DNA of 64,000 nucleotides from Salpingoeca rosetta (taxonomy: Eukaryota > Protista > Choanoflagellata): positions 193,024 through 257,023 of the forward strand of contig JAWQFM010000025.1 in NCBI GenBank assembly GCA_033442325.1. Reading direction: 5' to 3'. Of this stretch, positions 1 to 64,000 are shown piece by piece (positions within the stretch are counted from its first letter, which is position 1; each line of letters starts with the position of its first letter). Made by a program: the position numbers and the translations under genes. Below the pieces are notes generated by a model. That model searched no databases and was not told where the DNA came from. It saw only the letters and a program-made list of their open reading frames with translations.

Positions 1-4526
<4,526 letters not shown>

Positions 4527-5395
4527 GTTGTGTGGGCACAAAAGCAAGCAAACAAAAAGCAAAATCGATCCGCTGTGCTGTGCTGAGCTGTGCTCTGCTC
4601 TGCTCTGAGCGGATCTTCTCCGTGCGCGTGTGCCCTGGATGTCACAGGAGTCACCCACGAAAAGAAAGAGAGAGCGAGCGAGCGAGTGATGTAGCACCCA
4701 CCACCACTGGATAATGAAGCAAAGCAGATGGATGAGTGAGCAAGCAAGCAAGGTGTGTGCGGTTGCTGCTGGTTGCACTGAAATACCCACATCAAAAAAA
4801 AATTGAAAAAATGGTCCAGCAGAATTCGATGTGCAGTTAAGGTGCCAAGCCAAGCAACACTTAATTCAGTTGCTTCATTTTGCACTTTGCAAAAGCATGC
4901 AACCGTTGTTTTGCAAACAAAGAAAAATGCTTGGACAAAGCATCAGTGCCTTTGGACAATCTTGACCCTTTCGTTCTGGTACGGGTCAAAACGCCATCCT
5001 TCGCTTCATGTCTCACATCAACGCGGCTGTGCTGCTTTTTGTGCTGTTTGCAGCAGGTCGTGTTGTCATTGCGCCACTGCGCCTTTGTGCTTGTTGTGGC
5101 TGTCTGTGCTTCTTCTTTCTCCTGTATTTTGCTTGTTGTTCCTCCTTCCAGCTCATCTCCGATCGTTTTGAACGACTGCTTCAGCGCTTCCAGTCCACTT
5201 ACCCGACACGGCACGAGACGACACGACAGAGACAGAGACACAGACAGACAACAACCACAAAACACAAACACCGTACACGCACCTTCAAGCTTCAGAGCTT
5301 CTGCTGTGACAAAAGACACCACCAACCAAAACACCCAACACCCCCACTGCAACAACAACAAAACAGACACGCACTCCTCACACACAGACAACACT

Positions 5396-5441
<46 letters not shown>

Positions 5442-5446
5442 CCACC

Positions 5447-6712
5447 ATGGACCAGTTGCTGCTGCCGATGATCGAGGATGATGGCGGCGCGGAGGAGGTG
5501 CTGAGCGAGCTCTGGACCATCCGCGGACCGCCGCTGTACCGCGGGTACCCTGGAAGCGCGGCAGCACTGAAGCAGGAGGCCCGGGATGTTCTCGCCAACA
5601 GTACGTTTCGGAAAAAGTGCAGGCAGATTGGCGTCGGCGCCACCACCCACCGATTACGCATCGTCAGGCAATCGGGCCTCCCGCCCATGCGCGTGCTGCC
5701 TGCTGCATGGCTCAAGGCACGGAACGGCGCGTGCCGCATCCCACGGAGCCACGAGGGCCTCACCGTCGACGCGGAACAGGCCGTGTGCATCGCCAGCATC
5801 AGCAAGTGTCGCCCCGTCATTGTCATGGTGAGCCACCACCATTTTGGTCCGCACAGCGACAAGCCTGATGACGAGGACAACTCCAACGCAAAGGCGCTCT
5901 TTGAGTTTACGAAATGGCTCGAGTGGCGAATCCGCATCAAAGGCGTCACGGGCGTGCCCAAGAGCAAGCACCCGCTCATCTTCTTGTGGATCGACTGGCC
6001 CTGTATCGATCAAGGACCCGACATCCCCGAGACAGAGGAGAGCATGCCGCAGCTCATGGAAGCACGTGCGCCGTACATTGAGTCGCTCAGCGTGTACACG
6101 GCGTGCTGCCACCTGACGGCGTGCATCGAGGGCGTGGACACAGACGACCACGACAGCGACCCATGGTGCCTGGTGCAGCGCATTGCCGCCTACGTGTACA
6201 TCCCGAACGGGCAAATGCCCTTTATCGTGCAGACCGGGTTTGTGCATCAGCAGCAGATTCCGGCCAAAGGCAGGCGCAGCCTCATCGACCCACTGGAGCA
6301 CCTCGACAATGCAAGCGCGCACGATGCGCCGTACATCCAGCACCTCACACAGGCGCTCATGAGGTCCGCCACCATTGTCACGCGACCAGAGACAAACAGC
6401 GACAACTTATGCGCGGAGTGCCTTCGCGCGCACCCGACACCGCTTGCCTGGGCGCTGTGCATGACCCTGTGTCTCGGCGGGATTTGTGACGTGGGTGTCG
6501 CCAACGTGTGCCAGAGCTGCTGCAGCCCCTGCGCGCGGTTCCAGTCGCTTCAGGCGGGAAACGCGTTCCCCGTGCTTGAGCTTCGCGCAGACACGGTGAT
6601 GATGCAGGAGCCGATGGGCGACGACGGCGACGAGGATGACCTGGTGGTGATCAACCTGGCCGGCAGCAGATTCGGCAGCAGGCACCACCACACCGGCGAG
6701 GCGGACGCATGA
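5447..6712 (+). CDS. Intronless HET(TIR-like)-domain protein with Cys-rich hydrophobic C-terminus, paralog A (degenerate motifs)
   Basis: ATG 5447 follows a (CA)n run. Motifs VMVSHHH, IFLWIDWPCIDQ, YIESLSVY and DSDPWCLVQ match the HET pattern SHxW / WID..C.Q / RxWxxxE but with substitutions. Clear paralog of 7995-9344. Confidence 0.75.
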   Translation: MDQLLLPMIEDDGGAEEVLSELWTIRGPPLYRGYPGSAAALKQEARDVLANSTFRKKCRQIGVGATTHRLRIVRQSGLPPMRVLPAAWLKARNGACRIPRSHEGLTVDAEQAVCIASISKCRPVIVMVSHHHFGPHSDKPDDEDNSNAKALFEFTKWLEWRIRIKGVTGVPKSKHPLIFLWIDWPCIDQGPDIPETEESMPQLMEARAPYIESLSVYTACCHLTACIEGVDTDDHDSDPWCLVQRIAAYVYIPNGQMPFIVQTGFVHQQQIPAKGRRSLIDPLEHLDNASAHDAPYIQHLTQALMRSATIVTRPETNSDNLCAECLRAHPTPLAWALCMTLCLGGICDVGVANVCQSCCSPCARFQSLQAGNAFPVLELRADTVMMQEPMGDDGDEDDLVVINLAGSRFGSRHHHTGEADA

Positions 6713-7467
6713 AGAGGGGGGGGGGGGGTTAAGGGGTGGCTGAGTTGTGAATGGGAAAGGTGAGGAAGGCCAGAGGAGATTTGGGTGCGTAGGGATGGGT
6801 GCGTGCGTGGAAGGGGGGGGGGGGAAGGAGGATTGGAGGGAGAGCATGCGCTGGTGGTCGGTGGGTACGGGGGGAGGGGGAAGGGAGACGACGTAGGACA
6901 TGCACGCGTGCGCTGTCTTTTGTTTGAGGTGACGATTATTGTGTTGCACATTATTGTCTCGTGTGTCTGTATTGTTTGTACAATTTGTTCTTTGCTTGCT
7001 TTAGTTTGCCTTTGTGCTGAGATACACAGTATTTTTAAGTGGGTTGTGTGTGTGTGGTGTGTGTGTCAGAGGCTATGAGACACGAGCACACACAACGCGC
7101 TGGGGGATGGGGGGGGGGGCTTTCAGGTATAAGGTATTATTGCCTGCTTGCTTACTTGCCTGCTTGCTTGCTTGCCCTCTTGTCTGCTTGCTTGCTTGCT
7201 TGTCTGCTTGCTCGCTCGCTTGCTTGCTTGCCTGCCTGCGTGCGTCTTTCCTTGTCTCGGTTCTTCAGTTGTCTCAGCAGATGCGACCAGTGACTTGTCG
7301 CTCTGCAAGCAAGACTACATTTTGCACTTTTGCACTTTTATTGTTGTTTAGTTTGATTCCACGCACGCATAATGTGGTGGCGACGTGCAGGCCTGCTGGA
7401 CAATCTTGCCACCGCTGGGTGGGCAAAATTGCCCATTTGGTTGGGAAGGGTGGATTTGGCGTGAATT

Positions 7468-7760
7468 TTCTGGGGGGCGACACTGACCCGCGAAAATTTT
7501 GAACCTTGACCATGACCAATTTGCGTGTTGTGGGTCAGGTCAAGCGCTGGCTTGAGTTGGGTGGTGGGAGAATTTCGGGATTGATGGGAGAGGGATTTGA
7601 ACACACCATATCGTGCAGTGAGATTCCACGGGCTCCATACAGAAACACCACATAGTGTAGTGAAAGGTGGAAAGTTGTGAAAGATCCCTGACCACGACCA
7701 ATCTGACTGCCCGTGGTCGGGTCATTTGAAATTTTCGCGGGTTAGTGTCACCCCCCAGAA
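7468..7760. repeat. Imperfect 32-bp inverted repeat bracketing ~230 bp with internal hairpins (MITE-like or regulatory)
   Basis: ttctggggggcgacactgacccgcgaaaattt (7468-7499) versus the reverse complement of aaattttcgcgggttagtgtcaccccccagaa (7729-7760): 2 mismatches. Confidence 0.75.
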
Positions 7761-7994
7761 TTTTGTTGTGCTGCAAAGTTGCGCGTCCTTGCTCCTTGCT
7801 CTTTGTTTGTGTTGTTGTTGTTTGCATCTGGCTGGTGTTTTGCTTGTGTTGGTTTGCTCCAACCAAGGCATTCATTTCGCCTTTCCATCCCCCTCACACG
7901 ACGACACGACATCACCCGCTGGCTCAAGCTCACCAGCCATCTTACTGCAGCCCTCCAGAGAGAGCCACCACCCAGACCTACCTTTCGCTTCGCC

Positions 7995-9344
7995 ATGAGT
8001 TCAACGCTGCAACAGCCGCTGCTTCCTCTGCACTCGGACAAGGATGGCGCCGTCGAGGACTTTGGGCGCGCAAGGAGAGCTCTTCTGCCTGAAACAGTCG
8101 CACTTGCCGACCTGTGGACAACGCGTGGGCCACCACAGTACTGCGGGTTGTCTGGTGGCGCCCAAGCTTTGAAAGAGAGGGTCAGCAGCGTGCTCAAGAA
8201 CTGGAAGTTTCAAGCAAAGTGCCGGCAGATTGGCGCTAACCCCACGCTTCAGCGATTGCGGATTGTGAAGCAATCGGGCCTCCCGCCCATGCGCGTGCTG
8301 CCTGCTGCATGGCTCAAGGCACGGAACGGCGCGTGCCGCATCCCACGGAGCCACGAGGGCCTCACCGTCGACGCGGAACAGGCCGTGTGTACCTCAATTG
8401 TGAACAAGTGCCGTCCCGTCATTGTCATGGTGAGCCATCGCTGGCTTGACCCAGACAATCACAGGCCCGATGACGAGGACAACTCCAAGGCAAAGGCGCT
8501 CTTTGAGTTTACGAAATGGCTCGAGTGGAAGATTCAACGCGATGATGTGACTGGGGTGCCCAAGAGCCAGCACCCACTCATTTTCTTGTGGATTGACTGG
8601 GCATGTATCAACCAGGGCGATGACATTCCCGAAACAGAGGAGAACATGCCACAACTCATGAAAGCGCGTGCACCATACATAGATTCGCTCAGCGTGTACA
8701 CAGCTTGTTGCCATCTGGTGACATGCTTCGAAGGGGCTGGCCCTGATGACTACGGCAGCAGACCATGGTGTCTGGTGGAGCGCATTGCTGCGTACGTGTA
8801 CATTCCAAACGGGCAGCTGCCATTTATTGTGCAAGATGGGTTTGTGCATCAGCAGCAACTCCCTACCAGATCGAAGCGTGAGGTCATTGACCCATTGCAG
8901 TATCTCGATAAGGCGAACGAGCACGATGCACCCCACATCAGAGATCTCACTGCAGCGCTACTTGGCCGTCGACAGCTGATCGTTCGACCACCTTGTAACA
9001 GCGATTCATGGTGTTTTGAGTGCTTGCGCGCACACCCGTCCGCTATGCTAGCGTGTGCTTGTTTTGTGGTCTCTGCGCCCTTTGGAGGTGGTGTTGTTTT
9101 CATGCCATGTGTGCTCAGGGGTGTGAACGTCTCAACGGTTCGAATCGGAGCAACCATCACAGCACTCGAACTTCGCGCCGATTCCGTCGTGACCGAAGCA
9201 CCGACGAGCGACGAACAAGACGAGGACACTGTCGTCTTCGATTACAAGCGAGGCGACGACGAGGACGAGCAACGGGAAGAGACCATTGATCAGGTTGACC
9301 CGGAATGCCGGGAATACAGGGAGGTGGATGTTCAAGTTGTCTGA
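7995..9344 (+). CDS. Intronless HET(TIR-like)-domain protein with Cys-rich hydrophobic C-terminus, paralog B (intact motifs)
   Basis: ATG 7995; motifs VMVSHRWL..PD, IFLWIDWACINQ, YIDSLSVY and YGSRPWCLVE are the canonical HET-like set; hydrophobic segment AMLACACFVVSAPFGGGVVFMPCVL; acidic tail. Confidence 0.8.
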   Translation: MSSTLQQPLLPLHSDKDGAVEDFGRARRALLPETVALADLWTTRGPPQYCGLSGGAQALKERVSSVLKNWKFQAKCRQIGANPTLQRLRIVKQSGLPPMRVLPAAWLKARNGACRIPRSHEGLTVDAEQAVCTSIVNKCRPVIVMVSHRWLDPDNHRPDDEDNSKAKALFEFTKWLEWKIQRDDVTGVPKSQHPLIFLWIDWACINQGDDIPETEENMPQLMKARAPYIDSLSVYTACCHLVTCFEGAGPDDYGSRPWCLVERIAAYVYIPNGQLPFIVQDGFVHQQQLPTRSKREVIDPLQYLDKANEHDAPHIRDLTAALLGRRQLIVRPPCNSDSWCFECLRAHPSAMLACACFVVSAPFGGGVVFMPCVLRGVNVSTVRIGATITALELRADSVVTEAPTSDEQDEDTVVFDYKRGDDEDEQREETIDQVDPECREYREVDVQVV

Positions 9345-9862
9345 GCAGGGTTGCAGGAATGTTACATGGAGTCGCGCGTGTTCCACAATGTGTTGTTTTC
9401 TGTTTCGGAGGTTGCTTGAACCTGTCACGCCTGCAACTGCCGCCGTGTTCTTCCTGTCTGCTCCTCCTGTTCTTCACCTGCTTTCACCCTTCTGTCACGA
9501 GCATGTCATTCCGTCACGCATTCAGTTGTTTTGCTTGCAACACGCTTTCTGTTCTCAACGACCATTGAAACGTAAAATGAAGGAAGATAAAGGAAGATAC
9601 AGGAAGATAAACGAAGATGAGGAAGAGAGGGATGGACAAAGCACGACTCACGACAAAGGCAGAAACAAATCCAAGGAGAGGACATCACAGCCAGCAGATA
9701 ACTCGCCAAGTCGGCCTAACACCAGGCCAGCATCATAAGAAACCATGTCGAAGAACATTACACCCATTCCAACAAACACAAAACCCCATAAAAGCCCACG
9801 ACGTGCATCTCCTTCGCTCTGCAAGTCCGGTTTTCCCTTTGACCGCCGCCACGACGTACAAC

Positions 9863-10157
9863 CTACACCTGCTGCTGGAACGTCTGGATCATGGCTGAGA
9901 GCTGTGCCTGCAAGCGCTGCAGCTCGCCCACAGCCTCGTCCCTGTCCTTCCCTTGCAGCATGTCTGCCAGCGTGTCTGGGTTCTCGCTGTTGATCTCCAC
10001 GGCCTTGCCGCCCTTGAGCGGCAGCGTGATGATCGTGTCGCGTCCCCCCTTGCGGATGCGCGAGCACGACGTGTCGATGGAGACGGGCGACCCGTTGATG
10101 GACAGCAGGCTGTTGTTGTTGGGGGGGGGGGGAGGAGGGGGAATGAGGTGCGGAGGG

Positions 10158-10210
<53 letters not shown>

Positions 10211-10641
10211 CAGAGAGAGAGAGAGTGTGTGTGTGTGTGTGTGTGTGTCGGGAGTGAGTAAGTGTGTGTGTATGTGTCGGGAGTGAGTAAGTGTGTAAGT
10301 GTGTGTGTGTGTGTGTTGAAGTGCGTGAGTAAGTGTGTGTGTGTGTGTGTGTGCGCGTTGAAGCGCGTGAGTGTGTGTGAGTGAGTGAGTGAGTGAATGA
10401 GAGAGAGAGAGACAGTGTGTGTGTGTGCGGTCCTTCATTCTCTTCCAGCCCCATGGAGTGTCAACACCACACGCATTGTAATCAACACCGCCACCATCAT
10501 CACCGCAGCACATGTGCTCACCTCTCGCCGTTCCGGGCCTGGCGCACATACGGCGTCTTTGGCAGTCGTGGATCAAACCCAAGCTCCTCGTACTGTGTGT
10601 GCAGGATCACGTACGTGTACGGGTAAGTGTTGAAGTCGGTG

Positions 10642-10690
<49 letters not shown>

Positions 10691-11010
10691 GTGTGTGTAC
10701 TTGCACGAACAACGTGTCAAGTTCAGCACCACACCACCACGCTCATCAGTCCCCGTTCTCTCTCTCCCCTTTACTTCCTTTTGTTCCCTCACTCACCTTC
10801 AGCACGCCGCCGTTCTTCACTGCCGCCGGTGTCTCAAACACGTGTTGCTCGTGCTGCTGCTGCTGCTGTTTCTGTTCTGTCGCTGCTGTGCTGGCGCGCG
10901 TCACGCGGCGGCTCGGGCGCGCCTATTGGAGGGGGGGGGGTTGCGTGTGAGTGGTGTGTGTGGTGTGAGTGGCGTGTTGCGTGTGTTGCGTGCATGTGTG
11001 TATGTATGTA

Positions 11011-11062
<52 letters not shown>

Positions 11063-12036
11063 GAGGCCGCAACAGTGAGCGGTTTTGCGCGCCCTGCACC
11101 GGTTGCATAAGAAACAGTGCCGAACATCGCCCCACACTCCAAACCACACCTTGAATGATGTGTTTGGTTTGAAGGACACGCGGTTGGTGGGTCGCGTGCG
11201 CTTTGCTGTCGACATCTACACGGAGAGTACAATGCGGTGACGTTGGGTGAGATACAACCACCATGGCGGAGTATTGTCGAAGAAACACCCACTCGCACCC
11301 CTCCCCCCCCCAAACACAATCACACGCACACACATGATGCAAACTCACGATGCCCGTTGTTGCACGCATGCTGCTTTGGCGCGTCCTGCAGGAATGGTAG
11401 TGCGGATTGTCGGCAGCATGAGTGACAAGACACTGAAACACACACACACATGCAAATCTGAGCACGCAAGGAATCATACAACACATCTTCAGCTGCTGCA
11501 TCAGCTTACGATCGTCGCACGGCGCGTGTGCTCTTTCTCCGCACGGTGCCGGGCTCATTCTCTTCATCCTCAGAGGATGCCTGACAAAAAGTGGGGGAGG
11601 ATGGAGGAGAGCGTGTGCGTGCGTGCACGTGCGAGCGCGTGAGTGAGCGTGCGTGTGTGTATGCGGGTGAATAAGCGCATGTTCATGCGTGTGAGTCAGT
11701 GCGCGTGTAACACCAGTCGACGACAAGCAGGAAGAAAATGTTCCCAGTTACACAGCGTCCCCATTCTTCACGCTCACCGACTCGAGTGCCGCCTTGAACT
11801 CTGAAATTGTCAGCGCCTTGACGGCCTGCAAATCAGGTGACCCGTGACAAGTGTGTGAGACAATTGTGTGAGAAGATGGCAGCTGCATATCGCAATGGGG
11901 AGATCACACACACGCACACGACACGAACGATAGCCACCTCACCTTTGGGATCTTCATCAGCTCCACGGTAAACTGGCGCGTGATGCTCGCCTTGAGGAAG
12001 CGCACCTTCGACTTCATGCGCTCCGCACGGCGAGAC

Positions 12037-12118
<82 letters not shown>

Positions 12119-12282
12119 GATATGGTGGTGCGGCCAGGTGGAAGCACGCAAGAGGGGCCGCAAGGCTGCACACAGTCCTTCACCAAGACACACACACCTT
12201 CAATGTCGAACTGCGCGAGGTAGTCCTTGAGCATGTCGGCCTTTTCGTCGTGCGACATGCCCTCTGCAAACGTCACGCCCAT
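9863..12282 (-). CDS. CDCA8: Borealin (chromosomal passenger complex subunit) homolog, multi-exon
   Basis: Exons read MGVTF..LKDYLAQFDIE (12282-12198), ERMKSKVRFLKASITRQFTVELMKIPK and AVKALTISEFK (Borealin/Nbl1 N-terminal helix pattern), then GFDPRLPKTPYVRQARNGE joined to LLSINGSPV (Borealin motif) and a C-terminal LQRLQAQLSAM. Confidence 0.75.
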
Positions 12283-12283
12283 C

Positions 12284-12396
<113 letters not shown>

Positions 12397-12596
12397 TTGT
12401 TTGTCCATCAACGGAAATTCGAAAATGGCGGCGCGTCGCCCAAACAAAGCGAAAGCGGATGATTTGCTGAAGATAACCATTAAAATTCCACAAAGCAAGG
12501 CACGCACGTTGTTGCACTGGACTTGGCACACGTCCTCCCTTCAGTTTCAGTTGCTTTCCTCTTCTCCTCCTCCTCCTCCTGCTGATCATCATCGTC

Positions 12597-14973
<2,377 letters not shown>

Positions 14974-15072
14974 GTGACGACATCATGTCATGATCGTTTG
15001 GGGGGGGGGGGGTGTTGTGCTGGGATGGTTGAACATGTGTGTGTGTGTGTATGTGTGTCTGTGTGTGTGTAT

Positions 15073-15142
<70 letters not shown>

Positions 15143-15571
15143 NNNNNNNNNNNNNNNNNNNNNNNNNNNNNNNNNNNNNNNNNNNNNNNNNNNNNNNNNN
15201 NNNNNNNNNNNNNNNNNNNNNNNNNNNNNNNNNNNNNNNNNNNNNNNNNNNNNNNNNNNNNNNNNNNNNNNNNNNNNNNNNNNNNNNNNNNNNNNNNNNN
15301 NNNNNNNNNNNNNNNNNNNNNNNNNNNNNNNNNNNNNNNNNNNNNNNNNNNNNNNNNNNNNNNNNNNNNNNNNNNNNNNNNNNNNNNNNNNNNNNNNNNN
15401 NNNNNNNNNNNNNNNNNNNNNNNNNNNNNNNNNNNNNNNNNNNNNNNNNNNNNNNNNNNNNNNNNNNNNNNNNNNNNNNNNNNNNNNNNNNNNNNNNNNN
15501 NNNNNNNNNNNNNNNNNNNNNNNNNNNNNNNNNNNNNNNNNNNNNNNNNNNNNNNNNNNNNNNNNNNNNNN
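15143..15571. other. Assembly gap (N run); other gaps at 16401-16582, 18588-18687, 52392-52491 and 55422-55613
   Basis: Runs of n. The two exactly 100-N gaps are probably placeholders of unknown size. Confidence 0.99.
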
Positions 15572-15671
15572 TTGTTTTACGTTTGCGCCTTCTCAATACA
15601 AGCCACACCACGCAACAAAGTGCACGATAGTGCAAGCTACAGGCGTACGACTACAGGCGTACGAGTAGTAG

Positions 15672-15717
<46 letters not shown>

Positions 15718-15776
15718 GCACACACACACACACGCACACGCACGCACACACACACACACGCACGCACGCACACGCA

Positions 15777-15811
<35 letters not shown>

Positions 15812-16183
15812 GCACACACACGCACGCACACCAACACACATTTTGTTGGTCGCTTTCGTTTTCATTGAATCTCACACCAAACAAACGCACGTAAGAGCAA
15901 ACTCAAAACACATCAGCAGAAGCGACAACACAGACACACGGAACAACACGCATGCCAATCAGCCATACACAACAACGACAGACACGCGCGTGCACTGTGG
16001 CCATATCGGCACACAAACACACGCGCACACATAAACAGACAACAGGCGACTATCAAGAAGGAACCTGAGCAAGATGGAGAGAAGACGTATTGGGAGCGAG
16101 CAGAGAGATAGGTGCAGAGTGGAGGTCGTGGAGGAGAAGGTCGTGGAGGCGGTGATGATGGTGATGGTGGCTTGGTGGATCGT

Positions 16184-16582
16184 TTACTCTTCTGTAGTGC
16201 GTGTGTGTTGGTGTGGGGGGAGGGGGGTGAATTGAAGGAAGGGTGGTGTGACAAAGTGGCGTGAGCAAGCGGTTCACGAATGCAAGGAAAACAGCAGCAG
16301 CAGCAGCAGCAACATGTGTGTCGTTCAGCACCCACAACCATACCGCAATCATCGGTCACTACCATGCAACGCAATGCCACGACAGACGCATCACAAAAGC
16401 NNNNNNNNNNNNNNNNNNNNNNNNNNNNNNNNNNNNNNNNNNNNNNNNNNNNNNNNNNNNNNNNNNNNNNNNNNNNNNNNNNNNNNNNNNNNNNNNNNNN
16501 NNNNNNNNNNNNNNNNNNNNNNNNNNNNNNNNNNNNNNNNNNNNNNNNNNNNNNNNNNNNNNNNNNNNNNNNNNNNNNNNNN

Positions 16583-16672
<90 letters not shown>

Positions 16673-16799
16673 TGAGTGAGTAACGCAGTAGCAGTGCAAG
16701 TTCACAGCAGCAACAAGAAGAAGAAGAAGAAGAAGAACAAGAACAGAACAAGAACAAGAAGAAGAACAAGAACAAGAACAAGAACAACAACTGCAACTA

Positions 16800-16862
<63 letters not shown>

Positions 16863-18215
16863 CTTAAACAACAACAACTTAAACAACAACAACAACACCA
16901 CCACCATCTCCTCGGCAACTGACGTTTGTACATGAGGAGGACCATCTTGTCAAAGATCTTCATGAGCGCCTGGTTCGAGTCAACGCAGTAGTTCTGGGTG
17001 GCGAGAGTGGTATGGTGTGAGCACGTGGTGCAGGGTGGGGTGGGGGTGAGCAGGTGCTAATTGGGGTATTGAATGGGTATCGGTGGGAAGCTAGCTTGCT
17101 GCAATACACCCCCCCCCCCACACACACACACACGGATATGCAATCATACAACCACACAAATCACACAGCGACACACACACAGCGACACACACACACACAC
17201 TATCAAACACATACACACCTGGAGGCGGAGGAGGAGGATGACTTGTGCGGGCTGGGTGCGCGTGTATGCGCGGAGAAACTTGTTGAACTTGTTAATCTGC
17301 TTGAGGGCTTGTTCTGTCATGAGATCAAACTTCTTGTTCCACGACACAGACGAGAACACCGCAGAGAACACCTGTGGTGGTGTGGAGACGTAATGGAGGG
17401 AGTATAGGCGGGTGGGGTTGACGAGGGGTGTCATGCAGGGAGAGCGTGAGGGAGGTTGTCGGTAAGTTCTGAAGTCAACGGCGACAACGGTAAGAAACGA
17501 ATGGACGCACACACATGTGCATACAAACACACACTCAAGTTCATACAAGCACACACTCAAGTTCATACAAACACACACTCAAGTTCATGTACACACATGT
17601 ACATACAAACACACACACACTCTCTGTCTCTTCTCACTCACTCCCAGCACCCCCAACCTCCTCCTTGCAAAGTACGTACGAGGGGCACCATGTCGCGGGG
17701 CTTGAGGTAGTTCTCCTCCATGACGGCATTGACCATCTCAATGAGCTCGTCAGACTCCTTCTCCTCCTCCACAATCGCCGCCACCACCTGCTGCTGCAGC
17801 TCCTTCTTCACAGACGCCGTGCGCAGCGACGCCTGCCACGAGATGATGTCGTCCAGGCCCTCGTACGCCGCAAACCGCTCCCGCATGTACTCAAACGACC
17901 GCTTGTTCGCAGGGAACAGCTCCTGCCGTGTGTGTGTGGGGGGGGGGTTGCTGTGTGTGAGGGGGGGGGGAACTGAATATCGAAAACATCACGACACGAC
18001 TGTGACCACGAGCGCACCTCGAGCCGCTTGTCGAGCTTGTTCTTCTTGAAGGACGAGGCGAGGCTGTGGCGAACAGGAAGTGAATGGGGGTGAGAAACAG
18101 AATGGGGGTGAGCAACAAGTGGGTGAATGAGTGCTGCAGGAAAAAGTTTTGACACATCCACAAGTGAACAAACACACGCATACACACCACACCACACCAC
18201 CACACACCACACACG

Positions 18216-18264
<49 letters not shown>

Positions 18265-18486
18265 ACGGCAACCACCACTCATGGGCACGCACGAGGAGAG
18301 GGAGGCGTTTCGGAGCCAGGCCTGGAAATAGGCCGCAATGAACTTCTCTGCGGTGTCGTCCTTTGTCAACGCCTCGATGAAGAGCGCTTCCAGCACTTTG
18401 CTGGAGCACAGATCAGACGAGTTGAGCAGCGCAACAAACTGTGTGTGTGTGCGTGTGTGTGTGCGTGCGTGCGTGTGTGTGCGTGC

Positions 18487-18552
<66 letters not shown>

Positions 18553-20271
18553 CTTAGTGTCTGAGTGTCAGTTCGATTTTTTTTGTCNNNNNNNNNNNNN
18601 NNNNNNNNNNNNNNNNNNNNNNNNNNNNNNNNNNNNNNNNNNNNNNNNNNNNNNNNNNNNNNNNNNNNNNNNNNNNNNNNNNNNNNNTCATACAAGCTGA
18701 GCTCAGCTTCGTCGGCATGTGGGTCCTGATTGATGTTGTAAGGTCAGGCCTGCTGGGCGAAATCGAAGAGGACCAGGAAGAGTTGGAGGCACTGGAAGAA
18801 AAAGCTGCGCGACGAGCGTGGCGAGATGCCAACACAGGGACTGTTGGACGCCGTGAGGGCTGAGGAACGGCAATCGCGTCGACAGCAGGGCAACGTTTCC
18901 AGCCGATCGGTTGCTGCTGGCTTCTTGGACACGCTTGCCCGCCGCGCGTTGAAGGGTGTGTGTGAAAGTTGGGGGGGGGGTTGAGGTGGTGGATGAGACA
19001 GGATACTCAGATGGACAGGTGGATCAGACGCATGAAACGGGGCATATTGAGAGCACAAGAGAGACATGCAGATGCAGACATACGACAACACATACACACA
19101 CACACGCACACACGCAAAAGCATATATACAAACACACACACACACACGTATCCACACACACACACACGTACCGTTGCGAGCTTGTGCATGTTTTCTGGGG
19201 AGAAAGCCTTGATGAAGCGGAGGACCTTTGGCATCTCCTCCTTCTCCAGCGACACCATCAGGTACTTGAACCGCTGCAGCACTTCGTTGAGCGCCTACAT
19301 GTGTGTGTAAGTGTGTTGGAAGAAAAAGGCCGTGTGGCAAAGGAAAGAGAGGTGGCAGCAAGTGACGGCGCATGTTGAGCAAGAAATAAAGAGTACACAC
19401 TTGCACTCACACGCACGCACCATCACACACACACACACCATCACACGCACACACACACACACGCATACGCATCATCCACGCATACGTATCAACCACGCAC
19501 GCACCGTAAAGTACTCCTTGATTTGCTCGTCGCTGCCGTCCGTCTTGAAGACGCAGAACTCTGCCTCGCCCTTCTCGCACTCAATCACGGAGCCGCCAGG
19601 TGCTGGGGTGGTGTGGTTGGGCGTGGTGGCAACATGAGGGATGATGAGAAACAAGGGGGGATCGAGAAGTGCTGATCACCACTCAAATGGGATCCGCGAA
19701 CGAACGACACAAAGGACGCAATCCACATGTACACGCACATACAAAGAGCAATACAGCGACGACGACACACCCGCACACTCGCACATACACACACGCACAC
19801 ACACGCAGCACAACACACGCAGCACAACACACGCTAACATGCACACACACACCGAGGATGCCGCCGGCAATGAAGATGTCGAAGAACTGTTCTGCATAGC
19901 GGCGGTAGTCCATGGAGTCGCCCTGGGCAACGAGGTAGTTCTTGACCTGGCGACAATTCAAGGGAAACAACAAACGCGTCAGTTGTGCCTGCGGCGTGTA
20001 TTGAAGTCTGTGGGTGTCCGCCACGTGAGTTGATGTACCACGTGCTCAACTAACTGAACGCACCTCCTCGATGTTGCTGCAGGAGTTGATGCCGCTCACG
20101 AGCTCGTCGCGGAACGTGTTGGGATCAAACTTGACTTTCTCATCTGTAACCGGCAAAGAAACCACGTCACGTGAGCGACAGACACGTGAGAGCACATGCA
20201 CGAGTTTGCATGTGCATGACGGTGAATGTTGGGGAGCGTGCGTGGGTGTGCGAGTGCGTCTCGTTCGGCCC

Positions 20272-20366
<95 letters not shown>

Positions 20367-20414
20367 GCGTGACGCACCGCGCTTCCTTGAGCGGATGGCT
20401 CCTTGAACGCTCAT
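16184..20414 (-). CDS. BZW: BZW/eIF5-mimic protein (5MP), multi-exon; part of the W2 domain probably in gap 16401-16582
   Basis: Exons read MSVQGAIRSRKR|DEKVKFDPNTFRDELVSG, DYRRYAEQFFDIFIAGGIL|APGG, LQRFKYLMVSLEKEEMPKVLRFIKAF, VFSAVFSSVSWNKKFDLMTEQALKQI, AQVILLLRLQ|NYCVDSNQALMKIFDKMVLLMYK. A putative terminal mini-exon EE* ends at 16184 (end uncertain). Confidence 0.9.
17520..17590 (+). repeat. ~22-bp intronic minisatellite (catacaaacacacactcaagtt) x3
   Basis: Direct reading. Confidence 0.7.
18551..18954. mobile_element. Foreign, complex-sequence insert in a BZW intron, embedded in (GT)n and spanning a 100-N gap (possible TE remnant)
   Basis: The flanking BZW exons (..HKLAT / FVALLNSS..) join directly, so this segment is not needed for BZW. 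It is non-microsatellite, flanked by GT repeats on both sides and interrupted by a placeholder gap. Confidence 0.35.
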
Positions 20415-20669
20415 GGTTGGTTTGGTTGTTGGCGTGGGTGTGCAGCTGTGGTGACTGTGTGAATGAAGGCGAACTCGTGTGTGGTTGTTGGCTGTTGGCG
20501 CAGGTGCAGGAAAAAGAAAGAGCAAAAAAAAAAGGCACAAGACGCAGAAAACTGCTGACTCAGGTGGTGCTGGAGAAATTTGGTGGAAATCTTCAGCGAT
20601 GTTGCGGTTCGGAATTCGAGGGAGCAGGTAGGAGTTGTGGAGGAGCGGAATCGAGCGTGGATTTGTGTG

Positions 20670-20829
<160 letters not shown>

Positions 20830-21170
20830 TGCAAGGTCCGCTATTCAAACTTTCAACTGCAACTTTTAGCGTCATGTCAAGGAATTAAGACTGAAACAAC
20901 ACAAGAAGGCGAGATGATACGTCAAGAGGTCAAGAGCAACCTAAAACTGAAAAAGTTCTGAAAGTAGGCAGAAGAGACCTTGCTCAAAGGTGGGTTTGGT
21001 GACGAAACAGAATGGATTACAAGAGGGACAAGGAGACAAGTGACAAAGAGACCTCTTTCAACAGAGCCAACACTAATTAAGTAATTAGACAACAAGCAAT
21101 CAAACATGGTACGTAACCCTGTCACACGACCATATCGCCAGAGTTTTGCCGCAATGCTTCGGTCACAAGG

Positions 21171-24100
21171 TCAAAGGATGTCTTCATCAACAGCTTCTGT
21201 CCGGCCGCTCCCACAAGCTTTCCAAGTCGAGCTTACTTGATTTGGAATCGGCGTCGTTGAGTGTTGAGCGATCCAATTCCGAACATCCACGAGGTCCCAA
21301 ACGTCGGCAGCTCGCAGATCTCGTGCTAATTCCTCCTGAGGCTGCTGCACAGTGAAGCATGTGGGCACGAGAGTTACGCGCTCTGTATCGAAGGGAATAT
21401 TGGCACGTGCAAGCAGATCTTGGACCTTGTCCTTGGAATCTTGAAGACTGGCGATAAAGTCGGCCTGCGAGCTATGCTCACCCCTCCACTGATCTGCTCG
21501 ATGCAGACATATGAGAACCGGCACAGAGGACTGAAGCAATGCAGCCCGAAGAACGTCGACCGTTGCATTTGCTCGAACCTTCGTCCCTTCTACAATCAGA
21601 ATCAGCAGGTCCACTGCAGCAATGCCATCTTGAAAGACGTGGCTCACGACTGAGCCTGTGTCGTCAATGCCAGGAAAGTCAAGAAGAACAATGTCACCCT
21701 CCACATGGGTTGATAGGGATGAATTTCTGTGATGATCGTGTGGCCCCGGATTGGTGTTCGCAGAAAAGATCTGTTTGAGCATGTAAGACTTTCCCAGGTT
21801 CATTGCGCCAGCAGCGCCAATGTGAAGCCTTCCAGACAGCCCAAGCCGCAGCTCATGGATCATGCAATGGGCGCGGATCAGGTCCCAGCTTTCAATGGCG
21901 GTGTTCTTCTGCAAGTTGGACTTCAGGATGCGATGATCCCCTTTTTTGAGGGCTGATGGCAACTGAGCAAAGCTTTTGGACAAGAGCTCGCGCTTCTGAA
22001 GGCCGGAAATGGCGGCAGCTGTCTCAACACGAAGTGTCAAAAGGTGTTCGAGGCCAAGCAGATCGACGCACAATCCTTCATCTGAGATGGGCTGGCCTTG
22101 TGTGTCTTTGAGCCCAGCCATCAAATGAGCGACTTCCCGAAGAGACGACACGGTGAACTGAGTCATAAACCATCTCCACACATCCCTCGACACGAAAAAC
22201 AGGCTCGCGTGGACTTTGTTCCACCAATTGAGGGTTGTGCTTGCATATAGCTCTGAGAACGCATCTTGAACTTGAGCAGTTGTACGTTGCAGGTCATCCT
22301 GCTTGTGTATCTTCAGGTTGGTGCTCCACACGTCAAGAGATCGTCGTTCGAGTGACGCAGAAACAATTGCGAGGGCAGTTTGCGCACGCAGTAAGATTGA
22401 CGCCACCGCAGCTGGGCCGCGCTGCCTCAATGAGTCTGCCATTTCCGATGGCATGAACTCGGAGCCGTCAGGGAAGAGATTGACTGTTGGCGCACCCACA
22501 CGCACGCTTGAACTTTTACCTCGAGGCCCTCGTTCGATGACGTTGAGCGACGCGTCCTCCTTTTCCGCAAACTTGTACAACCTTGTCAACACGGTTTTCT
22601 CCCATGGAGTGAACGAGGTCTTGTTGAGGGTGCGTCTTGTTTCAGCGCAAGTCATGGCAGTCTCCAGCAAGTCAACAAACGCCACAGCAACTTCATTTCG
22701 TCTTTCTGTACACTCTTTTGCAGATCTACAGCGACGAACACCGTTTTCAAGAAAAGGACGCGACACTTCGGGAAGGTCAAGAAAAGGGGCGAGCTGCGCT
22801 GTTTCAAAAATGCAGTCCAACGTGGAAACCGTATGCTTGACGGCGTGAGTATGCTGCGCATCAAGATGAGCGGCATTTTTTCGGTGATGACACGACAAGA
22901 TGAGGAGTGCGCGGACCAACGCAGCGTGGACAACTTCAGAACTCGTCAGTCTGTCAAACATAGGGTGCAGGCATTTGTTGCCTTCGCTCAATCTGTGATC
23001 TCTGATGTCTTGACGGCGAATGGTCACAATACATTCCTCATCCAAGACTGTCATGAGTGAAAATGCATACTCTTCCATGGCAGGCTCCAGAACAACTGAA
23101 GGAAACTCAAAGCGTGCACTGCTGATGCCACTGAGAAAAGCCACCTGAGCTTGGGCTGGCTTAGAAGTGCCGTCTGTTGTTCTTGTTGGCCTCATTTCAC
23201 GTGCCATGAACAGTTTCTTTCCCTGTAGCTCAACTACAAGGCGAGTAGTTGAGTGGACGGCCAGATGAACGCGAATGTCTCTTGGGCAAAGAAAAGCTCC
23301 CTGGAACGGAAAATCGGGTGCGTGTTGGGGCTGGCATGAGACAGTTGGTTGCAACTTCAAACGCACTGCATACGTGCCCAAACTGTGGGCTGCCAGGAGT
23401 TGGCTGTGTGAAGGAAAGCCTCCTGAATCTGTACGATTTAGTTCTGGTGGTATCATTTCCTCGTCATAGAAATGGGGAGTGCCGTCAACGTCATCTTCCT
23501 CGCGAAAGGACACGGGTGTGGGTAATATACAAACTACTGTGCGTGCCCTGAGTTTGTAGACGCTCCCAAACGGATAGTATTTCACACGAAATACTCGATG
23601 ACCTATTTCACGCGCGCCGGCTTGCAGCACGCTTGATGTCACTCGGAGTGCAGCAGCGGCAAGTTTGGCCGGAAGTGGGCCGTGGTCTGCAAGAGTCGCA
23701 ACAACCTGCAGTACAGATGTGCCTTTGGCAAGCTCCTTCAACAATTCTGCAAACTTATGCGCTGCGGAACTCAGGCCGTCAGCAATGCGTTGTTGGTAGA
23801 GCGTCATGACAAGTGGGACTATGTCCCCGTCATTGACAATGTGAAAGAAGATATCTCCCCAGCGAGCTTTGATGCACTTTGCAATTTGCTCATCGCCGAC
23901 GAGAGGTGATGCAAATGTGACGCATCTGAGATTGGACACCAATTTGTCTCGTGACACGTGAACGAGGTCTTCCAGCAACAATATGCAAAGCGTTTGGGCC
24001 ACGGCTCCTCCTTTGGAGTGGCCCGTCACCACAACCTTTTTATTCTCGTTTAGCACCTGCTGAACGATTTCCCGTGGGAACTCTTCGGCGCAAGAGAGAA

Positions 24101-24473
24101 AGCCTGAGTGTACCTTGCCCAAGGACTTATGCGTTTGAGTCAACCGTGCGTTTTTCCACCAATCTGTCGCGTCCGTGGTTCCCTTGAAGCCAATGTAGAA
24201 CACGCTTTCGTCCGCATTTGCGCCGATTATCCACTGTTGATTCAAGCTTTCACTTGTCTGACCACGTTTTACGTGTCGAACCTTGTGTGGAAGACCATTT
24301 AGCTGTCGGAGAGTGTGGAGCGGGTTGTCAGAGTATGCACAGATGCTCATGGCCAAAGCACTATCCACGTCCACGTCGCACTGATCCAGTGGTTTGGGCT
24401 GACTGAGGTGGAGGCCGATTCTTTTGACTGCCTTCTGTCGCTCAGACAGTGGCTGTGACAACAGAGGGCCCAT
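21171..24473 (-). CDS. Intronless Lipase_3 (alpha/beta hydrolase) + C-terminal TRAFAC-type GTPase fusion protein, copy 1 (~1100 aa)
   Basis: Lipase motifs YIGFKGT..DW, KVHSGF, VVTGHSKGGAVA, VTFASPLVGD, NDGDIVP and AAHSL. GTPase motifs G1 GAMNLGKS, G3 DFPG, G4-like HRAD. First in-frame ATG is 24473; the ORF-track start at 24521 is GTG. Confidence 0.85.
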   Translation of the reverse strand: MGPLLSQPLSERQKAVKRIGLHLSQPKPLDQCDVDVDSALAMSICAYSDNPLHTLRQLNGLPHKVRHVKRGQTSESLNQQWIIGANADESVFYIGFKGTTDATDWWKNARLTQTHKSLGKVHSGFLSCAEEFPREIVQQVLNENKKVVVTGHSKGGAVAQTLCILLLEDLVHVSRDKLVSNLRCVTFASPLVGDEQIAKCIKARWGDIFFHIVNDGDIVPLVMTLYQQRIADGLSSAAHKFAELLKELAKGTSVLQVVATLADHGPLPAKLAAAALRVTSSVLQAGAREIGHRVFRVKYYPFGSVYKLRARTVVCILPTPVSFREEDDVDGTPHFYDEEMIPPELNRTDSGGFPSHSQLLAAHSLGTYAVRLKLQPTVSCQPQHAPDFPFQGAFLCPRDIRVHLAVHSTTRLVVELQGKKLFMAREMRPTRTTDGTSKPAQAQVAFLSGISSARFEFPSVVLEPAMEEYAFSLMTVLDEECIVTIRRQDIRDHRLSEGNKCLHPMFDRLTSSEVVHAALVRALLILSCHHRKNAAHLDAQHTHAVKHTVSTLDCIFETAQLAPFLDLPEVSRPFLENGVRRCRSAKECTERRNEVAVAFVDLLETAMTCAETRRTLNKTSFTPWEKTVLTRLYKFAEKEDASLNVIERGPRGKSSSVRVGAPTVNLFPDGSEFMPSEMADSLRQRGPAAVASILLRAQTALAIVSASLERRSLDVWSTNLKIHKQDDLQRTTAQVQDAFSELYASTTLNWWNKVHASLFFVSRDVWRWFMTQFTVSSLREVAHLMAGLKDTQGQPISDEGLCVDLLGLEHLLTLRVETAAAISGLQKRELLSKSFAQLPSALKKGDHRILKSNLQKNTAIESWDLIRAHCMIHELRLGLSGRLHIGAAGAMNLGKSYMLKQIFSANTNPGPHDHHRNSSLSTHVEGDIVLLDFPGIDDTGSVVSHVFQDGIAAVDLLILIVEGTKVRANATVDVLRAALLQSSVPVLICLHRADQWRGEHSSQADFIASLQDSKDKVQDLLARANIPFDTERVTLVPTCFTVQQPQEELARDLRAADVWDLVDVRNWIAQHSTTPIPNQVSSTWKACGSGRTEAVDEDIL

Positions 24474-24955
24474 GGATGGTCTGTTGTGTTGTTGGAAGCC
24501 AAAGTTCGGAGAGGAACTCACTTGAACCGAAATTGGTCAAGACAGAAATGGTCAGAACATCACACACACACACACACAACCACACACACAACCACACACG
24601 CACAACCACACAACACACACACGCACAACCAAGTTTTCACGCTCACGCACACAAGACGAACCCATGCGGGTCACATCAGCACATCTCGGCTAATTTTCTG
24701 TGTTTGACAAACGCTAGCAACCGGCCCGCCCATTCCCTGTTTGGGCGGAAAACCGGACATCGGACACCTGCATGTCCGGGTTGCATGTCCTGTGTGCTTC
24801 GGTTTCCTATTTGAGGTGCTTGTTTCGCCAATTTTCGATGCCTCTGGTGCTTTTCACGTGGAGCTCAAACTCAGGCAATGCTTCGGGTTGAGTTGTGCAT
24901 TTTCTTTTCCTGAACTATCAGCGCGCATCATTGTGTCACTGCAAACTTACGGAGA

Positions 24956-26476
24956 ATGGTGAATGAGCGACTGCTGGAGCAAAATGGGGAAGAACAGGAG
25001 GGCTACTGCCGAACGTGTTGGCGTAACTGCACACGAGCTGTTTTTGCGTTTTGGCCTGCCGCCCTCTCTGTGCTTTCATTCGGAGCCCTAGTGGCAGCGG
25101 CGTACGGTGCATTGACACCGAAAGACTTTGACGTCACGCAACCGACCCGAGGAGGGCGGTATGAGCTGTTCGAAGGCCTCCTTCTGGGAGCAGCCGGAGC
25201 CGCAGCTCTGGCCGTGCTGCTGGTGATCTGCAACAAGGCCAAATTCGACAAGAAACAAAGCACATCCACGCGTCACACACGAGAATCAGACGATCAGGGG
25301 TGTTGTTGTCGTTGTGGGTATGCATGGTTGAAGCCCCTGTGTTGTGACTGTGCATGGTTGCCTTGCAACATTCACGACGACGACGACGACGATGTGGAGT
25401 CCAGTGGCTCAGTCTTTGAAACAGACCCCATGCCAGACGACCCGTTTGAGTACGAAGAAAAGGACAAGGCCACCTTGCTCACCAAAGTGCTTGTGACTGC
25501 GTTTACGTGCGTCAAGGTGAAAACGGGGACACACAACTCCCTTCGGATTGCAAATCGAAAACTCGGACCAAGTGGCAAGTACTTGCTAGTGGGTTGTCTC
25601 GTGTTCATGTTTATGGGCATGGGGTGCGTCGTCGTCTATGAGCTTCAAGACCAAGTGTCGACTGCAGTCTGCTTGGAAGGCTATGACTGTTTCGTCTCGA
25701 ACCCTAACCGAGTTAGTCACAACTCTGAGCCCGTCAACTGCACGGAAGTGCCATTTTTGAAAGCCCCATTCTACTTTGACTGTCGACGCCTGCACCCTTT
25801 TGAATTCAGCCGCGTGAGCTCGGTGCTCGGCTCTGCTTACGGCGCACTGCAGATCATTCTATTCGCGATCAACGCCTTCGTTGGGTTCCTGGACAAACAG
25901 CCACCGAAATCAAGGCGACAGAACGAACAGACAGGGTATTGTGCCCCCATCACGTCGCTTCCATGGAATTTCGATCGCGTGTTTTGGTGGATGCTCGGGG
26001 CGACCGTCGTGGGTTTAGTTTCACCAACAGTATATCTCGCCGTGTCGTTCTCACTGGATTCACTGAACGCCCCTGGGATTGGAACGCTGCTCCAGGTCGT
26101 TTTTATCATGGCAGGTCTTGTCATGCTTCCCCTCGCATTTTGTTGCAGCAGCCACCGAAACAATGTTGCTTTTGTGACCGTCAAGGATGGCGTATTGATG
26201 GAGTACTTTGGCAGGTTGTCAAAGCAGGTTCAGGAGCAACAGTCACTCCACCCAGAGCGAGAAGAAGTGCCTGGCAAGCTGGACAGTCGCCCCCCAACCA
26301 CCAAATTTGGTGGTCCCAAAGCCACAGAACAGTCTGTCCAACGCATGGCTTCACACGGCAATGACCCGACAACCGGAGATGATGACACTGCTTCTGCCGT
26401 CACCCCTTTGGAAAAGGGCAAACCCCAAGTCCAGTACGGCACCAGATTAACTTCACATCCCGAGCAAGCTGTGTAA
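24956..26476 (+). CDS. Intronless multi-pass membrane protein (about 6 hydrophobic segments, Cys-containing loop), function unknown
   Basis: 506-aa ORF with hydrophobic stretches (AALSVLSFGALVAAAYG; LLLGAAGAAALAVLLVI; YLLVGCLVFMFMGMGCVVVY; LGSAYGALQIILFAINAFVGF; WWMLGATVVGLV; TLLQVVFIMAGLVMLPLAF) and the loop CLEGYDCF..PVNCT..FDCRRL. Divergent from lipase-GTPase copy 1. Confidence 0.75.
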   Translation: MVNERLLEQNGEEQEGYCRTCWRNCTRAVFAFWPAALSVLSFGALVAAAYGALTPKDFDVTQPTRGGRYELFEGLLLGAAGAAALAVLLVICNKAKFDKKQSTSTRHTRESDDQGCCCRCGYAWLKPLCCDCAWLPCNIHDDDDDDVESSGSVFETDPMPDDPFEYEEKDKATLLTKVLVTAFTCVKVKTGTHNSLRIANRKLGPSGKYLLVGCLVFMFMGMGCVVVYELQDQVSTAVCLEGYDCFVSNPNRVSHNSEPVNCTEVPFLKAPFYFDCRRLHPFEFSRVSSVLGSAYGALQIILFAINAFVGFLDKQPPKSRRQNEQTGYCAPITSLPWNFDRVFWWMLGATVVGLVSPTVYLAVSFSLDSLNAPGIGTLLQVVFIMAGLVMLPLAFCCSSHRNNVAFVTVKDGVLMEYFGRLSKQVQEQQSLHPEREEVPGKLDSRPPTTKFGGPKATEQSVQRMASHGNDPTTGDDDTASAVTPLEKGKPQVQYGTRLTSHPEQAV

Positions 26477-26633
26477 CACGGATATGCTGCTCTTGTGCAA
26501 GCTGGTGTCACGTTGACATGAGATGTGTCAAGTCTGGCAACGTGCCACCTTTCATTTTTTTTTTTTGTTTTTGTTTTGGAACCTTGAGTGTTTTCGGGGT
26601 GTTCGATTCTGTTTGGGCGGCACCCCCCCCCCC

Positions 26634-27249
26634 TTAAGCTGTCGGCCTCTCTGAGCAGAGAAATAAACACGTTGCAAGTTCGTACAAACTGTGAAATGAG
26701 GGGGGGGGGGGGTACGCAGTGACTTGTGTGTCATTGCAGACGGGAGGATAGAAGGTGCCGTGTGTGTATGCGTGTGTGCGTATGTATGTGCCGAGCAACA
26801 GATGAAGCAGGCGGTGTGCTGCGCTTCACGACCATTCAATGGGCAGTTGGTGTCTGATATCGGTGAGCCTGTGGGTGTTTGTTGGCGTATGCGCGCGTGA
26901 GAGCGTATGTGAGTGTGCGGCGTGAAGTTGTGGGTGTCATCCAACGAACATACGTTTTCACACAAACACACCCCAAAACAGCACACCACCTCATGAGGAT
27001 GTGTCCTGAGAGGGAGAAGAGGAACCCGCCGCCCTGCTGCAGCGAAAACATTTTCTTGATCTCCTGTCGTCATGTCATCATCGACAGCACGAGGGTGGAG
27101 GGTGGAGGGGGTGAGAGAGAGTTGACGTTGACGTGGACAGAAGTAGGAGAAGGTCAAGAGGCGGTGCACGAGTTCAATTACACATGTGGCGGGCGCGGGC
27201 AGAGAGGAAGTGCGTGCTTGTGGGTATGAGCGTGAGCAAGAAAGGAAAG

Positions 27250-27318
<69 letters not shown>

Positions 27319-28443
27319 CACGCACAACCACAAATCTGACCTTGACGTGTCTCCTGTGCAATCGATCCCATATGCGGCGTGTGGCCGGATCAAGCGGAGG
27401 CGTCACATCGTCCTCTTCATCAACACCAGCACAGCCATCAGCCACACCACCACCACCTTTGTTACCATCTTTCTGCTCTGTCGCAGTGCTTGTCCCACGG
27501 CTGCCACCGTTTATGGCACCTGCCTCTGTCCCAGCATGCGCCTCTCCCTTCTCACCGTCACCACCACCATTACCACCACCACGGCCATTGGTGCTGCGGG
27601 TTTCCCCATTTGGAAGGCTGCGGCGCTGCAGTTTGGCCAATGTGTCCGCGGCCACGTGCGCCGACCGCCGCGGCTGCTCCTTCACCACGACGCTCCGGTC
27701 GCTGCAGCACACGGACGCCGGCACAGCCGTTCGCGGCACCGCAGACTGCGCCTGGAGCAGTTGCAGTGAGGTGGCGGTTGTAGCGGGTGGGAGGCGGTGT
27801 TGTGAATGGGAGGTGGTGAGGTTGTTCTCTCCATTCGCGATTCTGAACATGACACAGGGCCATACACACACACGTACGTACATTGAGTTTCTTTGGAAGT
27901 GTTGATGGGTGGAGGGGGATGAGCTCCACATCTTCAATGCCAAACACCTGCGACGCAGACGGAATCAGGTGAGCGACAGCGTAAGCGCAGTCGCGTTGTG
28001 CAATCCGCTGCAGCCACCAACACACACACACACACACACAACACACACACACACACATACCCACCCAACCCCCCCCCAAACGCACCCCCAACATACACAC
28101 CGTCAAAGGCTGCACGGTCGATGAGGTCCCATTGCCGGGTGATGCGGGAGATGCGCAGGCAGTGCTCGAGGTTTGCACTGGCAAAGATGAGATGCTCCCC
28201 GTTGAGGTACACGTCCAGCCGCTGCGCCCCTCCGTGCGCCAATGGCACTCCTTTCAGGCCCGGCAGCGTGCCACCACCACCAACGCGAGACGTGCGTGCA
28301 CTTGCGTTGTGCGCGGCAGCAAGCACCGCCTCCACCGCAGGCGCCGGTGGCCGTGCCGGTGGCTCACTACCACCGCGACGCTGCTGCTGTTCGTGCATCA
28401 GCTGCTGGTGGTGCTGTTTGTTGTGGTTGTTGGAGGCAGTCAT
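26634..28443 (-). CDS. Hypothetical multi-exon protein (3' end uncertain)
   Basis: ATG 28443. Protein-like exons (RLDVYLNGEHLIFASANLEHCLRISRITRQWDLID; VFGIEDVELIPLHPSTLPKKLN; EEDDVTPPLDPATRRIWDRLHRRHVK; RRVPLLPLRTHPHE) are separated by GT-AG microsatellite introns. No family recognised. Confidence 0.5.
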
Positions 28444-28519
28444 ATCTGGCTACTGTTTGTGGTGTTTGAAAGAAGTGACACATCATGGCAAATTTTCTAC
28501 AATTGGTGCCACCAACAAC

Positions 28520-31248
28520 AACTGCGACGATGAGGACTTTGTTGTCGCATCTGAGGATGAGGCAGCAGCCCTGGTGGCAGAGATGGAGGATGAGGAGCGA
28601 CGACACCTGCGCAAGAAGGCAAAGAGGCAAGGGGCGGCGCCTGCTGCTGCTGCTGCTGTGAAGAAGAGGACCCCGAAATACCTGCCACCCGAGGAGCTGT
28701 GGATGGAGACATGCGCCATTTCCGGAAGCTGCGAGGCCGTGGAGCTGTGGAGCGCTGTCCGAGCGCGAGTGCCTCCTGGTGCTGCACCTGTACACCTTTC
28801 TCAAGCACGAGCACGAGATGGAGAGAGCAAGGAGGAAGGCGGCACGCACGGGTGGCAAGATGGCAACAAGAGACTTGCCGAAGGAAGTCGCCGTCATGCT
28901 CGGGTGTTCAGCGGCAACGGTGAAGCTGCTGCTGAGCAAGTGGAATCGAATGAAGCGGGAGGCTGGCAAGCGCCCCAACAGCCTCAAGATCACCAACAAC
29001 CGGGGCACAAGCGCAAAGCCACAGCGTGTCCCGTTCACGGAGCGCGTGACCAGGCTTGTCAGAGACTTTACCACACAAGCGCAGAGCAGCGGCCGGGTCA
29101 TCAATGCCACGCAACTCACGAAGCACCTCATTGAGAGCGGGGTGCTGTCTGTGAAGGTGAACCCACTCACGAGCCAGCCGGAGCACAGAGACCTCCAGGC
29201 CGCAAGGAGGGCCACACAGCGGTTCTTGGTGCGATCCGGATACTTGCAAACTCAGGGTAGGGATGAGAGAAAGGCACGACCGACAACCCATCTCGACAAG
29301 CTCGCCGACTATCTCCACACCTTGTTCAAGAACCGCGAGCGGCCTCCCGAACAACAGCTGCGCGAGGTGCGTGTGTGTGTGTGTGTGTGTGTGCGCGTGT
29401 GTGTGGGAGGGGGGGGGTGTATGTGTGTGTGTGTCTTTGTGTGGGGGGGGGGTCTGTGTGTGTGTGTGTCTTTGTCTTTGTCTTTGTCTTTGTCTGTGTG
29501 TGTGTGTGTATGTGTGTGTGCACCGATGAATCTACTCGCCACCTCGCCACCTCGCCCCCTACTCGCTCCCTCGCCCTCCACGCGCCGCCTTTTGCCAGTC
29601 GTGTTACCCTAACATGTTACGTGTCACTTCATGACGTGCGTTACAGGTGTATCTGGACGAAGCGTACGTGCAAGCAGCAACCAACGACAGCTCTGTTCGG
29701 CTGTCCACCCACGATCCCAGTCACCAATGGAACGCTGCTGAGCAGGAGAAGACCACGAAGACGAACGGCCCTCGCATGCGTGTTGTGCTGGCCATTCAGA
29801 ACCGCGACCCACGCTCCGCCGACCCCTCGCAGCCGTGCACACCGCAGCAGCAGGCAGGCATTGTTGAGGGCACAGCATGGGTGGCTGATCCTGATGAGGC
29901 GAAGCGACGGAAGGGAGAGGGCGGTGATCCGACGACGAAGAACAGGAAGAAGAGGAAGGCGAAGATGATGACGCTGATGACGATGATGCAAAAGATGAAC
30001 GAGCGGAGTGATTCCCACACGACGGATGATAGCAAGGCCGTCGATACGACGAGCTTTCGCCAGTACTGGGTGTCCCAGCTGCTCCCGAGCCTGCACCAAC
30101 CAAGCCTCATCATCATGGACCACGCAGCACACCGCAAGCTCTTCCCTCTGCACATCCCATACGTTGCGATCGCAAGCAAGGCGGACCTGCTCGGGTTCCT
30201 GACGGCGCCACCGACGGGCGCCGAGACAGTGGAGGAAGCTGTGGCGGAGATTGGGACCGGGACACCATTGACATCACAACCAGTGGCAGCAGCATCAACA
30301 AGTGGCGGTGATAGTAGTGGTGGTGAAGGTAACGATGATGGTGTTGGAGTTGCAGGCAGCAGTAGCAGCAGCGACAGCCGTGATGAGTAGTAGCCGGCTG
30401 TGGAGGCTGATGCCAGTAGCCATGAACGCAAACGGGCACACGTGCCGGGTGCTGGGCCGCACATGCATGTGGACACGTTGAGGCGCCTCGCGAGCAAATG
30501 GATCAGAGCACACTGCGTGCCGGAGCTTGTATCGCTGGCGCGGCAGCAAGACCACGAGGTTGCCTTCACGCCGCCACGCTACTCGGACCTGCAGCCGATG
30601 GAGCTGGTGTGGGCTCTCCTCGGGGCACGCATGGCCCGGCAGGACGCATCTGGCACAGCCACGTCCGATGTGAGGCAGCGGTTATTGTGCAGCATCGGTG
30701 ACATCTCCATGGCCTGCAGCGGAGGTGCCCACACCGTCGTACAGGCGCTCATTGACCACGCGGACAAGGTGGCGACACAACAACGCGCCGTTTTGTTTGA
30801 GAGTGGGACGTCTCGTCAGGCACCGCGCACCACCGTGTCATCGACGTTGTCCCCTTCACAGCCCGCCGCACACAGCGAAGCGCCCTCTCAACCACACGTT
30901 GCACCCGAAATACAGCCCGCACCAGTGCAACACCAGCAGCAACATGATGGTGGTCGTGGCGCATCCAGTGTGGAGGAGCTTCAACAAAGAGCCGATGACT
31001 TGCTCGACGTCATCCTCGGCCAATCAACGACGACCACCACGACCACCACCAATGCCACCACCAACATCACTACTACTGCTGCTGGCGTGGACACTTCAAG
31101 GGCCGGATTGGACGCGGTTGACGGCCTGGCGGAGGCTGCAGTGCAACTGCTGATGGAGGAGGACGTGCCACTGCAGGCGGAGGGGGATGATGGTGATGAT
31201 GATGATGACGGTGATGATGATGTTGTTGTTGGCAAGGATGAAGCTTAA
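28520..31248 (+). pseudogene. Decayed or domesticated Tc1/IS630-superfamily DDE transposase with a spliceosomal intron
   Basis: DDE motifs VYLDEAYV (~29647), SLIIMDHAAHRK (~30105-30140) and HEVAFTPPRYSDLQPMELVWA (~30553-30615). Intron 29367-29646. In-frame TAG TAG at 30388-30393 and an apparent frameshift near 28705. No TIRs seen. Confidence 0.7.
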
Positions 31249-31696
31249 GCTTCTCCGGTGTTCATGTACTGCTGTGCGTATGTGTGTGTGTGTGTGTGTG
31301 TGTGTCTTGTCTTTGTGTGCCTGCACCTGCACGCTCTGATCTGTTCACCTGCTTCGCGGTATCTCGTTTTATGTTAGAGCAACATATGTTATCGAAACCG
31401 CGACATTGTAACCAGACCTGTGGGAGAAAACGAAACAAGGCACGCATTACCAAGCAAGTAACGCGGCGCAAAACAGCGCGAGGTGCAACGAAAGCGACAG
31501 TGGGAAGCAACAAACAACGCCCAAACACAAGTTCCAGTGCGTTTGCGAAGAGTGGGGCCATGCAACCAACACACACACTCACACACACGCCACACACACA
31601 CACACACACCCAGCACACCCAGCACACACACACACACATACAACATAACATACACACACACACACACAACCTTCCCCTCCCAACACAAGCACACCA

Positions 31697-32107
31697 CTAT
31701 CGTCGTCTGAGGTATGCGAGGATTTCCTTGTACTCTGGTTCCTCCACGGGAATCTCGCACGCCTTGAGCGTGGGGAACAGCCACTTCTTCAAGACGCCCT
31801 TTGGCGTGACGATGGCGCGTTCTTGGAGGTCCGAAGGCTTCACAACTGGACCAAGGTGCGGTGCAAAACACGTCAGGCATGTTGAGAACGTCTGCTTGTC
31901 TCCAGACGCGCGTTGCACTTCGACAGTGTGGAGGCCAGAGTCCTTGTCAATGGTCACGTGTGGATTGGCGCCTCCTAGGGTGAGCCGTATCTTCTCCCGC
32001 AGGATGTCGTGCAGCTCCTCCGGTGTACGCAACGGTGTCTGCACCATGACAACCCAGAACACAAAACAGACCCATGCAGTGAGAAACATTTAGAGGATAC
32101 TGACACG

Positions 32108-32154
<47 letters not shown>

Positions 32155-33870
32155 GCTCTCTGGCTAGCCTCACGCACACGCATGTGCGCGTGCATGCTTG
32201 TTGATGCGTGCTTGTGTGTGCGTGCGTGCACCCAGTCAATGACACGACTCGTACCAAAGGGCCAAAGTCCTCGAAATCATCATATCCGTCATCATCATCA
32301 TCATCGTCGTCGTCCACTGGAGAGGTCACCTCGGCTGCAGCAGAGTCTGGTGACTGAGCACTTGGCAGTTCATCCTGCTGTTGCTGAAGGGGGCGCGGGA
32401 GCAGCAAGTCCGCCTTGTTCAAACACAGCAAAATGGGCACCTGCATCCATGTCACGGGTGGTGGGTGACGAAACATCAACGCAAGTCTCAAAGTGGCCTT
32501 GAGATAATTTTTGAGTTGCACACACACACCTCTTACAAAACCACACGTACACACACACACACACATTCACACACACACACACATTCACACACACACACAC
32601 ACACACATTCACAAAAATTATTTCGTACCCTCTCGTCGGAGAGTTGCCAGGAGTGCGTCCTTTGACACGTGCGGGTGTTTGGCTTGTCTGCCTCAACGAC
32701 GAAGATGCAGGCATCGACGATTGAATAGTGCGCAGCAAACGCCTCTTCGACCTGTAATTGGATGGATATGCAAAACAACCGAGATGTCGAGATATGTGAG
32801 GAAGCCAGTACATACACCGCAACACGTCAAACGCTATTCGCCCCTTTCAGTAACAGCATCAACAACAACAGCAACAACAACATCAGCAACAACAACAACA
32901 TCATCAGCAGCAGTAACTACATGGCACGCCGCACCTTCTTGGTTGCATCGTCGCTGCCCGGGAAATCAACAAAGACAAAGTGCCGGGCGGCGGGCCACTT
33001 GTAGAACTCAATGCGCGTCGAGTTGACGGCGAAGTCGGGGTTGGACTTGAACTTGAGCCGAGAGAGGAACGTGCTCTGAAGTGAAGAACGCATGCCACGC
33101 ATGACGCCAGGGTGGAGTGAACAAACGAGTGTTTGCAGGAGTTGGCAGACGCATTGGAAGCGACTCCCATGCAAGCTCATGCACACACGTGCACGTACAC
33201 ACAACACACACATACACGCACGCACGTACAAGCACGTACACACGCACACACACAAGCACGCACGCACGCATGTACACACACACACAAACACACACACAAG
33301 CACACACCTTGCCCGTCTTGCTGGTTCCGACGACGCCAAACATAAACGTCCCTGCCATCAGTTCTCGCAGGCGGAAGATGAGCCAGACGTCGCGGAGGAA
33401 CAGCAACGCCCGCTTGCGCGCTGTGTCGTCGTCTTTCACATTGAACAGGGGATCGCCTTGCTTGAGTTTGGAGAAGTACCTGGCCCGGAATTCCGCAGAC
33501 ATCAGGGCGGCTGGGTCGATGCTGTGGCCCACAATCGCTTTCACCTTCTGTGCAATCCCCTTTTGCACAATGGCCTTCTCAGCAAAGTACGTTGGGTCGA
33601 CCGGCAGATCCTCGTTCTCATCCAGGCCAAGTAGTTGAAGCATCAGCTGTTTTGGTACCATAGCAGTGGGTGATTTGCGTGTTAGCGCGTACGTTTGTGC
33701 GTGTGTACGTTGGTGCGTGTGCCGTACATGTGTGTGAGCAGTGCTCTGGCATGCTGCGAATGAAATTGCATTGACGTCCGTGCATGCACGTACACACTGT
33801 TTGTCGTGTACCCACCCCCCCCCCTTCTCCACACACATACACACACACACGCACACACACACGCACACAC

Positions 33871-33935
<65 letters not shown>

Positions 33936-35076
33936 TCAACACACAAACACACACACACACAAGTATGCCCACAACACCGCACCTGAAGATTCTTCTGGTA
34001 TTCCGCCTGATTCTCGTTTAACTTGTCCAGAACATCCCCAAGTACTCCCGCAAGTAGAAATGCAGCGATGCTGCCTGTCAGCATGGTGAGGCCGCCAACC
34101 TCTGCAAACAGGAAGTAGATGCCCGCAAATAACCCACCAAGCGAAAAGAAGGCAAGGCCAGCCATGATGATAGTGATGGCAGTGGTTAGCGCGACAATGC
34201 CAGGCCCCTTCTTAACAGCAATGTCTGGGTACCCCGTACGCGCGAGCACGTCCAGTGTTGACCACGAAACCGCTCGGAGCGCATCCTGTGCACACGTGCT
34301 CTTGTCATTCCGGAACCATTCTGAGGCGCGTTGGTACGGCAGCCGTTGTTCCTGCCTGTCTGCACATGCTCCTCCAGCGGGCTGATCATACACCTGATGC
34401 TTGTGCACTTTCAGGTGCCATGAACCACGTTGAAAGTCGCACGAGGAACAATAACTGAGGTGAGAATTGACATCGATGAGTGCAACAAGAACAGCACAAA
34501 AGCGCCTTCAAAGTGGAGTTTGCTGCACAACCCTTTTGTTGCAATGAAATGCCCACACCAAACTCACGACAACACAACGCAACCACACACACACACACAC
34601 ACATCCTCACCTGCATTCCTCATTTTGCCCGCCAAAGCCTTCGCGTCTGCGGTGTCCACTCCAAATACATGCTTGCTTGCATCTACCAAGGCACCTGTAT
34701 CTTGGTCCTCGCCCTCTTGCTCCGCCATGACTTGAATGGCCTCCTGCAGTGGCTTTGTGCGCTCGTCCTGATACTTGAGTTCTTCGATCGAAATCGTGGA
34801 GCCAACGACTTCACGCAGGGCCGCTGCAGGCTCGTCCTTGCCCCTCTCCTGCCACCGCTTCGCAGCCGGTGTTACATCGCCCTCCTCCAACTGCGCAAGG
34901 ATCTGTAGCACCTCTTCTTGTTGCGCCTTGTTATCTGAGAACAGGGTGAGCAGGAAAGCCTGCAGAAGTAACATGTGATGGCAGAAGCAACATGCGAGTA
35001 TAGGTGATGGAAGATACACCTGTAAGCGTTTGAGGTTTGGTTCGCCCCACAGATCAGTGCAGCACACATAAATGCA

Positions 35077-35145
<69 letters not shown>

Positions 35146-37346
35146 CACACACACGCACACAAACCGCAGCATACTTGGTTGATGACGTCGTGACGTGAGA
35201 GCTTTGCGGCCTGCGCCAGCTTGCCAAACAAGGGCAACTTTGAGAGTTGAGTGACATCGACACGCACTGTGCTCGCAGGCGCTGTGAATACGGTGTAAAG
35301 TCGCACATCAAACACGGCCTTTGCCTGTTGTGTCGTGCATGAAATCGTCACCTCCAGCCGCTTCCCACCGTCAAGAAGCACAGGCGTGAACTTGCGCTTG
35401 TGGCCATCAAGGGAGCTTGTCACGTGCGTGACAAACGCAAACCCGTCGCCAGTGAATGTGAGATGGTGCTGTTGGCTGTTGGCTGTCAATGTCGTGCTCG
35501 AGTGGTCTGACTGGAACATCAACTTCCGAGGGGCGGAGAAGTCGGGATGCTGGGTGAATGTTGGGATTCGGGGTGTTTGCTGCGGATACCATGCATGCCG
35601 ATTCAAGTGGTGGCCCTGGCAATAGTGGTCCAGAAGATGGTTTTTGAGGAGCTCGGCCTTCAGCTGCGGAAGTGTGTGTGTCTTGAACAAAGCGGCATGA
35701 ATCTCATTTGGGTTGTTGTATGGATTCCATTTTGAGTCCTCAAAAATCAGGTACGTGCCAAAGGGCGAATAGTCACTCTGCATGCTTTGGCTCGCAAGGA
35801 AGCCAAGGTACCTTGCAAGTGTCATCCAAAGGCTCCCCTTCGCGTTTTGCGAAATGACAGATGTAAGGCTGCCGAAGAATGAGCTGCGGCTCTCTGGCTG
35901 GCTGAAGGCCTTGTTGAGAACTTGCGCGACAAGTGATGACCTCTTAGAAGCGTCTGCTTGGGAGCTGAATGCACGCGTGAGCATGGTCAGCACGCGTGGG
36001 ACAATGTCGTTGCTGTACACGTGGAACCGGCAGTTGCTGTGAGCCACGCCAGCACCACCAATCTCCCGCTCAAACTGCTGCGCGAAAGCCCTGTCTCCGA
36101 CAAGAGGTGCGCCAAACGTCACCACGTGCACGTTTCTGCGGTCGTCGTGCTGGTGGCACTCAAGCAGCACGCGCAACGCCACCAGCTGTGCCAGCGCACC
36201 GCCGAGCGAGTGGCCGCAGAACACCAAGCGGTACTTCTTCTTGTCACCTGGACTCCCGTGGAGCAACCGCACAAATGGCTCGACGGGGATCTTCTCAGCC
36301 ACGCGAAGAAAGCCCAGATGCACGCGGCCCTCGATGGCCTCGCTCATTGGAGGGACGGCAAACGCCGTCATGTCCGTCATGGCGTGTTGCAGCGTCTGCG
36401 TGCTCTGGAAGCAGATGTACACGGGGGTCGTGTCTTCGCCGTTGAGCGGATCGTCGCTGCCAAACGCGACGATGAAGTGGTGGCTTTCAGCGGCATTGCG
36501 TGTGAAGGCAATCTCCTTCAGCTGGTGGTATCCGTCGCGCTTGTCGAGGTTTTGGTTGAAATGCCGTTGAATTGCCACTTCTTGATTGCTGCCCCCGTTG
36601 CTCAGGCATTGCGCCAACAGGAGACACATGTCGGTGTCTCGACGGCGTATGACATCTGGAGGTAGCCTGGGCGCGTGTTGGAACACAAGCGTCGCAGGAT
36701 GGCCTCGGACTAACACACAGGTGTACAAGCAGCGCCATTGTGAGCGCGTCAAGCAGGCTGAACTTGGGCTGGTGGTAGGGAGGTGTCGGTGACGGTTCAT
36801 AACGTGGGTTGTTGGGGGGAGAGGCAGCACGATGAGGCGTCAGTAAGCATGAGATGAGCAACAATTGACTTACGCCTCTGCGCAAAGGTTTGGTCCATGA
36901 GACGGGCGGGAGTCACTGGTTGTGGGATCACCAAAGATGTCACAGTGTCATCTCCAACCGGAGGTACCTCTGTTGTCTCCACAACGTCGGCTGCAACAAC
37001 TTCTGCGAGGACATGGCCGCACCGCACGCCTTCTTCAAACAGCCTTGAGCCTACCAAAGCAAGTGCCCAAGAGGAGTGCGTACGTGAGCAGAGAGAAGTG
37101 TGTACGTGAGTGCGCGGACACAAGCCAAAAGACACGACACAAGGGACGAAGGGATACAAACAGACATGGGTCGGTGGAGGCGTTGGCGTAAACCTGCACA
37201 CATTCAGCAAGCAGTGGTGTACCTTGATGACAGAATGAGACGACATGTCGCTCGCCGTCCCGCATCAGGCCAAACGTCGACACTGCCTGCTGCAGGTCGT
37301 TCACTGTCACTGTCACCTGCGTCACAGTCGCTCTGGTGGTGGACAT
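31697..37346 (-). CDS. Spliced Lipase_3 + TM segments + C-terminal GTPase fusion protein, copy 2
   Basis: ATG 37346 with phase-compatible exons. Lipase motifs GRVHLGF, LVFCGHSLGGALAQL, VVTFGAPLVGD, NDIVPR and NHLLDHY. Hydrophobic hairpin GIVALTTAITIIMAGLAFFSLGGLFAGIYFLF..SIAAFLLAGVLG. GTPase motifs GVVGTSKTGK|STF, FVDFPG, IFVVEAD and VPILLCLNKAD. Stop at 31697. Confidence 0.85.
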
Positions 37347-37443
37347 GACGCTGTTTGTTTGTTTGGGTGTGAAGTTCGGAAAATTGGTTTTATTTTCCGT
37401 GAATAATCGGCAATCTGCGACAGTGCGCACACCAAACGCGACG

Positions 37444-40227
<2,784 letters not shown>

Positions 40228-40783
40228 GGGTGTGTGTATGTGAGAGTGAGAGAGGTGCCGGACACACACACACACACAGACGGGGGAAGGTGTGAGTGTC
40301 AGCGTGTGCGTTGAAGATTTGTTTCCCTTGCGCCTGGTTGAGCAGCTTGGCTGTGCCTTTGACCATTGCATTGACGGTAAAGTGTTTGAGAAGTTCATTG
40401 TGTATTTGGGCCGTGCAGCTTGCGTATTCTTGTGCACGATCACCAACAAAATCAAATCAGAGACACGCACCGCCAAAACGACGCACACCCGCGCTTCAAG
40501 ACATGTCCACACCATTCACAGTACCAACAAGCATCGGCTGTCATTCGCATGTAACGAACGCATTGGCACGATGTCAAGACACAAGAGCACGGTAGCAACT
40601 CGCACAACCTGAACATCTTTCGGCAACCTGCTGCGTGAGAATGGGGCCAAACTTCACCGAAGCGAGATTGCCACACCTCACCAGAGCTGAAGGAGGTCGA
40701 TCGTGGGTGTTGACAAAGGGCGTGCGCGACGCCACTGGCGAGTTTGCAGCTGGCAGCGGCGGGAAGTGGGTGCGAGGTTAGTC

Positions 40784-43101
40784 TCACCCCGCAGAGGCTG
40801 GGGACGTGTGTGCATGCAGTGTTGAGCAGAGGAAGCGCAGGATCAAGTTGCGACGCGTTGAAGAGGATTGGTGGGCTACTTGAGCGGAGATGAAACGGAG
40901 CAGGGGGTTGCGCTGTACTGGGGAGTGTTGCTGCTGTTGTCCAGAGGGAGTTGGGGTAGACTGGTGTTGTGAAACTTGACGAATGAATTCCTGCAGACGC
41001 AGTGCAAGTAAATTCTGCTGCCCATCTTTGGTGTGTGGGTGGTCTGGGCCAAGCGTGTCCATCAAGATATCGACAGCTCGTTGCATCAACTGTTTTGCGC
41101 GGGCATAGTCGCACTTGCTGTAGTACACCCCACCCAGGTTGTTGTATGTGGTTGCTGTGTCTGGATGCTTCTCCCCCAACGTGTCCAGGCGGATCTGCAG
41201 GCTCTTCTGGTAGTAGTGGATGGCGCGGTCATACTCCCCCTTGCTGTTGTACACCCCGCCCAGGTTGCCGTATGTGGTTGCTGTGGACGGATGCTTCTCC
41301 CCCAACGTGTCCAGTGTAATGTTCAAATCCTTCTGGTAGTACTCCAGAGCACGGTCATACTCCCCCTTGCTCCTGTACACCTGGCCCAGGTTGTTGTATG
41401 TGGTTGCTGTGTCTGGGTGCTTCTCCCCCAACGTGTCCAGCTTGATCTGCAGGCTCTTCTCATAGTAGTGGATGGCACGGTCATACTCCCCCTTGCTGTT
41501 GTACACCTGACCCAGGTTGTTGTATGTGGTTGCTGTGTCTGGGTGTTTCTCCCCCAACGTGTCCAGCTTGATCTGCAGGCTCTTCTGGTAGTAGTGGGTG
41601 GCGAGGTCATAGTCGCCCTTGCTCTTGTACACCTGACCCAGGTTGCCGTATGTGGTTGCCGTGTGTGGATGCTTCTCCCCCAACGTGTCCAGCTGTATCT
41701 GCAGGCACTTCTCATAGTAGTGGATGGCACGGTCATAGTCGCCCTTGCTCCTGTACACCTGGCCCAGGTTGCCACATGTGGTTGCTGTGGACGGATGCTT
41801 CTCCCCCAACGTGTCCAGCTGTATCTGCAGGCACTTCTCGAAGTACGCCAGAGCGCGGTCATAGTCGCCCTTGCTCTCATACACTTGACCCAGGTTGTTG
41901 TATGTGCCTGCCGTGTGTGGATGCTTCTCCCCCAACGTGTCCAGCTGTATCTGCAGGCACTTCTCATAGTAGTGGATGGCGCGGTCATAGTCGCCCTTGC
42001 TGTAGTACACCTGACCCAGGTTGTTGTGTATGGTTGCTGTGGATGGATGCTTCTCCCCCCACGTGTCGAGGTAGATCTGCAGGCTCTGTTGGCAGTACTC
42101 CAGAGCACGGTCATACTCACCCATGCTGCAGTGCACCCCGCCCAGGTTGTTGTACGTTCTTGCTGTCTCTGCGTGTTTCTCCCCCAAGGTGTCCAGCTGT
42201 ATCTGCAGGCACTTGTCATAATAGTGAATGGCACGGTCATAGTCGCACTTGCTGCAGTACACGTGACCCAGGTTGTTGTATGTGGTTGCCGTGTGTGGAT
42301 GCTTCTCCTCCAACGTGTCCAGCTGTATCTGCAGGCACTTCTCATAGTAGTGGATGGCGCGGTCATAGTCGCCCTTGTTGCAGTACACCTGACCCAGGCT
42401 GCTGTATGTGATTGCTGTGGACGGATGCTTCTCCCCCAACGTGTCCAGCGTAATCTTAAAACCCTTCTGGTAGTACTCCAGAGCACGGTCATACTCACCC
42501 ATGCTGTAGTACACACCGCCCAGGTTGCCGTATGTGGTTGCTGTGGACGGATGCTTCTCCCCCAACGTGTTCAGCTCGATATCCAGGCCTCGTTGAAGAA
42601 ACTGCTCCGCTCTTTCATGCTCTCCAAAGTCAAGCATGACCAGTCCAACTCTGTTGCACATGCGTGCAAACTCGGCCGTGCCGTCTTCGCCTCCCATCCC
42701 CATCTCCTCCAAAAATGACTTTGCCATCATCAAACACCAGGCGCGCATCCGTCCTTTCACAGCTCTGTTCACTTCAGGGAAGCCCACAGTGTCCTCAATC
42801 GCCTTGAAGATCATCTCCTTGTCTGCTCGCACACTTGCGCTTGCTTTCCCTGCTTGCACCTCCACCAGCATGTTGGTGATTGCCTTGTGATCTTCAAGCA
42901 AAGCTTCCCTCAGCTTCGTGCGCTGGTGCTGTGGCAGCCTAATCTCCAATCCAACATCGCTTTCTTGGCTGATGGCGCAGAAGATCTCCCACAGACACCA
43001 CGCGCGTGTCAGTGGGACGGGCTTGTTCCACGGCGTCAGCACCAGCAGCACCTTGCCAATGGATGCAATGGCGCTCTTGAACGGGGCCCCAATCCTGCCA
43101 T

Positions 43102-43164
<63 letters not shown>

Positions 43165-43689
43165 AGGTGTCGAGACGAAACGCACACACTGGTGAAGCAA
43201 CCTGACACACACACACACACACACACACACAACTCACTGTTCTGGCGACAGGCCCATGCGCGATTCTGTGTGCTGGTTGTTGCAGAAGAGGTCAAACCAG
43301 AAGAACGTCTCTTGCTTGCTGTGCTTGGTTCCATCTTCATCCTTGTGTTTCTCCTCCTCCTCCTCGTCGTACTCCAGCATGGTGGTGAGGACATCGGAGA
43401 TCTTGTACTTCCAGGCGTGCGACACAAACACGGTGGCTGGTCCCACTTCCTCCGGCTTGGTTCTGCGCAGCAGGTCGATGTACGAACACTTCCATTCCTT
43501 CGTGCGGTGGATCACGGGCTTGACACTCGCATCGTACGTCGTCACCTCCTCGTAGTTGTCGGGGTGATAATCCTTGATCTGCGACATGAACCGCTTGATG
43601 GCAGAGGTGCTCACGCCATCCGTGCAGATGGGCGCTGCTGCTGTTGTGGTGGTTGTGGTGGTTGCAGTTGTTGGCTTTGGCGTGGACAT
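40784..43689 (-). CDS. HET(TIR-like) N-terminal domain + 13 x 42-aa TPR repeats
   Basis: ATG 43689. Exon 1 has TVFVSHAWKY and FFWFDLFCNNQH; after intron(s) at ~43237-43099 come PVPLTRAWCLWEIFCA and ASASVRADKEMIFKAI..GFPEVN, then TPRs of the type ATTYNNLGQVYxSKGDYDRAIHYYEKCLQIxLDTLGEKHPxT. Confidence 0.9.
41030..42666 (-). repeat. 126-bp coding tandem repeat array (TPR, 13 units, high internal identity)
   Basis: On the + strand gcttctcccccaacgtgtccag recurs at 126-bp spacing. Confidence 0.92.
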
Positions 43690-57169: not shown

Positions 57170-60100
57170 ATGGATCTCAATCAATCTATTCCCCATTCTT
57201 CGACAACACCCTTCACTCTCAGAACCTGCCTGCCTCCATTGTTCTCCAAAATGTCACAGCCCAATCCCCGGGGTTACCTGCCTCCGACGGGCACACCAAC
57301 AACCCTTGCACCTCAACAGCAACCGCCCTTCCAGATGTACCCGTCGCAGCTCCAAATTCCTCTCCAACGCCTCCAGCACATCCCATCCTCATCCGCCATG
57401 CTGCAGCACGCCTACCAACAGCAGCACCAGCACCAATACCCACAACAATATCCACAACACCTCCCCTCGCCGCCACAACCACAGCCACACCCATATGCCC
57501 AACAGAACTCCCTCCAGCAACAGCCGCAACCACCACCACAACGGCTGCAACCACCACAACAGCCACCACAACAGCCACCACTACAACCACCACTACAACC
57601 ACCACCACAACAACAACCACTACAACAACCACTACAACGACCACTACAACCACAACCATTGCAGCAGCAGCAGGGCCAATTCACCCACGCCTACTTTCCA
57701 CAACAGCGACAACGGCCTCTTGCACCCGCACCCTCGTTACCGCGCCGACAGCCACAGCAAGTCTCGTCGAAACCGCAGTCAACTTCAGCAACAGCGACAC
57801 CACCAGTGCACAGGCCAGTGCCTCCCACCTCCAACACGAACATGCCAGCACCCTCACCGTTCCCTGCTTCCGCAAGCACAAACACCACCACCACCACCAC
57901 AGCGCCAAGCTCAGTTGCGCGCACCACTCCTGCCCCCACCACCACCCCCACAACCACCACAGCAACTACAACCACCACAGCAACTACAACCACCAACACT
58001 GTTACCACCACGACAGCAGCCACCACGTCGGCCGCAACCACAACCAATGCCACGACAGCAGCCACCACCACCACCACCACTGTGGCAGCAGGCAGCAGCA
58101 CCAACAACACCTTTACCACCATGCGCGACGGTCAAAAGTACGAAAGCTTCTCCTTCCGCAACGTCGACGGCAACTGGCTCGAGATCTACCTGCAGCCAAA
58201 CACGTGGCAGTTTGTGGACCACATCCTCAATATCCTCCCCGACCAGGATGTCGCATACGTCAACGCCGTCCACAAGCGCCGCTCTGCGCGCGTGTGGACG
58301 GACCGTGGCCGCCTTGTGGAGGTGTTTGTGCCCAAGGAGGCCCTCCTGGTCTCTGCGCACCTCGTGCCGCCAAATGAGGACGACAGCAGGCTGTGGCCGA
58401 AGCTGCGCACCTACCGCATGATCCCGTCGACACGCCGCTTCATCATGGACCAGACGAGCGGCTCCGACCTGCGCACGTTGGCGGACTTCCCGCGCTACGG
58501 CATGACCGGGTACCGGTTTGCGCTCCTGCTCCAGCTGTCCACAGGCGCCTACGCGTGGAAGGTGTCCAAAAACGTGTTCGCCTTCCGCTCCAAAGGCTCA
58601 TCAGAGGTGGCCGCGGCCAGGGCAGCGGAATCAGGAAAGGCGACAACAGCACCCGCATCATCAAAGCCATCCTCAACAGCAGCATCGGGCCGCACCAGAA
58701 CATTCGCATCAAAGCGGCCGCTCGGGTCGGCGTCGTCGTCAACTTCCAGCAGGCGCATGCATGTGGTGAAGATGGAGCACGGTGGCACAATGGCTACCTG
58801 GCACATGTACCCTGCTGGTGGCAGTGCAGACCACGGCAGCCGCGCCAGCAGTGGCCGCGGCGGGACCACCAGCGTCTTCAGCACCAGCACCCCCACCAGC
58901 AGCAACAGCGTGTTTAGCAGCTACAGCAGCGCCAACAGCGGCAATCACGGCAGAGCCAACAACCACAGCCACAACGGCAGCCACAACGGCAGCCACAACG
59001 TCTACAATCGCAATGCCGCAAACACCGGCATGTACAATAACACCACCAACACCAACAACACCACCAACACCAGCAACATCAGCAACAACACCAGCAGCAT
59101 CAGCAGCATCAGCAACAACAACATCAGCAACAACATGGGCAGAACGACGGCACATCGTTCGCTGGGCGGCGAGACACCGGCAAAACGCGCCCATCTCGTG
59201 CTGCCGCAGAACGGGCCCACCGCCCCGACGACGTATGCGGCACCCAATCAGCAGCCGGTGGCGGCAACCTCGGCACCCATGCTGATGCTCCTGTCAAACG
59301 CAGCAGCCAGGATGGACCGCCACGGCGGGGGCGGCTACAGCAGTGGTGGTGGTGGTGGTGGCGGCGGCGGTGGCTGGAACAACGCAGCCCACGCCCCCAT
59401 GCAGCAAAGCCCATGGCAGCTGCAACAGCAGGCGCAACCGCCACAAGGCAACATTGGCACCCAGCCGCAGGTTTACGGCGCCTCTGCCGCCCAATCAGGC
59501 CCGACGTCCTCAGCCACGCCGACGGTGCCGCAACCGCGCATCAAGGAGGAGGTGATTGAGAGTGAAGCGGGACCAATGCACGGTGCTGTGCACAATGATG
59601 ATGGTGGTGGTGGTGGTGGTGCCAGCACTGGTGAGGGTGGTGCGAAGCGACAGCAGCACGAGCGCCAGCAACAGCCGCAGGACCAGCTGCACAGGGGCAA
59701 GAAGAAGAAAAAGAAGAAGAAGCAGAAGAGCAAGAACAGCACAAGCAACCTGAACGGCACAACACCAACCGCACCCGTGTCGCAGGCCACAGCATCGTCG
59801 ACACCAGGCATGGAGCCTCCGAAGCTGATGCCACTCAACCGCTACCCGTTTGCCATGCCACCCACGATGATGCCGCCACCACCTGCGGGCGGACTGGCTG
59901 CCCACCCGTCCTCGCTGCAAACAGCAGCACCGGCAGCACCAGCACTACCGGCCACAGCGGCAGGGCTGACGGCTGCAGCAACAAGGGGATGGCCCACCGC
60001 TGCACCACCGGCAACAGCAGCACCAACTCCACTAACAATAACAACAACAACACCACCACCACCGCCAGCAACGACAATACCAGTGCCAATACCAACGCCA

Positions 60101-61356
60101 CCAATGCCGGCAGCAAACATGGCAGCAGCACCGCCACCCTGCACCGGGCCCTCCTCCTCCTCCCTCACGGCGTCTTCATTGCCCCACCAGCCGTATCCAT
60201 ATGCGATGAACCCTGCCGCAATGATGGCTGCAATGGCAGCCATGCATGGGGGCGGTGGTATGATGCAACCATTTCCAGGCATGATGCAATCCTCCATCGC
60301 CCCGCCCACAGCAACCACAACAGCAACAGCAGCGTCGTCGGCAACAGCGCCGCTACTGGCGGGAATGCCGAACGCGCTTGTGCGCATGCCCGATGGAACC
60401 ATGTCAGTCGTTGACCCACGCATCTACGCGTACCAGGCAATGCTGCTTCAACAACACCACCAACAACAGCCGTGGCAGCCGTGGCAGCCGTGGCAGCCGT
60501 GGCAGCAGTGGCAACGCGGCCAGGGAAATGACCAAACCAAGACGCAGAAGGGTGGTGATGGCGGCAAGCTGACCAGGGGCCGAAAGAAGCGTGCCAACAC
60601 CAGCAAACATAGTGCCAGTGACGACGATGACGATGGTGGTGACGACACGGGAGCAGGCTCTGACGCGAGCACAGATGATGACAGCGATGGCAGTGGTGGC
60701 AGCAAAGGTGAGCGGCGTCGCAGTCATCACGACCGTCGTCGCCATCGTCGTCATCATCATGGCCGCGGCCGCCAGCATCGTCGTGGTCGCCAGGATCACC
60801 GCCGTCAAGCCACGAACGGCACCGCATCCACATCACCATCCACATCGTCGTCGTCATCGTCGTCATCACGTATCATGTCCCGCGCTGCGTCGCCAGAACG
60901 CACAGCACTGGCACACGTGGCGGCGTCCTCGTCCTCGTCGTCGTCGTCGGGGGCGGCATCAGTGACGTCCCTCTCCTCCTCCTCCTCCTCCTCCTCGTCG
61001 TCGTCGTCGTCTTCCGCCGTGACGTCGCGCTCCTCATCACCGTCACCGTCATCAGCATCATCATCGTCGTCGTCGTCACCAGTGTCTCCATCGTCGCTTG
61101 CATCCTCGCTTCGCAGCGGTAAGCGGAAGCGGCGGCAGAAGCAGATAAAGCCGAGCAGACGCAACAGAACAATGAGAGGCACACGCAGCAGCAATGATGA
61201 TACCAACAGCAGCGGCAGCAACAGCGGCAGCGGCAGCAGCAATGATGACAGCAACAGTGACAGTGACAGTGACATTGACACGTCGCGTCCATCATCGTCG
61301 CCAGCCCCAACACGCACGCGGTCGCGAGCAAAGAAGCCGCAGCAGCCGCGCAAACG

Positions 61357-61389
<33 letters not shown>

Positions 61390-62830
61390 ACAACGAAAAA
61401 GCAAGCAGCTACAGCAGCAGACAACCGCGCCTTCGTCGCGCAGTGAGATTATGCCGCCACTCCTGCCTGTTGTACTGGAAAAGCTTTCCAATGGAGTGCT
61501 GCGCGCATGCGAGGCATCAGCGCCCCCGCGCCACCGCCGCCGCCGCCGCCACCACCACGCTGGTGACAATGGTCATGATGATGACGATGACGACGATGAT
61601 GATGAGGGCGATGGTGATGGCAGCAGTGGTGGTGAGGTTGCTCGTTCCGCTTCTCGCCAGGGCCACACGAAAGGTGCAAAGGGTACGAAGAGTGCGAAGG
61701 GTGTGAAGGGTGTGAAGAGCGCGAAAGGCGGCAATGGCGATGCCGATGGTGTTGGTGACGGCACAAGCAGCGACAACAGCAGTGATCATGCAGCAACCTC
61801 ACCACCAGCAACACAGCAGCCGGTGCGTGAACTGGTGCCTGTCGACCTCGTGACTGGTGCGACTGCACGTCGCGCCATCCTCGGTGGCGTCGTTGCCGCG
61901 CGCATGGGTCGCTCGGGCGTGTGCCACCCTTTCAAATGCCACCTGTTCCTGCTGGTTGGCGCCGGGCGCAAGCAGAAGAAGGACACGGCGCGGCTGAGCA
62001 TGCAGCAGGGTGCGGATGTGGTCGTGTTTGTGCCGAGCGATGCTCCGCAGCCCGTGGCGGTGCTGCTGCTGTCGCCCAGCAAGAAGTTGGCGGCGTGTCT
62101 GCCCCCATCGCCACCGCACGTGCTCAACCGCACGCGCCAGCTCACAGCCGTGCCGGAAGCCGCGCTAGGCACACGCAGCAGCACACTGTCCCGTGCCGGT
62201 GATGACGGCGAAGTAGACGATGGCGATCGCGACGATGGTGACAGCAGCAGTGGTCGTCGTGAGGTGAAGGCGGAAGAGGATGCGAGTCGGCAGACGAGAG
62301 GCAAGGGCGCGAACAAGCGCAGGAACGTGGAAAGGAGCAGCAGCCGGCGAAGCAGTGCACGCCACACGCGAGCGGTGACGCGAGAGAAGGAGGGCGGAGC
62401 CACGAGTAGGAACGACGCCGACGTCTCGTTCGAGGCGAGCGACAGCGGTTATCACGTGTACACGCACCGCTTGACGTGGACAACCGACAACCACTTTCCC
62501 TTCAACTTTCACCGTGAGGGCGCCGGGCCGTACACAATCGGTCTCCGGTATGCGCGCGCTGACGTGAGCGGCAATGTCGGTTTTGACGACGAGGACGCGG
62601 AGGGCATTGGTGGTGGTGGTGGTGATGATGGTCACGGTGATGATGGTGATGATGATGGTGATGATGATGGTCGCAATGACGACGGGGACAAGGCCAATGG
62701 CGAGGGGGCAGATGGCGATGGTGTTGTGGGCAACAAGAGGGGCGACAGGACGTATGCGGATGTGGTGATTCCCAACACGCAATTCTGGCTCGAGCCAACA
62801 CAGCGTGTGAGGGGCAGGAACACAAAGTGA
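57170..62830 (+). CDS. Large intronless, mostly low-complexity protein (~1880 aa) with two small folded domains and NLS-like basic clusters; possible transcription regulator
   Basis: Uninterrupted ORF with Q/P, T, N, S and D/G tracts, KKKKKKKKQK and RKKR clusters. Globular-looking segments at ~58120-58600 and ~61825-62810. Confidence 0.8.
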
Positions 62831-63229
62831 GGGCGTTTGCGTGAGTTGTACGAGTGATCGTGTGTGTGTATGTGTGTGTGTGTGTGTGCACGTGGTGGTG
62901 AGTGTTCGAGGCAAAGGACAGCAGAGGTAGTGATTATGATATTGGACAGGACGACGATGGACAATCTTGATAGACTAGTCGCTGATAGTGGCGAGGCCCT
63001 GAGTGGAAGACAATGGGTCTGTGAATGATAGAATGATGGAGACTTGATGGTGTTGTTGTTGATGATGATGGTGGTGGCGATGGTGCGAGGTTTTCGTGAT
63101 CACACTTTCGCGCGTGCAAGCGTATCCTGCATTGTTCTGATGTACATTGATTTTATTTTTCATGTTTCCACTCGCGTCATGAGATTGCGTTTGACATTCA
63201 GTTTACGCACGTTTATTTGTTCGCAGTGG

Positions 63230-63306
<77 letters not shown>

Positions 63307-63456
63307 TGCTGCGCTTGCCATTGAAACCACCAACAATACAAGGAAATACCAGAACTTGCGATGAGACGGAAAGCGCGCGTGTGCATGTGTGGTTGTGTGG
63401 TTGAGTGTGTGTGTGTGTGTGTTCCTTATTTTACTTTTTACATGTTTGTTTGCGTG

Positions 63457-63746
63457 TCATTGCGTCGTTGATGTTGTCGAGGACGATGACGTATGGATGC
63501 CCGACAGCGAGAGAAGCGCGGCAAAGTCCGTGCGCCAGGACGGCGGGGCTGCAATGCAACAGGCAGTCACGCATATTATTCGCGTGAATAAGAGAAAGCA
63601 TGCAACGAGAACGATGAGGCGCATGCTTGCACACACCATGCACACATTCACACACGTATGCATGTGTGCCAACTGACCTGCGGTGAAGATTGCCACCAGT
63701 GTTTCGCGGACAGCGAGGTCTTTCACCAGCGTTCCTCTCACCAGGC
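63457..63746 (-). CDS. 3'-terminal exons of a gene entering from the right edge (unknown product)
   Basis: Exon LVRGTLVKDLAVRETLVAIFTA|gtcag (~63746-63678), then cag|..PPSWRTDFAALLSLSGIHTSS..Q* ending at 63457. Confidence 0.45.
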
Positions 63747-63809
63747 TGATCTGTGGGATGTGTGTGTGTGTGTGAGGAAAGAGTGAGCGAGTGTGCAAAG
63801 GACGACGCA

Positions 63810-63897
<88 letters not shown>

Positions 63898-63922
63898 TGC
63901 AATCCGCATCGCATGCACACAC

Positions 63923-63982
<60 letters not shown>

Positions 63983-64000
63983 TGCAATCCGCACCGCATG

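What the first reader, a model, noticed from the sequence alone, without database searches (positions are those of the whole stretch)
40784..43689. HET/TIR-like effector fused directly to a hypervariable TPR array (NLR-like receptor without a NOD)
Seen: the N-terminal domain has the same motif triad as the pair at 5447-9344 (SHAW; WFDLFCNNQ; TRAWCLWE with intact Glu). It is followed by 13 x 126-bp repeats that are close at DNA level but vary at fixed positions. In repeats 2-13, residue 12 is Y,C,C,C,Y,E,R,K,N,R,N,Y; residue 31 is T,Q,Q,Y,Q,Q,Q,K,K,T,R,L; residue 41 is S/H/E/D; residues 5, 9 and 27 also vary. Half-repeats look shuffled. No NACHT/NB-ARC P-loop is visible. Known: fungal NLRs use high-internal-conservation WD/TPR/ANK repeats with a few diversifying positions, reshuffled by unequal crossover to change specificity. 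Inference: a two-part sensor-effector immune receptor with a recombination-generated recognition code.
Basis: partly seen in the sequence, partly recalled or inferred. Interest (0 to 1): 0.8.

Follow-up and report, generated by a model that had tools for sequence, protein, structure and literature searches.

The report
TIR-like enzyme domain fused to TPRs
This Salpingoeca rosetta (choanoflagellate) gene joins an unannotated domain, which has the fold and key glutamate of NAD-cleaving TIR immune domains, directly to 13 TPR repeats whose differences sit on the predicted ligand-binding stripe; it looks like a switch-less sensor-effector, but its activity, expression and immune role are untested.

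Summary
The gene is a two-exon, 920-aa ORF on the minus strand (43689-43238 and 43094-40784) in Salpingoeca rosetta.

- **N-terminal domain.** About 290 aa with no Pfam hit. It folds like a TIR domain, and its WCLWE glutamate aligns with the invariant glutamate of canonical TIRs. It does not match Pfam HET.
- **TPR array.** 13 units of 42 aa, kinesin-light-chain type. There is no P-loop or NOD.
- **Variation.** It concentrates at unit positions 12, 31, 41, 27, 5, 9 and 2. Most of these lie on the concave-face stripe of helix A.
- **Selection.** Site dN/dS exceeds 1 only nominally (1.7 at position 12, 1.5 at position 9) and does not survive correction, so diversifying selection is suggested, not shown.
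- **Recombination.** Mosaic half-units and a significant recombination test support unequal exchange between units.
- **Family.** At least 62 copies in this genome and about 10,000 protein clusters in protists, mostly joined directly to TPRs.
- **Expression.** No exact-match RNA reads were found.

The scan had already reported this family from paralogs elsewhere in this genome. Verdict: a real new variant of TIR/HET-repeat sensors; the immune role is inferred.

The parts
43238..43689 (-). Exon 1 (aa 1-150 plus 2 nt). It holds a low-complexity Thr-rich start, the N-terminal helices, strand A (VFVSHAW) and strand B (FWFDLFCNNQ) of the TIR-like domain.
   Evidence: Sequence read. The spliced ORF is 2763 nt and in frame. 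The same splice is used in the NCBI model of paralog P0001.
43095..43237 (-). Intron of 143 nt (GTGAGT...CAG) filled with (GT)n/(AC)n microsatellite. An intron sits at about the same domain position in 36 of the 37 paralog loci examined.
   Evidence: Not confirmed by RNA reads for this copy.
40784..43094 (-). Exon 2: the rest of the TIR-like domain, the TPR array, the C-terminal tail and the stop codon (40784-40786).
42677..43617 (-). TIR-like N-terminal domain, aa 25-290, interrupted by the intron. No Pfam family covers it.
   Evidence: The AF2 model of the paralog domain has pLDDT 88.9. Fold matches are mostly TIR domains, then nucleoside 2-deoxyribosyltransferases. hhalign against S. rosetta TIR_2 domains gave P=7.9e-5. 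No Pfam hit.
43411..43431 (-). Motif 1, VFVSHAW (aa 87-93), predicted strand A.
   Evidence: It aligns with FISHAW of the Paracoccus TIR protein 3h16 and with 'SY.W' of S. rosetta TIRs.
43273..43302 (-). Motif 2, FWFDLFCNNQ (aa 130-139), predicted strand B.
42986..43009 (-). Motif 3, TRAWCLWE (aa 180-187), at the start of helix C after strand C. The Glu187 codon is 42986-42988. R, W, C and E are invariant across the family.
   Evidence: Invariant columns. The Glu aligns with the only invariant residue of 8 canonical S. rosetta TIR_2 segments.
41030..42667 (-). TPR array of 13 units of 42 aa (126 bp), TPR_12/TPR_10 (kinesin-light-chain) type. Unit 1 (42542-42667) and unit 13 (41030-41155) are divergent end units.
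41156..42541 (-). The 11 internal, mutually similar units (units 2-12). Mean nt identity is 82% and the highest pair reaches 94%. Variation is concentrated at unit positions 12, 31, 41, 27, 21, 22, 25, 5, 9 and 2. The units are mosaic (recombinant).
40787..41029 (-). C-terminal capping helix and an 81-aa Q/S-rich tail. It has no recognised domain and resembles the tail of paralog P0001.

Best explanation
The gene encodes a two-part, switch-less sensor-effector.

**Effector part.** The N-terminal ~290 aa form a divergent TIR-superfamily domain. It has a flavodoxin-like core with an extra helical subdomain. It keeps the 'W-C-x-x-E' glutamate that TIR NADases and nucleoside 2-deoxyribosyltransferases use for catalysis.

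**Sensor part.** The C-terminal 13 TPRs of 42 residues form a superhelix. Its concave groove is lined by helix-A positions 41(-2), 2, 5, 9 and 12. These are the positions that differ from unit to unit.

**Most likely mechanism (inferred, not shown).** The TPR groove binds a peptide or protein ligand. Binding relieves autoinhibition and/or clusters the TIR-like domains. The clustered domains then cleave NAD(P)+ or a related nucleotide, causing signalling or cell death. The closest parallels are SARM1, bacterial NADase-TPR defence proteins, and TIR/HET-NOD-repeat receptors, except that here there is no NTPase switch.

**Array evolution.** The array changes by unequal crossover or gene conversion between units. 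This reshuffles the groove residues and changes unit number.

**Context.** The gene is one of at least 62 paralogs in S. rosetta. It belongs to a very large unnamed protist family.
For: **Shown**
- Gene model and intact 920-aa ORF. The same splice is used in the NCBI model of paralog P0001.
- Confident AF2 model of the domain, pLDDT 88.9. The top Foldseek hits are plant TIR domains (E about 0.035).
- In the Foldseek-independent search, most of the top 30 chains are TIR domains (SARM1 Z 7.0, RPP1 6.7, IL-1RAcPb, MyD88, TIR-1, SpbK, ThsB). Several of the others are 2-deoxyribosyltransferases.
- Profile-profile alignment to canonical S. rosetta TIR_2 domains gave P=7.9e-5. Strands A, B and C are in register, and the WCLWE Glu lies on the invariant TIR Glu.
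- TIR_2 is the only Pfam family hit repeatedly, weakly, in 10 of 74 family members. The only PDB sequence hit is the TIR protein 3h16.
- R, W, C and E of motif 3 are invariant in 74 and in 69 diverse members.
- The N-domain is under purifying selection against close paralogs, dN/dS 0.18-0.35.
- The TPRs are of TPR_12/TPR_10 type and match kinesin light chains and the Podospora 42-residue TPRs.
- The register against consensus TPR shows that unit position 41 equals canonical position 33. In the AF2 array model (pLDDT 89.8), helix A spans positions 40 to 14.
- The seven sites with the highest omega are 12, 9, 31, 2, 13, 41 and 5. Six of them belong to the set 2, 5, 9, 12, 13, 33, 34, which PMC1261162 identifies as the concave, ligand-contacting and most variable TPR positions.
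- Recombination is supported.
- 36 of 37 paralog loci examined have 4-16 TPR units directly downstream.
- 54 of 69 top family representatives carry TPR_12, and no NOD family is among the 25 most frequent families listed.
- The family has 9944 clusters at E<=0.001.

**From the literature**
- HET is TIR-related, and fungal NLR TPRs vary on the concave face and in unit number (PMC4986451).
- A bacterial NOD-less NADase-TPR protein is reported to act in anti-phage defence (bioRxiv 10.1101/2023.05.26.542521).
Against: - No enzymatic, binding or phenotypic data exist.
- Structural Z-scores of 5-7 are in the range the tool warns can reflect a common arrangement only. Foldseek E-values are above 0.01.
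- No Pfam TIR or HET model reaches its cut-off.
- Site omega above 1 is not significant after correction. The variable positions are those that vary in TPRs generally and across this family. They therefore show where ligand is probably bound, not that an arms race is under way.
- No RNA reads matched this copy at 99% or better in two RNA runs, each about 26% sampled. Expression and the splice are therefore unconfirmed here.
- Without a NOD or an obvious oligomerisation module, how the TIR-like domains would be brought together is unknown.
Confidence: 0.5

Rival explanations
1. A non-enzymatic scaffold or adaptor. The TIR-like domain only mediates protein-protein contacts, as in MyD88 or MAL. 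The TPR array assembles ordinary cellular complexes such as transport or cilium/collar biology, like kinesin light chain or NPHP3. There is no role in non-self recognition.
For: - The TPRs match kinesin light chains and the NPHP3 TPR model.
- Many TIR domains lack catalysis (PMC9153377).
- Array-wide dN/dS of 0.43 is ordinary.
Against: - The glutamate and the neighbouring Cys, Trp and Arg are invariant across very diverse members. That fits an active site better than a contact surface.
- At least 62 lineage-specific paralogs with changing unit numbers, and variable groove residues, are unusual for housekeeping scaffolds.
Confidence: 0.25
2. The fixed-position variation is neutral. Recent tandem duplication plus concerted evolution homogenises the scaffold. 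The least constrained surface positions simply drift, so there is no selected 'recognition code'.
For: - No site passes multiple-test correction.
- Most variable sites have omega of 0.8-1.2.
- The same positions are the most variable in all 225 units of the paralog family and in TPRs in general (PMC1261162).
Against: - Point estimates at positions 12 and 9 exceed 1: omega 1.7 and 1.5. Position 12 also has piN/piS 2.1 within the array.
- Several positions that vary freely family-wide (13, 17, 23, 32, 33, 38) are nearly or fully homogenised in this array. Positions 12, 31 and 41 keep 63-72% of the family entropy. That is a sharper contrast than uniform drift predicts.
Confidence: 0.4
3. This particular copy is silent or decaying: a young pseudogene within an active family.
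For: - No exact-match RNA reads were found in two RNA-seq runs. The few reads laid are 95-99% alike and probably come from paralogs.
- No 100%-identical protein appears in the public protein set within the searched length range.
Against: - The ORF is an uninterrupted 920 aa with canonical splice sites.
- All invariant family residues are intact.
- N-domain dN/dS is 0.18-0.35 against close paralogs.
- Only about a quarter of each RNA run was read, under unknown conditions.
Confidence: 0.12
4. The N-terminal domain is a true member of the fungal-type HET family (PF06985), not a separate TIR-like clade.
For: - The three-block pattern (S-H-x-W; W-x-D-x-x-C-x-x-Q; W-C-L-x-E) parallels the HET blocks.
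- HET homologues in choanoflagellates were reported by PSI-BLAST (PMC4986451).
- The nearby pair at 5447-9344 scores HET at E=0.0095, and one member is named a HET-domain protein by UniRef.
Against: - The HET model does not hit this protein or its paralogs. It is not among the 25 most frequent families in 74 members even at E<=10, whereas TIR_2 is hit in 10.
- hhalign against the HET-like pair gave only P=0.0087 over two motifs.
Confidence: 0.1

Closest known systems
Fungal HET/NB-ARC or NACHT/TPR (and WD, ANK) NLR-like proteins, e.g. Podospora HET-E family and TPR NLRs (PMC4986451)
   Same: - An N-terminal TIR-related death or effector-type domain.
- C-terminal 42-residue kinesin-light-chain-type TPRs with internally similar units.
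- Variation on the concave face.
- Unit shuffling and changes in unit number.
- Large lineage-specific families.
   Different: - There is no NOD/STAND NTPase between the two parts.
- The N-domain does not match the HET model.
- Internal identity is lower: 82% nt.
- Positive selection and between-strain polymorphism are not shown here.
SARM1 / TIR-1 (ARM-SAM-TIR NADase)
   Same: - A NOD-less protein in which a helical repeat sensor domain is joined to a TIR fold with a catalytic glutamate.
- The SARM1 TIR is among the best structural matches (Z 7.0).
   Different: - The domain order is reversed: here the TIR-like domain is N-terminal.
- The repeats are TPR, not ARM.
- There are no SAM oligomerisation domains.
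- SARM1 is a low-copy conserved gene, whereas this is a family of at least 62 copies.
Bacterial BcTpr of the BcTir/Tpr anti-phage system (bioRxiv 10.1101/2023.05.26.542521)
   Same: An N-terminal NAD+ glycosidase domain is fused directly to a C-terminal TPR domain without an NTPase. The preprint reports that the TPR part tunes the enzymatic output.
   Different: - It is prokaryotic and encoded in an operon with a separate TIR protein.
- Homology of its N-domain to this one was not tested here.
- A diversified repeat array is not mentioned in the parts of the preprint read here.
Plant TNP (TIR-NBARC-TPR) and TIR-only proteins (PMC9153377)
   Same: - A TIR with a 'W-C-x-x-E'-type catalytic glutamate and neighbouring cysteine.
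- TPR as the C-terminal repeat in TNPs.
   Different: - TNPs have an NB-ARC.
- Plant TIRs match the Pfam TIR model, whereas this domain does not reach any cut-off.
Neurospora TOL and other non-NLR HET-domain proteins (PMC10197012; the TOL domain layout is from my own knowledge)
   Same: A HET/TIR-related domain combined with a repeat or variable region and no NOD, in expanded and variable gene families.
   Different: - They are fungal and true Pfam HET members.
- The repeats are LRR or absent rather than a TPR array.

Membership tests
TIR superfamily (TIR / nucleoside 2-deoxyribosyltransferase-like fold) | Flavodoxin-like alpha/beta core with strand A, helix A, strand B, helix B, strand C, helix C, strand D in that order | tested here: met
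   The AF2 model (pLDDT 88.9) has that order of elements. Foldseek top hits are plant TIRs at E about 0.035. In VIA-align, most of the top 30 chains are TIR domains (including ThsB), and several others are 2-deoxyribosyltransferases, at Z 5-7.2. The Z values are modest.
TIR superfamily (TIR / nucleoside 2-deoxyribosyltransferase-like fold) | Significant sequence-profile match to a curated TIR model | tested here: inconclusive
   - No Pfam TIR hit for this protein or P0001.
- TIR_2 is hit weakly in 10 of 74 members, best E 0.0027, below the cut-off.
- hhalign against 8 S. rosetta TIR_2 segments gave P=7.9e-5, probability 61%.
- The PDB TIR protein 3h16 scored E=0.34.
TIR superfamily (TIR / nucleoside 2-deoxyribosyltransferase-like fold) | Conserved glutamate after strand C (catalytic in TIR NADases) | tested here: met
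   Glu187 of WCLWE is invariant in the family. It aligns with the single invariant residue of the canonical S. rosetta TIR_2 domains.
TIR superfamily (TIR / nucleoside 2-deoxyribosyltransferase-like fold) | NAD(P)+/nucleotide cleavage that depends on self-association | not testable with these tools
   This needs biochemistry.
HET domain (Pfam PF06985) | Match to the HET profile at or near its cut-off | tested here: not met
   - No HET hit for the two exon products or for spliced homologues at E<=10.
- HET is not among the 25 most frequent families listed for 74 members.
- The whole-genome scan with PF06985 found nothing, but its control also found nothing, so that scan is uninformative.
HET domain (Pfam PF06985) | Three conserved blocks shared with HET and TIR | tested here: met
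   The blocks S-H-A-W, W-F-D-L-F-x-N-N-Q and W-C-L-W-E are present. They align with blocks 1-2 of the HET-like pair at 5447-9344 only weakly, P=0.0087.
NLR / STAND receptors | Central NACHT or NB-ARC P-loop NTPase between effector and repeats | tested here: not met
   - No Walker A motif.
- No NTPase family in Pfam or NCBIfam.
- The N-domain ends at about aa 290 and the TPRs start at aa 294.
- No NOD family is among the 25 most frequent families listed for 69 relatives.
TPR_12 / TPR_10 (kinesin-light-chain-type, 42-residue TPR) | Tandem 42-residue helix-turn-helix units that match the profiles | tested here: met
   - TPR_12 scored E=2.2e-222 and TPR_10 1.2e-148, with 13 stretches each.
- KLC1/2 scored E 1e-27 to 1e-33, and the Podospora 42-residue TPRs (4y6c, 4y6w) about 1e-21.
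- The AF2 model shows 13 helix pairs plus a capping helix.
Highly internally conserved, diversifying repeat arrays of fungal NLR type | High unit-to-unit identity with unit shuffling | tested here: met
   - Mean identity is 82% nt and 75% aa, with pairs up to 94%. This is at the top of 37 paralog arrays.
- Half-units are mosaic, and the PHI-type test gave P<0.0005.
- Identity is lower than in the classic fungal cases.
Highly internally conserved, diversifying repeat arrays of fungal NLR type | Positive selection at a few concave-face sites | tested here: inconclusive
   Omega is 1.70 at position 12 (P=0.0046 uncorrected) and 1.48 at position 9 (P=0.038). No site is significant after correction for 42 sites. 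The concave-face location is inferred from the register (PMC1261162).
Highly internally conserved, diversifying repeat arrays of fungal NLR type | Repeat-number polymorphism between isolates | not testable with these tools
   Only between-paralog differences were seen: 5, 6, 13 and 16 units in the four closest copies. No second isolate was examined.

The most novel reading that the evidence does not exclude
Choanoflagellates, the sister group of animals, and many other protists may use a very large and so far unnamed class of NTPase-free innate immune receptors. In these, a catalytically active TIR-like NADase would be gated directly by a TPR superhelix. The ligand-binding groove of that superhelix would be diversified in the germline by unequal recombination between units. 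That would be a third architecture for TIR immunity, beside TIR-NLRs and TLR/adaptor TIRs.
Probability: 0.3. Interest if true: 0.8.

Novelty: new variant of a known kind. Interest (0 to 1): 0.62.

Why it matters
TIR domains are the shared currency of immune signalling and cell death in bacteria, plants and animals. How they were wired in the unicellular relatives of animals is poorly known.

- **A hidden family.** Proteins annotated only as 'TPR repeat protein' hide a divergent TIR-type domain with an intact catalytic-type glutamate. The family has about 10,000 clusters at 50% identity, and no Pfam model covers the domain.
- **A different wiring.** Repeats are joined directly to the TIR-like domain without an ATPase switch. 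That differs from the NLR paradigm.
- **A tractable test case.** If the enzyme activity and ligand gating are real, S. rosetta offers a genetically tractable system to study a minimal sensor-effector and the evolution of TIR immunity before animals.
- **What this copy adds.** It has one of the longest and most internally similar arrays in the family and clear recombination signatures. That makes it a good copy for testing repeat-driven changes in specificity.

Tried and rejected
- **Homodimer prediction of the N-domain.** No verdict: score 0.01 against a mark of 0.32. I do not use it as evidence either way.
- **RNA support.** Two raw RNA-seq runs gave only 2 and 8 reads, all 95-99% alike and probably from paralogs. 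There was no splice joint. Expression and the intron of this copy therefore remain unconfirmed. The Logan contigs of X1 and X2 (kind not on record; X1 flagged as probably DNA) hold the sequence exactly.
- **PF06985 scan of the genome.** Nothing was found, but the control genomes also gave nothing, so the scan is uninformative.
- **ESM Atlas search by features.** No usable hit. The search by structure returned only the same unnamed family.
- **PDB sequence searches with the family profiles.** Only chance-level hits, the better one being a TIR protein.
- **Search for relatives of the HET-like pair.** Only the two S. rosetta proteins were found, so I could not build a HET bridge profile.
- **Per-site tests.** The Poisson tests on minimum-event and tree-parsimony counts were not significant after correction. 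Synonymous changes are near saturation on the 32-unit tree, so these tests are weak. codeml and HyPhy were not available.
- **Mapping variable sites onto 3-D coordinates.** The tools return no coordinates. The mapping rests on the register against consensus TPR and on the DSSP helix limits.
Full report
**Organism and gene model**

Relatives of the product are annotated as Salpingoeca rosetta proteins. The window is G000:C25:193024-257023 of a 55.4-Mb assembly in 68 contigs.

The feature is on the minus strand. The ATG is at 43689. The first open frame ends at a GTGAGT donor, so exon 1 is 43689-43238. A 143-nt intron (43237-43095) is almost entirely (GT)n/(AC)n. Exon 2 runs from 43094 to the stop at 40784-40786.

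Splicing gives a 2763-nt ORF of 920 aa. The NCBI model of the close paralog P0001 uses the same junction, '...PEQ|IGAPFK...'. In 36 of the 37 paralog loci examined, an intron sits at about the same domain position.

RNA reads did not confirm the splice for this copy. Two RNA-seq runs gave only a few reads, all 95-99% alike and probably from paralogs.

**Checking the observation**

- **Motifs.** VFVSHAW is aa 87-93, FWFDLFCNNQ aa 130-139 and TRAWCLWE aa 180-187.
- **Repeats.** TRF reports a 126-bp period with 81% matches. Pfam reports 13 TPR_12/TPR_10 stretches at E=2e-222 and 1e-148.
- **No NOD.** There is no Walker A motif and no NTPase family.

Two points need qualifying:

- The units are 82% identical on average at DNA level, range 71-94% among internal units. 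They are similar but not near-identical.
- The pair at 5447-9344 shares only the motif pattern with this gene: 17-18% identity and hhalign P=0.0087.

**The N-terminal domain**

No Pfam or NCBIfam family matches the domain. This holds for the exon products and for correctly spliced homologues at E<=10.

A profile of 19 homologues was searched against 1.84 billion representative proteins. It found 9944 clusters at E<=0.001 and 2110 at E<=1e-30. This is therefore a very large family without a curated model.

An AlphaFold2 model built from that alignment is confident, with pLDDT 88.9 and pTM 0.87. It has an alternating strand-helix core followed by a helical subdomain.

Fold and profile evidence points to TIR:

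- **Foldseek.** The top hits are consistently plant TIR domains (RUN1, SNC1, RPP1, RPV1), but at weak E of about 0.035.
- **Foldseek-independent search.** Among the top 30 chains at Z 5.0-7.2, most are TIR domains: SARM1, RPP1, IL-1RAcPb, MyD88, Hydra TRR-2, TIR-1, SpbK, ThsB, TIRAP, TRAM and TRIF. Several others are nucleoside 2-deoxyribosyltransferases. The tool warns that Z under 8 can reflect a common arrangement. The consistency of the list carries the weight, not the score.
- **Pfam on 74 diverse family members.** TIR_2 is the only family hit repeatedly: 10 members, best E 0.0027, all below the cut-off. HET is not among the listed families.
- **PDB sequence search.** The family profile's only hit is the Paracoccus TIR protein 3h16 at E=0.34. 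It aligns FVSHAW...FWFD with FISHAW...VWYD.
- **Profile-profile comparison.** Against eight canonical TIR_2 segments taken from the S. rosetta genome, hhalign gave P=7.9e-5 and probability 61%. Strands A, B and C are in register. The Glu of WCLWE lies on the only invariant residue of those TIR domains.

That Glu, with the Arg, Trp and Cys before it, is invariant in alignments of 19, 74 and 69 members. Against its closest paralogs the domain has dN/dS of 0.18-0.35, so it is constrained.

I conclude that this is a divergent TIR-superfamily domain with a catalytic-type glutamate. It resembles HET in its three-block pattern. HET has been proposed to be related to TIR, and HET homologues in choanoflagellates were noted in PMC4986451. 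It is not a member of Pfam HET.

**The TPR array**

The array has 13 units of 42 aa at 42667-41030. Unit 1 is a degenerate N-terminal unit and unit 13 is a divergent C-terminal unit.

- **Type.** The units match kinesin light chains at E 1e-27 to 1e-33. They also match the Podospora 42-residue TPR structures 4y6c and 4y6w.
- **Register.** The alignment to consensus TPR shows that unit positions 31-38 are an 8-residue insertion. Positions 39-42 correspond to canonical positions 31-34.
- **Model.** A single-sequence AF2 model has pLDDT 89.8. It shows 13 helix pairs plus a capping helix. Helix A spans positions 40 (of the previous unit) to 14, and helix B spans 17-34.
- **Stripe.** Positions 41, 2, 5, 9 and 12 follow an i, i+3/4 spacing, so they form one stripe on helix A.

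Magliery and Regan (PMC1261162) showed two things. Canonical positions 2, 5, 9, 12, 13, 33 and 34 are the most variable in TPRs and lie on the concave face. Positions 2, 5, 6, 9, 12 and 13 contact ligand.

**How variable is the array, and why**

Entropy among the 12 canonical units (2-13) is highest at positions 12 (2.46 bits), 31 (2.28), 27 (1.95) and 41 (1.86). Positions 21, 22, 25, 5, 9 and 2 follow. Eleven of the 42 positions are invariant among units 2-13.

The selection tests gave these results:

| Test | Result |
|---|---|
| Array-wide dS and dN/dS between units | dS 0.39, dN/dS 0.43, like other paralogs |
| Per-site piN over array-wide piS | 2.1 (pos 12), 1.9 (41), 1.7 (31), 1.4-1.5 (5, 9, 21, 22) |
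| Minimum-event Poisson test, best sites | P=0.04 (31), 0.12 (12) |
| Tree-parsimony counts on 32 units of the same subtype from five paralogs | omega 1.70 (12, P=0.0046), 1.48 (9, P=0.038), 1.15 (31), 0.95 (2), 0.89 (13), 0.87 (41), 0.81 (5); all other sites <=0.64 |

Nothing survives correction for 42 sites. Synonymous change on the 32-unit tree is near saturation.

Six of the seven highest-omega sites belong to the concave set of PMC1261162. All five helix-A members of that set (2, 5, 9, 12, 13) are among the top seven. By my own hypergeometric arithmetic, that has a chance of about 2.5e-5 for a random choice of 7 from 42.

The same positions (12, 2, 9, 31, 13, 5, 41) are also the most variable among 225 units from 36 paralogs. 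They are therefore the family's general specificity or low-constraint sites.

What marks out this array is the contrast within it. Positions 13, 17, 23, 32, 33 and 38 vary freely family-wide but are nearly or fully homogenised here. Positions 12, 31 and 41 keep 63-72% of the family entropy.

My reading: the pattern and its concave-face location are real. Diversifying selection is suggested but not demonstrated.

**Recombination and array dynamics**

- **Identical half-units.** The second halves of units 6 and 8 are identical over 66 nt, and unit 3 is 98% identical there. Their first halves are no more than 90% alike.
- **Mismatched neighbours.** Units 2, 11 and 12 have different nearest neighbours in their two halves.
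- **Half-unit distances.** These correlate only weakly (Mantel r=0.31, P=0.05).
- **Four-gamete test.** 148 of 276 informative site pairs fail it.
- **PHI-type permutation test.** It is significant at P<0.0005.

The four closest copies have exon 1 at 90-93% aa identity. They carry 13 (this gene), 16, 5 and 6 units. The most similar unit pairs here (94%) are at least as close as the paralogs' N-domains, which have dS 0.19-0.44. Units have therefore been gained, lost or exchanged since the gene duplications. Between-isolate polymorphism could not be examined.

**Family context**

Exon 1 has at least 62 matches in the genome.

Of 37 loci examined, 36 have 4-16 TPR units directly downstream, with a median of 7. 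This gene has the second-longest array of the 37. Its mean internal identity ties for highest among arrays of nine or more units, and its closest unit pair (94%) is the highest of all.

Among the family's top representatives, 54 of 69 carry TPR_12. No NOD family is among the 25 most frequent families listed.

Members occur in other choanoflagellates, in transcriptomes of Salpingoeca infusionum and S. punica. By structural search they also occur in oomycetes, haptophytes and green algae.

Earlier follow-ups in this scan reached the same reading on paralogs elsewhere in this genome. One of them covers the 16-18-unit copy that lies 9 kb before this window and is reported there as expressed. I did not test that expression claim.

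**Mechanism**

Shown:

- A constrained TIR-like domain with an invariant catalytic-type Glu.
- A direct fusion to a TPR superhelix.
- Groove-facing variation.
- Recombinant units.
- A large paralog family.

Inferred:

- The groove binds a ligand.
- Binding releases or clusters the TIR-like domains.
- The domains then cleave NAD(P)+ or another nucleotide.

The parallels are SARM1, TIR/HET NLRs, and the bacterial NADase-TPR protein BcTpr (bioRxiv 10.1101/2023.05.26.542521). How oligomerisation would occur without a NOD or SAM module is open. A homodimer prediction gave no verdict, and I do not use it as evidence.

**Comparison and novelty**

- It is not an NLR, because it has no NOD.
- It is not a Pfam HET or TIR member by curated thresholds.
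- It is a TIR-superfamily domain by fold and by the aligned glutamate.
- It works most like a NOD-less relative of fungal HET-NOD-TPR receptors.

I rate it a new variant of a known kind. The domain family has no Pfam model, and its members are annotated only as 'TPR repeat protein' or 'hypothetical protein'. HET-like homologues in choanoflagellates were mentioned in 2014 (PMC4986451). My library searches found no paper describing this TIR-like-TPR family in protists. That is not proof that none exists.

Read laying was given 1201 letters.

Noticed in passing
window 43095-43237; also loci L009-L022, L031-L032, L035-L054: The intron that splits the TIR-like domain lies at about the same domain position in 36 of the 37 paralog loci examined. 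In each paralog inspected by eye it is filled with (GT)n/(AC)n microsatellite. In several copies it stays open in frame, so naive ORF calls read through it as 'CVCVCV...'.
   Followed up: partly
window 45985-49458 (-): The neighbouring 1157-aa ORF has LRR_8/LRR_4 repeats followed by a tyrosine/serine-threonine kinase domain. It is an LRR receptor-kinase-like gene next to the TIR-like-TPR gene.
   Followed up: partly
window 37336-39690 (+): A 784-aa open frame with a long (TH)n run, 'GDVTER' heptad-like repeats and long poly-Q tracts. It has no Pfam family. It may be partly intronic or microsatellite read-through.
   Followed up: no
Pfam HET scores E=0.0095 for one copy and nothing for the other. 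One copy (P0160) is named a heterokaryon incompatibility domain protein by UniRef. The word-based protein search found no relatives beyond these two.
   Followed up: partly
L020 (G000:C4:330100-335600) and L034 (G000:C4:808500-812500): Two arrays 478 kb apart on contig 4 encode identical TPR units, so this is a recent segmental duplication. The open frame that carries the L034 array has no WCLWE motif, so that copy may be truncated.
   Followed up: no
L033 (G000:C3:1832500-1837500): A TPR array in which two consecutive units are identical at protein level and a third differs at 4 of 42 residues. These are very recent unit duplications. The open frame that carries the array lacks the WCLWE motif.
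   Followed up: no
whole genome G000: S. rosetta also has more than 50 six-frame matches to the canonical TIR_2 model, 29 of them above the cut-off. None coincides with the TIR-like-TPR loci.
   Followed up: partly
window 40784-43689: No 100%-identical protein for this gene appeared among public S. rosetta proteins of 423-1345 aa. The gene may be missing, collapsed or modelled differently in the reference annotation.
   Followed up: no
contig C25 of G000: Ten of the 62 N-domain matches lie on this one 1.07-Mb contig. They include two of the three closest paralogs of this gene, at C25:180505 and C25:433568.
   Followed up: no
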